From: a virus | IMG/VR virus record: IMGVR_UViG_3300043411_001170 | Coordinates: 32,001-96,000 of that record | DNA: 64,000 bases | Strand: one strand, 5' to 3' | Shown: positions 1 through 64,000 of the stretch, in pieces | Layout of the letters: each line of letters starts with the position of its first letter | Position numbering within the stretch: position 1 is the first letter of the stretch | Translations under genes and position numbers: made by a program | Notes under the pieces: generated by a model | What the model was told of the DNA's origin: nothing | Database searches by the model: none | The model's input: the letters and a program-made list of their open reading frames with translations, nothing else

Positions 1-3000
1 ATCAATAAGTCTAAAACAGAGATAACAAATAAAATTGCTTCCCTAGTAAAGCAGGCTTCTACTTTACAAGCAAAAAATGATAGAGCACTACGTCTGATGT
101 TCTTGGACGGTGCATATGCCTACATGTCAAATCCAGCAGCTATGGAAAAATTATTAGATCTCGTTAATGATCTAATGGTAGCTGATAAAAAGCGCGCACA
201 AGACGCTGATGATGATTTAGAAGTAGACGAGCAAGGAAATGCGTACAATAAAAAAAGCGTAGAATACGCAGAAATTGTTAACCAACTATCGGATCGTGCC
301 AATTTCAGCAAATATAAAGTATTCTCCAGAGGTCCGTCATTTCCTGGAATTATTAACAATTCGGGTGAGTCAGAAGCAACTAAGTCCCAAATAAATGATA
401 AACTAAAAGATCTTAATAGTTTATTAGATAATACTTTAATGCAGGCTAGTACAGCCATAGATAAATTTAGAGATACATCAAGTGTTCGCAATAGGCAGCA
501 ATTTGATGATAAAATAGCTGATGAGATTAAAAATCTTGAAAAATCTTTGGCCTCTCTTAATAAGAAAAAAGACGCATTAAAGAAAGAAATTGATAAGGTT
601 GAAAATATTCTTGTTAATGAGAATGAAGATAAAGAAAAACACGCTTTGACAATGAATTTTATCAATGATAAATTCAAGAAATATGTTACAGATGCAAATG
701 AACTTTTTGAAATTTTAGAAGAAGGTATTAAGCAGTTAGGCGAAGATAAAGTAGACGAGGCTTTTTTAGCAGACCATAGAGACATCTTAAAGAAAAGTAT
801 TGCGTCTATCATTCAGCATATAGACGTAGGAATTAGACCTACACCAAAATCATCAAATCCAAAAGTGTTTAAATCATATAACCCAAATGCATTTGAAGAG
901 AACGATGTAACCAAGCTTCGTTTGATCATTTTCTTAGACAGACTTGTAAAGAAGCTAAATATTAATATTGCTTTAGTATCAGTAACAGTTACTGACTATA
1001 TTACAGGAACACAAGAAGATAGTTTGGCAACTATCAAATACACTCCTACAGGTAGTTTCGATAATACCAACTTGAGCAGTAGAGAAGCTGCTGCATTAAA
1101 AGTAAAAATTAATGAGTTGGTTCAGTTAGGTAAAGGTACAAAACTAGGAATACTTGAAAGTGATTCCAGAATATTCGCTGCATTTAAAGAACTTACAGGT
1201 TTCACAGACGATAAAACAAAAGACTTATCTCAAGCACAAAAAGAAAGTTATGCAGCATGGGTTACATCTTGGTTAGGTCGTGTAGATCAGGGATGGTACA
1301 GAAATATCATGTCAGCTATTTCTGGCTATACTAAAAACCTAAAAACATCTTACTTAGACAGTGAAGACGTTTATCAGACTCTATTTTTCGGTGTTTCAAA
1401 AACACAACAAGAGAGATTGAGAAGCGTACAAGAATCTTCTACAGAGGTAGCAGATTTTTATATCGACCCTTTATTCCTTGCTGGACTTTTAACTTGCAGT
1501 AAGAAAAGCAGAGGAATTGATCTTGTTAAAGACACTCCTATTTTAAAGAGTGTTGTTGGTGTGGTCGGAAAAGAATATCTATGGTCTGATAAAGGAAATA
1601 AATTATCTTTTATTTTCCCAAATAACCAAGCTATTTTAAAGTTTATTAACAAGAAAACCAATAAAATTGCTGGTTCTTTAATTCGTAAGCGAAGCGAGTT
1701 AACAATGTACAAGATTGTAGAATCTGACACATTGATGACTCCACGTGACTATCGTTCTTACATCGAAGGATTATTAATTAGAGAAGGGAAATTAACTAAG
1801 ACCACGACACCAAAAGATAAGAAATCTTTAATTACTAAGAAAAGAGAAGAATTAGAAGATAAGAATAAGATTAAAGAAATCCGTGTGAAGATGTATGAGG
1901 CATCTATCGATGCTCCTATAACAGGACAAGATGGAACCACATTTGATGATTCTGGGGCAGGAAGAATTGAAGATGTAAGTAACTCTCTATCCGACATGGG
2001 TGGATTAAAGGGAACTTTTGAATATCAAGACACCTTAACAAGTGCAAGTATTTTTGATAAAGGGGGTTACTCTATTAATCAAATTTATTTGGACATGTTA
2101 AGCGGTGATAAAACACGTTTAATGAGTTTAGTGGACTCTTACCAAGACAGAATCGTAGACCTATTAAATAGAAATCCGACAGTTAAAGAAAGTCTCACAG
2201 ATTCGTTGTCTGGAATTATTCCTGACTATGTGAGACACTCTGATAATCTATTTACATCAAAGAACGTAACGTTCTACCGTAATCAGGTACGTAGTCGTAT
2301 AAATTCGGCATTAATTCCAAAGAAAAGAATGGAATTACATGTGAATAAATTAAAAATGAATGCCATATTAGCCGCAGAAGAAGTATTTGAGGGTAATGAC
2401 GAATGGCTCAGAGATGAGTTAAAGAAAATCGATCCTCAAGCTCTTTCTTTTGCAGGATTAACGAGAATTCTAACAAGTAACGAATATAACGATCCACGAT
2501 CCCCAGAAGATAATAAACTAGTAAAGTTAGAAAAATTACTAGAGGAAGTAAGCAACCAGGATCTCACATCTACTGTTGCAGATTTAAATAAAGAGTATGA
2601 TGAACAATTAAAGAAATCTACAGATACAAAGTATCAACTAGATACGGTACAAAAACTCATTAAGACTCTTGAAATAAAGAAAGATGGTAAGTGGGACGTA
2701 AGCCAGATTTCTGCCATCAGAAATTATTTTAAAACTCCTGCTTTCGCATATTCTTCTGGAAAATTATTGGGACTTAGTGACGCCGAGATTTTTGACAAGA
2801 TTAGTAATTTAGAAATGTCAGATCTTGTCAAAATAAAGTCGGAATTAGAACAGTCCTATAAAACAGAATCTGAAGCCGCAAAGAAACAAAGAGCAGAAAT
2901 CTTCCGTTTATCGGACGAACAGAGAGCATTAAAAAGAAGACAAGAGGTTCTTAATAAGTTGTTAGATCTGTCCGTAGAAATGGGCGTATCGAGAGTAAAT

Positions 3001-6000
3001 GCAAAGGATGTCATTTATGATCTAAAGACACCCACTGAATTACAGAAAGATTTGGCTATTGCCAACTCAAATCTAAAGAAAACATTACTATCTATCGCTT
3101 CTGTAGAAGAACAAATCTCTGTCGAAGAAGATACTTTTAATAGAAAATCCTTAGAGATACACTTAGAAGGAATTAGACACATTGAGAAAAGACAATTAGA
3201 AATAAAAGAAAAATTAGAGCAAGATTTAGAAAAAAGAAAAGTCCAGTATGAAGCAGAATCTGCGGCTGTAAAAATACAAAAAGCCTTAAAGAAGAATAGA
3301 TACGAAAAGATCTTAGATCAAGAGTCTTTTGATTACAAAATTCAAAATAAGATAAATGAGTTGGAAGAACTCAGACTACAACATTTTGATGATCCAAATG
3401 ACGAGGCTAGGAGATTAGAGAAGATAAAGAAACTTGATTTAACTATTAAGGATATGAAAATCCAATCGAGAAGCATAAATGTTAATATTATGCGAAATAT
3501 GTCTGATGAAATGGATGCTCTTGCAAAAGATTATGATAACAAATCTGATCTTCCAAAAGCACAAGATAACTACAAGGCTGTAGTAGACTATCTTAATAGT
3601 ATTATTAAGAAGCTTGTGCGTTTTGAGGGTGATAATAGTCATATCCGTGATAAAATAGAAACTCGTGATAAGTTAGATAACTTAGTTAAAGAACTAGGTA
3701 ATAAAGATGGAAAATGGACTCCGTCTCAATATACTATTTTACGAAAATATCTATTGGAAAACACCAATAGACTAGACAATAAGACTACAGAGCAGCAGAT
3801 TGCAGAGTTAGACAACTATAGCACTAAGCAATTTAAAACTGAGCATGACACTCTGAAATCACAAATCGAAGACGAAGAGAAGAAGACAGAAGCAGATACT
3901 AGAGATGCCTATGTTTCTCGTTATAGAGAGATGAGAAAGAATGCTCAAGATGAATCGGCAATTCATTTGCGTTATGCTTCACCTAAAGTAATTTTTGCAA
4001 AAATTGAAGAATTACTAAAGCAGTCAAAAGATAAGTCTAAAATTCCTGCCTTGGAAGGTGAATTTGCAGAAATGACTAATCTTACATCCCTTGGTGACGA
4101 TGGGATTAACGTTAAGACCTATAACAAGATATATACTCTAATGGAATCCGTATGGTCACAGATCTATGTAAGATCTGCTATGATCGAAAAGAATAATATG
4201 GAGAGTAAATTAAATAGTCTTCTCGATAAAAAAGATCAGATGGAAGAAGAGAAGGCAAGCATGGAAGCTGATAAGTCTGTATCAAAAGAAGATATGAAGA
4301 GACACCTGTCTAGTATGGAAGATCTACAGAGATCAATTAAAAAAGTTGAAAAGCACTTAGAAGATTTTTCAACTAAAACAGGAATTTCTTCACAGATTGA
4401 GGATAAGGACAAAGAAGCCAGCATTATCGAGCTTGTCAAGAATATGGAGCAGTATATCGCCTATATTTCTGGATCTGCTCCATTGCTACTAAAGAAAGTT
4501 CCTAAAAAGGAATTGGATATCTATAGAGATATTCACAGAAAGGCTATTAAAACAGCACCTAATTTGATGTCTCTATTTGAGGGTAGAATAGAAACTCTTA
4601 GAAATAAACATGTTTCTGTTCTTTACGGAGATATCAAAAAGAAACTGCTTACAGACGGTTTAAATATAGATTCTAATATCATCAAATTGCATACCATCTC
4701 TGATGTATTTAGTGATTACGATAATGCTATCACAATGAATGCCAATATTATGGCATCTTCTGAAGTTATTCGTAATAGCATGAAACATCTATTAACAAGT
4801 GATGATGTAAAAATTGAAAGTAACAATGACGCATTAGCAAGAAAGTTATGGGATTTTTACTTTGAATTAATCAAAGTATCTGGAGATGAAGCTTTACATG
4901 TAAAAGACATTGATGATAGATTACAGGAAATAGATGCAAGAATCTCTGTAAATGAAGGGGAAATAAGGAAAATTATTGAAGCTGTTGGAAAAGATCTTAA
5001 AGAAACAACTGACCCCACAATTCAAGTTATTGTGGATAAAATAAATAGATCTGAAAAAGGCATAGAATTACCTAAAACTGACTTTAATTTAGATCCAGAA
5101 AAAAAGAATAGTTTAGTTTCTATGTTGCTCCGTCTAAAAGACGAAAGGGTCAAGTTATTAGAAGAAAGAAGAATGGAGAACATTACTAAAACATCTCTCA
5201 ATGGTTTAAGAAGATTGCAAAATATCTGGAGAATCTCACAAATACCCAATAAGCATTTCAAAGATAAAATCTCCAAGACGGTAAAGGGTACAAGTGGTTC
5301 CTTAGATGTCGGTGAAGACAAATATAATGAAGAATATTACAAGAACTTACTAGCTATACTAGAAGGTGACGTTGATCCTTGGACAAAAGGATTCACAGAG
5401 ATACTACTAGAAAAGAGAAAAGAGGACGCTAGACAAGATAACAGAGAAGCAGAAGAAGATAATGAAGATGAGTCAACGGGTTCACAATTTGTAAATAAAC
5501 GAATTGCCACCGTTGTTTGTGAAGCATTACGAGTATTTGCTGGAAAATCTATGGTGAAAAATGAGCAGAATAAAATGCAGGAAGCTGGATGGGTAGAATG
5601 GATTCGTAAAGATCCCAAAAAGCAAAAATCTATCGGTTCGGCTTTATTTAATATCATCAAAAAAGCTGAAAATATTAGAAAATTTGTATTAGCTGGAAAG
5701 AATAATTCCGAAGAAAATAGCTTATTAAATAAGCTTATTTCTTTACCTACTCCAAAATCATTGTTATCCGACACTGGAAAAAGAGAACCTGATTTAACTC
5801 AAAGAGAAAAGGCAGAAGCTGCAAAAAGCCGTAAATTGTCTGATGCCGATTTTAAGATGCTTGATAATTATTTAGCTATGATGCGTCCTGCTGGAAGTGT
5901 TCCAGACAGAATACAGACAATTATGGGAGAGCGAGCTAGAGCTATTTTTAATCCAAAAACAGCTATTCAATCGATCTATAAATATCTCCCTTCTCTACCT

Positions 6001-8061
6001 GTACAGTTTGGATTTATTAATGAAACGCTTTCACAATCTTCCGACACATTAATGCAAACTAATAGAAAGAAGAAAGCGAAAGAACAACAGGTAAAAGTCC
6101 GTTATTACTTGGATGGTACAGTAGAATCAACTATACAAGAAAAAAGAACTAGAGGTAAGTTCGGCCTTACTCAATTAAATGCCTTAAAGGGTTCTTTTAT
6201 TGGTAGTTCCTTCAGTAACGCCATAGCCGTAGCTAAAGTTACAGATAGTTTATTTGACAGTGGATTATTTGTAGATGAAATACTTGATAGATATTCAGGT
6301 ATCGGAATGGTAATGAATATCGGAAATAAAGAAGCGCAGAATTATTTCAAAAAACCCGATGCCTTTACTATGTCAGACTTTAACATAGATATTAGAAGTC
6401 TGCAAGAAGCCTATAGAATGTCCGAGGGGATTATAACAGACGAGGTAAAAGAGATTACACGTAAAATCATTACTTCATTCGGTGAAGTAACAAATGAAAA
6501 AGATCGTGATGCACTTATTAACCTCAATAGATCTCTCATTGAATTAGGAAAAGTATCTCCTACAGAAAACACAGACGGATTCCTAAGACAACATCTTGGG
6601 ATGGGTAATACGGACATTGAAGGAAATAAAGTTGGTTTTTTCTATGACCTGTATAAGGATACCGATATGTTGTCTCCTGAAGCAGGAAGAGTCATGAGCC
6701 AACTAAATTGTTTCTTTATTCAAAAAAAGAAGGGGAAGACTAAGCCTATTTGTTTATTTAATATGAACAAAATACCTAAGAATTTAAAAACATTATCGAA
6801 AGTAAGAATTGAGCTTTTAGCGCTAACAGAGAAGTATGAAAACGAAGTCGTTGATCTTAATCAAATGATTAAGGCAGCCAGAATTGAGAAAGGAAAAACA
6901 AGTACTACAAATAAAAGGGATGTAGCCAGCTATATTGCATCTTTAGTAGAGGCTAAAAGAAAACTCGTAAGAAATATCTTGGATGTAAAATATATTCTAG
7001 ATAAAAGAGGTGCAGGAGAGTACTGCAATACAAAAATTGCAGAATTAAACAGGGAATATGCAATTTTAGAAGAAGATCAAAAAAATAATCCCTTGGAAGC
7101 AAGGGCAGATACTATGAAAGATCTTCAATTAGAAATCCAAGTATACAATGGAGAAAAAACAGCTATTGGAAAATATTTAGCAGTGAGAACAGCAGAATAT
7201 GAAGACACGAAGAAAAAAGAAATAAAGAAATATGGTACTTCTGTGTCCAAGCTAAAGACTTATGATCTTGAAGATATGATTTCGGAAGTAAACACTAAAT
7301 ATACTTCTGTCTTCAATGCTTATAATCTAATAGACCCATCTATTGTACAATCAGAGTGGAATCTTGTAAAACAAGAAAAGAAGCTACGAGAGATGAGAAT
7401 ACCTATCACCTTTAACTTAGACAAAGACATTAATGTCAGTAATTTTATAGAAGAGGAGATGGAAAGATTTAAATCCTTACTTACAAATGAAGAAGATGAA
7501 AATGCAAATGTACAAGATATATTGAGAAGCCACAAAAATTACATAACAAAACTATACAAAGAAGCTATTGTAACAGTTGCCTTATCTCTAAATGGAAATA
7601 GAGAATATGAAGTCGATCTAAAGAGTCGGGAAGTTAATAGAATACTATATGTAGACGAAATGGTTTCATTCTTTGCTAGTGTAAATCCTGTCATAGACGA
7701 ACTATATAATCTAAAACAAAAAACGGATAGTATTATAAATACCCTAAAGGACGTATTACCTGTACTTTCTGATTACAATACATCAGATAAAAATAAACTA
7801 TATGAAGTCGTAAAGAATGAACTCATCAGAGAAAGTGGCGGTGACATCACAGATGAAGATATTGAAGATAACAAAGAATATCAAAATGAAATCTATTTCC
7901 GAATGAATCAAATAATGACAGGAAAGACGGCTAGAAATGAGAATTTCATCAGATATTTAAAAGAAGCTATTTCTGAGTATGGCGGTTCAGCCGTTAACTC
8001 TATATCTGCATATGCAAATGAATCTTTCTCGACTCTAAAAAAGATCGTACAAAAAGTATAA
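1..8061 (+). CDS. Giant coiled-coil-rich protein (>2,686 aa, open at window start); candidate virion internal/ejected protein
   Basis: Frame 1 is open from base 1 (INKSKTEITNKIASLVKQAS...) through the 97..8061 ORF; K/E-rich helical composition; function inferred only. Confidence 0.85.
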   Translation: MNKSKTEITNKIASLVKQASTLQAKNDRALRLMFLDGAYAYMSNPAAMEKLLDLVNDLMVADKKRAQDADDDLEVDEQGNAYNKKSVEYAEIVNQLSDRANFSKYKVFSRGPSFPGIINNSGESEATKSQINDKLKDLNSLLDNTLMQASTAIDKFRDTSSVRNRQQFDDKIADEIKNLEKSLASLNKKKDALKKEIDKVENILVNENEDKEKHALTMNFINDKFKKYVTDANELFEILEEGIKQLGEDKVDEAFLADHRDILKKSIASIIQHIDVGIRPTPKSSNPKVFKSYNPNAFEENDVTKLRLIIFLDRLVKKLNINIALVSVTVTDYITGTQEDSLATIKYTPTGSFDNTNLSSREAAALKVKINELVQLGKGTKLGILESDSRIFAAFKELTGFTDDKTKDLSQAQKESYAAWVTSWLGRVDQGWYRNIMSAISGYTKNLKTSYLDSEDVYQTLFFGVSKTQQERLRSVQESSTEVADFYIDPLFLAGLLTCSKKSRGIDLVKDTPILKSVVGVVGKEYLWSDKGNKLSFIFPNNQAILKFINKKTNKIAGSLIRKRSELTMYKIVESDTLMTPRDYRSYIEGLLIREGKLTKTTTPKDKKSLITKKREELEDKNKIKEIRVKMYEASIDAPITGQDGTTFDDSGAGRIEDVSNSLSDMGGLKGTFEYQDTLTSASIFDKGGYSINQIYLDMLSGDKTRLMSLVDSYQDRIVDLLNRNPTVKESLTDSLSGIIPDYVRHSDNLFTSKNVTFYRNQVRSRINSALIPKKRMELHVNKLKMNAILAAEEVFEGNDEWLRDELKKIDPQALSFAGLTRILTSNEYNDPRSPEDNKLVKLEKLLEEVSNQDLTSTVADLNKEYDEQLKKSTDTKYQLDTVQKLIKTLEIKKDGKWDVSQISAIRNYFKTPAFAYSSGKLLGLSDAEIFDKISNLEMSDLVKIKSELEQSYKTESEAAKKQRAEIFRLSDEQRALKRRQEVLNKLLDLSVEMGVSRVNAKDVIYDLKTPTELQKDLAIANSNLKKTLLSIASVEEQISVEEDTFNRKSLEIHLEGIRHIEKRQLEIKEKLEQDLEKRKVQYEAESAAVKIQKALKKNRYEKILDQESFDYKIQNKINELEELRLQHFDDPNDEARRLEKIKKLDLTIKDMKIQSRSINVNIMRNMSDEMDALAKDYDNKSDLPKAQDNYKAVVDYLNSIIKKLVRFEGDNSHIRDKIETRDKLDNLVKELGNKDGKWTPSQYTILRKYLLENTNRLDNKTTEQQIAELDNYSTKQFKTEHDTLKSQIEDEEKKTEADTRDAYVSRYREMRKNAQDESAIHLRYASPKVIFAKIEELLKQSKDKSKIPALEGEFAEMTNLTSLGDDGINVKTYNKIYTLMESVWSQIYVRSAMIEKNNMESKLNSLLDKKDQMEEEKASMEADKSVSKEDMKRHLSSMEDLQRSIKKVEKHLEDFSTKTGISSQIEDKDKEASIIELVKNMEQYIAYISGSAPLLLKKVPKKELDIYRDIHRKAIKTAPNLMSLFEGRIETLRNKHVSVLYGDIKKKLLTDGLNIDSNIIKLHTISDVFSDYDNAITMNANIMASSEVIRNSMKHLLTSDDVKIESNNDALARKLWDFYFELIKVSGDEALHVKDIDDRLQEIDARISVNEGEIRKIIEAVGKDLKETTDPTIQVIVDKINRSEKGIELPKTDFNLDPEKKNSLVSMLLRLKDERVKLLEERRMENITKTSLNGLRRLQNIWRISQIPNKHFKDKISKTVKGTSGSLDVGEDKYNEEYYKNLLAILEGDVDPWTKGFTEILLEKRKEDARQDNREAEEDNEDESTGSQFVNKRIATVVCEALRVFAGKSMVKNEQNKMQEAGWVEWIRKDPKKQKSIGSALFNIIKKAENIRKFVLAGKNNSEENSLLNKLISLPTPKSLLSDTGKREPDLTQREKAEAAKSRKLSDADFKMLDNYLAMMRPAGSVPDRIQTIMGERARAIFNPKTAIQSIYKYLPSLPVQFGFINETLSQSSDTLMQTNRKKKAKEQQVKVRYYLDGTVESTIQEKRTRGKFGLTQLNALKGSFIGSSFSNAIAVAKVTDSLFDSGLFVDEILDRYSGIGMVMNIGNKEAQNYFKKPDAFTMSDFNIDIRSLQEAYRMSEGIITDEVKEITRKIITSFGEVTNEKDRDALINLNRSLIELGKVSPTENTDGFLRQHLGMGNTDIEGNKVGFFYDLYKDTDMLSPEAGRVMSQLNCFFIQKKKGKTKPICLFNMNKIPKNLKTLSKVRIELLALTEKYENEVVDLNQMIKAARIEKGKTSTTNKRDVASYIASLVEAKRKLVRNILDVKYILDKRGAGEYCNTKIAELNREYAILEEDQKNNPLEARADTMKDLQLEIQVYNGEKTAIGKYLAVRTAEYEDTKKKEIKKYGTSVSKLKTYDLEDMISEVNTKYTSVFNAYNLIDPSIVQSEWNLVKQEKKLREMRIPITFNLDKDINVSNFIEEEMERFKSLLTNEEDENANVQDILRSHKNYITKLYKEAIVTVALSLNGNREYEVDLKSREVNRILYVDEMVSFFASVNPVIDELYNLKQKTDSIINTLKDVLPVLSDYNTSDKNKLYEVVKNELIRESGGDITDEDIEDNKEYQNEIYFRMNQIMTGKTARNENFIRYLKEAISEYGGSAVNSISAYANESFSTLKKIVQKV

Positions 8062-8087
8062 TATAAAAATAGGTTAAGAGGTTTATT

Positions 8088-11000
8088 ATGAGCAGCCACA
8101 ATAGTCTATGGGATCTATTCTTATCAGAAGTTGAAAAACAGGAGGCTCCTTACAAGGAGCCATTGACAAAAGAAGCATCTTCTCACTCGTCTAAAGAAAT
8201 ACTACGAGAAGCTTTTACAGAGTATACAGGAACAATTAAAACAGCAGCTACAAAGAAAAAGCCTGTTCTAAAGGAGGTTGTCCAAAGGCAACCTTTTCTT
8301 GAGTCTAGTGAAAGTATAACATCTCTTCTTATGGAAGACTATCAGTATATCGTAAATGATGCTGACGGGGTTATACCTGATTTAATTAGAATTATTCGTT
8401 CCTCAAATAAAGGAACAAGCGAAGAAAAAGAAAAAGCCGTAAAAATTCTTAATGAGTTCAAGAGTGTATTAGAGAGTACAAACTCAAAGATTTTAAGATA
8501 TATAAACGAATTAAAATCGAATAAGAATATATTTTATGCAGAAGAACAAGCATATAGAAATAAAACTATAGAGCTATTTACTAGAATGATTCAATCGGAA
8601 GTGTTGTTAAACTTATTTAGAGATAATATTCAAGACAAGAGAAATAGTACTGACATTAAAGAAGAAGAAGCAGGTGATGAAAAATTAAATAGAGGAACAC
8701 CTATCATATCAAAAGCAGATGGGGAATCTTATGAAGTTGACGAAGATGGACATGTTATATCTACAACAACTTCTAAATTACTAAGCTCAAGACGTACTCA
8801 TACAGTACAAGACATGACAAGAAAGAATACTATTACGAGAGACTTAAATATCTCTTATGTCAATAAATATATTGACAATCTAGTTAAGGATATTTACGAA
8901 AATTCTAATGTCTATCCTATTCCTTTAAAACCTTCAAGAGGAACTAGAGATGAGCAAGTTGCGGATAGAGAGCGTGCTTTAGGATATTTACGTCCAGTAT
9001 TTGAAGTTATTTTGGATACTATTAGAACACAAGTAGTAAATTTAACGGCTGACGCAAATAATCTACTTCAAAAACACCTAGAAGAATTAAAAAGGTTTAA
9101 ATCTGAAGTAAAAAAAGATAAAAATGCAAAAAGGCCCATGTTAGATTTAGAAAATACATTCTTTACTTGGAAAAAAATAGATAAAACCAGAAGTATCACA
9201 TTAGACACCCACAATAAGAACTTGCATTTATACTTACGTCCTATAGTCGTAAATGCAGTGCGTAATATATCAAGCAGTGTAGAAGGATCTACGCATGAAA
9301 AATTAATAGATGATAAATCAAATGATTTTATTCAAAGCGTGCTATACGATGAATCTTCCAATATTAATATTGGTAATATTATCATCAATAAAATTGCTTT
9401 GATTGATATGTCATATAATGAGTCAACAAAGAAAAAACAAGAAACCATCAATGAAGATATGCTGGATTCTTTATATGGGGCAATTTTCAATACGACGGCA
9501 AAAAGTACTGAAGAAAAAACTAAAAAGATTCGTGGCTATGTAAAAGAATATGCAATGGGTGTTATAAATAATTTGGAATCTGGAATAAAAAAGAGCATGA
9601 GCGATAATTATTTCACAGATCTTATCTCTCTGACTTTATCTGAATTTATGCCACTCCATGTAAAAGCAGAGAAAAATAACGTAGAAAATGAACTATTGCT
9701 TGGATTTAATAAATATATACAATCCAGTATCAGATCAAGAAAAGCACCATTTTCAATCAATACTACAGGTATTGGTGACGATTACAGAGCACAATATGGT
9801 GATTTAACAACAAAAGAAGAAAGAAATAAGTCCATAGCCGTGAGTACAGCCATAAGAGAGCTTGTAGGTAAATCACCTGTTAAGGGTGTAGACACCACAA
9901 CTAATAAATTACCAGTATCTGATCTGGATCTTATAAAAGATAAAGAAATAGATGAGCTAGCTAAAACCTATCCTGGCGTTCCTACGGCTATATCAAGAGT
10001 CGTAAATGATTTAATTGGATTAGGATCTAAAGGATCATCCGTTTTAGATGAGTCAACTAAATATATTTTACAAGGAAACGAAGGAAAAGTAGCAAAGAAG
10101 ATAGCAGATATTTTAAATCTAAAAGAAGAACAAGAGATCATAAAAAATAATCCTGATCTTTTAAATTATCCTGAGCCTGAAAGAAAAGAAAAGATCAAAA
10201 AAATCAAAGAAGAGGGATTAGGTGTAAAAGCAAAATTGAAAAAACAGAGAGATAATTTACGACTCTGGTTTATCAATATGGGAATTTCCCCAGATATTAA
10301 AAATCCTTACGATTTTAATTCTAGTATAAATGATGTTAAAATCAAGTTAAAATCTAAGGTCGATCCTCTTATAGAAGTAAGAACAAATCTGATTAATGAA
10401 CTTGAAGGTGTCGGAAAAATAAAAGATCAAGGGTTAAATAAGAAATATGACGAACTATATAATAGGTTCACGAAAGATACAAAGAATGTGATAGAGTTAT
10501 CAACTCTCAAGACCACTTCTCTGGATAAATTAAAAATAACCCCAGAGGTACTTAGAACATTCAAAAGTGTGTTTGATAGCCTATCCAATTATGCAAGTTA
10601 CTATGTAAAGGACACAGAAGAAGCTACCTCTGGGCAAGGTCTTCCAAAAGACGTTATGGATTATACGTCTAGATTAAAGATCAATAACAATACAGACGCT
10701 CTTACATCTAGAATGGGAATACCAAAAGAGTTAGTTAATTTCTTTTTTGAAGAAGTTAATAAACTCATGGAATCTGACAATAAAGCCGATAAGGAAAAGT
10801 TATCAACCATTCTGGGTGAAGTAATAGATGTTTTACTATCCATCAGGGGAAATATCTCAGTCTGTATTAAAGTTTTTACAAATTACGAAAAGAATATAAC
10901 AGATCATAATCCGAGAGGGATTAGTAATATAAATGCAAATTTAATTAATTATGAAGCGGCCTATAAACTACTAATTTCTACAGAAAAAGAATATAAAGAT

Positions 11001-12995
11001 ACGATGGAAACATTGGATACGATAGAGTCAACAAGTAAGGCAAATAAAAATGAAGAAATGAAAAATAGAGAATTAAAGGAAAAAGAAAAAGTAGAATCTA
11101 TTATTTCATTATTAAATGAAGAAGCTGAAAATATAATGAAAAACATTGAGCCAGATGCCATTTTATCAGAAATTGTAGATGAAAAGGCAAATGAGAGTGT
11201 CTATGTCAACAGTAAAGGTATAGATGCTTTGGTAAGAGTAAACCAAATTCCAAGAAAAGTATTCATGTCAGTAGTAGTAGGAAAAGACGATGTATTAGCT
11301 ATCTATGAGCCTAATACAAATAAATTCCTACCTCCTGAGTTCAATACTGATGAATTTAATATTAAAGAAATTAGGGATCAAGATCCTTTAGATTTAGAAG
11401 CTGAATTAAACGAATACTTGTCATCTAAAGATGGATCTAAAATCATTATTGATTACTATAGACAATGTGTAGAAGAAAAATTTGTAGAGTCAGCTAATAG
11501 ATGGGCATTTAAAATATATGTCCAGATTCTAGCTGAAAATGCAAATGAACTATACCCCCATAAAAATAAGTATGATCTTAAGAAAGAGTTGCTAGGAAAT
11601 CTCAAACAATTTTTAGGAAGTTCACAGAACAGGGGTTATGGAGTTCTAGCTTTTAATAAATTCCTTGAAGATAATCAAGGCGTTTCTTTGGCTATATCTC
11701 CAAAAGTCATCTCATTTGTAGAATATATCAATCAGAGCGTATTTAATGGTTCTGATCTTTTAGTTATTGACGATATTACAAAATTGATTGTATATAATCC
11801 GAATGCAAAGTTAACATTAGCAGCTAAACTTCCAGATAGTATATCTATAGCAAAGAGTTTAGCAAATAAAGTAGTAAGTAAGATAGAAACATACCAGAAC
11901 AACAAAAAGGTATTATCTACTCTTATTTCAGAAAAAGAAAGATATATTGAAAAAATCCCATTAGGGGATATAGCGGCTGTATTAAAAGGTATGGCTCAAA
12001 GTAAGGATCAGGCAAATCAAATTCAGTTACAGTTTGAAAAAGACTGGATTGAATACGTACAACTTCTAGTAAAGAACAGGCAGATAGAGGTAGAGGCTGA
12101 CCTACTTGAAAATTTAGGTGTTAGTTCCAAAAATAAATTGTTTGCAAAACAGGATAGAGACAATTTCGATATAGTGGCAAACAAGGCAACAGACTATTTA
12201 AATGAAATTTCAGATAAAGTAGATGAACTACTTGCAGAGATGGACGAAGAAGTAATGGATGAAGAGGGTGATTCTGTACCTCTTAGCCAATTCAGCCCTG
12301 ATTATGCTAAAGGGCTAAGTACTACAAGTATTCTACAGAAACTTAAAAACACTGCAAATCATCTGCAAAAAGATATTAATAAGCAAATTTCTTTAATAGA
12401 GAAGGCAGAACAGAAAGATGAATCAGAGGATGTCGGAATAGATATAAATATATTCTCAGAATTAGATGGTCCTTCTGAATCGACTACAGATGAAGATACA
12501 GAAGCTGGTGAATTATTCGTTCAGGATATAATTGGTTTTGTAAAGGTAGGTGTAGATAAATATGTAGAATTGAAAAGTTTCTTTGACGTAGGTGCTTCTC
12601 AAGAAGCAATCTTAAAAGCAAATGATATGTGGGAAAAGAGACTAGAAAGAGTAAAGATTGTAGAAGAAGCTCAAGCAGCTAGTAAAGGCGGAACAAAAGG
12701 TGTCAAACAAGAGGGAGGAGAAGAAGAGGATGTTGACACTTCAGGTCTATCAGAGGACGATAAGATGCTTTTGGAAATGGGACTTTTACAGGTAGAAACC
12801 CCTGCTACACCAGCAGCAAAACCCAAGATACAAGATACTAGAGTCGATACTAAGATTAAGAAACCAAGAGCAAATAAAAAGAAACCTGATAACACATCAA
12901 AAGCTATGACCTCGGCTCAAGTTAGAACTCTTTCACCAGAAGAAAGAGAAATCGGTATGAGTATTACTATAGTTAAGCCGACAAAAAAGAAGTAA
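8088..12995 (+). CDS. Giant hypothetical protein (1,635 aa), candidate virion internal protein
   Basis: Long ORF with GAGG RBS upstream; N-terminal KEAS/KTAA motifs; acidic then basic disordered C-tail. Confidence 0.85.
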   Translation: MSSHNSLWDLFLSEVEKQEAPYKEPLTKEASSHSSKEILREAFTEYTGTIKTAATKKKPVLKEVVQRQPFLESSESITSLLMEDYQYIVNDADGVIPDLIRIIRSSNKGTSEEKEKAVKILNEFKSVLESTNSKILRYINELKSNKNIFYAEEQAYRNKTIELFTRMIQSEVLLNLFRDNIQDKRNSTDIKEEEAGDEKLNRGTPIISKADGESYEVDEDGHVISTTTSKLLSSRRTHTVQDMTRKNTITRDLNISYVNKYIDNLVKDIYENSNVYPIPLKPSRGTRDEQVADRERALGYLRPVFEVILDTIRTQVVNLTADANNLLQKHLEELKRFKSEVKKDKNAKRPMLDLENTFFTWKKIDKTRSITLDTHNKNLHLYLRPIVVNAVRNISSSVEGSTHEKLIDDKSNDFIQSVLYDESSNINIGNIIINKIALIDMSYNESTKKKQETINEDMLDSLYGAIFNTTAKSTEEKTKKIRGYVKEYAMGVINNLESGIKKSMSDNYFTDLISLTLSEFMPLHVKAEKNNVENELLLGFNKYIQSSIRSRKAPFSINTTGIGDDYRAQYGDLTTKEERNKSIAVSTAIRELVGKSPVKGVDTTTNKLPVSDLDLIKDKEIDELAKTYPGVPTAISRVVNDLIGLGSKGSSVLDESTKYILQGNEGKVAKKIADILNLKEEQEIIKNNPDLLNYPEPERKEKIKKIKEEGLGVKAKLKKQRDNLRLWFINMGISPDIKNPYDFNSSINDVKIKLKSKVDPLIEVRTNLINELEGVGKIKDQGLNKKYDELYNRFTKDTKNVIELSTLKTTSLDKLKITPEVLRTFKSVFDSLSNYASYYVKDTEEATSGQGLPKDVMDYTSRLKINNNTDALTSRMGIPKELVNFFFEEVNKLMESDNKADKEKLSTILGEVIDVLLSIRGNISVCIKVFTNYEKNITDHNPRGISNINANLINYEAAYKLLISTEKEYKDTMETLDTIESTSKANKNEEMKNRELKEKEKVESIISLLNEEAENIMKNIEPDAILSEIVDEKANESVYVNSKGIDALVRVNQIPRKVFMSVVVGKDDVLAIYEPNTNKFLPPEFNTDEFNIKEIRDQDPLDLEAELNEYLSSKDGSKIIIDYYRQCVEEKFVESANRWAFKIYVQILAENANELYPHKNKYDLKKELLGNLKQFLGSSQNRGYGVLAFNKFLEDNQGVSLAISPKVISFVEYINQSVFNGSDLLVIDDITKLIVYNPNAKLTLAAKLPDSISIAKSLANKVVSKIETYQNNKKVLSTLISEKERYIEKIPLGDIAAVLKGMAQSKDQANQIQLQFEKDWIEYVQLLVKNRQIEVEADLLENLGVSSKNKLFAKQDRDNFDIVANKATDYLNEISDKVDELLAEMDEEVMDEEGDSVPLSQFSPDYAKGLSTTSILQKLKNTANHLQKDINKQISLIEKAEQKDESEDVGIDINIFSELDGPSESTTDEDTEAGELFVQDIIGFVKVGVDKYVELKSFFDVGASQEAILKANDMWEKRLERVKIVEEAQAASKGGTKGVKQEGGEEEDVDTSGLSEDDKMLLEMGLLQVETPATPAAKPKIQDTRVDTKIKKPRANKKKPDNTSKAMTSAQVRTLSPEEREIGMSITIVKPTKKK

Positions 12996-13000
12996 GAACC

Positions 13001-13037
13001 AAATTAAAAAGCCCTCTTGATGAGGGCTTTTTAATTT
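13001..13037. terminator. Bidirectional intrinsic terminator
   Basis: Perfect 16-bp inverted repeat AAATTAAAAAGCCCTC-ttgat-GAGGGCTTTTTAATTT between convergent genes. Confidence 0.85.
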
Positions 13038-13038
13038 A

Positions 13039-13746
13039 TTAGTCGTCAAATTCTTCGTTTCCGTCACTTTCCTCATCATCCTCTTCATCAAGGATATTTA
13101 CAAAAGATTTTAATACAGATCGGAAAGAATTATTACCTAGCAAAGGGTTCTTTTTAAGATCTACTTTTTTAGGCTCCTCAATAACAGGTTTTGAAGATTC
13201 TAATTTTTTAGTTTCTTTAATTAAATTAGTTTTGGATAAATCTGAAGAATAAGATTCGGAAGCATCTGACTGATGATATTCAACTCCTGGTGTCTCATTA
13301 ATTTTCTCAATGACAGGTTTTTTACACCCTTTTTGAATTTTAATATTAGTTGTTTTTGCGGGTTTTCTTTGTTGAAAAGGTCTTTTCTTACGGTATTTCC
13401 AACGTTCAGCTATAGCTCTAGCTCTTGGTGGTTCCATCATATAATCAAAAAGAGCGTTGTCTTTTGTGACAACTAGGCTCTTTCTATATTTAAATTTTAG
13501 AGTGAGTTTTTCTTTGGATTCAGCAAAACCAGTTTCACTAAGGGGTGCTGTCTTCATAGCTGATGGACTATGTCTCCAGTAAAATTTTCCAAAAGGAAAT
13601 AATAAAGACTCCCCTTTTCTAATCTGGTAAAATAAAATTGTCATTCCCTTCAAAACATCTCTTACATAGTCTTTAGGAACACCTGTTAATTCATTTAATT
13701 TGTCTATGACACCAGTAAATAGAACACTGTATTTATCAATAGGCAT
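13039..13746 (-). CDS. HU/IHF-like histone-like DNA-binding protein with long C-terminal extension
   Basis: VIDKLNELTGVPKDYVRDVL...GESLLFPFGKF...LKFKYRKSL follows the HU fold pattern; basic then acidic tail. Confidence 0.65.
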   Translation of the reverse strand: MPIDKYSVLFTGVIDKLNELTGVPKDYVRDVLKGMTILFYQIRKGESLLFPFGKFYWRHSPSAMKTAPLSETGFAESKEKLTLKFKYRKSLVVTKDNALFDYMMEPPRARAIAERWKYRKKRPFQQRKPAKTTNIKIQKGCKKPVIEKINETPGVEYHQSDASESYSSDLSKTNLIKETKKLESSKPVIEEPKKVDLKKNPLLGNNSFRSVLKSFVNILDEEDDEESDGNEEFDD

Positions 13747-13773
13747 AATTAATTCCTTTGATGAGGATAAAGT

Positions 13774-14286
13774 ATGTTATCAAAAATAGCTAAAGCGATT
13801 GTTCCAATTATCAGACAACAGACTCAATTTACATGTAGTGCCGTATCTATATCTGCCTGTTTGCAATTTTTTGACAAACCATATAACGAAGATGATGTAA
13901 ATAGAGTTTTAAAGTGCGTACCTAAAAAGGGAGCTTCTTGGGAAGAGATTCTTCTATGCTTACAGTATTTCGGCATGAAGGGTGAATTAATAGTACCATG
14001 TAATTTTAAGATATTAAAAGAATGGACGGATAATGGAAATCCTGCTATTATAGGATGGAATCCACAAGGAAGACCTTGGTCACATGCTTCTGTAGTCTGT
14101 GACGTATCTAAGAGTAAAGGAATATTAATCATGGACCCAAACTCTGTTAATACAGATAAGACATTAAAATGGTGGTCATTCGATGATTTTTCAGACAGAT
14201 GGTACGAAAAGAGCGGTGATTTTGTAGTTAGAAGACCTGCATTAAAAGTATCTAAAGAAGTTGGAGTAAATGGTGAACTTCTGTAA
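13774..14286 (+). CDS. C39-family cysteine peptidase (stand-alone)
   Basis: RQQTQFTCSAVS (Q...C), WSHASVV (H) and ILIMDP (D) match the C39 catalytic pattern. Confidence 0.8.
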   Translation: MLSKIAKAIVPIIRQQTQFTCSAVSISACLQFFDKPYNEDDVNRVLKCVPKKGASWEEILLCLQYFGMKGELIVPCNFKILKEWTDNGNPAIIGWNPQGRPWSHASVVCDVSKSKGILIMDPNSVNTDKTLKWWSFDDFSDRWYEKSGDFVVRRPALKVSKEVGVNGELL

Positions 14287-14293
14287 AAAATAA

Positions 14294-14318
14294 AAAAGAG
14301 AGGGCGTACCTCTCTTTT
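14294..14318. terminator. Bidirectional intrinsic terminator
   Basis: AAAAGAGAGG-gcgta-CCTCTCTTTT between convergent genes. Confidence 0.75.
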
Positions 14319-14351
14319 AAAAACTACTACACTTATTTAATAAGTCAGAAA

Positions 14352-15275
14352 TCAGTCTAAGAAATCTGATTTATCAAAATCTCCCAAAGTTTTAATTTTC
14401 TCTGACCAGTACCATGCAGATGGAATACTTTCTTTTATTTCAGCCGAAGAACTACCTAGTAGTTTCATTTTAATCAACGTATGAATAATACGTTTATCAC
14501 TTTCTTTCATATCTTCGGTCTGTTCCTCAAGAAGCTCTAAAAATTTTATGATAGCTTCCTTGTGTTCATAATCTTTTACAGGATTATGAAATGAACTACT
14601 TGATATGACATCATCAATACTAAAACATTCTAAAGTTCTATGTTTTCTATGATATTTAGAAACATAGGTGGCGTATTTCACACACCAGTATCCAAAAGCT
14701 TCTGGTGTAATACTCCCATATTTCAGAATGGCCGACTTTAATAAGTCTCTATCAAGACATTTAATGATAAAGTCGTTGATAAAATCATCAACGTCAGACG
14801 GTGACATTTCATTAAAATTCTTTAATCCTCTCTTAAATACTACACGTCTTACTTCATTAAGATAATCTTCCGTAATTTTTGAAAAGAAAACCTTTGTAAA
14901 AGTATCCCTATTTACACCTGATAAATAACCATAGAGATTAGAATCTTTTGGGAGACTCTCCAAAAGAGAGGGATTAGTTCCTAAAATATCTTGGGCTTTT
15001 ACTCCCATACCTATAATAATAGAAGAAGCAGATAATTTAGCGTTGTTTTCTTTTATAATATAACCTTCTTTTTTCATAAACTTGAGAAGATTACTTATAA
15101 ATTTTGATTTATTTTCGGGGGGAGTAAGTCTTTTCTCCACCAAAAGTAAATCAAATACAACTTCAGAGTTAGAGATAATTTTTGAAGGAGATGGATGTTT
15201 AAATCCGTACCAATTAAAGAAACTGAACGTGAATCCAATAGCTTCCATACCTGTTTCTACAATAAGTGGATTCAT
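14352..15275 (-). CDS. Divergent sigma-70/ECF-like factor with N-terminal extension
   Basis: Region-2-like EVRRVVFK...SDVDDFINDFIIK...AFGYWCVKYA; region-4-like IIHTLIKMKLLGSSSAEIKE. Confidence 0.5.
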   Translation of the reverse strand: MNPLIVETGMEAIGFTFSFFNWYGFKHPSPSKIISNSEVVFDLLLVEKRLTPPENKSKFISNLLKFMKKEGYIIKENNAKLSASSIIIGMGVKAQDILGTNPSLLESLPKDSNLYGYLSGVNRDTFTKVFFSKITEDYLNEVRRVVFKRGLKNFNEMSPSDVDDFINDFIIKCLDRDLLKSAILKYGSITPEAFGYWCVKYATYVSKYHRKHRTLECFSIDDVISSSSFHNPVKDYEHKEAIIKFLELLEEQTEDMKESDKRIIHTLIKMKLLGSSSAEIKESIPSAWYWSEKIKTLGDFDKSDFLD

Positions 15276-15353
15276 ATATCTCCCTCAATCCTGATTTAAG
15301 GTTCTTCTTACATACAAGAGAAGGAATCAATTCCTTCGCCCTATGTGACTAGA

Positions 15354-15381
15354 ACTTTAATAGTTTTATTGAGGAAGTCAA
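15354..15381 (-). promoter_or_regulatory. Candidate sigma70-type promoter for the 14352-15275 gene
   Basis: Minus strand TTGACT-N16-TAAAGT. Confidence 0.35.
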
Positions 15382-15505
15382 GGGTTTACAAAATAAATCG
15401 TAAGACCTCAATAAACACATATACTTAAATATACACTTAAAAAGAATATGGATATAAAATCCATAAAAATATATGTATTATGACATTCCCTAATAGGAGG
15501 AAGGT

Positions 15506-15578
15506 AAGACTTATCAAGTCAGATCTTGATAAATACTATTTCTAATAGTTATCAAGAAAATTTGAAATGATAAGTCTT
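15506..15578. repeat. Nested inverted repeats with four alternating TTATCA boxes (candidate origin/iterons)
   Basis: AAGACTTATCA 15506-15516 / TGATAAGTCTT 15568-15578; TCTTGATAA 15524-15532 / TTATCAAGA 15549-15557. Confidence 0.6.
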
Positions 15579-15959
15579 TTCAATAATTATTAATTTTTCA
15601 AAGAAAACTCACAAGAAAAAGGAGGGAAAAGGAATAAAGAATAGGGAGAGAGTATACTGACGATACTTATTCTTACTCTTCTTCTATAGTAACAAGAAAA
15701 ACTTTTGGAAGGAAAGATTCATAGACAAGATCAGAATGAACGAGATGATGTTATACATAGAGATCAACAACCACATGATGAGAAAGTTCAGAAACAAGAT
15801 TAGATTAATCTACTAGATGATTTTCTTTTTTTGGTGTTTTAAGAGATTGTATATTGTAAAGAAAGATATCTATATTCAATAATATATTATTCAAATTATC
15901 TATATAGTAAGAATATATCTTATATCCCTTTAATATATTCTTATAGACAGTTCGAATCC

Positions 15960-16560
15960 TCGTATAGAGGCCAATATCTTTCAAAGGCTATGGGGGTTAA
16001 ATTTACCAGATCTAACCTAAGTCTCCAATCAAGACCGCCAACACCTTCAGGCTCTAGTAATCTGCTGCCGTTTCAAGGCAGCCTGGATCGATTCACTAGA
16101 TACATTTACTTCTCAGCTTATGACCACTCCTCATCCAGAAATCTTTCCCTTATAAACTTAAACAATTTTATTTAACTTTATAGTGAGTCTGATTTCTTTA
16201 GAGTACGCACCAGTTCAAGTGGCTAGCCTTTAAAGGCGGGTACGCCACTCCCGCAAGATTTTCATCTCTACCTCCCATCATCTGCTTTGATTCTCACAGT
16301 TCATGTCTACTATTTTTCAAGTAATAGACACTCCTCCGTTATTGAGAGAACCAACATAATGGCTTTCTTTCAGAAATAATTTGTTTTACGATGATTACTT
16401 CTAAAATCTGCCATAGTGCCTTTAAGGGTCAGCACTACGATGATCCGCCAACGCAAGGTACACCCTAAAATCAATTAATTTAATTAGTTATCTTATTTTA
16501 GTTTCTTGTCAGGAAACTTATTTTGATTAACTGTTAAAATTTAATCAATAATAGGTAAGG
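15960..16560 (-). ncRNA. Putative large structured non-coding RNA (~500-600 nt), family unassigned
   Basis: At least 9 helices packed in a GC-enriched island within a non-coding gap; several contain G.U pairs on the minus strand that would be A.C mismatches on plus; ends approximate. Confidence 0.65.
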
Positions 16561-16666
16561 ACTTTGTCGATATGTAGTTGTAAAAGAGCAGGCAAGCAAA
16601 ACAGATCGCTTGCTAGACAACACATCATACCAGAATTATTTAAGAGTTATCAACTTTGGTGAAAAA

Positions 16667-17182
16667 ATGTCAGAGAAAAACAAATTCTTTATAGATTTCG
16701 ATGGGAAGCCAGACGATTATCGCACAAGGTCAGATAGAAATAGGGGTACGGGTTTAGGAGAATCAGATCGTGTAGGTACAGTAGTAGATCCTGATATAAA
16801 GTATCAGTATTATTTTTTGAAGGGAACGGCAAATTATGTATTTGTAGAACAAATAGCATTTGCTTGTTATGGTATTTTGATAAATGCGTTACAGCCTTTA
16901 TTTCCTTTATCGAATGAAGCAGCACCATCACCTTTTGTGTTAATTACTCCAACAATTGCCCCATTACCCGGTAATATATCAAAGTTACGCTATCCCCTTA
17001 CAGTAAGATGGGATATGTGGCAATTTTCAGCGGTTCCAGTCATAGGGATGGAAGAAATAAATCCTAACAATCCTATAAATACGCAGGATATACAATACAA
17101 TTTTTTAAGATACTTTAGAAAACTGTATTATTACGTATATAACTCATTAATAGAGAATGGATTTCTTCCACCGTTAAATTAA
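16667..17182 (+). CDS. Hypothetical protein
   Basis: ORF 16610..17182; ATG at 16667 with GGTG RBS preferred. Confidence 0.7.
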   Translation: MSEKNKFFIDFDGKPDDYRTRSDRNRGTGLGESDRVGTVVDPDIKYQYYFLKGTANYVFVEQIAFACYGILINALQPLFPLSNEAAPSPFVLITPTIAPLPGNISKLRYPLTVRWDMWQFSAVPVIGMEEINPNNPINTQDIQYNFLRYFRKLYYYVYNSLIENGFLPPLN

Positions 17183-17193
17183 AGGAATAAAAG

Positions 17194-17397
17194 ATGGCCG
17201 ATAACAGTCCAATTAAAGTAGGTTCTTACGTCACTATTAGATGTCAAGTCAGAAGGAACGATGGAAATGAACCCTGTAAAGGAAGTACAGCTATCTTGAT
17301 TGCTAAAGTGCAACCCTCTGATATAGCTTTACAGGCAACCATTACTGCATCGTTCCAATGTTGTACTTGTAAAGGCGTTTTTACAATATCTCATTAA
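17194..17397 (+). CDS. Small Cys-rich (possible zinc-binding) protein
   Basis: AAGGA RBS; C...C plus CCTC. Confidence 0.65.
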   Translation: MADNSPIKVGSYVTIRCQVRRNDGNEPCKGSTAILIAKVQPSDIALQATITASFQCCTCKGVFTISH

Positions 17398-17418
17398 TTT
17401 TAACTATTCCCCAACAGT

Positions 17419-17451
17419 AGTTCTAGGTGAACAGCCTCACCTAGAACTTTT
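17419..17451 (+). terminator. Hairpin/terminator
   Basis: AGTTCTAGGTGA-acagcc-TCACCTAGAACT followed by T run. Confidence 0.6.
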
Positions 17452-17464
17452 AATAGGGGATAAA

Positions 17465-18094
17465 ATGAGTTCAAAGAAGAAGATCTTATTTCACGGTCCA
17501 AATGCAAAATCTGCATTTGAGAAGCATTTATCAAAGTGTTTTACAAGTTTTCCTATTTTACATATTAACGAAGAAACGACAATAGATACCATCAGAGACT
17601 TTTCTAGTTGGTTATTAGTCCCTTCATTTTCATCGAATAGTTGGATTGGTTTTGGGCCAGTAGACCAAATGAAACCAAGTTATTTTGATGCTATGCTGAA
17701 GGGAGTTGAAGAGAGCTTACATCATATTGTTTCATGGTGTAATTCGATTGCTTCTGTTTCTGAGACATATCAGTCAAGAGTTCAAACAATATGGTGTTAT
17801 GATCCTGCTGTAAAACCTACTAAAAAAGTAGAAGACAATATTATCAGTGAACTTCTGCAAAGTCATATTTATGAGGTGATCTCTATATTTAGTAGAGATC
17901 TTACTTCTGAAGATTTAATGAAAGAATTAGCTATAGACTTTATTAATTACAAAGACAACAGTAAGCATACAAAACTTTGGGAGTCATTAAGATCTATTGA
18001 TAAATATGACTCTGTGTCTGAAGGATTAAAGAAGAAGCTGATATTAAAATGTTTATTAGAGTACGCTGAAAGTACAAAAACAGGAAAGAAGTAG
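17465..18094 (+). CDS. holB: Divergent DNA polymerase III delta' (HolB)-like clamp-loader subunit
   Basis: ILFHGP, TIDTIRD, VDQMKPSYFDAMLKGVEES, ETYQSRV echo HolB motifs (I.IDQIR, NALLKTLEEP, TI.SRC). Confidence 0.6.
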   Translation: MSSKKKILFHGPNAKSAFEKHLSKCFTSFPILHINEETTIDTIRDFSSWLLVPSFSSNSWIGFGPVDQMKPSYFDAMLKGVEESLHHIVSWCNSIASVSETYQSRVQTIWCYDPAVKPTKKVEDNIISELLQSHIYEVISIFSRDLTSEDLMKELAIDFINYKDNSKHTKLWESLRSIDKYDSVSEGLKKKLILKCLLEYAESTKTGKK

Positions 18095-18095
18095 C

Positions 18096-19031
18096 ATGTT
18101 ATACTTTATAATCGGGAACGATGACTTTTTAATGTACCGTGCAAAAATAAATATGCTTAATAAGCATATAAATGCGGGGTTTCATCACTTTTCGTCAGAA
18201 GCAGGCTTAAAAGATACTGTTCTATCTTCTAAAATTTCCATGTATAAGACAGTTATTGTACATGATAATTTAAAGAAATCCGAACTTCCCTTATTAGAAC
18301 CTATTTTATATGACGATGATAAATCCATGATTATTTGTGGTATCTCCACCATAGATAAATCAGTATTAAAAGATTTAACATCAAGTGATAGGGTGATAGA
18401 ATATTATCAGCCTTATTCACAGACTGATAAAGAGTCATTTTACTTTAATATGCTTAAGAAGTTATGTAGAGATCAAAAGATCACGATAACTGATAAGACG
18501 GCTAGGACTATTGTAGACTTAACAGGTGTCTCACATACTGCTGATACAGGATTTTTATACTATGAAACGTTAAAGCTAATAAATTTTTGTAGATCACATA
18601 AAAAATCGGAGATACAGGAGTCAAGCCTAAATATTGTTGAGTCGTCTGGGGACTCAGGATTTTTTACGTTATTTGATGATTTATTAAATATAACTACAGA
18701 AACATTTTCGCAATTTGTAGGAAGAATTAATCAGTATGTAACTAAAGACCCGCAATTTTTATACGGGTTTTTTAATTATAGTTTTGGCATATTGGTGTTA
18801 CTAAAGGGATCTCAATTAGATAAAAGACAGAATGCAAAAGAAATAGCTAGTATTCTTGGAAAGAAGGAATTTTATATTAAGAGTGTTTTAAACAAAAAAG
18901 TTTTAAAAAATAGAGTAAGTTTATTATTGTCTATAGTAACAGATTCCCTTGTGTACTTAGAAACTATTCAGGGGGATTCTGTCGGTAAGTTTTTAACAGA
19001 CGTGTTCAGAGGGATAGAGAAGGGAAATTAG
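18096..19031 (+). CDS. holA: DNA polymerase III delta (HolA)-like clamp-loader subunit
   Basis: N-terminal LYFIIGNDDFL, lid ITITDKTARTIVDLTG...LYYETLKL, collar EIASILGKKEFYIK; follows holB-like gene. Confidence 0.6.
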   Translation: MLYFIIGNDDFLMYRAKINMLNKHINAGFHHFSSEAGLKDTVLSSKISMYKTVIVHDNLKKSELPLLEPILYDDDKSMIICGISTIDKSVLKDLTSSDRVIEYYQPYSQTDKESFYFNMLKKLCRDQKITITDKTARTIVDLTGVSHTADTGFLYYETLKLINFCRSHKKSEIQESSLNIVESSGDSGFFTLFDDLLNITTETFSQFVGRINQYVTKDPQFLYGFFNYSFGILVLLKGSQLDKRQNAKEIASILGKKEFYIKSVLNKKVLKNRVSLLLSIVTDSLVYLETIQGDSVGKFLTDVFRGIEKGN

Positions 19032-19032
19032 T

Positions 19033-19257
19033 ATGGCAAAGAACGGATTGGAATTTCAAGCAACTATTTTGGAAGCATTTCCCAATGCATCATTTAAAGT
19101 AGAATTTATGCATGGGGAAACTAAAGCTCAAGCATTGTGTACTATTTCTGGAAAAATTCGGCTCCATCAGATTAAGATTATTCCAGGTGATAAAGTATTG
19201 ATCGATATTAGTGAATATGATCTGACAAAAGGACGGATCATTAGACGCTTAGTTTGA
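19033..19257 (+). CDS. infA: Translation initiation factor IF-1
   Basis: EAFPNASFKV...ISGKIRLHQIKIIPGDKVLIDISEYDLTKGRIIRR is a canonical IF-1 pattern. Confidence 0.95.
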   Translation: MAKNGLEFQATILEAFPNASFKVEFMHGETKAQALCTISGKIRLHQIKIIPGDKVLIDISEYDLTKGRIIRRLV

Positions 19258-19269
19258 CAATTTAACTAA

Positions 19270-19291
19270 AAGGGAACTGTAGAGTTCCCTT
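19270..19291 (+). terminator. Hairpin after infA
   Basis: AAGGGAACT-gtag-AGTTCCCTT, weak U-tract. Confidence 0.45.
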
Positions 19292-19314
19292 CATCTATTT
19301 TTTAGGGATTTAAT

Positions 19315-19701
19315 ATGTTTCAACCTGAACTTTTACGATTTCATTTAGATGTCAACGGAATCGTATTCTCTTATGACGAAAACGAAAATTTTGCAAAAGA
19401 AGAGAATTTATTTAATTATTTAAATAAATATCAAGATAAGGACATTAATTTCGGTTTAGCTATATTGGGAAAAGTAGATTTTTTCTCCGATGGTATTTTC
19501 CAGTATGATCACCTTTTAAATAAAATTACCTTAACGGAAAAAGATAAAGTATCTACATTCATGCTTAATGACTATGCAGGTATGTTCTGTACTTTTTTCG
19601 CTTCTCACAAATTTGAAGCAAAATCAGAAAATCCACGTATGTCTTCAGAAGAATTAAAGAAAAGCGTAGAGTTCTTAAAATCTATACTAGATAAGAAATA
19701 A
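19315..19701 (+). CDS. Hypothetical protein
   Basis: 128-aa ORF with AGGGA RBS. Confidence 0.7.
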   Translation: MFQPELLRFHLDVNGIVFSYDENENFAKEENLFNYLNKYQDKDINFGLAILGKVDFFSDGIFQYDHLLNKITLTEKDKVSTFMLNDYAGMFCTFFASHKFEAKSENPRMSSEELKKSVEFLKSILDKK

Positions 19702-19719
19702 AGTTTGACAGAGGTTTTT

Positions 19720-21330
19720 ATGTTTGAGCAAGAAGTTTTGGAATTAGTAACAAAAAACGAACAACTAGGTTCACTCTATGTGACAGTTGATTATATCATT
19801 AAAGGGATGGAACATAAGAATCTATCTACAGATGCTATCTTAGACATTCTTATGGCTCTTATTTCAAAGAAAGAGATTCATGTAGACTCTAGCTTTGGTA
19901 CTCCTTATAGAGTGTATAAAACAGAAACTTATATTAAAGAGAAATTTTGTTCTGATATTTTATTGAAAAGAAAATCTGAAATTAGTTCTGCATCTTATGA
20001 TTCCATCAGCATGTCTGATTTTAAAACTTTAATGCAACAGAGAGTAGATGATGAGGATGGTTTGCTAAGTTCTATGGAACTTACTGCATTACAGAAGCAA
20101 GCTATTGTAAATTCTTTGGTACATCCTGTGTCTATTATTACGGGTTATCCAGGTACAGGTAAAACGACGTGTCTTCGTGTACTGACAAATATATTGAAAA
20201 AGAATAATATAAATTTTTTGTTGCTAGCTCCTACAGGAATTGCTGCTAAAAGATTGTCTAATTTAACAGGGGCAAAAGCAAGTACTGTACATAGAGCATT
20301 TCAAGCTCAAGGAGAAATAGAGGACAGGGATTTTAGTTATGTCGGTATACAAAAAACAGTTCAAGAATCTGTTACTGATCAAGATTCTACATGGACGTGG
20401 GGTATTGAAGGAAGTCATTATCCAGCGGATATAGTAATCATAGATGAATCTTCTATGCTGGATACGAATTTATTATATCGTATTCTGATGTACACTAAAC
20501 CTCTATGTAGGGTTGTTTTGATAGGTGATCAAGAACAACTACCCTCTGTTGGTCCAGGGTCGGTATTAAAAGACTTAATAGCCTCAAATGCTTTTCCTGT
20601 GACAAGGTTTGAAGAGATATTTAGACAGGATGGTACAAGTCCGATTATTGTATCTGCTCATGATATAGTTAAGGGAAATTTTCCATCATCTGTTGATGGT
20701 GATTTTAAGTTCATAGAAATAAATGATGAGCAGGAAATATTAGACAAGGTTTTGGAAACTGTCTGTAACTTTTATAAAAATCAACTTAATTTCCAGGTGT
20801 TTTCTCCTAAACATGCTGGGTTATTAGGTGTTACGAACTTAAATTCTGAAATACGTGAGAAAATAAATAGTAAAAGTAATAAGAAGAAAGAATTTCAGAT
20901 TGATAAGTTTTCTTATGTGAGAGAAGGTGATCGTGTAATGGTGATTAAAAATCATTACAAAAATAATTTATTTAACGGTGATTTTGGTAAGGTCCATTTA
21001 ATAAATTTTTCTAAGAAAAGTATAGAAGTCAAGATCTTTGGCGATATTCCTAGAATATTCTCCTATAAAATAGAAGAGTTTTCTAAATATTTTAGATTAT
21101 GTTATGCTTGTACGGTACATAAGGCACAAGGATTGGAGATGGATACAATTATATTTCCAATCGTAAGAAGTCATGGCTTTATGTTACAGCGTAATCTTTT
21201 ATATACGGCTGTTACCAGAGCAAAGAAAAATGTGATATTGATAGGTCAGAGGGCAGCACTTCTTCAGGCTGTGCAAAATAACAGAGAAGATAAAAGAAAC
21301 ACCTCTTTACGAGAAAGACTTGGATCATAA
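19720..21330 (+). CDS. recD: RecD/RecD2-like SF1B DNA helicase
   Basis: Walker A ITGYPGTGKT, APTGIAAKRL, IIDESSM, IGDQEQLPSVGPG, TVHKAQG, LLYTAVTRAK. Confidence 0.9.
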   Translation: MFEQEVLELVTKNEQLGSLYVTVDYIIKGMEHKNLSTDAILDILMALISKKEIHVDSSFGTPYRVYKTETYIKEKFCSDILLKRKSEISSASYDSISMSDFKTLMQQRVDDEDGLLSSMELTALQKQAIVNSLVHPVSIITGYPGTGKTTCLRVLTNILKKNNINFLLLAPTGIAAKRLSNLTGAKASTVHRAFQAQGEIEDRDFSYVGIQKTVQESVTDQDSTWTWGIEGSHYPADIVIIDESSMLDTNLLYRILMYTKPLCRVVLIGDQEQLPSVGPGSVLKDLIASNAFPVTRFEEIFRQDGTSPIIVSAHDIVKGNFPSSVDGDFKFIEINDEQEILDKVLETVCNFYKNQLNFQVFSPKHAGLLGVTNLNSEIREKINSKSNKKKEFQIDKFSYVREGDRVMVIKNHYKNNLFNGDFGKVHLINFSKKSIEVKIFGDIPRIFSYKIEEFSKYFRLCYACTVHKAQGLEMDTIIFPIVRSHGFMLQRNLLYTAVTRAKKNVILIGQRAALLQAVQNNREDKRNTSLRERLGS

Positions 21331-21331
21331 T

Positions 21332-21655
21332 ATGTCTGATTTAGATATAAATATAAAGATTAGAGATACTTTATTAAAGATAAAAGATAATTTAAGTATT
21401 GCAAATATAAAAATAACGAAAACTAGAGGGTCATATATTTCTACATTTGAATTGGACTGTCAAGAAAATGACTCTTCAACAAATTTATTAAGTTTTCATT
21501 ATACATCCATGTTGATGGAGATAGCTCTTGTGAGGAATTGTTATGGATCTGGAGAAATACATAACCAAGAGCAGCTTACTCAGATACGGATTATAAAATC
21601 CAGGTATGCCGATATTTTTCGTGCTTTATGCACAGAAAAAGAAGAAAGCGAATAA
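21332..21655 (+). CDS. Hypothetical protein
   Basis: ORF in operon; ATG at 21332. Confidence 0.65.
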   Translation: MSDLDINIKIRDTLLKIKDNLSIANIKITKTRGSYISTFELDCQENDSSTNLLSFHYTSMLMEIALVRNCYGSGEIHNQEQLTQIRIIKSRYADIFRALCTEKEESE

Positions 21656-21683
21656 AAGATCTAATCTCAATTAGGGTTTTAAA

Positions 21684-22415
21684 ATGTCCGAAAATCAAAA
21701 TACAGACTTGTCAGATTCTCAGTTTCAAGAAGAGTTGGAAAAATATGCTGACAGTATTTATAGCAGCATCTCAAAATTAGAAGTAGAATTGGATCAAGAT
21801 CCATTAGTTCATGGTCCAGCAGCTTTAAATAAAAAAACAGCAGTGGCTAGAAATTTCCTAACGTCAGCTACACATATGCACATGGAAGTATCTAACCATT
21901 TACGATCTGCAAAACGACAATTAATTTACGAAGAAGGTATCCTTGATGCAAAAATTAAGGATATTGTCATTAATGATAAGACAGCTAGAGGGTACTCTTC
22001 TATCAAAGAAAGAGAATATTATGCCCAGCTACAACATAAAGAAGGAGTCATTAAACTTAATAACTTAAAACAATATGTTCAAAATCTTGAATTTCTATTA
22101 GAAGCTATTAAACTAAAAATAGCTGACCTAAAAGATGTTCAGGTACGTGTTCAAAATCAAGTTCGTCTATGTCAAGACGAACTCAGTACAGGAAATAAAT
22201 GGGGAAATCAAGCATCATCCTTGAAAGATGAAAAAAACGCTAATAAATATCTTGAGTTCAAGAAAAGTATCCAGCAGAGAAAAGATACTGAGATACTTAT
22301 TTCTAGTAAGGACAGCGGCTGTCCTATTCCAGAAATACTGTTACCTATGAATAACACTCAAGATTCTGCGTCTAATGACATATTAGACGATGTGGATGCA
22401 TTTTTAAACAGTTGA
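21684..22415 (+). CDS. Coiled-coil protein, possible recombination mediator (UvsY-like)
   Basis: Helical coiled coil with acidic tail DDVDAFLNS, directly upstream of SSB/RuvC/RecA; function inferred from context. Confidence 0.4.
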   Translation: MSENQNTDLSDSQFQEELEKYADSIYSSISKLEVELDQDPLVHGPAALNKKTAVARNFLTSATHMHMEVSNHLRSAKRQLIYEEGILDAKIKDIVINDKTARGYSSIKEREYYAQLQHKEGVIKLNNLKQYVQNLEFLLEAIKLKIADLKDVQVRVQNQVRLCQDELSTGNKWGNQASSLKDEKNANKYLEFKKSIQQRKDTEILISSKDSGCPIPEILLPMNNTQDSASNDILDDVDAFLNS

Positions 22416-22499
22416 TCGGTAGTATAAGTACAAGCAGCAAGTTTTAATTTCTAAACTTGTTGCAAGTAATCGCCAAAATCTAATATAGAAACCGAGGGC

Positions 22500-22583
22500 A
22501 GTTAGAAGCGTCAAAGAGAAAAAAACCTGTAAAGGTGAACCTCAAAAAGACAAAATTGCTTCTAACTTAGACCATGAGGTTCA
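22500..22583 (+). promoter_or_regulatory. RNA pseudoknot in the SSB 5' leader
   Basis: S1 22500-22509/22558-22567 (10 bp perfect); S2 22536-22544/22575-22583 (9 bp perfect); the stems cross. Confidence 0.65.
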
Positions 22584-22595
22584 ACGGAGAGAAAA

Positions 22596-23408
22596 ATGGC
22601 AACAACACTTAGTTTTGATGATCGTGACTTGCAATCTTCTGGTAAGACACCTTGGCTCAAGCTTGCTGATAGTAAGCCTGTGCGTGTCAGCTTTGCGAGT
22701 TTTGCCGTTGATAAGAACGGTGATCCTGTCTCTAAGGTCGATTCACAGAAAAAAACTCCTGTGTATCTTAAAGAAGGATCTGATGGGAAGTACGTTGACG
22801 AGCAAGGATTTGACGTTCCAAAGGAAAATGTAAAGGATGCATTTCCAGAAGTCGTCGAAGAACGTGGATATTTTATTAAAGGTGTTGGTTATATTACCGA
22901 AACACCTGATGTAAAAGAATACATGAGTGGAAAAGAATCTGAGCAAAGGTATGCTACTGTAGTTGTACAGTGGAATGTTCTCGATGACGAGAAGCCTAAG
23001 TCAACCAACGACTATACTGTATCTGTCTTCGGGTTTTCTGTAAAAGTTTTACAGAAGATTATTTTTAATAATAAGAAGTGGCCTATGGTGAAGTACGATG
23101 TCAACCTAAACAAAACAGGTAATGACATCACTCCTTCTCCAGAAAGTGATAATCTTTTTGTGTGGGTTCGTGAGAACAAACCAGAGCTTTTTGCAAAGCT
23201 TTGGGAATCCATTAAGAAGGTTAAACCTCAAGCACTTCCAACTCGCTCTATGGAATCGGAACAAATTAGGAAGAAATTGAATGGTGCTTCTGGAAGCACA
23301 GAAGAATCTTCCGATAAGAAACCGAAGCCACAAGTTGATACGTCCAAGGCGTCAAGAGAAATTGAGGGTAAACTCAATAATTTGACGGTAGAAGGTTTGC
23401 CATTCTAA
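22596..23408 (+). CDS. Putative single-stranded DNA-binding protein (gp32-like)
   Basis: WLKLADSKPVRVSF, YATVVVQW, YDVNLNKTG; flexible tail ending EGLPF; located before ruvC/recA; followed by its own terminator. Confidence 0.6.
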   Translation: MATTLSFDDRDLQSSGKTPWLKLADSKPVRVSFASFAVDKNGDPVSKVDSQKKTPVYLKEGSDGKYVDEQGFDVPKENVKDAFPEVVEERGYFIKGVGYITETPDVKEYMSGKESEQRYATVVVQWNVLDDEKPKSTNDYTVSVFGFSVKVLQKIIFNNKKWPMVKYDVNLNKTGNDITPSPESDNLFVWVRENKPELFAKLWESIKKVKPQALPTRSMESEQIRKKLNGASGSTEESSDKKPKPQVDTSKASREIEGKLNNLTVEGLPF

Positions 23409-23429
23409 CAATTAGTTAGAATAAACTAT

Positions 23430-23463
23430 AAGGCAGGATAATATCCTGCCTTTTTATTTTTTT
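23430..23463 (+). terminator. Intrinsic terminator
   Basis: AAGGCAGGATA-a-TATCCTGCCTT plus T tract. Confidence 0.8.
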
Positions 23464-23472
23464 GGTATCTAT

Positions 23473-24132
23473 ATGAAAGTATTAGGATTAGATCCTTCTT
23501 TTTCTAATTTTGGTTGGTGTACTATAGAAGATGAGAAAGATTTATTTAGTAATGTGACGATAGATAAAGGGAGGATTCGGTGGAAGGAGAAAACAGATGA
23601 GAGGGAATATGACTTTGTAGATAAATTTATCCTTTTGGAAAAGTATTTAAGATCTTTATTAGCTTCTACAAAGCCAGATTACATAGCAATAGAACAACCG
23701 ACATATGGTACTTCGTATGCTGAAGGTATGTACGCTCTTTTTATACAGAATATGAAGATTATAAAAGAGTTAAAATTTAATGTGTTAACCGTAGATAATA
23801 ATGAAACGAAGAGTCGTGTCCGAGATTATCTGAAGAAGGATGATAAATCAAAGGTTACTAAATCTGAGATTAAATTAGCTGCGAGAAAACATACTGGAAT
23901 TCAGAAGTGGACGGGCGATGAGGCAGATGCTTATTGGATTGGGCATTTAGGTATGAAGTTTTGGAAACTACAATCAGGTCAAATCACAGATGCTGATTTT
24001 GAACCTATTGATGTTGAACAAATTTCATGCTTTTCACTATTTGTAAAAGGTCCGAAGAAGGGTACACCTAAGAAAGTCGGACTGATTCACAGACCAAAAG
24101 ATCGTTATTTTATTTGGTCTACACAAGGGTAA
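23473..24132 (+). CDS. ruvC: RuvC-like Holliday junction resolvase
   Basis: VLGLDPSFSNFGW, IAIEQP, TKSEI, DEADA motifs. Confidence 0.85.
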   Translation: MKVLGLDPSFSNFGWCTIEDEKDLFSNVTIDKGRIRWKEKTDEREYDFVDKFILLEKYLRSLLASTKPDYIAIEQPTYGTSYAEGMYALFIQNMKIIKELKFNVLTVDNNETKSRVRDYLKKDDKSKVTKSEIKLAARKHTGIQKWTGDEADAYWIGHLGMKFWKLQSGQITDADFEPIDVEQISCFSLFVKGPKKGTPKKVGLIHRPKDRYFIWSTQG

Positions 24133-24136
24133 GAAT

Positions 24137-25333
24137 ATGGCTAGACCTACTTCATCTGGAATTAGTCCTCTTCAAAGGGGACTAGACGCTATAGTTGCTT
24201 TAAAAGGTAAAGATATTGTACCTGTAACTATTGATACGTCAAGCCTATCTAAAAGTAAAGCAGTTATTAATTCTGGATCTATCGAAATTAACTATGCTAT
24301 CGGCGGTGAACCTAATGATGCAGGTGTACCTCCCTGCCCTGGATATCCTAAAGGATGCCTCATTCAGATTTGGGGTGAAGAGTCGGCAGGTAAAACAACG
24401 CTCGTATTACATGCATGTGCAAGTTTGCATAGTGCAGGTGGTTGTGTTGTCTATATCGATTGGGAACACGTTCTTGACCTTAAATATGCAGAAGTATTAG
24501 GTGTTGAAGTTAGAGATCCAAGTAAATTCCTTCTATTCCAGCCCAATACATTAGAAGAGGGCATTACCATTGCCTCTGAAATGATTAAAGCAGGTGTAGA
24601 TGTTGTTGTATTTGACTCTGTTGGTGCAGGCACACCAGAAAAGACGTTTAATAACTTTATCGATGATCCTTCAGAGACAGATAATCAGACCATGCTATTG
24701 GCAAAAATTTGGAGCCAAAAGCTTCCAATGCTGACATCTATGGCTGAACAAAGCGGAACTACTATCTTTGCTATTTCTCAGCAAAGAGAAGCTGTTTCTA
24801 TGGGGTTCTCAAAATCCTTTGCACCTATCCCACCAAAACCTCAAGGTGGTAATGCTTTTAAGTTTTACTCTTCTCTTCGTATCTCTTTGAAGAAGTGCCT
24901 TGCACTAAAATGCAAAGTATATGATGCGTTGTTGGCAGAAAAGGTTGAAAAAGTCATCGGTTCAAAAGTCCGAATGACTATCCAGAAGAATAAATGGGCA
25001 CCAACAGCACAGAATTGCGTAGAATTCTATGTTATTTTTGGAAAAGGCATAGATAATACAAGATCTCTTGTTGATATTGGTATTGCTCATAAAATCATCG
25101 AAAAGAAAACAAAATCTTCGTTTGTTTGGTTCTTTGAGGGTGAGGAAATTAAAGTTAATGGTCAGGAAAAATTGGTTAAGTCCTTGATTCCTTCAGGAAG
25201 TAAGGAAGAAAGGGAGTTAGCTGTTAGGAAGCAGCAAGATCTTTGGAATCAGATTAAAGCAAAATTTAAGGTTCCAAAGGGTGAGTTGGAAGATCAAGAA
25301 GAATTTATCCTTACTCCAGATGACGTAGATTAA
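24137..25333 (+). CDS. recA: RecA recombinase
   Basis: IWGEESAGKTT, YIDWEH, VVFDSVGA, ISQQRE, GGNAFKFYSSLRI, KNK. Confidence 0.95.
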   Translation: MARPTSSGISPLQRGLDAIVALKGKDIVPVTIDTSSLSKSKAVINSGSIEINYAIGGEPNDAGVPPCPGYPKGCLIQIWGEESAGKTTLVLHACASLHSAGGCVVYIDWEHVLDLKYAEVLGVEVRDPSKFLLFQPNTLEEGITIASEMIKAGVDVVVFDSVGAGTPEKTFNNFIDDPSETDNQTMLLAKIWSQKLPMLTSMAEQSGTTIFAISQQREAVSMGFSKSFAPIPPKPQGGNAFKFYSSLRISLKKCLALKCKVYDALLAEKVEKVIGSKVRMTIQKNKWAPTAQNCVEFYVIFGKGIDNTRSLVDIGIAHKIIEKKTKSSFVWFFEGEEIKVNGQEKLVKSLIPSGSKEERELAVRKQQDLWNQIKAKFKVPKGELEDQEEFILTPDDVD

Positions 25334-25352
25334 TTTAATAGTTTAGAAAACT

Positions 25353-25374
25353 AAGCCCCGAATAGGGGCTTTTT
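25353..25374 (+). terminator. Intrinsic terminator
   Basis: AAGCCCC-gaata-GGGGCTT plus T tract. Confidence 0.75.
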
Positions 25375-25392
25375 ATATGGGGAATCGAAATT

Positions 25393-26598
25393 ATGATCAA
25401 AGTAAGAGTAAAGAATTTTCAATCTTTGGTTGATTGTGAGATGTTAATTGACGGATTCACAACATTAACAGGTAAAAATAACACAGGAAAATCAGCACTT
25501 ATACGTGCTATTTATTCTATGTTTACGAATCCTACTTATCTTCCTATAGCTAATGATATTACAAAACCTGTAGAAGTTGAGCTTACAGGTGATGGTTTTC
25601 ATATATTATGGAAGAAAAGTAAAACTGATAATATGTACGTTATTGATGGTGTAACTTACGAAAAAGTTGATAGAGATTTACCAGAGGCACTGAATAAAAT
25701 AGGTATTAACAGCATTAATATTAATGGTAAGACAATATTTCCACAGTTTGCTATGCAACTTACAGGGCAATTATTTTTAACCAATATGCCGGGTTCTTAT
25801 TTATCTGAGGCAGTGGCTGATACTGATTCTGTTCAGTTACTGACAGATGCGTATAAGTTATCAGAAAAATCCAGAAAAAACGCGACTTCTGAGTTAAAAA
25901 TAAGAAAGAAAGATCTAGTAGATACTAATAAAACATTAGCAAGCTACGACTCATTTTTTAGTATAAAAGACGAATTTGAAATATTAACGCAAGATAAGAG
26001 TGCTATTGATTTATTGACAGGCAAAATCAAAATTTTAAAAGATATATATACTAAGATTACTACTTGTAAGAACACACTTAGTAAATTAGTAAATGTTAAC
26101 AGTGTTATTTCTGATATGAAAGAACTAAAGTTTGATGATATCAATATACTTTTAGAAAAAAGAATAACAGTTACTGACTTGCTTAAGAATTATAGTATAA
26201 GAAAGAAGGAACTGAATTCCATAGAGGCATTTGATTCTAAGGTTGAATCCAATAATATCGAAAATCTTATTTTATGTGTTGGAGATATAAAGAAAGTATT
26301 TAATTCATATTTTGAGTTGTTATCCTTGCGATCAAAAATAGAAAATCAGAGGAAGGTATTAGACGAAATTCCAGATGTAGAAGATCCTGTTTCAGTGGAT
26401 GAAGTTAATAAATTAAAACAGCTATTTAATTTATTAACTTCTTTAAATTCTCTTATTATACAAAGAAGATTATTATCTAATGAAATATGTGATACGACGA
26501 ACAGTGTTGACAGATTGGTGACTGAACATAGTCAGATAAAAAAAGACATCGCAGTATTTTTGAAGCAGCAGGGAAAATGTCCTGTATGTTCTGTGTGA
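25393..26598 (+). CDS. SbcC/Rad50-like ATPase, N-terminal half (Walker A, coiled coil, zinc hook)
   Basis: VRVKNFQS, LTGKNNTGKSALIRAI, Q-loop FAMQ; ends GKCPVCSV; no Walker B. Confidence 0.85.
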   Translation: MIKVRVKNFQSLVDCEMLIDGFTTLTGKNNTGKSALIRAIYSMFTNPTYLPIANDITKPVEVELTGDGFHILWKKSKTDNMYVIDGVTYEKVDRDLPEALNKIGINSININGKTIFPQFAMQLTGQLFLTNMPGSYLSEAVADTDSVQLLTDAYKLSEKSRKNATSELKIRKKDLVDTNKTLASYDSFFSIKDEFEILTQDKSAIDLLTGKIKILKDIYTKITTCKNTLSKLVNVNSVISDMKELKFDDINILLEKRITVTDLLKNYSIRKKELNSIEAFDSKVESNNIENLILCVGDIKKVFNSYFELLSLRSKIENQRKVLDEIPDVEDPVSVDEVNKLKQLFNLLTSLNSLIIQRRLLSNEICDTTNSVDRLVTEHSQIKKDIAVFLKQQGKCPVCSV

Positions 26599-26707
26599 TA
26601 TTTTTTTGAGATTTTTTGCTATTATAGGTAATATGTAGATGCTTATTCGGATATGTTTACCGAATAATGTTTACATAAAATTGAAAGATTGAAAGAAAGG
26701 CTGAAAA

Positions 26708-27526
26708 ATGTCACTAACGAAAGAAGCAGTTATCGATATGCGTAAAGATTTAATTTTAGAATTGTTGGCCGACAATGCTGTGAAAGCAGAATATTTGGGT
26801 GATGGATTGGTTGATGGAAACCAATTCTTGTTGCCTTTTGAAGTAAGATCTTGGGAAAAGGACACCGTAGAAATTCCCCTTGGAATGCTACTCGGTGTTT
26901 TTATTTCTGATGATGATGTTGGGCTTGCTGAATTGAAAAAAGCTTTCTTTAAAAAAGCTAAGACAGTTCATTTCTCAAAAGCTTGCTTCGTAACTATTCC
27001 AAATTTTGCAGATGCAAAATTGGATGATGCTCTATCTATTGCTACAATGGTATCTGTATTACTTACGTTAGACGTAAATAATCAAGGATATAAATCAGTA
27101 GTATTAAATAGAGATCTAACCTATCAAGTATATAACGCTCAGAAATCACCTAAGAAAGTAGCGGATAAGAAGCCTTCTCAAAGGTCGGAAAATCCTAAAC
27201 ATTTTGATTACCGCCCTCGTGATAGTCAATTTTCAGAAAGTGATAGTAGAGATTCTCAGCCCCAACATGAAACCTGTGGGGAAATTAAAACTTATTTTGT
27301 AGATAGAGGATTTGGATTTGTCGTGTCAAATGATGGAACACAGACATTTTTCCATATTAATAATGTAAGCGACCCAGAACTCGCTGATTTTCTTGAATCT
27401 ACTAAGCCAGAAGATATTCAAAAGCGACACATTAAAGTGTTGTGTAAAAGACGCAAGGATGCGGGTGTAAAGTATCATACAGCCATTTCTATTGAAATGA
27501 CTACACCATATCCACTGTTTAAATAA
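26708..27526 (+). CDS. Protein with C-terminal cold-shock (OB-fold) domain
   Basis: GEIKTYFVDRGFGFV...TFFHINNV matches CSD RNP1/RNP2. Confidence 0.75.
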   Translation: MSLTKEAVIDMRKDLILELLADNAVKAEYLGDGLVDGNQFLLPFEVRSWEKDTVEIPLGMLLGVFISDDDVGLAELKKAFFKKAKTVHFSKACFVTIPNFADAKLDDALSIATMVSVLLTLDVNNQGYKSVVLNRDLTYQVYNAQKSPKKVADKKPSQRSENPKHFDYRPRDSQFSESDSRDSQPQHETCGEIKTYFVDRGFGFVVSNDGTQTFFHINNVSDPELADFLESTKPEDIQKRHIKVLCKRRKDAGVKYHTAISIEMTTPYPLFK

Positions 27527-27556
27527 AACTAGAAAAAACTAGTATTTATAGATACG

Positions 27557-27584
27557 AAGGCCAGATAGCTATCTGGCCTTTTTT
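27557..27584 (+). terminator. Intrinsic terminator
   Basis: Perfect palindrome AAGGCCAGATAGCTATCTGGCCTT plus T tract. Confidence 0.8.
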
Positions 27585-27608
27585 ATTACTAAAAGGATAT
27601 AAATACTT

Positions 27609-28610
27609 ATGCCTATAAAACTTCTGTGGCGAACAGATATGCATTGTTCAGATAGAACCCCGTCATATAGAACAGATAATTGGATGGAGGTTATATCTGA
27701 TAAGCTAATGCAGATAAGTAGGATTGTAAATAAAGAGGAAATCGATGCGGTTATTGACGGTGGAGATGTGTTTGATAAGAAATCTCCGTCTATGAACTCA
27801 CATAGTATGGTTAGACAGTTAGCTGATATCCATAATAAATTCTATAATTGTAAAGTCTATTGTAATGTTGGAAATCATGATTGTGTTTATGGTGATATAG
27901 CTCACATTGATTCACAGCCGTTGGGAGTTTTATTTTCTACAGGTGTATTCAAAAGACTTTATTATGAGAATGAATTGGTTCTTATTAAAGACGGAATCAA
28001 AGTTAGAGTAGTAGGTGTACCATATCACGGCGTAAAATATGATTTAGAAAAATTAAATATTAAAAAGGGAGACGAAGACTATTTAGTTATCAATGCTCAT
28101 CTACTTGCGTCGAAGCAAGGTGGGTCAATGTTTGAGTCCGAAGATATCGTATCATATGATTATCTTTCTGAATTAGATGCAGATGTATGGTGTTTTGGTC
28201 ATTGGCATAAAGATCAAGGGATTACAGAGATTGCTTCTAATAAATATGTGGTAAATGTTGGGAGTTTGACGAGAGGATCTATTGCAGAGGATCACCTAAC
28301 AAGATCTCCTTGTGTAGTGAATTTAATTTTTTCTAAGTCAGGGATTAAAATAAATCGAATAGATTTGGAAGTAAAACCTGCTTCAGTTTGTTTTGATATC
28401 GAAAGAAAAGAGAGTGTCACTGATAAAAAGCAGTTTATAGATAACTTTGTTAATATATTGAAGAATTCTAAATTCAAAACAGATCGGTCTAGTATCTATG
28501 ATAATATAAGATCTTGGTATAATAATAGTGATGCTCATAAGGATTATATTGACGTGGTTAAAGAAAGAGCGATAATTCTTGTAGAAGAGGCGGAAAAAAA
28601 TGCTCGATGA
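27609..28610 (+). CDS. sbcD: SbcD/Mre11-like metallophosphoesterase nuclease
   Basis: TDMH, GGDVFD, VGNHD, AH, FGHWH, NVGSL. Confidence 0.85.
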   Translation: MPIKLLWRTDMHCSDRTPSYRTDNWMEVISDKLMQISRIVNKEEIDAVIDGGDVFDKKSPSMNSHSMVRQLADIHNKFYNCKVYCNVGNHDCVYGDIAHIDSQPLGVLFSTGVFKRLYYENELVLIKDGIKVRVVGVPYHGVKYDLEKLNIKKGDEDYLVINAHLLASKQGGSMFESEDIVSYDYLSELDADVWCFGHWHKDQGITEIASNKYVVNVGSLTRGSIAEDHLTRSPCVVNLIFSKSGIKINRIDLEVKPASVCFDIERKESVTDKKQFIDNFVNILKNSKFKTDRSSIYDNIRSWYNNSDAHKDYIDVVKERAIILVEEAEKNAR

Positions 28611-29553
28611 TAAAAGAGGAAAACGCGACGTTGCTCCTGATAGTTCACATTACGTTATGCGATGGGTTTATTATAGTGAATATAATTCGTGCCCGCAGAA
28701 GTATTTATGGAATTGGGGGCATGAAGAAATTGATTTAGGGAATGGATTAGGAAATCCAAAAACACCTACTGATCTGTTATCGTCTCATGATTCTGCAATG
28801 GGAATAGCCATTGCCTATGCTATTGAAAAATTTTATAATGAATCATTGTGGAAAGCATCTACAATGGAGGAAATGAAAATAAAATTAAAGAAAATAGCTG
28901 TCGATAAATTAAAAGAGGAATGTGAAAATAACTATATTAATTGGGCAGCATGTCCTAGTTTATCGGAAATGGAAGTAATATGTACAGAAGGTGTTTATAG
29001 CTTTTTAACTACGTTAAAAGGAAATAAGTTACTAAGTAGTAATACAAAATCTGAGATTATTTTACGTCATCTTGTAGATGATGAGTTCTATATCAAAGGG
29101 ACATTAGATATTCTTATTGAGAAAGACGATAACTATACTATATTAGATGGGAAAAATACCAAGTATAGAGAGAAGTATCTAAAGAAAGAACAACTACTAT
29201 ATTATGCTTTACTTGTATACTTAAATTCATCTAAATTAGTTGAAAGAATTGGGTGGTTATACTATAGATTTCCTTATATTGAGGGGAATCCAGAGGAAAA
29301 GGGAGTTAAATGGGTAGATTATACTTTATTAGACTTAGAGATTTTAATGGGGAAAGTAAAATCTACTTGGGAAGGTATTAAGAATAAAAGATTTGATCCT
29401 ACACCTTCCAGCTTTGAATGTAGATTTTGTCCGTTTCAAACAGGGTGTACTTCTAGGCATGTTCCAAAAAAGAGAAATCCAAAAGAACATGAATTAGAAG
29501 TGGTAAAAACAGACATAAAAAACGGAAAAAAAATAGTCTCATTTGATGACTAA
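28600..29553 (+). CDS. PD-(D/E)XK nuclease (AddB/Cas4-like, probable Fe-S cluster)
   Basis: YNSCPQKY, KGTLDIL, ILDGKN, QLLYY, CRFCPFQTGC. Confidence 0.8.
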   Translation: MLDDKRGKRDVAPDSSHYVMRWVYYSEYNSCPQKYLWNWGHEEIDLGNGLGNPKTPTDLLSSHDSAMGIAIAYAIEKFYNESLWKASTMEEMKIKLKKIAVDKLKEECENNYINWAACPSLSEMEVICTEGVYSFLTTLKGNKLLSSNTKSEIILRHLVDDEFYIKGTLDILIEKDDNYTILDGKNTKYREKYLKKEQLLYYALLVYLNSSKLVERIGWLYYRFPYIEGNPEEKGVKWVDYTLLDLEILMGKVKSTWEGIKNKRFDPTPSSFECRFCPFQTGCTSRHVPKKRNPKEHELEVVKTDIKNGKKIVSFDD

Positions 29554-29567
29554 ACGGAGTAATACCT

Positions 29568-29837
29568 ATGGATATTAAAGAAACAAAAGAAACAATTATC
29601 TCTTTATCTAATCAGAGAGATAAATTAGCGTCGGATATACAACGATTAGCTATTAAAAAAGAAGAGGCTGAGAAAAATCTAAAGTTATTGGAAGAAAAAT
29701 GTGTAGACCTTGGATTTGATCCATCTACCTTGGGCAATGAGATTGAAAAATTAGAGGAAAAATGTACGGCTATGGTCAATGATTTAGCGACCAAACTTAA
29801 AAAAGTAGAAGAGAGAATCAAGGTATTTAAGGATTAA
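29568..29837 (+). CDS. Small coiled-coil protein
   Basis: 89 aa, heptad-rich, GGAG RBS. Confidence 0.7.
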   Translation: MDIKETKETIISLSNQRDKLASDIQRLAIKKEEAEKNLKLLEEKCVDLGFDPSTLGNEIEKLEEKCTAMVNDLATKLKKVEERIKVFKD

Positions 29838-29844
29838 TCTCTTA

Positions 29845-29874
29845 TTGCAAATTAACAGAGTAAATAGATATTAT
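29845..29874 (+). promoter_or_regulatory. Candidate sigma70-type promoter for beta-clamp gene
   Basis: TTGCAA-N18-TATTAT followed by CCCCGC-ttt-GCGGGG hairpin. Confidence 0.3.
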
Positions 29875-29924
29875 AGAAGGTTCCCCGCTTTGCGGGGTTT
29901 TCTCAAAAAAGAAGGAAGAAGAAC

Positions 29925-31136
29925 ATGTCGAAGTTTGCGTTTACGGTAGAAGCAGGGTTATTGAAGGATGTTGTCAAGTACTTGTCTAGGTCAGTTGCAC
30001 GGGGCGAATCGACACACGTGTCATCTCACTTCGTATTTAAAAAATATGAAGGATCTAGCGGTCTTAATGCAAGTTCCTTTAATGGTAATTTCTTTTGCGC
30101 TGTAGACATTACGGAAATGGGTCTTGATCCGAGCCTTGCGTTTGGATTTACATTGGAGGCAAAAAGATTCTCTGATGCTGTGTCTCTTTTGAAAGATAAA
30201 GACGCTGTAAACTTTTTGTTGGACGACTATATTTCGAGTTCTCCAAAAATTACGGTAAAAACAACTACAGGTAGAATTAAATTCCAGTCGATGAATTGGG
30301 AAGATGCTCCAGACTGGAAGGCATTTACATTTAAGTCGTCTATCTCTCTTGATATTGAATTACTTAAAGATTCGTTTGGTTTTTGTTCTAACTTTTGTAA
30401 AAATCTACCGCAGAATCCATCAATCAGTATTATTGAGTGTGTTGACGGTACGGTAAAATCAACAGATGGTGTTGTTATTGCCCAGGTTAAATGTGTTGAT
30501 TTTGACGGGATTTCGTTAAAGACTCACATTAATAACTATCCTACATTAAAACATGCCTTGTCATTTGCCAAAACTAATTCAAAAGTACAAGTACAAGAGT
30601 CGGAGAATGGATCTGTAACTTTTTATAGTTACACGAATGACGACGGCCCTCTACAGAATTTTTGTTTTGGTGAAACAAAAGTCCTTTATTCTATCCCAGA
30701 AGAAAAAACAAAATGGGATGATGTGTGTGACGGTTATTTATCAGTTGCAAAGAACGATCTGTTAACGGCCTTAAATTTTATTAATTGCGGGTCGGTTGTA
30801 ACAAACACAAGCCCTGTACAATTTGTTTCTGTGAGCACTAATGAGGGTAAGTTGGTATTAGAAATGGCATCTAATATTGATGACGAACCTTGTGTTGGTG
30901 AAGTTAATCTAGAAACAGATCCAGTTCTTGAAAACGATGCCGTTCAAGTTATGAATCTTCAAAAGTGCTTATTTTCTTTTAAAGACCTACTCAACGTTAT
31001 TAAGAACATGAAAACTGATAATGTTGTAGCTATGGTGTATGCTAGTGACAAAAATGTTGTTCTGTGCTTTAGATCTTTTACGACGGGACTAAAATATCAA
31101 GTGACTTTAGGTGGATTTATTAAACCTGCCGAATAA
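29925..31136 (+). CDS. dnaN: DNA polymerase III beta sliding clamp-like protein
   Basis: FAFTVEAGLLKDVVK, LEAKRFSDAVSLL, STDGVVIA, VAKNDLLTALN, FSFKDLLNVIKNM; ~400-aa three-domain spacing. Confidence 0.7.
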   Translation: MSKFAFTVEAGLLKDVVKYLSRSVARGESTHVSSHFVFKKYEGSSGLNASSFNGNFFCAVDITEMGLDPSLAFGFTLEAKRFSDAVSLLKDKDAVNFLLDDYISSSPKITVKTTTGRIKFQSMNWEDAPDWKAFTFKSSISLDIELLKDSFGFCSNFCKNLPQNPSISIIECVDGTVKSTDGVVIAQVKCVDFDGISLKTHINNYPTLKHALSFAKTNSKVQVQESENGSVTFYSYTNDDGPLQNFCFGETKVLYSIPEEKTKWDDVCDGYLSVAKNDLLTALNFINCGSVVTNTSPVQFVSVSTNEGKLVLEMASNIDDEPCVGEVNLETDPVLENDAVQVMNLQKCLFSFKDLLNVIKNMKTDNVVAMVYASDKNVVLCFRSFTTGLKYQVTLGGFIKPAE

Positions 31137-31154
31137 TTAAGTATCTTTAACCAG

Positions 31155-31186
31155 ACATAAAAGGACCGTAATCGGTCCTTTTATGT
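31155..31186 (+). terminator. Intrinsic terminator
   Basis: ACATAAAAGGACCG-taat-CGGTCCTTTTATGT. Confidence 0.8.
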
Positions 31187-31201
31187 TTATAGGAGTATAA
31201 A

Positions 31202-31828
31202 ATGTTGGAAATGTTTGACTCGTTAAAAAACGATATTTTAGTAATTGACTCAAAAGTAAAGAATCTGAATAAGACGGTTGTATCATTAGTAGATAGGATT
31301 AGTTTTCTAGAGAAAGAAGAAAAAATATTAACATTGGTATCTGCGTTATACCAGAAAATGATAGATAGTTGTTTGACAGAGAATAAAGATGTATTAAGAG
31401 ATCTGATGAAAGAAGCTATGAGAAGTGTATTTGTAGATCAAGATATAGATGTTGATGTTGAATTGGGGATGGATAGGAAAAAAGTTTCTATGGAATTAGT
31501 AACCATTACAAAAAATAAAGATGGTAGAGTAGTAAAGGGAAATGCAAATGAGTCGTTTGGTGGATCGCTAGCAACAATTCAGTCTCTAGTTCTCCGTATC
31601 TTAGTCACTCTAAAACGAGGATTACGCCCCGTCATTTTTATAGACGAGGGATTATCTGCGTTAGAAGATGATTACGCATCGAAAACAGGTTCTTTTTTGA
31701 AGATACTTTGTAACAGGTTAAATATTGATATTCTTATAATTACACATAGTACTGCTTTGTTCGATGAAGGTGATAAGAGATATATAGCAATCCCTACTAA
31801 AAAGAATGTTATATTCAAACCTGTTTAA
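31202..31828 (+). CDS. SbcC/Rad50-like ATPase, C-terminal half
   Basis: Short coil, signature-like SFGGS, Walker B VIFIDEG, D-loop SALED, H-loop LIITH. Confidence 0.85.
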   Translation: MLEMFDSLKNDILVIDSKVKNLNKTVVSLVDRISFLEKEEKILTLVSALYQKMIDSCLTENKDVLRDLMKEAMRSVFVDQDIDVDVELGMDRKKVSMELVTITKNKDGRVVKGNANESFGGSLATIQSLVLRILVTLKRGLRPVIFIDEGLSALEDDYASKTGSFLKILCNRLNIDILIITHSTALFDEGDKRYIAIPTKKNVIFKPV

Positions 31829-31838
31829 AGGATATGAT

Positions 31839-32540
31839 ATGAAGTCGGAATCAGATGTAAGAAATAAATTAAAAGAAGTTAAATACAGATACTTAAAGAA
31901 AAATATAAAGCAAAAAAGAAAACATATCCCACAAAATTGTAGTTTTAATGCAGAATTAGTCTCGTCTAAGGACGAGGCTAGCGCTATTAGTATCTGTACA
32001 AGAGAATCTGACGATGAATGGGTCAAATTTTATGGAAAAAACGATAATAAAATATGTGATTTGAATTACGACGGTAAAGAAAGATGTGTTAAATGCCCAT
32101 TTTTCTCTTGGGATTCTGAAAAAGACGACATAAAACAAGATTTTGATAAAGAGTTATTAGACTTATCTGCTGCACAACTTGCTTTTAAATATCCAGAGAT
32201 AATGGCTTTATCATGGGTTCTTGATAATTCTCCTGATATAGATCCTCTTGTCATAAAAGAACCAGAGGTTTTTCCTGTTGTGGAAAAATTAGAAGATACT
32301 AAAGTTAAAGGGTATGTTAGTTATGATGATTTTTTAAAGAACGCACCAGAAGAGGAAAAATTAAAACATTTTATAGAATATATGGAATACTGTAAGACAC
32401 ATAATAAATTTTTATATTTATTTAATAAGACACAACTATTTTTATCAAATCATCATATAGCCATTTTTGTCGGGCTTTTGATATTGTTTGTTATTAATTT
32501 ATTATTATATGCTTTCGATATTTATATATTTAATGCTTGA
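31839..32540 (+). CDS. Hypothetical Cys-containing protein with C-terminal transmembrane helix
   Basis: NC...IC...IC...RCVKCPFF; hydrophobic IAIFVGLLILFVINLLLYAF. Confidence 0.65.
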   Translation: MKSESDVRNKLKEVKYRYLKKNIKQKRKHIPQNCSFNAELVSSKDEASAISICTRESDDEWVKFYGKNDNKICDLNYDGKERCVKCPFFSWDSEKDDIKQDFDKELLDLSAAQLAFKYPEIMALSWVLDNSPDIDPLVIKEPEVFPVVEKLEDTKVKGYVSYDDFLKNAPEEEKLKHFIEYMEYCKTHNKFLYLFNKTQLFLSNHHIAIFVGLLILFVINLLLYAFDIYIFNA

Positions 32541-32554
32541 TACAGAGAGGTTTT

Positions 32555-33322
32555 ATGATTTCTGCGGATGTTCAAAAAATTCTACAAATTTATGGAAGCA
32601 AAGTAAAAGACTACTTAAAGACTAAAACGTTGTCAGTAGAAGATAAAAAAGAGATAGGGAAAGAACTTTATAAGATATTATTTTTAAATAAAGACGAACC
32701 GAAACAAGAGGCTAAAACAAAGCCTAATTTGATACCGAAAGTAAAGCCGTCCCTGCTAGATTATAAGCTTAATCTAATAAACGAAGTATTTAAAAATATC
32801 CCCATTGGGATATCGGTATATGCAAACGAAGATTTATTACCTTATGTTATTTCGTCTTCTACACCTGCCAGGGGTGTACAATGGGTTCAGAGTCATGACA
32901 AGGGAATGATCTGTTTAGGTGTCTTAAATAGAGAAGAAGTAAAAGAGGAGGATATATTCAATAAAATACTGAATGAAGTTATTGTATCAGAGGAGACATG
33001 TCATAGAGGAAATATATTTTTATATGAAAAAGATATTAGAGATAGTATCGTTGCAGGAATAAATTGCTGTATAGGTTATCTTGAATCATTTGATTTAACG
33101 GCTATACAGATAATACATAATATAGATGACAGTCTTATCTGTAATGTTCCTCATAAGATAACAAGGGCGGAATGGATGACGGAAGGCATGATTGCGGTTA
33201 TTCCAGAAAACTTATCTTATTTAGGAGATATTTTCCTATTAGGAAGGAATCATTTTGCAGTAAGCGTCCATAATATAAATAGAGGCATCTCTATTTGTAT
33301 TCCAGGAAAGAAAGTAGAGTAA
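32555..33322 (+). CDS. Hypothetical protein; C-terminus resembles the major capsid protein C-terminus
   Basis: ITRAEWMTEGMIAVIPENLSYLGDI...VHNINRGISIC vs MCP VIQSRKVPEGTCYLTCEPEFFGRI...AYNPRGLTRI. Confidence 0.5.
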   Translation: MISADVQKILQIYGSKVKDYLKTKTLSVEDKKEIGKELYKILFLNKDEPKQEAKTKPNLIPKVKPSLLDYKLNLINEVFKNIPIGISVYANEDLLPYVISSSTPARGVQWVQSHDKGMICLGVLNREEVKEEDIFNKILNEVIVSEETCHRGNIFLYEKDIRDSIVAGINCCIGYLESFDLTAIQIIHNIDDSLICNVPHKITRAEWMTEGMIAVIPENLSYLGDIFLLGRNHFAVSVHNINRGISICIPGKKVE

Positions 33323-33327
33323 AAAAA

Positions 33328-34008
33328 GTGGAAGACATAAAGAAGTGCCTTAAAAGAGTAACAGAAGAAGACACTCTTTTATATGATTACTGTCTTGGTC
33401 GGGGATTTAAAGAAGAATGGTTCAGTGAATACTCTTTATTAAAATGGGAAATTCCCAAGAAAATAATAGAGAATGGGGATTTCTGTAATATATTTTCTCC
33501 AAAAGGGGAATTATTAGAAGATTGTATAATATTTCCGTTCTTCAATCATCTAGGAGAATTTGTAGGTTTTGAGTCCCGTAATGTAAAAGTAAAAACTCAG
33601 CGGAAATTTAAATTCAAAGACGATGAATTAATCATATTTGGGATGAGTACCAGTGTGCTAGACAAAATATGGAATGGCTGCAATATATGGGTTGTAGAGG
33701 GTATTTTCGACTTGATTGCCTTACGTTGGATAACTGATGATATTGTGCTATCAACAGGTACGGCAAGTTTTAGCAAAAAATTTATAGATCTATTAAATAG
33801 ATATTTTAATAGAGACTACATAGTTAATATTCTATATGATAATGATAAAGCAGGTAGGGAAGGATCGGAAAGATCTGTTAAAAAACTAGACAAAATTGAT
33901 ATTATTTCAAGGAGATACTTCGTACATGACTTTAAAGATCCTGGAGATCTTTGGGATAGGTACGGAGAGTTTTTAATTGGTTCTATAGGTAAGAGCAAAA
34001 TAAGATGA
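33328..34008 (+). CDS. DnaG-type primase catalytic/TOPRIM domain (no N-terminal zinc-binding domain)
   Basis: YCLGRG, IIFPFFNHLGEFVGFESR, VVEGIFDLIAL, LYDNDKAG, KDPGD; start uncertain (33295 or 33328). Confidence 0.8.
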   Translation: MEDIKKCLKRVTEEDTLLYDYCLGRGFKEEWFSEYSLLKWEIPKKIIENGDFCNIFSPKGELLEDCIIFPFFNHLGEFVGFESRNVKVKTQRKFKFKDDELIIFGMSTSVLDKIWNGCNIWVVEGIFDLIALRWITDDIVLSTGTASFSKKFIDLLNRYFNRDYIVNILYDNDKAGREGSERSVKKLDKIDIISRRYFVHDFKDPGDLWDRYGEFLIGSIGKSKIR

Positions 34009-35027
34009 TAGAAAGCGTGCTTACACCTAGACTTATGTTGGAGTTGGAAGAAAAAGATTTTAATGCTTTAGTAGAAGCATATCATATAATATGTAGGCAC
34101 ACTGATAATTTTAATACTGTAGATAAAATGTTATCAGAATTATCTAATATGTATGAAGACCCAATACTGAACTTAATTTTCTCAACAAAGACGATTATAT
34201 TATTTGATAATTTTATATATAATATTGCAAAAATAAAAGGATGTAGTACGTATGAACTTATAAATGAAAAAGAATTATTTTCTAATGTTGTAGATAAGTA
34301 TGTTGTGTTTTTTAAACACCTATCTCATGAGATAGTGTCAGGTAATTATTTAATAAACAGTTATTCAGATATAACGGCATTCTTTATACAATCAGTCGTA
34401 AAGTCTGTAGAAATAAAATTTTTAGGTTTTATAAAAGATAGTAAAGAATTTTGCTTACCTAATGTGAGCGTACTAGACGTATTTAGTTTAGACTTTAATG
34501 TTCAAGATATATTGTATAAATTAGAGGCATATACACCTAATGCTACCATTCTTAATTTAAATCTACCTTATTCTAAAAGTTCTAATAGAAGAGACGAGAT
34601 TAGATTATTTTTCTTAGAAAAATATGTTGAAAGTATAAAGCAGATTCATATCCATGATTTATTCTTAACAGAGGCAGAGATTAAAGCATTGTTAGGAAGT
34701 AAGAGAATTAAAAATCTAGATATACTAGATTTATCTGACTGCTATTTATTTTATCGTGAAAGAGACATAGGATCTTTTTATCGCGCCTTTAATACAGAAT
34801 GTAATTTCACTGTTAAAAATTTCGTTCTATATGATCCCGTTGAGGGTAGTTCAAAAATCCTTAAAACCCTTTTAGGGCAATCATTTTTTAAAAATTGTAT
34901 AGAAAATCTAAGGTTCTATGAGCTATCTACTTCGGAATCAGACTTAAAAGAATTGCATTCATTACTTGCAAAAACAAGTATAAATAAAGTATATAATAAC
35001 GATGTAGTTGTCTACGAATGTCGATAG
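34005..35027 (+). CDS. Hypothetical protein with possible C-terminal leucine-rich repeats
   Basis: LTEAEIKALLGSKRIKNLDILDLSDC and related LxxLxL segments. Confidence 0.5.
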   Translation: MIESVLTPRLMLELEEKDFNALVEAYHIICRHTDNFNTVDKMLSELSNMYEDPILNLIFSTKTIILFDNFIYNIAKIKGCSTYELINEKELFSNVVDKYVVFFKHLSHEIVSGNYLINSYSDITAFFIQSVVKSVEIKFLGFIKDSKEFCLPNVSVLDVFSLDFNVQDILYKLEAYTPNATILNLNLPYSKSSNRRDEIRLFFLEKYVESIKQIHIHDLFLTEAEIKALLGSKRIKNLDILDLSDCYLFYRERDIGSFYRAFNTECNFTVKNFVLYDPVEGSSKILKTLLGQSFFKNCIENLRFYELSTSESDLKELHSLLAKTSINKVYNNDVVVYECR

Positions 35028-35069
35028 ACAACTAACCTATAAACGGAAAGAAAGGAAAAAGAGGAACGT

Positions 35070-35654
35070 ATGTCGAAGCAACTTCTCCCAGCCATGACTA
35101 GCGAATACAACATGCTCAATGAACTCATCGGTAAATATCACCCAGAGGTTGCCGATATTTATAAAAATATCGGAATTGTTTTCAAAGAAGGTATCGGTAA
35201 GAGCGGTGGAAAATATGTTTTCTCAAAAGTTGCTAAAGCACCGCCCATTGTAAATGTTATGTGCAATAAGGATAAGCCAGAGGGAGAGGAAGAAAAAGAA
35301 TACATCTATATTATCTATATTTATGAAGAAGCTTGGGGATTGATGAATACCGAGCAACGAAAAGCCCTCATGGACAGATGCTTGTGTTCAATTAAACAAA
35401 AATACGATGAAAAGTCAGATAAGATTAAGTATCTCCTTGTTAAGGAAGACATTGTTGCTTATAAAGCGGAATTGTCTAGGCATGGATATTGGTGGGGAGA
35501 TATTGAAACTCAACTAGAAGAATTACATAAGAAGCCAGAAGATGATGAAGAAGGTGAGGAAGATAATCAGAGAATGAAAAGTTCAGGTCCAGCAATAGAC
35601 GAAGGTAAAGTTGAAGACATTTTATCTGATCTTGCAAACGAAGACTCTGAATAA
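35070..35654 (+). CDS. Putative phage metallopeptidase-fold protein, apparently inactive
   Basis: YIIYIYEEAWGLMNTEQRKALMDRCLCSI aligns to ...ALLDHELxH with HExxH lost; acidic tail. Confidence 0.55.
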   Translation: MSKQLLPAMTSEYNMLNELIGKYHPEVADIYKNIGIVFKEGIGKSGGKYVFSKVAKAPPIVNVMCNKDKPEGEEEKEYIYIIYIYEEAWGLMNTEQRKALMDRCLCSIKQKYDEKSDKIKYLLVKEDIVAYKAELSRHGYWWGDIETQLEELHKKPEDDEEGEEDNQRMKSSGPAIDEGKVEDILSDLANEDSE

Positions 35655-35678
35655 TAACAATTCAAATAGCCAATAAAC

Positions 35679-35707
35679 AAAAATCCCCTCCTCATGAGGG
35701 GTTTTTT
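35679..35707 (+). terminator. Intrinsic terminator
   Basis: CCCCTC-ctcat-GAGGGG plus T tract. Confidence 0.75.
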
Positions 35708-35726
35708 AGTATAAGGGAGAATTTCT

Positions 35727-37238
35727 ATGGCTTTCGACACTAAATACAGACCTTTAAATTTTAATGACGTTATTGGACAGGACAGTATAGTAAGTACATT
35801 AAAAGGTTTTGTATTATCTAACACAGGATTTAATCAGTCCTATATCATATCGGGACCATATGGTACAGGTAAAACGACATTAGCGCGTATTTTTGCTAGA
35901 GCCTTGTTATGTGAAAGTCCTATTAATGGTGATTGTTGTAATAATTGCAAAAGTTGCAAAAACTTATTGGCTCTTAAAGACGATAGTATTATAGAGATAG
36001 ATGCAGCCACTAATTCTGGAAAAGACGATGTAAAGAAAATAGTAGAAGATTCAATGTATGCCTCGTTTGGAGGAAGAAGGAAAATATTTATTCTTGATGA
36101 GGCTCATCAGTTATCAAAATTTGCGCTTGATGCCCTATTAAAACCATTGGAAGAAGATATACAAGGGACGGAAAATAAAAAGCTCATTTGTATTTTTTGT
36201 ACTACGGAAAGGCAAAAAATAAAGAAAACTATCATGTCTCGGTGTGCGTTGTTTTCTTTGAATCCTGTGTCATGTGACGACATAGCACAGAGGTTATCCT
36301 TTGTTTGTGGGAAAGAAAACATTAACTACGAATTATCTGCTTTAAAATATATAGCTACTAGGTCTGATAAGCATGTTAGAGATGCATTAAAAACATTAGA
36401 AATAATATCAAGCTCTGGTGAGATAACCACCGAACGAGTGAATTTTTATTATGGTGTAGACAAAATTAGCTTGATTGTAGATCTATTGCTACAGATTAAA
36501 ACATCTGTGGATCTAGCGATGCTGAGTAATTTATTAGTCTATTTCTCACCGTTTGATCTATGTGTTCTTTTGTCAAGTATCTCACATCATTCATATATTT
36601 ATTCAAAAACAAAAACAAATCTATCAAAAGAATGCACTGAGAATATTCTTGAAACTATTAACAAAGCCTTTTCGGATAGTGAACTAAAATTCATAATGGA
36701 CTTTTTTAGTCGTAAGAGTAAGACACTTGACGAGACAATATTTATATGTGACTTGTTGACTCTAAAAGACGTTTTCAATGGGACACACGATATTACACCT
36801 GTTTTTCATCAGGTCGTTCCAAGTAAAAGATCAGAATCGGCTATGGTCACACCTTCTATAGCACCTTCTAAAAACACTACCGTTACAATAGCTTTTGATG
36901 ATGCTGATAAATTTAAGGAGCTTGAAGAACAAAAAAAGAATGAGATGATCGGACGCTTGGGTAATATAAAACATAAGGACGAATCATCTGTAGGTCCGAA
37001 TGGTTTGACTAAGAACGGTGTTTATCTCGTACCCGCAGCAGTTAAAAGTAAATCAACCCCCAATAGTTCTAGTATTCCAGTAAAAAAACCGATTATAAAC
37101 GAATCGGTAGGTACAGCTGATAATATAGTCACTAATGATACTAAAAAAACTATACTGAGTCCAGAAGATGTTGTTTCATTAATTAATGATAGGTTTTCGA
37201 AAATATGTCAACAAAAAAAGCCACCGCAAAAAGAGTAA
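35727..37238 (+). CDS. dnaX: DNA polymerase III gamma/tau subunit
   Basis: KYRPLNFNDVIGQ, GPYGTGKTTLARI, C4 zinc module, EIDAATNSG, ILDEAHQL, ALLKPLEE, TIMSRC. Confidence 0.95.
   Translation: MAFDTKYRPLNFNDVIGQDSIVSTLKGFVLSNTGFNQSYIISGPYGTGKTTLARIFARALLCESPINGDCCNNCKSCKNLLALKDDSIIEIDAATNSGKDDVKKIVEDSMYASFGGRRKIFILDEAHQLSKFALDALLKPLEEDIQGTENKKLICIFCTTERQKIKKTIMSRCALFSLNPVSCDDIAQRLSFVCGKENINYELSALKYIATRSDKHVRDALKTLEIISSSGEITTERVNFYYGVDKISLIVDLLLQIKTSVDLAMLSNLLVYFSPFDLCVLLSSISHHSYIYSKTKTNLSKECTENILETINKAFSDSELKFIMDFFSRKSKTLDETIFICDLLTLKDVFNGTHDITPVFHQVVPSKRSESAMVTPSIAPSKNTTVTIAFDDADKFKELEEQKKNEMIGRLGNIKHKDESSVGPNGLTKNGVYLVPAAVKSKSTPNSSSIPVKKPIINESVGTADNIVTNDTKKTILSPEDVVSLINDRFSKICQQKKPPQKE
36915..36989 (+). 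promoter_or_regulatory. Putative programmed -1 ribosomal frameshift signal in dnaX
   Basis: AAGGAG 36915-36920; in-frame A AAA AAG 36932-36938; -1 frame GAA TGA; downstream stem AGATGAT/ATCATCT. Confidence 0.6.
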
Positions 37239-38362
37239 AGTTATCAAAAGATAAGAAAGGTGAGTTGGAGGATTTTTTAGTCAAAGTCGTCTATAAACTA
37301 TCGTCAGGGAAGGATGTGAGATGTAAAGATGTAATGGATGGGATTAAGGATAACCTTAGAAACGATCCCGACCATTTATTCTTACATATTAAAGAACACG
37401 TTGTAAGAACGACCATATTATCCTCTTCTTACTTTGATGCAACGAGAAGAGGGTTTTGGGGTCTTTCAAATACGGGAAAAACTCTTGCAGAAAGTTTAAT
37501 CTATGAAGAAGAATGTGTAGATATTACAGATAGTATTAAAAATTACGGTGTTAGTTCGGATATGGATCTTATTGAAAACACTATATTAAAAAGTATATAC
37601 GTTTTATCCAAACAAATAGAAGGACAGAAAGTAAGAAGTTCCAAAGTCATAAAAGAGGTACAACGTTATAGAGAGGTACTAGACTTAACAAATAAAGATT
37701 TCTGCTTAAATGATGCTTTTATAAAATATGTGGGGATAACGTCAAAGAAGGTGTGGAAACCTTCTTTTGGCTTTTGGGGCTTATCAGAAAGTACCTATAA
37801 AACAGCAGAAAAGAATTTTCCAGATGTTATAAAAGAAAAATATTGGGTTACAGTAGAATTATCTTCTCTTGGGGAGCAAAAATTAGAGGAAGGTGATTTA
37901 GAGAGAATTCTAAGAATTCAATTAAACTCACCAAAAGCAAACTTTTTTATACCATCTGCTAAGTATATGAAAAAGGATGCGTTGAAGTCCGAAATATTTC
38001 ACCTTATTCAAGGTTATATATTTGTATCGTCAGGATTGCCTTTAAGATCCTATTTAGATTTGGAAGATAGTCCTTATGTCAATAGTGTTTTTTACGAAAC
38101 GACTATGGACGGACAAATACACTTAAAGTTACTTCCTAATTCTAAAATAGAGGATATGAAAACTGACCTGGATAAAATGGTACAAGGAAGTATAAAAGAT
38201 GGAGAAACTGTACATATAAATGCAGGATTATATCAACATATAGAAGGAAAAGTACTTTCTATTTTTGAATCCGATGCTTATGTAGAAATAGTATTCAAAT
38301 CGATGATAATTGTAGTTAAGTTACCAAAAATATTTTTAGATCCTATTATGCCTGTTTATTAA
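37205..38362 (+). CDS. NusG-family protein (NGN+KOW) fused to two N-terminal Mrr_N-like winged helices
   Basis: RRGFWGLSNTG and SFGFWGLSE wings; YWVTVE, FFIPS, LIQGYIFV, GETVHINAGLYQHIEGKV. Confidence 0.75.
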   Translation: MSTKKATAKRVKLSKDKKGELEDFLVKVVYKLSSGKDVRCKDVMDGIKDNLRNDPDHLFLHIKEHVVRTTILSSSYFDATRRGFWGLSNTGKTLAESLIYEEECVDITDSIKNYGVSSDMDLIENTILKSIYVLSKQIEGQKVRSSKVIKEVQRYREVLDLTNKDFCLNDAFIKYVGITSKKVWKPSFGFWGLSESTYKTAEKNFPDVIKEKYWVTVELSSLGEQKLEEGDLERILRIQLNSPKANFFIPSAKYMKKDALKSEIFHLIQGYIFVSSGLPLRSYLDLEDSPYVNSVFYETTMDGQIHLKLLPNSKIEDMKTDLDKMVQGSIKDGETVHINAGLYQHIEGKVLSIFESDAYVEIVFKSMIIVVKLPKIFLDPIMPVY

Positions 38363-38374
38363 ATTTGAGGTTAT

Positions 38375-39037
38375 ATGACAAATATATCTAAATTACCATT
38401 AGCACAAATAAGTTCTTTAGAAGAGGTTCAGAATAAGTTTGATTCTGAACCTGGATTACCTGGAATGGCATTTGAAGATTTTGACTTGGAAAAAGAATTT
38501 AGTCTATTGGAACTTGAAATAGAAGGGGAGGAAAGAGAATATCTATTAGATAAAGAAAAAAAATTGGAGAAGTTAAAAGAAATTGTAAATAGACTCCCAA
38601 ATATAGAACACGATTTCATCGACCTTTACTACTTTAAAAGAGTACGACAAGTTAATATTGCAGAAATATTTAAAGTGTCTCAGCCTATGGTGTGTTACAG
38701 ATTAAAGAAAGCTATAGATAGAATAAAATTTCTTCTATCCATGCCTGAACTATCGGAATCTCAAGTAAGAAAAGATTTGCGCGATCATTTCAAGTCTGAA
38801 AAGGATTTAGATATTATAATTCTAATGTATAAGACAACATGTGAATCAAGAACAGCACAAATACTAGGGACCAGCCAGAGTTTTGTACGTCATAGATTTA
38901 TTAGAGCTATTCAGGTATTAGAAGAAGTTAATTCTTATTATCATAATCTCATGAGTAAGATTATGGATAATCTAAATATATTAAAGGATCAAGACGAAGA
39001 AATTATATATATGGTAGATAATAATCAATATTCATAA
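38375..39037 (+). CDS. Protein with tandem sigma-70 region-4-like HTH domains
   Basis: RLPNIEHDFIDLYYFKRVRQVNIAEIFKVSQPMVCYRLKKA and DLDIIILMYKTTCESRTAQILGTSQSFVRHRFIRA. Confidence 0.75.
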   Translation: MTNISKLPLAQISSLEEVQNKFDSEPGLPGMAFEDFDLEKEFSLLELEIEGEEREYLLDKEKKLEKLKEIVNRLPNIEHDFIDLYYFKRVRQVNIAEIFKVSQPMVCYRLKKAIDRIKFLLSMPELSESQVRKDLRDHFKSEKDLDIIILMYKTTCESRTAQILGTSQSFVRHRFIRAIQVLEEVNSYYHNLMSKIMDNLNILKDQDEEIIYMVDNNQYS

Positions 39038-39053
39038 ATTATGAGTAACTATA

Positions 39054-40508
39054 ATGCTTGATGATATATTAACTTTAGAAGACTTAAAAAATCCACAGGT
39101 GCTACGTTTACTTTTTATGGAAGAGGGAAGGGATTTAGTAGATATCTTTAAGTTATCTTCTTATTTAGAAAACAACATACTAAAGAAAGAAGATAAAAAA
39201 GAACATGGTATTTATTTTACACCGAAGGTTTTAGTAGATCTCATGTTAACGACCATTGATCTTCCTTTAATGGAAGAAGTCTTTAGGGTCATTGACACAT
39301 CCTGTGGAATAGGAAATATCCTTATACCTTTTGCAAGACTCTATGCCAATCATAAGATGATCTATAGTAAGAAGAAAAAGAGAAAAGAGGATTTTCGATT
39401 TTTCTTGAGAAAGGTATATAGTGAATGTATCTTCGGGATTGACTTGAACAATGACTTTATTGACATTATGAAAACAGTAATGTCGGTAGACTGTGGGATT
39501 TCTACAGATAACCTAAATAATTTCATTGTAAACGACTTCTTTAAAGAGAAGAACCCTTTTGGCGGAATTAAATTTAACGTGTTACTAGCAAATCCGCCTT
39601 ATGTAACAGGAATTAAATCTACGGTTGATAGTGAATTAAAAGGCGTTTCCAATTTATCTTTTAACTATCTAATTAAATCAATAGACTTGTTAAAGTCTAA
39701 TTATCAGACAGCATTAGTAATGCCGTCTATATTTCTTAATTCGTTGTCTTTCCTAGAAAAAAGAAAATACTGGATAAAAAATAGAAACTTAAATAAATTA
39801 TGGCTATGCAGTCCAGAATCAAGATTTTTCGGTACGGCTTCTATTAATGTTTGTGTTATCTCACTTAACAGTAGAGTTAATTTAATACCTCAATTTATGA
39901 CTTTTCCTGATAATGGGACATTGGGAGTATTAGAGGGAGATTGTTCAGACTGGTCTACTGCATATTTTAAGAAAATAGATGTTATTAATAAATTGAAAAA
40001 TGAGTATCAAGTAACGGCAGGGATGGTTGTTTCAGAAGCATATCAATGTTTGCCCTATATCACCGATAGTGAGAGTGGTGAGGGGAAGAAAGTTATAACA
40101 TCAGGAATGGTGAAACCTTTTTATTGCTCTTGGGGACAGAAACAAAAGAATATCTTGAAGAAGTCATTTAAGTATCCAAGACTGGAAACAAACATATTAT
40201 TTTCAAAGAGTCTGAATGAAAAAATATTAAGTAAAAGACCTAAACTTGTTATTCCAGGATTAATAATGAAAATTAAAACATTTTTAGACCCTAATGGAGA
40301 ATATTTGCCTGCTGCGGGTACATATGTGATTTATCATAAAACAGATGACATTGATATTTTGAAAAAATTATGTGAATATTTAAATAATGATAAGCGAGTA
40401 CATGATTACTTGATTTCTATACTAGAGACAAAAAGAATAGGACAAGGAGGATACCCTATTACTAAATCCTTTCTGGAAGGAATACCTTTAGAGGGTTATG
40501 ATGACTGA
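39054..40508 (+). CDS. N6-adenine DNA methyltransferase (TaqI/Eco57I-like, orphan)
   Basis: GIYFTP, IDTSCGIGN, FGIDLN, LANPPY; C-terminal TRD-like region. Confidence 0.85.
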   Translation: MLDDILTLEDLKNPQVLRLLFMEEGRDLVDIFKLSSYLENNILKKEDKKEHGIYFTPKVLVDLMLTTIDLPLMEEVFRVIDTSCGIGNILIPFARLYANHKMIYSKKKKRKEDFRFFLRKVYSECIFGIDLNNDFIDIMKTVMSVDCGISTDNLNNFIVNDFFKEKNPFGGIKFNVLLANPPYVTGIKSTVDSELKGVSNLSFNYLIKSIDLLKSNYQTALVMPSIFLNSLSFLEKRKYWIKNRNLNKLWLCSPESRFFGTASINVCVISLNSRVNLIPQFMTFPDNGTLGVLEGDCSDWSTAYFKKIDVINKLKNEYQVTAGMVVSEAYQCLPYITDSESGEGKKVITSGMVKPFYCSWGQKQKNILKKSFKYPRLETNILFSKSLNEKILSKRPKLVIPGLIMKIKTFLDPNGEYLPAAGTYVIYHKTDDIDILKKLCEYLNNDKRVHDYLISILETKRIGQGGYPITKSFLEGIPLEGYDD

Positions 40509-40800
40509 AAACAAACCCTTAAAAGATTTAAGTACTATAAAAGAAATTGCGAAGAAGTGGATAGAGGACAATTCTGTCAATATTTATATTATTAAAATAT
40601 ATAATGATACTAGTAAAAGATCTGTAAACTTGTATACTTATTTATGGAAATTACAGATACAATTTAATAAGAAATATGGCCCCATAAATAGTTTTAGTTA
40701 CGAGTTAGAATTTGATTATGCTTTTATAAAAAGCACCAGTAGGGAAACCATATCTCATCTGAGTAACCTAATGAGTAAGAAAGGGTTTGAAATATCTTAA
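40498..40800 (+). CDS. Hypothetical protein
   Basis: 100-aa ORF overlapping the MTase end. Confidence 0.6.
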   Translation: MMTENKPLKDLSTIKEIAKKWIEDNSVNIYIIKIYNDTSKRSVNLYTYLWKLQIQFNKKYGPINSFSYELEFDYAFIKSTSRETISHLSNLMSKKGFEIS

Positions 40801-40827
40801 TACTTTTAACTATGAGACTATTTTGAA

Positions 40828-41259
40828 ATGGCTCTGACAAGAACACAATCTGACTACTATTTTACATCGGGAGGAGGAACACAGGTTTACTCCTTTGTGG
40901 TGTCTGTATCTACAACAGGTAGTGTTTTTGTTCGTGACATCCGAACACCTGTTGGTTACTTAGTTAACAGTATGTCTTCTTTACCTTCTTCTGTAGTAGA
41001 TGATATCAATACTGCTATAAACCAAGTGGGGAATTTAATTGTGAATACAAGTGCCATAAATGGAACTGCTAGTTTTGTTAATCAGACACAGGTTATTGTA
41101 TCTTTTCCAACCCCTGTAGCCAACGCAAATTATCGTGTGTTATTTTCCGTTGGTGATTTTGTGTTAGTTCGTTTTGTTCCCCCACTCACTGTAAATGGAT
41201 TTACTATAGAAACTAGCACTGCATTTACTGGAAGTGTTGGTTATGACGTATTATTTTAA
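40828..41259 (+). CDS. Probable virion protein with C-terminal beta-sandwich (H-type-lectin/tail-fibre-like)
   Basis: T/S/V-rich; VSFPTPVANANYRV...TVNGFTIE. Confidence 0.5.
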   Translation: MALTRTQSDYYFTSGGGTQVYSFVVSVSTTGSVFVRDIRTPVGYLVNSMSSLPSSVVDDINTAINQVGNLIVNTSAINGTASFVNQTQVIVSFPTPVANANYRVLFSVGDFVLVRFVPPLTVNGFTIETSTAFTGSVGYDVLF

Positions 41260-41278
41260 TAATTAAAGAGATTTTAAA

Positions 41279-42454
41279 ATGCCACCACCTCTAAAGGTAG
41301 ATCAAATATCTATAAGTCCTGCTGTTGGTGAAACTTTACTAATAGGGAAAGCCACGGGGGGTAATCTATTATTCTCAGATCAATCTATTCTTTCAGGGAT
41401 TACTTTAAAATCTTTGTCTGGATTAAATTTAACTAATCTAATTACAGTAGGTGTGGGTTCAGGATCTAATTATACAACAATCCAAGCAGCTATAAATGCT
41501 GCACCTACAACGTCTACGGCCACAAATCCAACTCTTATCTGTATTTATTCTGGAACATACAACGAAATTTTAACCGTAGATAAAAATGGACTTGTTTTTG
41601 TCGGGATTGGGAGAGTAGTTATTAACGCTCCTTCTGATTCAGATACTATTTTGATTGAAGAGGGAGTATCTACGGTTCCTTTATTCTGTCATTTTGAAAA
41701 TATTATTTTTGCAAATTCATATGATGCAAGATCTTGTTTTAAGATTTTAGGGGTAGATGGTACAACATTAGGACAAGATATAATTACACTGTCTAATTGT
41801 TATTTTTTGGCAACAGGATTAGGAACTTATTGTCTTAATGCTTCTATCTTAAATTCTTTGAGACTTTTAAATTGTGACTGTTCTGGTAGTATTGTATCTA
41901 CCTCCATATTTATAAGTCAATGTGCTATGTTGGAGGTAATTGGATTATTAAGTGGAACTGATATAGCTCTTAGCTATAATAATACCTCTGATATTCCATC
42001 AATAATTACGTCAACGTATTCTCTATTGGATAGTAGATTCAATAATTTAACTTGTGTTCTTATAGGAGAAGGATTACTATATATGGAAAAACTAGTTACT
42101 AATAATGTGATCTTTGATGGAAATAGAGCATATACACTAATTGACTGTTATGGTGTATTATTACAGCCTAATGGGACAGTGACTGTAAACAGTAAAGGGA
42201 GTTCCTATACACTTAATAATGGAACACCTACAGCTACAGTTGATATTGATAATATTCAAGGATCGGTTTCATTTACCGCAGAGACAACAAAAATTGTAAG
42301 TTTTGAAGTTCCTACATCGAATACTGATTATATGGTTTTAACTTCACATCCTTTTGTCGGAGAAAAAGAAGGTGTCGTTAAAACAGTAAATGGTTTTACG
42401 GTTGAATTTTCTTCAAATCAAACTGGAACTGTTGACTATTTAGTTCGTAGATAA
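41279..42454 (+). CDS. Tail fibre/spike-like protein with pectin-lyase-like beta-helix
   Basis: ITVGVGSGSNYTTIQAAINA, IYSGTYNE; C-terminal module like that of 40828. Confidence 0.6.
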   Translation: MPPPLKVDQISISPAVGETLLIGKATGGNLLFSDQSILSGITLKSLSGLNLTNLITVGVGSGSNYTTIQAAINAAPTTSTATNPTLICIYSGTYNEILTVDKNGLVFVGIGRVVINAPSDSDTILIEEGVSTVPLFCHFENIIFANSYDARSCFKILGVDGTTLGQDIITLSNCYFLATGLGTYCLNASILNSLRLLNCDCSGSIVSTSIFISQCAMLEVIGLLSGTDIALSYNNTSDIPSIITSTYSLLDSRFNNLTCVLIGEGLLYMEKLVTNNVIFDGNRAYTLIDCYGVLLQPNGTVTVNSKGSSYTLNNGTPTATVDIDNIQGSVSFTAETTKIVSFEVPTSNTDYMVLTSHPFVGEKEGVVKTVNGFTVEFSSNQTGTVDYLVRR

Positions 42455-42477
42455 ATATAAAAATAATTAAATATATG

Positions 42478-42505
42478 ATCCCCTGATATTATCAGGGGAT
42501 TTTTT
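42478..42505 (+). terminator. Intrinsic terminator
   Basis: ATCCCCTGATA-t-TATCAGGGGAT plus T tract. Confidence 0.8.
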
Positions 42506-42521
42506 CTATGAGGTGATAAAA

Positions 42522-43178
42522 ATGGCTTTTGATATGAGTAAAATGAGTTTAGATGACGGTGCGATGGATGTATATTTTGATCCCAAAAATTATAAAGTAA
42601 ATGAGAACACAGCAGTATCGGATTTTTTCTATTCAGATCAATTTAAAAATGGCGATAAAGTAAGATATCTAGGAGGCATGGAAGGGAAGATATTATTAGG
42701 TCGTGATGAGCCTCAAGAAGGAGAAGTAGGGGTTATAATGAAAGTAAGAACTTCCTTGGGAAATGTTACACATTTCGCTGGTAAATTATTCGTATTTTGG
42801 GATTCGATGGATAAAATTGTACCTGTTCCACATGAGTTATTGGAAAATGCAGGTGAAGATATTGACGATGCCGATATGCAGTATGATGGCCCAATCTCTA
42901 TTGGACCTATATCGAAACAAGCGTTTTACTATTCTTCATCTGTAGAAGATCTGAGGAAACATTTTGTTGTTAAAGGCCCAACATCAAATCCTGATGAAGC
43001 TGAACTCATACATAAGTCGTCTCAAGAATTGTGGAGCCTAGAAAAATCTGGTTCTGGTTTTAAAATCCAAAGATTATTTAATCCGAATGGTGCCCCTATC
43101 AAAGAATATCAAACAAAAAAGACGGATAAGAAGCAGGCTCCTGGTAAGTCTGCAATCCGCAGAACTAAAAAGAAGTAA
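42522..43178 (+). CDS. Hypothetical protein (probable virion/head-associated)
   Basis: GAGGTG RBS; SH3/KOW-like FKNGDKVRY segment; LIHKSSQELWSL. Confidence 0.65.
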   Translation: MAFDMSKMSLDDGAMDVYFDPKNYKVNENTAVSDFFYSDQFKNGDKVRYLGGMEGKILLGRDEPQEGEVGVIMKVRTSLGNVTHFAGKLFVFWDSMDKIVPVPHELLENAGEDIDDADMQYDGPISIGPISKQAFYYSSSVEDLRKHFVVKGPTSNPDEAELIHKSSQELWSLEKSGSGFKIQRLFNPNGAPIKEYQTKKTDKKQAPGKSAIRRTKKK

Positions 43179-43255
43179 ATTATTAAATAATTTTTAACAA
43201 GTAGGTAAATCATTTTTTATGTATTTTCTTTTTAAGCGGGTTAGAGGATCTAAAA

Positions 43256-44749
43256 ATGTCTATAAAGTCAGATCCATTTTTAAATGATCTTATTCTTGCA
43301 TTTGCAAGAAGTGGGATGGCTGATCAAGATACACCTATTCAGAAGACGGCAGGTGAAGTTAGGTTTATTAAGGAAAATGCGAATGAGATGGGGTTATGGG
43401 CATATGGTAACTCTGCCCCGGCCAACCGTGAATTAACTCCTAAATTCGATTTTCAAGCTAAAAATCTAAAGCCCCTTGTCGAATGTCTTAAGTACTCTAC
43501 AGCAGCATTAAGTTATGCTATGGTTGCTTACGATATTTTTACTAAAATCCCAAGTTCATCTGTATCCCCCGATGGCCGCTTAGGTGGTAAGGGATATATT
43601 ATGAAAATACAGGATATTAGAAAAAACTTCATGAATATTGTAGAAGCATTGTCTTCTATGAGTGACACTATCTATGATGAGCTTCAAGCTCCCCATTGGG
43701 CAGCACAAACAAGAGAAATGGAGCCTGAATTAAAAGAAGAATTAAATGATGCTCTTGAGGAAACAGAGAAGATTCGGACAGATCCTGAAAATTGGGCATT
43801 GTCTCAGTTTGATTCTCTCGACGCTTCTCCTGCTATCTCTAAATCTGTAGATGGGTCGGATGACAAAATTGACAAGGCTCCATTAGTTATGGATGTACCT
43901 AAACCAGAAATTGTAGATCCAAGAGTAAAGAAAAGACCAGTATCCTCGTTAGATTCCGATACAGAAAATGATTTGAATGAATTGGACGCCCTAACCTCTC
44001 CCAGCCAGAAGAGTACGAATACTGAAGAATCTGAGTGGGTTGGTGATATGGCGGAAGACATAACCGCACCTATTAAGAGAAATGATGAAATTAAAGCGAT
44101 TAAAAAACAAACTCCTAAATTACCTCCTAAGCCAGTAACTCCTCCAGAGACTAAGAAAGAGCCAGAGAAGAAAGAGGTAGTGAAGCCAGAACCTGTAAAG
44201 AAAGAACCTATAAAAAAAGACGTTCCAAAACCTAAACCTGAGAAAAAAGAAGATAAATTAATTGCAAAGAAGCCCCCAGAACTACCAGAAGAACCTAAAG
44301 CTCAAGACACAGTAGAAGACGATGACTGGTTAGAAGACGCTAAAAAACCAGTAAAACCTCCTGTCAAAAAGGGTCCACCAAAGCCATCTGCAAGTACCTT
44401 TGATGATTTTCTTGAATTAGACACGCCAAAGAAAAAGACGGCTCCTGTTGTACAAGATAATTCAGAAGATGACGACTGGTTGGATGATACAACGGATATT
44501 AATCCGAAAAAGAACGTGACTATGGATAACCAAGATGAGCAGGATATATTTTCAGAAGAACCAGAGGAACAGCTAAATGAAGATGACTGGATTAATTCTG
44601 TTCCAGAAGAAGATAAGGAAGTGGAAGATGAAGAAACTGATTGGTTAACTTCTGTCGTTCCAGAACCTCCAAAACCTTCTCCCTCACCAACACAAAAGAC
44701 TGCTGGGAGAAATGATGATTGGAAAAAATACACAACATTAAAATTATAA
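43256..44749 (+). CDS. Hypothetical protein: helical N-domain plus Pro/Lys- and acidic-Trp-repeat disordered tail
   Basis: QKTAG near both ends; repeated (E/D)DDW(L/I) motifs. Confidence 0.75.
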   Translation: MSIKSDPFLNDLILAFARSGMADQDTPIQKTAGEVRFIKENANEMGLWAYGNSAPANRELTPKFDFQAKNLKPLVECLKYSTAALSYAMVAYDIFTKIPSSSVSPDGRLGGKGYIMKIQDIRKNFMNIVEALSSMSDTIYDELQAPHWAAQTREMEPELKEELNDALEETEKIRTDPENWALSQFDSLDASPAISKSVDGSDDKIDKAPLVMDVPKPEIVDPRVKKRPVSSLDSDTENDLNELDALTSPSQKSTNTEESEWVGDMAEDITAPIKRNDEIKAIKKQTPKLPPKPVTPPETKKEPEKKEVVKPEPVKKEPIKKDVPKPKPEKKEDKLIAKKPPELPEEPKAQDTVEDDDWLEDAKKPVKPPVKKGPPKPSASTFDDFLELDTPKKKTAPVVQDNSEDDDWLDDTTDINPKKNVTMDNQDEQDIFSEEPEEQLNEDDWINSVPEEDKEVEDEETDWLTSVVPEPPKPSPSPTQKTAGRNDDWKKYTTLKL

Positions 44750-44764
44750 TTATAGAGGAACGAC

Positions 44765-47368
44765 ATGGCTAAAACACCAAAAAACCCATATTCATTTGAT
44801 GGTTTCGATATAGAATCTCTTGAATCTCCTACTCAAGAGAAAGTAGGAAATTTCACATTTAATAGTCCACAACAAACGGATTACCCGCAATTATATGAGC
44901 TAATAGATGACACCGGGGAAAGTCCAAAATTTAACATTGACGAAGCATTTGATGACGGAATAAACCTTAATGCTTTTTTGGAAGAACCAAAAGAAACGGT
45001 TAATGATTTAAGATGGCTTACTCATCCAGACGTAAAAGAGATACCCACAGAAACTGCCCATATACGAGATGAACTACATCGACAATGGGTAGATAAAAAA
45101 CCTTATAAACGTTTAGATTATTCGGAGCACCATAAAGAATCTCCAAAACCTGAGTTGCCTAAGCTTTCTTTAAGAACGGTATTACAAAAAGCCGTTAGAA
45201 TGGCATCTGATGGGATTCCTCATAGTGTTATTTATGAATACTTAAATCCTATTTCTTCGATGGATGCCGTTCAAAAAACTATATCTATCATAAATCGAGA
45301 AAAGGATGTGTTAGGAAGATTGTTCATCAGAGCTAGTGTTTACCCTGGATGCCATAAAGGTGAATGGAAAGATAAAGTAAGGTCGTGCAATAATTCGGCA
45401 CGCTATATTATTTCTGCAAAGAAATGCAGGGGTTGCTATCAAAATAGAGGTGGAAGGTGCGACATATTTAAAAAAGAAATTGTTGATCTCTTGCCTTGGT
45501 CAAAAGCTCTTGCATGGTATCAACCTATATTTGAAGAACATGGAATTAATGCTGTAGGTAATACAGTAGAGGAAAAAGTTATTTCCATGTTTAGGGCGGT
45601 TCCATCCACGCCAAAAACACCTGAAAATTATTTCCCTGTAGATTACCTTCCTACAGTCCCATTAGAGCAAGCTGTAGATGAAATTGTTTCTTATAAAGAT
45701 AAAAGAAAAGTTATAGACATTTCATATAGAAACGAAATGAAGGAATATGAAAATGCAGTAAGTTATTTAGATAACTTAAAAAGATGTATGCTTATTACTC
45801 CAAAAGACTACGAAAACATTTTGCGTTCAACTGATAGTCCTATTACTATTATGTTGAAAGCCAGAGACGTTTTATTAAAGACCAAGGAAGTCGGTCTATA
45901 TAGTGGACCTGGAATGGATGTCTTACTAAATCAATTTGGAGACGTAAGTGAAGAAGAAATGTTAGCGTACCTTGCTAACATTGATAATAAGCAAATTATA
46001 TTAGACAATAGCCATAAAATCATACAAGAGAATAAAAGAAGGGCTGTAGATCAAATTAATAAATGGGTTCAGAATAGAATGCTCACCCCAGAGCAAGGAA
46101 AGTCAATACTTGCATTAGATTTATCACCTACGGATATCATCTTACTAGGAAAAAATACAATACTAAGTAAGGGAGATACTCCTACTTATTATGGTTATGG
46201 GACGGACAAAGTTATAAATCCCGATAAAGTCGTGTCTTTGGATGACGCTTGGAGGGATATTGCTAATTTCAAGAATACACAGCAAGTAATTGATCTATCG
46301 TATAGAAATAAAGTAAGAGAAGAGTCTGAGATAAAAGAAAATCTACAAAGATGGATGCAGACAGGATTACTTAGTAAATTGGCGTTTGATTTCCTTTCTG
46401 ACAATATTGGGAAAAGGCCAAAACATGAGATCCTATCTAAAGCTGCTAAAATTATCCAAGGTAATGTGGTTAAAGTAAGAGATTACCAAGGTCCAGGTGT
46501 TGATCACGAAGTAAAGAAGGTTGCTTCTTCTAAAGAAATTGCTCAAGAATTGAAAAATATGGAAATTCAGAGCAAAAAGGAAGAACAGAGGTTTTCTAAA
46601 CTTATACAAGATAGAAAAAGATCTGGTCTGTTAAAATATATCGGGGATATGAAAAATAAAGGCATTTTGAAAGAGGCTTCTGCGGAAAAACTGTCTCAGT
46701 TATGTACGGTCACAAATGATTTAAAGAAAGCTTTTGATTTATCCATGTCTTTAATACGAATGGAAATGAATGGTCCTCATAGACCAGAAATGAAAGAGAT
46801 AACAAAAGAAGCTTACGATGGAGAGGGAATAGGTGCAGTTCCTCAATTAGATATGACGTTAGAAGATGCTGTGAATGAAGTTGAATATGCCGAAGAACTT
46901 CCAGGATTTAGTTTGCCAGAAATAGCTAAGGCGGGAGATAAGATCACCGATTTGATGAATAAAGGCTTATCAGGTAAAGCTCTTGCAGATGCGATAGGAC
47001 AAGCAGGTTTAGACCAAATTGTCGATTATGTCCCAATTTTATCTGCAAATTTACAAATGAATGATGGCGTCATAGGTGTTTTATTTTTAGATCCTGAAAT
47101 ATATTTTACTCAGAATCTAGATGGGTGTAAAGCAGCAGCTAAGAAATTAAAAAAATCACCTGTACAAAATATCTTGGAAAAGCCAAAATGCGTTAAGTGT
47201 ACTCAGAACAGGGGCGATTTTTGTAACGTTTACGGAAGAAAATTGGTTAAACCCGATTTTGAAGAAATTCTGAGATCCCGTAGTAAAAAATCCCCAGAGA
47301 AGCTAGTACCTTATGTGGCTGAATTAGATCCCTCTTTAGTTGATGACTGGAACACTGACTTAGATTAA
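44765..47368 (+). CDS. Large hypothetical protein with two Cys-rich domains and internal ~90-aa repeats
   Basis: CRGCYQNRGGRCDIF and CVKCTQNRGDFCNVY; repeated VIDISYRN/VIDLSYRN and Y.GPG.D. Confidence 0.8.
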   Translation: MAKTPKNPYSFDGFDIESLESPTQEKVGNFTFNSPQQTDYPQLYELIDDTGESPKFNIDEAFDDGINLNAFLEEPKETVNDLRWLTHPDVKEIPTETAHIRDELHRQWVDKKPYKRLDYSEHHKESPKPELPKLSLRTVLQKAVRMASDGIPHSVIYEYLNPISSMDAVQKTISIINREKDVLGRLFIRASVYPGCHKGEWKDKVRSCNNSARYIISAKKCRGCYQNRGGRCDIFKKEIVDLLPWSKALAWYQPIFEEHGINAVGNTVEEKVISMFRAVPSTPKTPENYFPVDYLPTVPLEQAVDEIVSYKDKRKVIDISYRNEMKEYENAVSYLDNLKRCMLITPKDYENILRSTDSPITIMLKARDVLLKTKEVGLYSGPGMDVLLNQFGDVSEEEMLAYLANIDNKQIILDNSHKIIQENKRRAVDQINKWVQNRMLTPEQGKSILALDLSPTDIILLGKNTILSKGDTPTYYGYGTDKVINPDKVVSLDDAWRDIANFKNTQQVIDLSYRNKVREESEIKENLQRWMQTGLLSKLAFDFLSDNIGKRPKHEILSKAAKIIQGNVVKVRDYQGPGVDHEVKKVASSKEIAQELKNMEIQSKKEEQRFSKLIQDRKRSGLLKYIGDMKNKGILKEASAEKLSQLCTVTNDLKKAFDLSMSLIRMEMNGPHRPEMKEITKEAYDGEGIGAVPQLDMTLEDAVNEVEYAEELPGFSLPEIAKAGDKITDLMNKGLSGKALADAIGQAGLDQIVDYVPILSANLQMNDGVIGVLFLDPEIYFTQNLDGCKAAAKKLKKSPVQNILEKPKCVKCTQNRGDFCNVYGRKLVKPDFEEILRSRSKKSPEKLVPYVAELDPSLVDDWNTDLD

Positions 47369-47413
47369 ATTTTACACCTAAATACACCTAAATAATTGAG
47401 GCTAGTTTTTGAT

Positions 47414-49615
47414 ATGTCTAATCTTAAAGCAAAATATAGAAAGTTGATTCAACGTTTAGCTAAGGACGATGCCCCTAGTATAGATGAATTGACTAATCTA
47501 GCGAATAGTAAAAAGAAAAATACTCCTAAACCTCCTCCTGTTCCAGCACCAAAAGCTAAAACAGAGACTAAACCAGAGGCTAAAAAGCCACCTCCTATTC
47601 CAGAAGCAGCTAAGAAAAAACCTAAAAATCTTGACGACGTAAAAAGTATTAGTCTTTTTGAGGGATTACATCAAGAAAACGTACTTTTACGTTCTATTCA
47701 GGCAGACAATAAGTTTCCATTAGTTCCTGCTGAATATATTATATGGAGAATGATTCCGACAGAGAAATTTTTTGGTGGTTTAGCTGTTGCTCCCCATAAT
47801 AAAGAGGGAAAATCTTGGAGGGATTTACATACCCCAACGGGAATATATGTTCCTGAAGTAAAAAATATCAGAATGAAGAAATTTAAAAAGGCATGGGATA
47901 AATTACCTGACAGTGTCCAGTATCAATCCGTAAAAAAGATTATCATTAATAATGCGAAAACTTTTCAAAAATCTAAAGATATCCTAAAGAACTATATTAA
48001 TTCAAATTTAGGTGATGCTTTAAATGTGGAAAGTGCCTTTGTCGTTATGGATAAAAATCCTACAAAGTACGGTAAATTATCAGCAGCTTTGAAGCTGATG
48101 AATACTCCTGAGTTCATTGCTAATAAGTTGCTACCTGGAATCTCTAAAAAGAAAGATATTCCTACGAGTATTAATGAACTGATCTCTGCTAATTCTGACG
48201 TAGCTGAACAGTATGAATTATTAAAGAAGGCGAACCCGGTCTATGCCGAAGCTGTTATAAATAATCTTGTTAATGAAACAACGAAACAATTACAGAATAA
48301 AGAAAATGTAGATGCTCCCGAAGAACTTCCTCCAGTTGCTCCAAGTAAATCAGAGACTGATAGAGCTTTAGAGGAATCAAAACCTCCTGCACCTAAGTCT
48401 AAACCAGAGTTACCCCTAGCTGCACGGCCATTTTCTGACTTTGAAGCTGAATTTTCGGCCATTGTAACTAGAAAGAAAGCCAAATTAAAAGATGTAGATA
48501 CCATTGTAAATAACATCTTGAATGTCAAGGATGAGTATAGACAGTTAAATCCCAGAACAGCAGAGATGCTTAGACGTAAGCTAACAGATCACTTAAAGAA
48601 AGTATATATTACTAAGCATGCTTGGAATGTGATGTCTTCCAATAATCCGAATATGAAAGTAGATGTGGATGAAAGAATAAACTTGTCCAACACCCAAGGA
48701 CAACAACAAGCCTTGAGTATGGTTACTGGACCTATGACTCCAAATCAACAGGCTATCACAGGTGAATCGGTTATTAAAGTTCTTGGAAATTCGGCAGCAA
48801 TTAAAAACGCAATTAAAGATGCCATAAATCAACAAGATCAGAATAATCAAGATGCAGTTGCAGATGCTTTGAATCCTAGTACCTCTTTCTGCTCTGCATT
48901 CCAAAATGTAATGACAGATCCTCACCCTGATTTATCTAGAGTGGCTGTAAATGTTGATCCTAGTATACTATATAATTTGGCGTCGATCCCACAACCCACA
49001 ACAGTTAATTCCAATACTCTATTGCTTCCTAAAAATGAGCCTCCAGATCCAGGAGCTATTGCTATTCCTGCAAACCAACTACCTCAAATGGTTGGAAATC
49101 CAATGGCCTTGTTATCGATGCCTCCTCAAGGAATGCAAGGAATGATGCAGATGATGGCTTTAAATCAAGCTATGGGATCTGTTAATAGACAACAGGCATA
49201 TCAAAATAATTTAGCTAGTATGACACAACAAATTGAAGCCTTTAAAACAATGATGGAAACTTTAAAGGCAACTGTTGCCCCAATTTGGGGAGATGAGATA
49301 ACCAGAAGATTTGAACATGAAGCATATAATACATTCCTAAATAAATTTATGGAAATGTTTATGATGCAGGCTATTTCAAATCAATTTGGAATCCCAATGG
49401 AAAATATGAGCATCTTTACTCAACAACAAATGGCACAAATGTCAAATCCACAAGAGGGGGCAGCATTTGTAGAAAATCCACAAGGTGTGAGTAAGGTTGC
49501 TAAAAATCTAAATCCTATGCAGAAATTCGCTGTTTCTCTGGTCAAAGAATTGACCATGCCTACTAAAGCATCCATTGTCGGTCTAGCCCAAATTGTTGTA
49601 ACAACTGCTAAATAA
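47414..49615 (+). CDS. Large hypothetical protein (Pro/Lys-rich N-terminus, Gln/Met-rich C-terminus)
   Basis: Long ORF in the late cluster; ATG at 47414. Confidence 0.75.
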   Translation: MSNLKAKYRKLIQRLAKDDAPSIDELTNLANSKKKNTPKPPPVPAPKAKTETKPEAKKPPPIPEAAKKKPKNLDDVKSISLFEGLHQENVLLRSIQADNKFPLVPAEYIIWRMIPTEKFFGGLAVAPHNKEGKSWRDLHTPTGIYVPEVKNIRMKKFKKAWDKLPDSVQYQSVKKIIINNAKTFQKSKDILKNYINSNLGDALNVESAFVVMDKNPTKYGKLSAALKLMNTPEFIANKLLPGISKKKDIPTSINELISANSDVAEQYELLKKANPVYAEAVINNLVNETTKQLQNKENVDAPEELPPVAPSKSETDRALEESKPPAPKSKPELPLAARPFSDFEAEFSAIVTRKKAKLKDVDTIVNNILNVKDEYRQLNPRTAEMLRRKLTDHLKKVYITKHAWNVMSSNNPNMKVDVDERINLSNTQGQQQALSMVTGPMTPNQQAITGESVIKVLGNSAAIKNAIKDAINQQDQNNQDAVADALNPSTSFCSAFQNVMTDPHPDLSRVAVNVDPSILYNLASIPQPTTVNSNTLLLPKNEPPDPGAIAIPANQLPQMVGNPMALLSMPPQGMQGMMQMMALNQAMGSVNRQQAYQNNLASMTQQIEAFKTMMETLKATVAPIWGDEITRRFEHEAYNTFLNKFMEMFMMQAISNQFGIPMENMSIFTQQQMAQMSNPQEGAAFVENPQGVSKVAKNLNPMQKFAVSLVKELTMPTKASIVGLAQIVVTTAK

Positions 49616-49630
49616 ATTAGAGGTAAATAA

Positions 49631-50035
49631 ATGTCGAATTTAAAATTGGCTCATGCAATAATTAAATTAGCTCAGAAGATATTAGATAATAAACCCCCTA
49701 CAGAATTGGAATTACAGGTAGCCAAGGAAATAAAGAATCTTACTCGTAGCATGTTCTATAAAGATAACATGGTGCAGACTGACGTTGATTTTAATGAAAA
49801 TATGTATTATGTCAGATTTACCCTGCGAGAACTGTGGAATGGAGATATATTTGCTTTCTACGAATTTTCAGATCCAGACTATCCTAGAGAATGGACCCTA
49901 AAATTCGATACAAAGCCATACAAAGGAAATCCTAAAAAGATAGCTGAATCTTTGATCTCCGAAGTAAAGAAAAAATCTAAGAATATTTTAAGTAATGTTA
50001 CAGAAGATAACGGATTTTCTCAGAAACATGTTTAA
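49631..50035 (+). CDS. Hypothetical protein
   Basis: GAGG RBS; N-terminal KLA repeats. Confidence 0.7.
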   Translation: MSNLKLAHAIIKLAQKILDNKPPTELELQVAKEIKNLTRSMFYKDNMVQTDVDFNENMYYVRFTLRELWNGDIFAFYEFSDPDYPREWTLKFDTKPYKGNPKKIAESLISEVKKKSKNILSNVTEDNGFSQKHV

Positions 50036-50052
50036 TAATTTGAGGTAATCAT

Positions 50053-50793
50053 ATGACAGCAACATCCAAAGAGTTTTCAGATATAGCAACCTTAATTAAA
50101 TCTACGGATAGACCTCTAGGATTAGATGTATCGACACATCAGCCTAAAATAGATTGGAAAGCTGTCTATGATTTTGGAATAAAATGGGTCTATATAAAAT
50201 CTACAGAAGGCTCTTATCATAAGGACGAACAGTTTTTAAATCATTGGAAGGGTGCTAAAGACGCTGGGTTACTTACTAGCGCGTATCATTACGCTATATT
50301 ATTTTGGAAGGGAAAGGCATCTACACCTGAAAAAGAAGCTAAAAATCTGCTCTCTACGGTGCCTACTGATTATGATTTGCCTTTGGCATTAGACTTGGAA
50401 CCGAAAGAAGTAAAGCCGATAGTAGATGCTTTAGGAAAGAAAGCAGGTGCTGATTGGATAAAAAGATTTATTAAAGTCATAGAAGATGAGACAGGAAAAT
50501 CTCCATGTCTATATACCCATCATAGAATTATGGGAAGTGAAATGTTAGGAGATGAAGCTTTACAATTTAAAGCCTACTATACGTGGTGGGCATATTACGT
50601 TAGCTCTATGGAGTCTATTATTAAAGGAAACCATAAATTACCCCCAGGTTGGGGATGGAATATGTGGCAATGTACGTCTAATGGATCTATCCCAGGAATT
50701 TCCAGTAGAGTAGATATAAATATATTCAATGGATCACTATTAGAATTTGAAATGTGGTCTAAAACATGGGGTATTGCGACGAGCGTTCCCTAA
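50053..50793 (+). CDS. GH25 muramidase (endolysin)
   Basis: GLDVSTHQ, YIKSTEG, AYHY, LALDLE (DxE), MWQ, VDINIF. Confidence 0.9.
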   Translation: MTATSKEFSDIATLIKSTDRPLGLDVSTHQPKIDWKAVYDFGIKWVYIKSTEGSYHKDEQFLNHWKGAKDAGLLTSAYHYAILFWKGKASTPEKEAKNLLSTVPTDYDLPLALDLEPKEVKPIVDALGKKAGADWIKRFIKVIEDETGKSPCLYTHHRIMGSEMLGDEALQFKAYYTWWAYYVSSMESIIKGNHKLPPGWGWNMWQCTSNGSIPGISSRVDINIFNGSLLEFEMWSKTWGIATSVP

Positions 50794-50808
50794 TTTAAGA
50801 GATTAAAG

Positions 50809-51315
50809 ATGCCAATACCATTAAAATTTTCTAATGTTTTTGATTCATTTAAAGATCTAGTAGTTCATCCAGACCCTGTTACTGGTAATCTCGTACCAAA
50901 ATTAGTAAATCAATCTTTATTAGTTTTACCTGATGAGTCGGGAGTAAACTGTTCAATAGGTTGGGACACTGATAGCACTTTAGTAAATTCTATGCTTGAT
51001 ATTACAGTTGCTAATAATGATTTTACAGCTAGAGCAGTATTATATTTACATACCTATAAGCTAATTAGTGGCTTAGATTGGGTAGTAGGTGGAGGTGTTA
51101 ATGCCAGTGCTACTAATTTAGCTGCTGCAATAAATAATCTAGATGGATTTTCTGCAACAGCGGCGGGAGCCGTCATAACTGTATTAGGTCCAAAAGGTGC
51201 AGCAGGATTTGGGATTCCATTCAAGTCGTCATATGACGGGGCTATTGTTAATTTCACTTTCTCTACCGAAAACTACCTGACGCATGCTACTATTACGAAG
51301 CCCTATATAGAATAA
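50809..51315 (+). CDS. Hypothetical virion structural protein
   Basis: SATNLAAAINN...SATAAGAVITV pattern common in phage structural proteins. Confidence 0.6.
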   Translation: MPIPLKFSNVFDSFKDLVVHPDPVTGNLVPKLVNQSLLVLPDESGVNCSIGWDTDSTLVNSMLDITVANNDFTARAVLYLHTYKLISGLDWVVGGGVNASATNLAAAINNLDGFSATAAGAVITVLGPKGAAGFGIPFKSSYDGAIVNFTFSTENYLTHATITKPYIE

Positions 51316-51332
51316 TTGATAGAAAGGTAAAT

Positions 51333-52094
51333 ATGCCAACTATAAAGACAACAACGAAGAATTTTAATGAATTACTTAAAGAAATACCAGATACGGCTAA
51401 AAGAATAAAAGTTATAGATGTATTTGGAAATGAGGTATGGAAGAAGCCCGTTGATTTAATGCCTACAGATAAGATAAATCTAGACGGTCAAGTAGTATTT
51501 ACAGAATTTGATAGGGCAGAAGAAGCGAAGAAAAAAGCTGCTGAAGCTAAAAAAGTCAAGGATGAGCCTAAGCCTGTAGAACCTTCTAAATCTTCATCTA
51601 AAACAGATGAAGAAAGTGAAGAGGTAAAGAAAATAAAAGATAAGATCAGTAGAAAAAAGAAATATATTCAGGAAGATAAACTTTATCAGATCATAAAGAA
51701 AAATCCAGATTCATTAGAAACTCTTCAGAATATTATGTTAGCATTTTCTGAAGAACAGTCATCCATAGACTTTGAGAAGAATTATTTAGAGGAGCAAGGG
51801 ATCTCTGCATCAAAATTAGCGATGCAGAGAGTACGTATTTTACAGGCATTAGGTGAAACTTGGTTAAGCCATAAAGAGCTACTACTTCAAGAAAAGACTG
51901 GAATAGTAGACTTAAATAGTGACTCTTTTGGTAGATTATTTAAATTTATTGGTGAGACTTTTACAGATGTCATGTTGGAATGTGGTGTAGATCCACAAAC
52001 TATTAAGATGATCACTGTAAAGACATCTAAACAAATCGATGAAACTTGGAAATCAAAAGCACTTCGTAAAATGCTTGGTGAAGATAATAATTAA
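51333..52094 (+). CDS. Possible terminase small subunit
   Basis: Helical protein immediately upstream of TerL; positional inference only. Confidence 0.4.
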   Translation: MPTIKTTTKNFNELLKEIPDTAKRIKVIDVFGNEVWKKPVDLMPTDKINLDGQVVFTEFDRAEEAKKKAAEAKKVKDEPKPVEPSKSSSKTDEESEEVKKIKDKISRKKKYIQEDKLYQIIKKNPDSLETLQNIMLAFSEEQSSIDFEKNYLEEQGISASKLAMQRVRILQALGETWLSHKELLLQEKTGIVDLNSDSFGRLFKFIGETFTDVMLECGVDPQTIKMITVKTSKQIDETWKSKALRKMLGEDNN

Positions 52095-52129
52095 CATATG
52101 TATTTATAAAGTGCTAAAAAGGTTAAAAT

Positions 52130-53938
52130 ATGGCTGTAGATTTATCGAATATAATGCTCAACATTGGTAGAGCAAGTAAATTTCAAACACAACGATATAC
52201 TATAATTGACTATATAGAGTCTGCTTGGGGTTTAGGCCGTACATTATTCCCTGTACAAAAAGCGATATTAAAAGCTTTTTATGGTCTTCCCTTGGAAAAA
52301 GTACAAAAGAATATACAAATCAGAACGTGGAGAGGGGAAGTAATAAGAAATGTAACTGAGATTGATTATTTTAAAATGCTCTATGACGAGAGAAGATGTA
52401 ATATAGAACATTTTGAGGAAGGAAAAGAAAGAAATCGTTTGATTCTGTCCATTGGTAGACGTTCAGGTAAGTCTACAATGGCATCTTGCATCATGTCTTA
52501 TTCAGTGGACTATTTGTTGGGATTAGAAAATCCACAAAAATATTATGGATTGACAGATTCAAACGTTATTAAAGTTACAGCTGTTGCTACAGATAAAGAT
52601 CAAGCTGCCATTCTATTTAAAGAAGCATCAGCCCACTTTGAATCCTGTCAGAGTTTTAGACCTTTTATAGCAAATGCTACTCAGAGCTTTGTTAACTTCC
52701 AAAGTCCAGAAGATATTAGGAAGTATGGATCTTATCAAGAAAATGGCGTAGGAAAGTCAACAATAGAAATCACTTTTAAATCCGCTGTTGCAAAGGGTTT
52801 ACGTGGATCTGGTAACTTCGTTGTTGTATTAGATGAGATCGCACACTTTTCTGATAATTCAGGAACAGCATCTGGTCAAGCGGTTTATGAAGCCGTCAGC
52901 TTTTCTCAAGCTGCTTTCACACCAAAAGTAGGTATAGAAGCAACTGGAGAACCTGAATATAAGATGGTTATGATTTCTTCTCCGTTAGGAAGAACGGGAT
53001 TTTTCTTTGAACAATTTACATCAGGTTTCTCTGACGAATTTAAAAATGATACTTTATGTATTCAAGCACCTACTTGGGAAGTAAACCCTTCTGTTCCTAC
53101 AACCTTCTTGGTTCAGAAATATAAAGAAGATCCCGTAGTCTTTATGACAGAATGCGGTGCTATATTTACAGATAAGACCCGTGGATTTATCTCAGACGAT
53201 AAAGATCTCCATTTATGTATTGATGCAGCATTAAGACCTACATTTATGGGAAATGCAAGAAGAACTTATTTTTGTGGTATTGACTTAGCATTACAGAAAG
53301 ACCCTTCAGCTATTTGTATCGGGCATCTTGAAGACGATCTTATTGTTGTTGACTTAGTAGAGAGTATCAAAGCAGGTGAAGGGGAATACGTAGATTTAGA
53401 TAGATTGGAAGTAGATATAGTTGCTGATTGGGTTAAAGGAATATTAAAAAAATTCAGATTAAAGAAAGGTGTATTTGACTCTCACATGGGGCCTCCGTTT
53501 GAAAAGGCTTTACATGATAGAGGACTGAGAGATTTGGAATGTAAACACTCTACACAAGCTTGGAACTCAGAAGTTTATAAGACATTTAAGCAGATGCTAT
53601 TAGCTCGTAAGATTAAATTTTATAATTATCCCTTAAATGGACCACAAGAATTTTGTGACTATTTAACAGAAATAAAAGAACTACAAGAGACAAGAGTTTC
53701 TGAAAACGTAATTAAAGTAAGAGCACCTGAAATGCGTGGGAAACATGATGACCGTGCAGACGCTGTTGCTCGTATGGTATGGGTAGCATCCGAATTTTAT
53801 AAAGATGGAAATTTTACTTCAGGATTAACATCAGGAAACGACGCAAGAGTAGATAGAGGACTAGCCAATTACAGAAGGGGGGTAACTGGATTTGGAAGCT
53901 CTCCACTAAGACAAGTAAAGAAACCTTCCAGAAGGTAA
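52130..53938 (+). CDS. terL: Terminase large subunit
   Basis: LFPVQ, IGRRSGKS, VVLDEIAH, ISSP, GIDLALQKD, HDDRADA. Confidence 0.92.
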   Translation: MAVDLSNIMLNIGRASKFQTQRYTIIDYIESAWGLGRTLFPVQKAILKAFYGLPLEKVQKNIQIRTWRGEVIRNVTEIDYFKMLYDERRCNIEHFEEGKERNRLILSIGRRSGKSTMASCIMSYSVDYLLGLENPQKYYGLTDSNVIKVTAVATDKDQAAILFKEASAHFESCQSFRPFIANATQSFVNFQSPEDIRKYGSYQENGVGKSTIEITFKSAVAKGLRGSGNFVVVLDEIAHFSDNSGTASGQAVYEAVSFSQAAFTPKVGIEATGEPEYKMVMISSPLGRTGFFFEQFTSGFSDEFKNDTLCIQAPTWEVNPSVPTTFLVQKYKEDPVVFMTECGAIFTDKTRGFISDDKDLHLCIDAALRPTFMGNARRTYFCGIDLALQKDPSAICIGHLEDDLIVVDLVESIKAGEGEYVDLDRLEVDIVADWVKGILKKFRLKKGVFDSHMGPPFEKALHDRGLRDLECKHSTQAWNSEVYKTFKQMLLARKIKFYNYPLNGPQEFCDYLTEIKELQETRVSENVIKVRAPEMRGKHDDRADAVARMVWVASEFYKDGNFTSGLTSGNDARVDRGLANYRRGVTGFGSSPLRQVKKPSRR

Positions 53939-53941
53939 AAA

Positions 53942-54196
53942 ATGTTAGATAATATTCGATCAGACTATATTATAATGTTAAAAATGATACGCTCCTCTTG
54001 CCCTAAACTTAAAGCAACTGACAAAGAACTCAATGGTCTTAGTGAGTTGTTCATGAGATTAGGAGGTTCTTGGGTACGTGTTTTTAATGGATCTAACGAA
54101 GATTTATACTATTTGCGAAAATTAATCAAAAACTATAGTAAAGTAAAGGGAGCTTTTATTAAAGGCATTCGCAAAAAAAGAAGATCCAGGATTTAA
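53942..54196 (+). CDS. Hypothetical basic protein
   Basis: 84-aa ORF between TerL and portal. Confidence 0.6.
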   Translation: MLDNIRSDYIIMLKMIRSSCPKLKATDKELNGLSELFMRLGGSWVRVFNGSNEDLYYLRKLIKNYSKVKGAFIKGIRKKRRSRI

Positions 54197-54218
54197 TGAT
54201 ATTTTATAAGGTTTATAT

Positions 54219-54686
54219 ATGGCCATAGGAAAAATAGAAAAAGTAGCTAAAACATTAGGTATTCGTGGTTTTATAAGACCTAAAAATATTAAAGTTTTGG
54301 ACGAGACTCAGTTATCCTTTTTTGATTCTTGTGTAAGACAATTAAAAGAATTAAATGCTCAGGTACTTATTAAAATAAGATCGTTAGACAACTATACAAG
54401 AGATAAAAAGTACGAAGTATTAAGAAAAATAAATAAATTTGAAAATATTTTCCGTGGTGTCCGTAGTTATGTAGAGCATTATAATAATGTAGAAAGTTCG
54501 CTAGAAGTTGTAAAGTCTATTAGTGCAAATTTTACAGAAATCTATAATTTATTAGAACAGTCTAAAAAGAAATTACTAGATATCCAGAAAACAGATATTA
54601 TACTTTATAAGAAAATTGAAAAAGACATAGAAATTTTAAATAAAATAATTAAAGATACTAAAAAAATTGATGGTGAGGAGCGTTAA
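54219..54686 (+). CDS. Hypothetical helical protein
   Basis: 155-aa ORF. Confidence 0.65.
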   Translation: MAIGKIEKVAKTLGIRGFIRPKNIKVLDETQLSFFDSCVRQLKELNAQVLIKIRSLDNYTRDKKYEVLRKINKFENIFRGVRSYVEHYNNVESSLEVVKSISANFTEIYNLLEQSKKKLLDIQKTDIILYKKIEKDIEILNKIIKDTKKIDGEER

Positions 54687-54688
54687 TT

Positions 54689-56494
54689 ATGACAGTTTTA
54701 CCTACAGGAACAGCGGGAGAAAGCAAGGTAGTTGCAACTATTAACGGTATAAGTAAAACTGCCAATACTAATGGTGTAGCTGGATCTGTTAGGGTAGGGA
54801 AGCCTGATAAAATATTAGAATCGAAGATGCATTCTAAATTTGCAACCATAGGAGCAGGTGGAGGAGGAAGTGGTTATGGTGGTATGTATGGTGCTGGATT
54901 CGGAAATTTATCAGGATCAGTGTCTTGGGGTAATGCAATTAATCCATATAGCCCAGAACTATCTACTGACTTTTTAGAATTACCAAACTCTCAGCAAGAA
55001 TTAAGAAATACTTGTAGATTTTTCTACGATAATGATGCCATTGTCGGACAAGCCATTGACTCCTTAACTGATATACCTCTCTTAAAGGTAAGAGTAGGGA
55101 TGCCAGAGGCTTTAAATGTAGAATTAGCGCGCAAAGCTATGAGATTTTGCGAGCGGTGGGTAAGATCCCAAAATTTATTAGAAAAATTAATTTGGATATT
55201 ACACGAAATTAACTTATTCGGTGAAGCTTTTATTTGGGTAGAAGATTCAGATAAAGAACTACCTCAAGATTTACTTTACGAAGAGATTGAAGAAATTCGT
55301 GAAAACGGTGAAAAAGTAACAATTAGGAATTTAAAGAATAACGCCAACGAGCTTCACGTTTCTTGGTTAAGAAAAAATTATAAGGGATGGACTAATCTTA
55401 CTGTATTACCTCCTCACCAAGTAAGAATGGAATCTTTTCCTTTTACGAGAAGAAGTCAGTTTGAATTTATTCCTGACTCAAAAGCAAGAAATGTAGTGTC
55501 ATTAGCTGAAAGCGGAGATACTTATGCCTCCAGAGTAGTTAATGATATGCCGAGAGAAATAGTAGAGTCCATAAGAAGTGGTAGGAACATACCTCTCAAT
55601 ACAGACCCTGATGCTGGGTCTTTCTGCTTTTATATGGCAAGAAAAAGAAGTGCCTATGCAGAAAGAGGAAAGTCAATAATCCAAAGAATTATTCGTCCTC
55701 TTACACATAGAGACAAATTAAGACAGGCTCAAGCATCTATTGCTTCAAGACATATGACTCCTATGCGTGTTATTCAAGCAGAAGGAGCAAGTGATGCTGA
55801 CTTAGATGTATTGAGAGAACACGTAGATCATGCTTTGTCTGATCCCGATTTTACAATTATTGTAAACTATGTAATAAATTGGGAGGAAATGAATTCAAAT
55901 GGAAGACTCCTAGATTTGGATTCTGAATATACGATGGCAGAAAGGCAGATGTACATTGGTCTGGGTGTTACTGAGTCTTTATTAAATGGAGAATCTTCTT
56001 ATCAAGAAAATAGTCTGTCCACACAATTATTATCTGCTAAATTTATGCATGTTCGGATGATGCTACAACACTTTGTAGAGCAGTATATCTTTCGTCCTAT
56101 GTGTGCTCGTATGGGATTTATTGAAGAAGATGAGGATGGACAAGAACATATTATCACACCAACACTTATGTTTAATCGTATGACTTGGAGAGATTCTCCT
56201 GATACAGCACAACAATTAATCACGTTATTTGAACGTGGTGCAGTAGATATTGACACCATACATGAATATTTCAATCTCGATACTCAAACAACGGTAGAGA
56301 GAATGAATAATAATATGTATACAATAAAAGATCCGTTCTTAGCTGAAGCATTGAGATCAATGGCATCTTCTATTGGATCTGTCATGGCCGAAAAGACAAA
56401 TGCTTTGGATAAATACTCTAAAGCAGCCCTATTGTCTATTCTTGCTGATAGCGTAGATCCACGATTTGCCCCACCACCGGGCGGCGGTCTATAA
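54689..56494 (+). CDS. Portal protein
   Basis: RFFYDNDAIVGQAIDSLTDIP, NLFGEAF, RGKSII, IGLGVTESLLNGE; position after TerL. Confidence 0.85.
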   Translation: MTVLPTGTAGESKVVATINGISKTANTNGVAGSVRVGKPDKILESKMHSKFATIGAGGGGSGYGGMYGAGFGNLSGSVSWGNAINPYSPELSTDFLELPNSQQELRNTCRFFYDNDAIVGQAIDSLTDIPLLKVRVGMPEALNVELARKAMRFCERWVRSQNLLEKLIWILHEINLFGEAFIWVEDSDKELPQDLLYEEIEEIRENGEKVTIRNLKNNANELHVSWLRKNYKGWTNLTVLPPHQVRMESFPFTRRSQFEFIPDSKARNVVSLAESGDTYASRVVNDMPREIVESIRSGRNIPLNTDPDAGSFCFYMARKRSAYAERGKSIIQRIIRPLTHRDKLRQAQASIASRHMTPMRVIQAEGASDADLDVLREHVDHALSDPDFTIIVNYVINWEEMNSNGRLLDLDSEYTMAERQMYIGLGVTESLLNGESSYQENSLSTQLLSAKFMHVRMMLQHFVEQYIFRPMCARMGFIEEDEDGQEHIITPTLMFNRMTWRDSPDTAQQLITLFERGAVDIDTIHEYFNLDTQTTVERMNNNMYTIKDPFLAEALRSMASSIGSVMAEKTNALDKYSKAALLSILADSVDPRFAPPPGGGL

Positions 56495-56584
56495 AAATAA
56501 TGCGCTATTAGCTCTATAATACTTTAATATAGATACTATCTATTGTGAGATACCTTTATATTCAGCATCTAATGGTACTAAACT

Positions 56585-58012
56585 ATGATTATTAAAAGAG
56601 CTAGAGCGAAGGGGTTTTCGCCCGACGTACAAATAAAAAAATGGTCAGGAATCCCAAATGTAAAAACAGCTTCTGTTTCTACGAAGGATATTACTAGACA
56701 AGCCTCTGAGATTTTAAATGATTACTGTGATCCAGAGAATTATTTATTCTCGCACGTCACTGTAGTCTGTTCTGTAGATACTAATCCTATGGATGTTCAG
56801 ATTGGCCCCAATGTCGTAAATGAAGGGCTAGTTATAAATCGTAAGTATAAAGAATACGATATCCAAGCTAACTGTCAGAAATTTATAAATAATAATAAAG
56901 ATGCATGGGAACGAGATCTCCTATTACAATGCTATAAAACATTCGTTGGTGCCCATAATTTCTGCGAGCACCTGCAAATTGAAGAACAAAGCAAGGGTAA
57001 AATCGTAGATGCAGTAGCCAGAGATATCGGTGAAAGTGTTTATGTAGATATTTTAATTGCTACAGCGAAAAAACATACAGAACTTATTAAAGCTATCAAA
57101 GAAAGAAGAATTAATGCTGTCTCTATGGGATGCTCTGTATTAGAGACACAGTGTACAAAGTGTGGAAATACATCTCCTGATGAAGCCCATATGTGCCGAC
57201 ACATCACAATGATGAAAGGCCAGAAGTTTGAGGGTCCAGATGGAAAGGAGAGAATGATAGCTGAACTGTGTGGAAATAAGGCTATGGAGCCACATGGGGG
57301 AGTTAGATTTATAGAAGCATCTTGGGTAAAGGTTCCTGCATTTAAGGGTGCAGTTCTTCGTAATATTATAGATCTGTCAGAAATTAATGGAGACAGATTA
57401 AAGAAAGTAGCATCTGATTTAAAAATGTTGAAAAATCCGACATGGAATCCCGCAGATACTTCTAGAATTGTTAACTCATTAGTTTTGAATGGTATGATGA
57501 AATTAGCAGCAGCAGAGGATGAAGGTTTTTCACCTGCACAAACAGAAATTTCGGATGGTGAAGAAAATCCATTGGAATCATTAGAAAGAGAAATGATGAA
57601 GGTCGTTATTAAGAATGTAAAGTCAAAATTAATGGATGTTTTAAGTCCTCCAAAAGATACAAATTATTCTACTCTCGTCACTCCAATGGGGAGTAATAAT
57701 AATATCGTAAGAGTAGGATCTGAGATAGATGAATTAGAGTCATTGTATAATTCTGGATTATCAGCCATCACAAATTTATGCAAAACAAATAAATCTAGAA
57801 TCAGATACTCTAAAATCTACAATGACTATTTCGGAATACATATTCCAAAATGGATTTATGTTGCTTGTAATAAGCTGGGACCGTTAGTTCGTTATACAAG
57901 TCCTATGTCATATATCTCAGTATGCGAAAAAGTATTAAATAGGAGACTATCAATAGATGAAATTGATGCCCTGTTAAAAATATCGTCTATTCTTCGGGAA
58001 GACATCTATTAA
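56585..58012 (+). CDS. Prohead maturation protease
   Basis: NNNKDAW, NFCEH, KGKIVDA, AVSMGC, CTKCG...CRH, FIEASWVKVPA; between portal and scaffold. Confidence 0.8.
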   Translation: MIIKRARAKGFSPDVQIKKWSGIPNVKTASVSTKDITRQASEILNDYCDPENYLFSHVTVVCSVDTNPMDVQIGPNVVNEGLVINRKYKEYDIQANCQKFINNNKDAWERDLLLQCYKTFVGAHNFCEHLQIEEQSKGKIVDAVARDIGESVYVDILIATAKKHTELIKAIKERRINAVSMGCSVLETQCTKCGNTSPDEAHMCRHITMMKGQKFEGPDGKERMIAELCGNKAMEPHGGVRFIEASWVKVPAFKGAVLRNIIDLSEINGDRLKKVASDLKMLKNPTWNPADTSRIVNSLVLNGMMKLAAAEDEGFSPAQTEISDGEENPLESLEREMMKVVIKNVKSKLMDVLSPPKDTNYSTLVTPMGSNNNIVRVGSEIDELESLYNSGLSAITNLCKTNKSRIRYSKIYNDYFGIHIPKWIYVACNKLGPLVRYTSPMSYISVCEKVLNRRLSIDEIDALLKISSILREDIY

Positions 58013-58093
58013 TTTAATTAAGAGTTTAATATTTTGAGATTACTGAGGTCTACTTTTTAGTTTTATTACAAATTTCAGTTAGAGGTATACAAA

Positions 58094-59335
58094 ATGTCGA
58101 ATCCTAAGTTAGTCGCAATTCTAAAAAGAGCAGCTTTTTTGCACAAGGCTGCCAAGAGCATTTTAGGTGGTGATTCCGCAGAGAGAGATGAAGTTAAGGA
58201 TCTTGCTTATCGTCTATGGGAAGTTCCTAATGTTAAAATTGCATCTCTTGTAAAGAAAGCTTCTGAAATTAACGCAGAGGATTATGAAGATGAGGACGAA
58301 GATGAAGAAGCCTGTGGCTTGATGGCATCGGATGACGAGGATGAGGATTTCTTTGCCTCTGATGATGAAGATGATGACATGTTTGCAGGTGATGACAGTG
58401 AAGAGGATTGTGAAGATGATGAAGAAGACTGTGAGGACGATGAAGATACGGAAGCACTTGATGTTTATTCTATGCTAGACGAATTGGAAAATATGGATGA
58501 AGACGAACTATGTGCTTTATTGGAAGAAGAATTAGAGGCAGGTGATGACCGTTGTGCATCTGATGATGAAGATGAAGAGGATGATGAGGAAGAAGATAGT
58601 GAAGACGAAGAAGAGGAAGAAGACGAGGATGATAGTGAAGAAGATGAAGAGGAAGTAGATGAAGAGGAAGTAGATGAGGAAGAGGTTGACGAAGAAGATG
58701 AAGAAGATGAAAGCTCTAAAGAAGCATCTGAAGAAGAGATTTTCTCAAGAATTAGCTCTGATGACAGAGATATTTTATCTTTTATGGACCATGAAGATGT
58801 AGATGCTTTTGCAGAAGGTGAGCCTGATGAAGAGTTAGAACAGGCGTTAGCTTCTGGTTGTGGATCTAGAAATAAGAAAGCTTCCCAAGAAGATGATTTA
58901 TTTTTCGATGAAGAACAATTAGAAAAGGATATTACGTCATCCATTTCTAAGAAAGCTTCTCAAGAGACAGCAGAAAATCAATTCCACTTTGATAGTTCTT
59001 ATGAAGGTCAAGATTTCTATGGTGCTGAAAGTAACTCCATGATTGATGACTTTTTAAATGGGGATTTAGAAACAAAGATGGAAGTTCGTTCTGCAATTAA
59101 TAAATCAGCAAGTCAAAAAGATTATGTTGCCGAGTCTCCTATTACAATGGACGGTGTAGATGATCCTATGGCACCTATTGCTGTCACTGAAAGACCTCGT
59201 GTTAAGAAAGCTAGTGCAGGTGCAAAAAGTTTAGGAACTGTATTCTCTGGTTCGTCCGAACAAGAAGAAATTAAAATGTTAGAGAAACTATGGACCAAAA
59301 AACCTGATATTACCAAGCTAATCAATGGTGATTAA
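58094..59335 (+). CDS. Highly acidic scaffolding-like protein
   Basis: Long D/E tracts, repeated KKAS motifs, position between protease and capsid genes. Confidence 0.65.
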   Translation: MSNPKLVAILKRAAFLHKAAKSILGGDSAERDEVKDLAYRLWEVPNVKIASLVKKASEINAEDYEDEDEDEEACGLMASDDEDEDFFASDDEDDDMFAGDDSEEDCEDDEEDCEDDEDTEALDVYSMLDELENMDEDELCALLEEELEAGDDRCASDDEDEEDDEEEDSEDEEEEEDEDDSEEDEEEVDEEEVDEEEVDEEDEEDESSKEASEEEIFSRISSDDRDILSFMDHEDVDAFAEGEPDEELEQALASGCGSRNKKASQEDDLFFDEEQLEKDITSSISKKASQETAENQFHFDSSYEGQDFYGAESNSMIDDFLNGDLETKMEVRSAINKSASQKDYVAESPITMDGVDDPMAPIAVTERPRVKKASAGAKSLGTVFSGSSEQEEIKMLEKLWTKKPDITKLINGD

Positions 59336-59385
59336 TCGATATTAGGTGTAAAAATTAGGTTCTTAGGACATTATTAATAATTGAG

Positions 59386-59423
59386 AAAGGGAAGGCTAAA
59401 AACCTTCCCTTTTTTATTTTTTA
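59386..59423 (+). terminator. Intrinsic terminator
   Basis: AAAGGGAAGG-ctaaaaa-CCTTCCCTTT plus T tract. Confidence 0.8.
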
Positions 59424-59671
59424 CACTTGGAAGCAAATATTTTTTGCAAAAACCCGAAAAAAGGCCATTTTTTCGTTTTATATTTTTTATAAAACATAAA
59501 CAATAGAAGATTCAGTTTTGTATTTTATAATATAAAACCAAAACAAGGATCAGGTCAATACTTTTTGAATAATAATATTAATTTGGTTCTACTGATTTTC
59601 TGCATAAACAATGGGCACGGGTTGCCTGGACAGTGTAGAAATGAAAGTTTTATCATATTAGAGGTTAAAAA

Positions 59672-60358
59672 ATGCCAGCACCAGGAAATGCAAGTGGTAA
59701 CTTCACCGAAGGCTCATCTGCCCTTCGCGTTCTCTATAAGGGAACAATCAATACTGCAAGTGCAACTTTAAGCACAGATGGTTTTACACAAACAAATCCT
59801 CCAGTCGTAACAACTACTTCCACCATCTCCCAAGCTGCGATGATGAATCGTAATCGTCTTGGTGTATTGGGTGGTTCGGTTTGCTTTGCTCGTCCTGATG
59901 CAGGAAACGGCTTAGTAGGCGGTCCAAAAGAAGGTGCATCTCCTGTGTATCTTCGTTCGGGTATCGTCCCCCTTGGTCTTTTCGTGAATGATGCAGTAGG
60001 CGTTCCCTACGAAAACCGTCCTGCGGTTGCATCAGGTCAAGCACCCTATACCTCTTCGATGGGTACATACGGTTCTCGTTTATACGAGACTCAAGTACTC
60101 GATGCAACAAACGTAGCTGGTCACTCAACTGGTGACGCTATTGTTTATGTTGCTGGTGTAGGCTTGATTGCTTCTCGTAACGGTTATTTGATGCCTCGTT
60201 TGATTCCAAACGGTGCCAACATGACCTCTCTCGACCAAGTTGAAACTGCTGCACAGTCTGCAAATCTTGCTGCTGCAAACAGTTCAACTGTGATCGGTAT
60301 CCTCAAACTTGTTGCTGACTCTGCATTTGCAGAAATCCTCTTGGACCAACGTATCTAA
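59672..60358 (+). CDS. Head decoration/cement-like protein
   Basis: G/A/T-rich, PLGLFVNDA, immediately upstream of MCP, biased codon usage like MCP. Confidence 0.55.
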   Translation: MPAPGNASGNFTEGSSALRVLYKGTINTASATLSTDGFTQTNPPVVTTTSTISQAAMMNRNRLGVLGGSVCFARPDAGNGLVGGPKEGASPVYLRSGIVPLGLFVNDAVGVPYENRPAVASGQAPYTSSMGTYGSRLYETQVLDATNVAGHSTGDAIVYVAGVGLIASRNGYLMPRLIPNGANMTSLDQVETAAQSANLAAANSSTVIGILKLVADSAFAEILLDQRI

Positions 60359-60435
60359 TTAATTGTGATTAGAACATTTAACCAAGTAAACTAGTTATAA
60401 AGCAACTTAAAGAGATATAAGAGGTAAATATAGTC

Positions 60436-61317
60436 ATGGCACCAAATAATATCAGTACAGCATCAAAAGATCGTCTCCTCGGAGAATATCTTTACACTTC
60501 TCAGGGTCGTCAAAAAGTCGCTCAAAGCATGGGCACTTCTTTGCGTACCCAACGCGATTACACCTCCGTTGCACGTCGTGCCTTCTTAGTTGAGCAATTG
60601 CCTTCTGGTGCATTGCCCATCTACGACAAAGATCCCGATGTCACTGCCTATGTGGTTGGTGAAGAAGGCGATTCTATCGAAGCACGTGCCAAGAGCCGTC
60701 GTGTTCACTTCCCCATCTTTGAGATCGCAAGCGTTCCCGAAGTTTCGCTCTCTCAAGTACAAGAAAGACGTTATGACATCATCGAAAGATGCCAAACTCT
60801 TGCTGTAAGTGAGATCCAAGGAGCCGAAGACATTCGCGCTTTCGCAATCATGGACGCCATCGCCCTTCTTGGCTATGACTCCATTCCTGGTGGTGAAAAC
60901 CCCGACATCCCCGTCGTTGCACCTATTAACGTATCGGTTCTTGCTGATGCGTTCGGTCAAATTGGCCGCTTTGAATTGAACGTCACCAATATCTTTATCA
61001 ATCCTCGCGATTTTACAGATATTCGTAAGTTCGGTGAAGATTTCTTCTCTGACGAAATTCAGAGAGACATCGTTCGCTCTGGTCAAATCGGTAGCATCTG
61101 GGGTGCCAAGGTTATCCAATCCCGTAAGGTTCCTGAAGGTACTTGCTATCTTACTTGCGAACCTGAGTTCTTTGGTCGTATCCCCGTCCGTACTGAATTG
61201 ACAGTTATGGCCGCTGATACTCCTAAGTCCCGTATGGTTGGCTTCTCTTGCTTTGAAATGTTGGGAATCGGTGCTTACAACCCCCGTGGTTTAACCCGTA
61301 TCACCATCAGCCGCTAA
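60436..61317 (+). CDS. Major capsid protein (compact HK97 fold, encapsulin-like)
   Basis: LPSGALPIYDKD, FPIFEIASVPEV, IFINPRDFTDIR, GQIGSIWGAKVIQSRKVPEG; strong RBS and double hairpin downstream. Confidence 0.85.
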   Translation: MAPNNISTASKDRLLGEYLYTSQGRQKVAQSMGTSLRTQRDYTSVARRAFLVEQLPSGALPIYDKDPDVTAYVVGEEGDSIEARAKSRRVHFPIFEIASVPEVSLSQVQERRYDIIERCQTLAVSEIQGAEDIRAFAIMDAIALLGYDSIPGGENPDIPVVAPINVSVLADAFGQIGRFELNVTNIFINPRDFTDIRKFGEDFFSDEIQRDIVRSGQIGSIWGAKVIQSRKVPEGTCYLTCEPEFFGRIPVRTELTVMAADTPKSRMVGFSCFEMLGIGAYNPRGLTRITISR

Positions 61318-61392
61318 TTCGTTGTAGCCTAGAATCTCAAGATTCTAGGATACTAAATCTAGCAGATAGATAGTCAAATACGAAGAGTTTAA

Positions 61393-61435
61393 AAAATACC
61401 GAAGATTCCGAAAGGATCTTCGGTATTTTATTTTT
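61393..61435 (+). terminator. Intrinsic terminator after MCP (preceded by a second hairpin at 61328-61349)
   Basis: AAAATACCGAAGAT...ATCTTCGGTATTTT plus T tract. Confidence 0.8.
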
Positions 61436-61481
61436 GGCGTCCTGAAAAGGATATAAACCAAAAATAAAAGGGAACCATATT

Positions 61482-62078
61482 ATGACTACTGTAGAATTTC
61501 AGAAATTTGCACTGCGATTAGGAAAAACTGTAAACGAGTATCTTGATCAATTTCCTCTTAGAAGTTGGTTCTCGAAAAGAGAATTAACGAGAAAAGACTA
61601 CTTGGAAATAACCTATACTGAAAAAGTTCCATTATCAAGACTTATTGATAATAAATTGGAAAATGGGGGGACCGTTAATATGGATTTGTTTTATCAACAA
61701 ATCACAGAAGAAGTTTGCAATCAGATCGTGACTGATGAGTTACATTATTTAAAGTCTAAATTTGAACAAATTGCATCGAAAACAACACGAAAGAAACTCG
61801 CAGAGATATCTGATTTTTCTAAATACTATATTTTAGCAGGGAACGACGAAAGTATCCATAAATTCGGAGTATTAGATCAGAAATTCCATATTTATTATGG
61901 ATTACCTACAGAATCTATTTATTTGATCCCAACTGAGAATACAGGAGTATTGGAAATTCAGTCATTGTGTTCTACTTATAGTCCAGAACCTGCTAAGAGG
62001 ACTATGTGCTTTACATCTTACGAATTTGTTAATCTTATCTTAGAAAATCCAGAAGAAATAATCTGTCTATCTATTTAG
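61482..62078 (+). CDS. Divergent, shortened paralogue of the major capsid protein
   Basis: YLEITYTEKVPLSRL vs IFEIASVPEVSLSQV; LPTESIYLIPTENTG...KRTMCFTSYEFVNLILENPEEIICLSI vs VPEGTCYLTCEPEFFG...SRMVGFSCFEMLGIGAYNPRGLTRITI. Confidence 0.65.
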   Translation: MTTVEFQKFALRLGKTVNEYLDQFPLRSWFSKRELTRKDYLEITYTEKVPLSRLIDNKLENGGTVNMDLFYQQITEEVCNQIVTDELHYLKSKFEQIASKTTRKKLAEISDFSKYYILAGNDESIHKFGVLDQKFHIYYGLPTESIYLIPTENTGVLEIQSLCSTYSPEPAKRTMCFTSYEFVNLILENPEEIICLSI

Positions 62079-62133
62079 TTTTTTGATAGGGTAATTTTTC
62101 CCCTATCTGGGTTTACAATATTTGTTCTGTGAT

Positions 62134-62171
62134 AAGACGTTGGATTTTAAAATCCAACGTCTTTTATTTTT
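62134..62171 (+). terminator. Intrinsic terminator (30-bp perfect palindrome)
   Basis: AAGACGTTGGATTTTAAAATCCAACGTCTT plus T tract. Confidence 0.75.
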
Positions 62172-62270
62172 GTATAAAAGAATTTTCGGCTGTATAGTTT
62201 ATTTAACATAATAATTTTAGAATACATTTTTTAGTGTAGTTATCTGTAATTTTTTAGAGGTGAGATCTGT

Positions 62271-63044
62271 ATGCCGAACGAAGGAAATTTTACAGCCTAT
62301 GTCTGTGTGAAAGCTGTTTATGTCGGATTAAACGGTTCAAAATTGTCGAGAAAATTAAATATAGGAATGAAAGCTTTATTTGACGGGTCAACCGTTAAAT
62401 TTCTTGATTCAGGTGGGGGTATGGCCCCCAATCAAAGTTGGGGTTACAATGCCGAATTCTTTTATCCTCAATTCCAATTAGCTATTGATAATGGATTTTT
62501 CGTTGAGGATACTAATTATAAATATGAATTAGAAGTCTCTAAAAACAGTGTCATTACAGGTAAAAGATTAAAAAGACTAAACTTTACAGGCACTGGAGTC
62601 TTTACTTCATTAGATCCTAATGACAATGAAATCGTAAATATTTCAATACCTGGAGGTGGAGGGGGTGGAGGTTCTGGAGATCAGATCGTAAGTCCAAGCG
62701 GATATTTTAATTGTACTATAGATGTATTAGTCGGTGATTTAGTATATATCGACGGACCAGATTCAGTAGAAGTCTCAGATAGAACAATTATTAATACTAC
62801 GCCGTGTGTAGGTATTGTAATAGATAAACCAGCAGCCACATCAGCAACTGTTCTATTTTCTGGTAGATGTGATATATTTGCTGGATTAAGTCCAGGATCT
62901 CAATACTATTTGGGACCATTTGGGGCATTAGCATCTTCTCCTCCTATAGAAAACGGTGAAGTTTTTCAGAAGATTGGGGTAGCTGTTAATACTACTACTC
63001 TATGGGTAATTATAGATCCACCAATAATAACAGAAAGCGTTTAA
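62271..63044 (+). CDS. Probable virion structural protein with poly-Gly linker and capsid-cement-like C-domain
   Basis: LNFTGTGV, PGGGGGGGSG, VGDLVYI...GLSPGSQYYLG...QKIGVAV. Confidence 0.6.
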   Translation: MPNEGNFTAYVCVKAVYVGLNGSKLSRKLNIGMKALFDGSTVKFLDSGGGMAPNQSWGYNAEFFYPQFQLAIDNGFFVEDTNYKYELEVSKNSVITGKRLKRLNFTGTGVFTSLDPNDNEIVNISIPGGGGGGGSGDQIVSPSGYFNCTIDVLVGDLVYIDGPDSVEVSDRTIINTTPCVGIVIDKPAATSATVLFSGRCDIFAGLSPGSQYYLGPFGALASSPPIENGEVFQKIGVAVNTTTLWVIIDPPIITESV

Positions 63045-63056
63045 GGGTTATTATAT

Positions 63057-63533
63057 ATGAAATCTGTTTTTAAAATAAAAAAATCAAATAAATCTTTGAA
63101 AGATAAAGATAATAAAAATCGCCGTCTATTAAATAAAGAAGATAAAGAAAATAAAAATGACGAGGAGTCAGATGATAAAGATAGTAGTTCTGACATCCTA
63201 GTAAAAAGATATAAATTAACAAAAGAAGCAATTAATTTTGCTAGAGGTCCAATATTTAGATTTAGGATTGCTTTTTCCGTACTTTTAGATACAGGAGAAA
63301 CAACCATAAGACCTCAGAAAAAATGCCCTGTTATTGAAGCTGACGAAAATTGTATCTTGGAAACAAGTAATACAATGGCTCAAATAAGTATTGAAAATTT
63401 TATTCTTCCATCTAGAACTACGAGAAATGGAGATGGTATTCAGGGTGGAAATGAACATGCTTTTGTTGAATTATTAATTGATGAGCCTACTATGAGAGTA
63501 ATGAATTTAGACGATTTATATTTTAATACTTAA
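63057..63533 (+). CDS. Hypothetical protein
   Basis: 158-aa ORF. Confidence 0.65.
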   Translation: MKSVFKIKKSNKSLKDKDNKNRRLLNKEDKENKNDEESDDKDSSSDILVKRYKLTKEAINFARGPIFRFRIAFSVLLDTGETTIRPQKKCPVIEADENCILETSNTMAQISIENFILPSRTTRNGDGIQGGNEHAFVELLIDEPTMRVMNLDDLYFNT

Positions 63534-63562
63534 AAAATATATAAATAATGAGGTGTTATTAA

Positions 63563-64000
63563 ATGGCTATTCCATTAAAATTAGACTCAACTACTTTAAA
63601 GCAAAGACAATTCACCACTACAGATGATTTACAGATTGATGATATAATCAGGCGTGCAGGCTCTGGTAATATGACTATCGGTGGCAACTTAGGTGCCGCC
63701 GAAGAACTTCAATTAGGTTCTGCAACATCTGATGTTCGTATTTTAGGAGATCTTATTGTAGATGGTTCTTCAACAATATCAGTTGACGAAACTGTAGTTG
63801 GTACATTTACTGTAGAAGGCGATGTTAATCTAGGTGACGGTACAGGAGATACCATTAATTTAGGCGGTGGAACTTCTGATATTGTAAATTTGGAAGCAGA
63901 CTTAGTTTTAGGAGCAGGTATTGTTGGAATTGGTTCTTCTGTTACCGATTATCTATCAGATTTATGGCTAATAGCTGTAAATAATAATGGACCTAATAAT
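63563..64000 (+). CDS. Gly-rich tail-fibre-like protein, truncated by window end
   Basis: GAGGTG RBS; ATG at 63563 (MAIPLKLDSTTLKQRQF...GDLIVDGSST...VNLGDGTGD), open to the end; not in the ORF track. Confidence 0.7.
   Translation, partial: MAIPLKLDSTTLKQRQFTTTDDLQIDDIIRRAGSGNMTIGGNLGAAEELQLGSATSDVRILGDLIVDGSSTISVDETVVGTFTVEGDVNLGDGTGDTINLGGGTSDIVNLEADLVLGAGIVGIGSSVTDYLSDLWLIAVNNNGPNN

What the first reader, a model, noticed from the sequence alone, without database searches (positions are those of the whole stretch)
15960..16560. Large, densely structured minus-strand non-coding RNA in a jumbo phage
Helices seen (plus-strand coordinates): 16411-16419/16432-16440 (9 bp, 2 G.U); 16368-16380/16394-16406 (13 bp, 2 G.U); 16287-16295/16346-16354 enclosing 16304-16312/16322-16330 (1 G.U each); 16218-16223/16244-16249 enclosing GCCU-UUAA-AGGC; 16137-16143/16191-16197 enclosing 16151-16164/16169-16182; 16053-16062/16090-16100 enclosing GCUGCC/GGCAGC; 16021-16035; 15995-16017. 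The wobbles are G.U on the minus strand and A.C mismatches on plus, which points to selection on a minus-strand RNA. An 8-nt motif (GUUGGCGG on minus) occurs twice, at 16035-16042 and 16445-16452. A possible promoter TTGCTT-N17-TACATA lies on minus near 16570-16598. Known: large phage-associated ncRNAs of this size class exist (ROOL, GOLLD) with unresolved functions; I cannot assign this one. It sits between a candidate origin/sigma-like gene and the replisome operon, and the phage also encodes a cold-shock RNA-binding protein.
Basis: partly seen in the sequence, partly recalled or inferred. Interest (0 to 1): 0.85.

Follow-up and report, generated by a model that had tools for sequence, protein, structure and literature searches.

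The report
Unproven non-coding RNA beside phage origin
A 500-base gene-free, GC-enriched stretch in the main control region of a very large phage may be copied into an RNA, but it folds only modestly better than chance and no close relatives could be compared, so it stays a candidate.

Summary
Window 15960-16470 lies in the longest ORF-free gap (15276-16609, true gene start 16667) of a 137.7-kb huge-phage record. It is non-coding under four codes. GC is 0.40 against about 0.30 around it, and G exceeds C on the minus strand. It matches no Rfam family, tRNA or tmRNA.

"Densely structured" is only weakly supported:
- The minus strand folds better than shuffles (z -3.5 to -4.3, 0 of 100), but 20 control windows of the same genome average z -1.24 (minimum -3.12).
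- Stems of 8 bp or more are no more frequent than in shuffles (12 against 11.3).
- The ensemble is not significantly better defined (about 9 of 60 shuffles do as well).

No homologue was found in 47-48 related IMG/VR records by BLAST or three covariance models. The DNA of the three closest relatives could not be reached, so covariation is untested.

A complete AT-rich relative has iterons and the cumulative GC-skew minimum in the syntenic gap. That supports an origin/control region.

Best reading (0.4): a lineage-restricted, leftward, hairpin-rich non-coding transcript of this region. A new ROOL/GOLLD-like ornate RNA remains possible (about 0.12).

The parts
15960..16470 (-). GC-enriched (0.40), G>C, ORF-free, hairpin-rich block: the candidate non-coding RNA core
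16445..16452 (-). GUUGGCGG, copy 1 (as GCGUUGGCGG)
   Evidence: only two copies in the 137.7-kb record
16035..16042 (-). GUUGGCGG, copy 2 (as GUGUUGGCGG)
16329..16336 (-). GAGGAGUG, copy 1
   Evidence: only two copies in the record; not significant on its own (33 of 100 shuffles)
16125..16132 (-). GAGGAGUG, copy 2
16226..16237 (.). Palindrome GCCUUUAAAGGC (small hairpin with a self-complementary loop); related CCCUUAAAGGC at 16418-16428 and GCCUUUGAAAG at 15980-15990 compete for pairing
16368..16406 (-). 13-bp hairpin (2 G.U), pair probability 0.97
16287..16354 (-). Long three-segment hairpin (9+4+10 bp), pair probability 0.83-0.99
16137..16197 (-). AU-rich extended hairpin, pair probability 0.87-0.97
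16064..16082 (-). GCUGCC/GGCAGC hairpin with a UUGAAAC loop, pair probability 1.0
16624..16653 (-). Best sigma-70-like promoter of the region (TTGATA-18-TG-TATGAT, 10 of 12); possible start of a leftward transcript
   Evidence: a consensus match only
16592..16613 (-). 8-bp GC-rich hairpin followed by a U-rich tract (terminator-like, or a 5' hairpin of the leftward transcript)
16571..16599 (-).
15908..15943 (.). Perfect 11-bp AT-rich inverted repeat. It holds the 15-mer ATATATCTTATATCC (15913-15927), unique in this record and otherwise seen only in the syntenic gap of relative G004
15506..15578 (.). Imperfect palindrome with 35-nt arms and three TTATCAAG; the strongest strand-symmetric fold signal; origin- or operator-like
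15320..15381 (-). Promoter-like TTGACT-16-TAAAGT (15381-15354) and a hairpin (15337-15320) just upstream of the 307-aa gene, so that gene probably has its own promoter

Best explanation
The stretch is a true non-coding block inside the origin/control region of a huge phage, between a short leftward gene pair and the rightward replication operon. Most likely it is transcribed leftward (minus strand) as a lineage-restricted untranslated RNA of about 0.5-0.65 kb. That RNA would be a chain of independent hairpins rather than one ornate fold.

Proposed mechanism (inferred, not shown). A promoter near 16653-16624 drives transcription over a C-rich template and yields a G-rich RNA. The RNA runs into the AT-rich palindromic elements at 15943-15506. 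There the transcript, or the act of transcription, would help to open, prime or regulate the origin, in the manner of ColE1 RNA II or the phage T4 origin transcripts. It could also interfere with the divergent replisome-operon promoter, which it overlaps.

Shown: non-coding status; composition and strand bias; modest excess of fold stability; duplicated motifs; origin-like character of the syntenic gap in a relative.
Inferred: the transcript itself, its ends, and any role at the origin.
For: 1. It lies in the longest ORF-free gap of the record: 1334 nt, the next being 663 nt, among 15 gaps of 200 nt or more.
2. No frame is open. Minus-strand frames carry 12-15 stops per 170 codons, with 12.2 expected. 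No long ORF appears under code 4 or TAG=Q.
3. GC is 0.38-0.41 against 0.25-0.33 on either side. GC skew on the plus strand is -0.2 to -0.37. Base counts on the plus strand are C 127 and G 80. Plus-strand genes of this genome carry G>C on their coding strand.
4. Minus-strand MFE z is -3.5 to -4.3 (0 of 100 shuffles), against -1.9 to -2.2 on the plus strand.
5. There is an excess of internal direct repeats: 21 repeated 7-mers against 10.2 expected, P 0.012. GUUGGCGG and GAGGAGUG each occur twice, and only here in 137.7 kb.
6. The best promoter-like site of the 2-kb region faces leftward, just upstream.
7. Long GC-rich intergenic regions in AT-rich genomes are a recognised enrichment criterion for structured ncRNAs (PMC8723152 and PMC8632094; only the abstracts in the search listing were seen).
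8. Origin context. In the complete AT-rich relative G004 (316,221 bp; helicase, p243, p270, p219 and RecA collinear) the syntenic 1409-nt ORF-free gap holds about six iterons, three copies of a roughly 50-nt repeat and the shared palindromic 15-mer. It also contains the cumulative GC-skew minimum (315,998) and the point of gene divergence. Its minus strand is likewise G-skewed.
Against: 1. The fold statistics are modest against this genome's own background: control z averages -1.24, sd 1.36, minimum -3.12.
2. Stem counts equal chance. Well-definedness is not significant. Local windows are weak.
3. No homologue was found in 47 related records by BLAST, nor in 48 related records by three covariance models that together cover 15945-16468. 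The only marginal hits were 13.2 and 9.7 bits.
4. The syntenic gap of G004 shows no sequence similarity to the block and no excess folding (z -1.5 and -0.4). G022 has no comparable gap near its helicase.
5. In this record the cumulative GC-skew minimum is elsewhere. The record is a 31% fragment, and only two genes to the left run leftward.
6. No terminator-like site follows the block; the nearest on the minus strand are at 16613-16592 and 15337-15320.
7. Transcription is not shown. The two RNA-library contigs on 16272-16422 and 16461-16609 come from a run that was chosen for holding this stretch, and they carry no strand information.
Confidence: 0.4

Rival explanations
1. Not an RNA gene. The block is spacer or regulatory DNA of the origin/promoter region. 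Its hairpins are what chance gives in 500 nt when G.U pairs are allowed, and its G/C skew and GC content are by-products of transcription, mutation bias or history.
For: Stem counts equal shuffles. Ensemble measures are not significant. 3 of 20 control windows reach z of -2.84 or lower. No conservation was detected in any of 48 related records. The k-mer maxima are ordinary. The self-alignment of putative units is not significant (P 0.11 to 0.59).
Against: The MFE beats 100 of 100 shuffles on the minus strand for three different cuts. The GC rise of about 10 points over neighbouring non-coding DNA is hard to explain for neutral spacer in a phage. Two 8-mers are duplicated only here in 137.7 kb. 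Phage genomes rarely keep 500 nt of functionless DNA (general knowledge).
Confidence: 0.3
2. A new class of large, globally folded ('ornate') phage RNA comparable to ROOL or GOLLD. It might self-associate through the palindromic UUUAAA loop at 16226-16237, or bind a partner at the two GUUGGCGG sites.
For: Size about 500 nt, phage-borne, GC-rich island, no coding capacity, and a better fold on one strand. The duplicated motifs lie at the two ends. There is a self-complementary hairpin loop and two related copies able to pair at long range. ROOL, GOLLD and OLE form homo-oligomers (PMC12286853; only the start of the abstract in the listing was seen).
Against: There is no Rfam similarity even at E up to 10. 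There are no tRNA genes in the record, whereas ROOL and GOLLD are often near tRNAs (PMC5737381, passages read). Long-range helices have probabilities of 0.1-0.6 and alternate with one another. No GNRA or UNCG tetraloops cap the predicted hairpins (read). Well-definedness is not significant. No relatives were found, so there is no covariation evidence.
Confidence: 0.12
3. The block is read on the plus strand as a long 5' leader of the P0001/replisome operon, from promoters in the AT-rich segment 15850-15950.
For: Promoter-like sites exist on the plus strand at 15854-15883 and 16523-16552. The operon to the right is on the plus strand. Plus frame 0 has few stops, 4 against 8.9 expected. RNA-library contigs lie on 16272-16609 with unknown strand.
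Against: The plus strand folds less well (z about -2, within genome background). The plus strand is C- and pyrimidine-rich, the opposite of the coding or sense strands of this genome.
Confidence: 0.1
4. A decayed gene remnant, or a gene hidden by an alternative genetic code.
For: GC content and G>C on the minus strand resemble coding DNA of this genome. With TAA read as sense, plus-strand frames of 140 and 157 codons open.
Against: Minus-strand frames carry as many stops as random sequence. Code 4 and TAG=Q open nothing beyond 110 codons. The rest of the genome reads in code 11, with ORFs up to 2,686 aa. The 61-aa ORF peptide finds only two low-complexity proteins among 1.84 billion representatives. 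The three ORF peptides tested (61, 59 and 34 aa) are not on record as called genes.
Confidence: 0.03
5. A divergent member of a described RNA family (tmRNA, RNase P RNA, group I or II intron, ROOL, GOLLD, RAGATH-19).
For: There is a full-length but weak alignment to RAGATH-19 at 16427-16557 on the minus strand (20.5 bits, E 0.99).
Against: There are 0 matches at gathering score in 64 kb. The best hit is 65 bits below its family's threshold and at the E-value expected by chance. ARAGORN finds nothing.
Confidence: 0.03

Closest known systems
ROOL RNA (Rfam RF03087)
   Same: Roughly 500-600 nt, non-coding, found in phages and prophages, function unknown.
   Different: No cmscan match even at E up to 10. 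No tRNA genes nearby. [quoted passage not shown] No family of relatives is available.
GOLLD RNA (Rfam RF01998)
   Same: Large phage-associated non-coding RNA.
   Different: GOLLD is larger (about 800 nt, recalled). No cmscan match. No tRNA neighbourhood.
Origin transcripts: ColE1 RNA II, phage T4 ori(uvsY)/ori(34) R-loop transcripts, T7 primary-origin transcripts (recalled from the literature, not read here)
   Same: An untranslated, G-rich transcript of some hundred nucleotides would be read from a promoter toward an AT-rich, repeat-bearing region next to replication genes. The syntenic gap in a relative has iterons and the GC-skew minimum.
   Different: No transcript, R-loop, RNase H site or origin has been shown here. 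There is no sequence similarity. In relative G004 the order of repeats and GC-richer non-coding blocks differs.
RAGATH-19 RNA (Rfam RF03096)
   Same: A weak end-to-end alignment of four hairpins over 16427-16557 on the minus strand.
   Different: 20.5 bits against a gathering score of 85.6, E 0.99. It covers the AT-rich upstream part, not the GC-rich block.
GC-rich intergenic-region candidates of the Breaker-laboratory pipelines (DIMPL)
   Same: A long intergenic region with a GC-rich island in an AT-rich genome.
   Different: Those candidates are accepted only after comparative support, and none could be obtained here.

Membership tests
ROOL (RF03087) | Match to the Rfam covariance model at or above the gathering score | tested here: not met
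   0 matches at gathering score in the window. ROOL is not among the matches at E up to 10.
ROOL / GOLLD | Frequent neighbourhood of tRNA genes in phage or prophage DNA | tested here: not met
   ARAGORN finds 0 tRNA or tmRNA genes in the window and in the 137.7-kb record. The context feature is taken from PMC5737381.
GOLLD (RF01998) | Match to the Rfam covariance model | tested here: not met
tmRNA | tRNA-like domain plus tag reading frame | tested here: not met
   ARAGORN and Rfam
RNase P RNA, group I and group II introns | Match to the Rfam models; for introns, interruption of a host gene | tested here: not met
   No matches. The block lies between genes, not within one.
RAGATH-19 (RF03096) | Score at or above the gathering score (85.6 bits) | tested here: not met
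   20.5 bits, E 0.99
Structured ncRNA in general | Compensatory base changes across homologues | not testable with these tools
More distant kin have no homologue.
Structured ncRNA in general | Fold more stable and better defined than composition-matched controls | tested here: inconclusive
   z -3.5 to -4.3 against shuffles, but the genome background is -1.24 +/- 1.36. Stem counts are at chance. Ensemble measures are reached by 8-10 of 60 shuffles.
Origin-priming or origin-activating transcript (ColE1 RNA II or T4 ori type) | Promoter, then a transcript that enters an AT-rich unwinding or initiator-binding region | tested here: inconclusive
   A promoter-like site at 16653-16624 and AT-rich palindromes downstream. 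The syntenic gap in G004 is origin-like. The origin and the transcript are not shown in this phage, and its record-wide skew minimum is elsewhere.
Origin-priming or origin-activating transcript | Persistent RNA-DNA hybrid or processed primer end | not testable with these tools
   This needs an experiment.

The most novel reading that the evidence does not exclude
The block encodes a new class of roughly 500-nt phage RNA, restricted to a rare AT-rich lineage of huge phages, that folds as one unit. It would work either as an RNA-only assembly, pairing through its self-complementary UUUAAA loop and presenting two GUUGGCGG sites, or as the structured primer or activator RNA of a huge-phage replication origin.
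Probability: 0.12. Interest if true: 0.75.

Novelty: new variant of a known kind. Interest (0 to 1): 0.35.

Why it matters
Large structured RNAs without a known function are rare, and several of them (ROOL, GOLLD) are phage-associated. Replication origins of huge phages are essentially unmapped. A real 500-nt RNA beside an origin-like region would give a testable handle on how such genomes start replication or control their early genes. As it stands the value is that of a lead. The region is clearly non-coding and compositionally odd, but the structural claim that made it look exciting does not survive this genome's own controls.

Tried and rejected
SEARCHES FOR DNA OR LOCI OF RELATIVES
- blastn (distant mode) of 15900-16620 against 50,697 GenBank phages: no match. 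tblastn of P0001 there: none. TerL there: only 44% and 28%.
- Single-protein scans of IMG/VR with the 190-aa, 307-aa and helicase proteins: none.
- The P0001 alignment A1 in IMG/VR, JGI metagenomes and GTDB genomes: none.
- The TerL alignment in metagenome and GTDB contigs: best 50% and 43% identity.

DNA PATTERN SCANS OF IMG/VR
- Three-motif pattern: 0 hits.
- Two-motif pattern: 118 or more hits, all in loci of GC 0.40-0.72, and 0 matched the RNA by nhmmer.

SEQUENCING RUNS
- 10 runs hold words of the stretch. Four were laid.
- The pieces are short (151-243 nt) and identical or 97% alike, apart from one X4 piece scored under 90% alike. They come from runs chosen for holding this stretch, so they show neither transcription nor strand.
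- Most differences were not shown, and none of those listed falls within the block. The parts of the stretch without cover say nothing.
- Run X3 held 0.32 of the words, yet no piece of it was laid on the block.

INTERNAL STRUCTURE AND MOTIFS
- Internal tandem duplication into units of about 200 nt: self-alignments not significant.
- CsrB-like GGA sponge: about 10 GGA by my reading against about 10 expected from composition (hand estimate, no call).
- T-box-like and tRNA-like resemblances seen by eye: no Rfam or ARAGORN support.
- Search for a shared promoter motif in intergenic regions: nothing clear.

NEIGHBOURING PROTEINS AND SPURIOUS ORFS
- Spurious-ORF trick to reach relatives: the ORF peptides are not on record. 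phmmer of the 61-aa ORF gave two low-complexity hits.
- AlphaFold model of P0001: mean pLDDT 36.9, too poor for a fold search.
- Six-frame Pfam scan of the block: the tool rejected translations that contain stops.

Full report
WHAT IS THERE

The window is bases 32001-96000 of a 137,687-bp IMG/VR virus record that CheckV rates 31% complete. Its large terminase has 866 relatives at E <= 1e-20, many on contigs of 250-619 kb, so this is a huge-phage lineage.

The finding lies in the longest ORF-free gap of the record. No ORF of 100 aa or more covers 15276-16609; the next longest gap is 663 nt, out of 15 gaps of 200 nt or more. The real start of the right-hand gene P0001 is the ATG at 16667.

On the left lie a 307-aa gene and a 235-aa gene on the minus strand. 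On the right, the plus strand carries, in order:
- P0001, then genes of 67, 209 and 311 aa;
- IF-1 (68.7 bits) and a RecD-like helicase;
- further on, RecA, a sliding-clamp-like protein and a clamp loader.

IS IT NON-CODING?

Yes.
- All minus-strand frames of 15960-16470 carry 12-15 stops per 170 codons, with 12.2 expected.
- Code 4 and TAG=Q open nothing longer than 110 codons.
- Only TAA=Q opens plus-strand frames of 140 and 157 codons. That is what reading TAA as sense does in any AT-rich sequence, and the rest of the genome reads well in code 11.
- The 61-aa ORF peptide has no real relatives among 1.84 billion representatives.

COMPOSITION

GC is 0.38-0.41 in 15900-16400, against 0.18-0.33 in the rest of the gap and 0.345 for the record. 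C exceeds G on the plus strand: skew is -0.2 to -0.37, and the base counts are C 127 and G 80.

THE HELICES

Most local hairpins have pair probabilities of 0.83-1.0:
- 16368-16406;
- 16287-16354;
- 16137-16197;
- 16064-16082;
- 16020-16036.

Two of the listed helices, 16218-23/16244-49 and the outer 16053-62/16090-100, have only 0.2-0.5. All long-range pairings have 0.1-0.6 and compete with one another. In particular, GCCUUUG(AA) at 15980-90 can pair with either of two UAAAGGC elements.

IS IT MORE THAN CHANCE?

The results are mixed.

For:
- The minus strand folds better than 100 of 100 dinucleotide shuffles for three cuts (z -3.67, -3.50, -4.27). The plus strand reaches only z -1.9 to -2.2 (the tool's own 20-shuffle runs gave -3.89 and -2.35).

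Against:
- 20 control strand-windows of 470 nt, taken at even steps through the same record, average z -1.24 (sd 1.36, minimum -3.12; 3 of 20 at or below -2.84). The block is therefore about 2 sd from this genome's own background.
- Contiguous stems of 7, 8 or 9 bp and more, with G.U allowed, are as frequent as in shuffles: 35 against 29.8, 12 against 11.25, and 5 against 4.4.
- Ensemble diversity, entropy and the share of well-defined pairs are reached by 10, 9 and 8 of 60 shuffles.
- 120-nt windows inside the block have z -0.2 to -2.8. The strongest signals of the gap are strand-symmetric AT-rich palindromes outside the block.

MOTIFS

- GUUGGCGG occurs twice, and only here in the whole record, on the minus strand.
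- GAGGAGUG does the same, but is not significant by itself.
- Repeated 7-mers are in excess: 21 against 10.2 expected, P 0.012.
- Overall k-mer maxima are ordinary.
- A split into homologous units of about 200 nt is not significant.

KNOWN FAMILIES

- Rfam 15 gives no match at gathering score in the window.
- At E up to 10 it gives only chance-level hits. The best is RAGATH-19 at 20.5 bits against a gathering score of 85.6, E 0.99, over the AT-rich part at 16427-16557.
- ARAGORN finds no tRNA or tmRNA in the window or the record.

RELATIVES

P0001 has three relatives at about 70% identity. The helicase has three, at 75, 73 and 60%. TerL has three, at 86, 86 and 75%. All are in Logan, ENA or JGI records that the available tools could not fetch. 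Scans with alignments found none of them in IMG/VR, the JGI contigs or the GTDB genomes.

The next tier of kin has 38-50% TerL identity.
- In 47 such IMG/VR records, 7 of them at least 90% complete, BLAST with the RNA gave only matches of 14-30 nt. All 12 that I inspected lie in open frames of GC-rich phages.
- Three covariance models that together cover 15945-16468 found only the phage's own copy (245, 229 and 193 bits). In 48 kin records the best other hits were 13.2 and 9.7 bits.

THE ORIGIN CONTEXT

The complete AT-rich relative G004 (316,221 bp, GC 0.31) has first and last 20 nt that are identical. It is collinear with the window for the helicase, p243, p270, p219 and RecA, and it has a weak p209-like match at its very start.

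The ORF-free 1409 nt at its end is therefore the syntenic gap. This gap holds:
- three copies of a repeat of about 50 nt;
- about six iterons;
- the palindromic 15-mer ATATATCTTATATCC, twice. This 15-mer is otherwise found once in our record, at 15913-15927;
- the cumulative GC-skew minimum of the genome (315,998) and the point where gene orientation diverges.

The G004 gap has no similarity to the GC-rich block and no excess folding (z -1.5 and -0.4). Its minus strand is, however, also G-skewed. G022 has no comparable gap next to its helicase. In our own, incomplete record the skew minimum lies elsewhere.

EXPRESSION

Ten public runs from 7 studies (freshwater, wastewater, pond) hold words of the stretch, among them two metatranscriptomes. 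Of the four runs laid, the RNA run gave two 151-nt contigs, at 16272-16422 and 16461-16609, identical to the window. These runs were chosen for holding this stretch and contigs carry no strand, so this is not evidence of transcription.

READING

The secure part is this: a non-coding, compositionally distinct, strand-biased block inside an origin/control region.

The most likely reading (0.4) is a lineage-restricted leftward untranslated transcript, rich in independent hairpins. It would start near the best promoter-like site (16653-16624, followed by a hairpin at 16613-16592) and run toward the AT-rich palindromes. It would act in cis on origin opening or priming, or on the overlapping divergent promoter. 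The comparison with ColE1 RNA II and the T4 origin transcripts is recalled from the literature, not tested. The 307-aa gene seems to have its own promoter (15381-15354), which speaks against a simple 5' leader.

Rivals:
- chance hairpins in regulatory spacer DNA (0.3);
- a new ornate RNA of the ROOL/GOLLD kind (0.12);
- a plus-strand leader (0.1);
- a gene remnant or recoded gene (0.03);
- a divergent member of a known family (0.03).

VERDICT

It is not a member of any described RNA family, but it is also not shown to be a large structured RNA. The decisive data are the three relatives' contigs and strand-specific reads. Both exist publicly but could not be reached here.

Noticed in passing
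window 15506-15578: An imperfect palindrome with 35-nt arms carries three TTATCAAG. It gives the strongest, strand-symmetric fold signal of the gap (z about -4.5 on both strands) and looks like an operator or initiator site.
   Followed up: partly
window 15913-15927; G004 316040-316053 and 316172-316185: The palindromic 15-mer ATATATCTTATATCC is unique in this record. It recurs, twice, only in the syntenic origin-like gap of a relative with 47% TerL identity.
   Followed up: partly
G004 (IMG/VR record of 316,221 bp) 314813-316221: An origin-like gap: about six iterons (GATAAGATTTATTGTCAAAGAA-like), three copies of a repeat of about 50 nt, the cumulative GC-skew minimum at 315,998, and identical first and last 20 nt of the contig (circular assembly).
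   Followed up: partly
window 15610-15693: In wastewater run X3 this roughly 80-nt purine-rich piece lies at the ends of several contigs (5.3, 6.1 and 19.7 kb) at 2-4 times their depth, with unlike flanks. It is either a repeat or a recombination junction in a relative that is about 93% identical.
   Followed up: no
window 19033-19257: The phage encodes a translation initiation factor IF-1 homologue (Pfam eIF-1a, 68.7 bits) inside the replication operon.
   Followed up: partly
window 13774-14286: A C39-family peptidase-like gene (31.6 bits) is conserved at 40-44% identity in relatives G004 and G022.
   Followed up: no
window 14352-15275 (minus strand): The 307-aa neighbour has no Pfam or PHROG family. 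The protein-language-model search puts viral Sigma70_r2 and ECF-sigma/HTH clusters nearest among named ones (0.92 and 0.91). This is a lead only.
   Followed up: partly
record 25476-26138 (6.5-5.9 kb before the start of the window): The second-longest ORF-free gap of the record (663 nt, GC 0.357). It was not examined.
   Followed up: no
window 19705-21330: The RecD-like helicase has only three phage relatives (60-75% identity). The next hits are longer, 770-820-aa proteins at about 50% identity, the few labelled ones annotated as exodeoxyribonuclease V alpha subunit. This hints at a gene taken up from bacteria by this sub-lineage.
   Followed up: no
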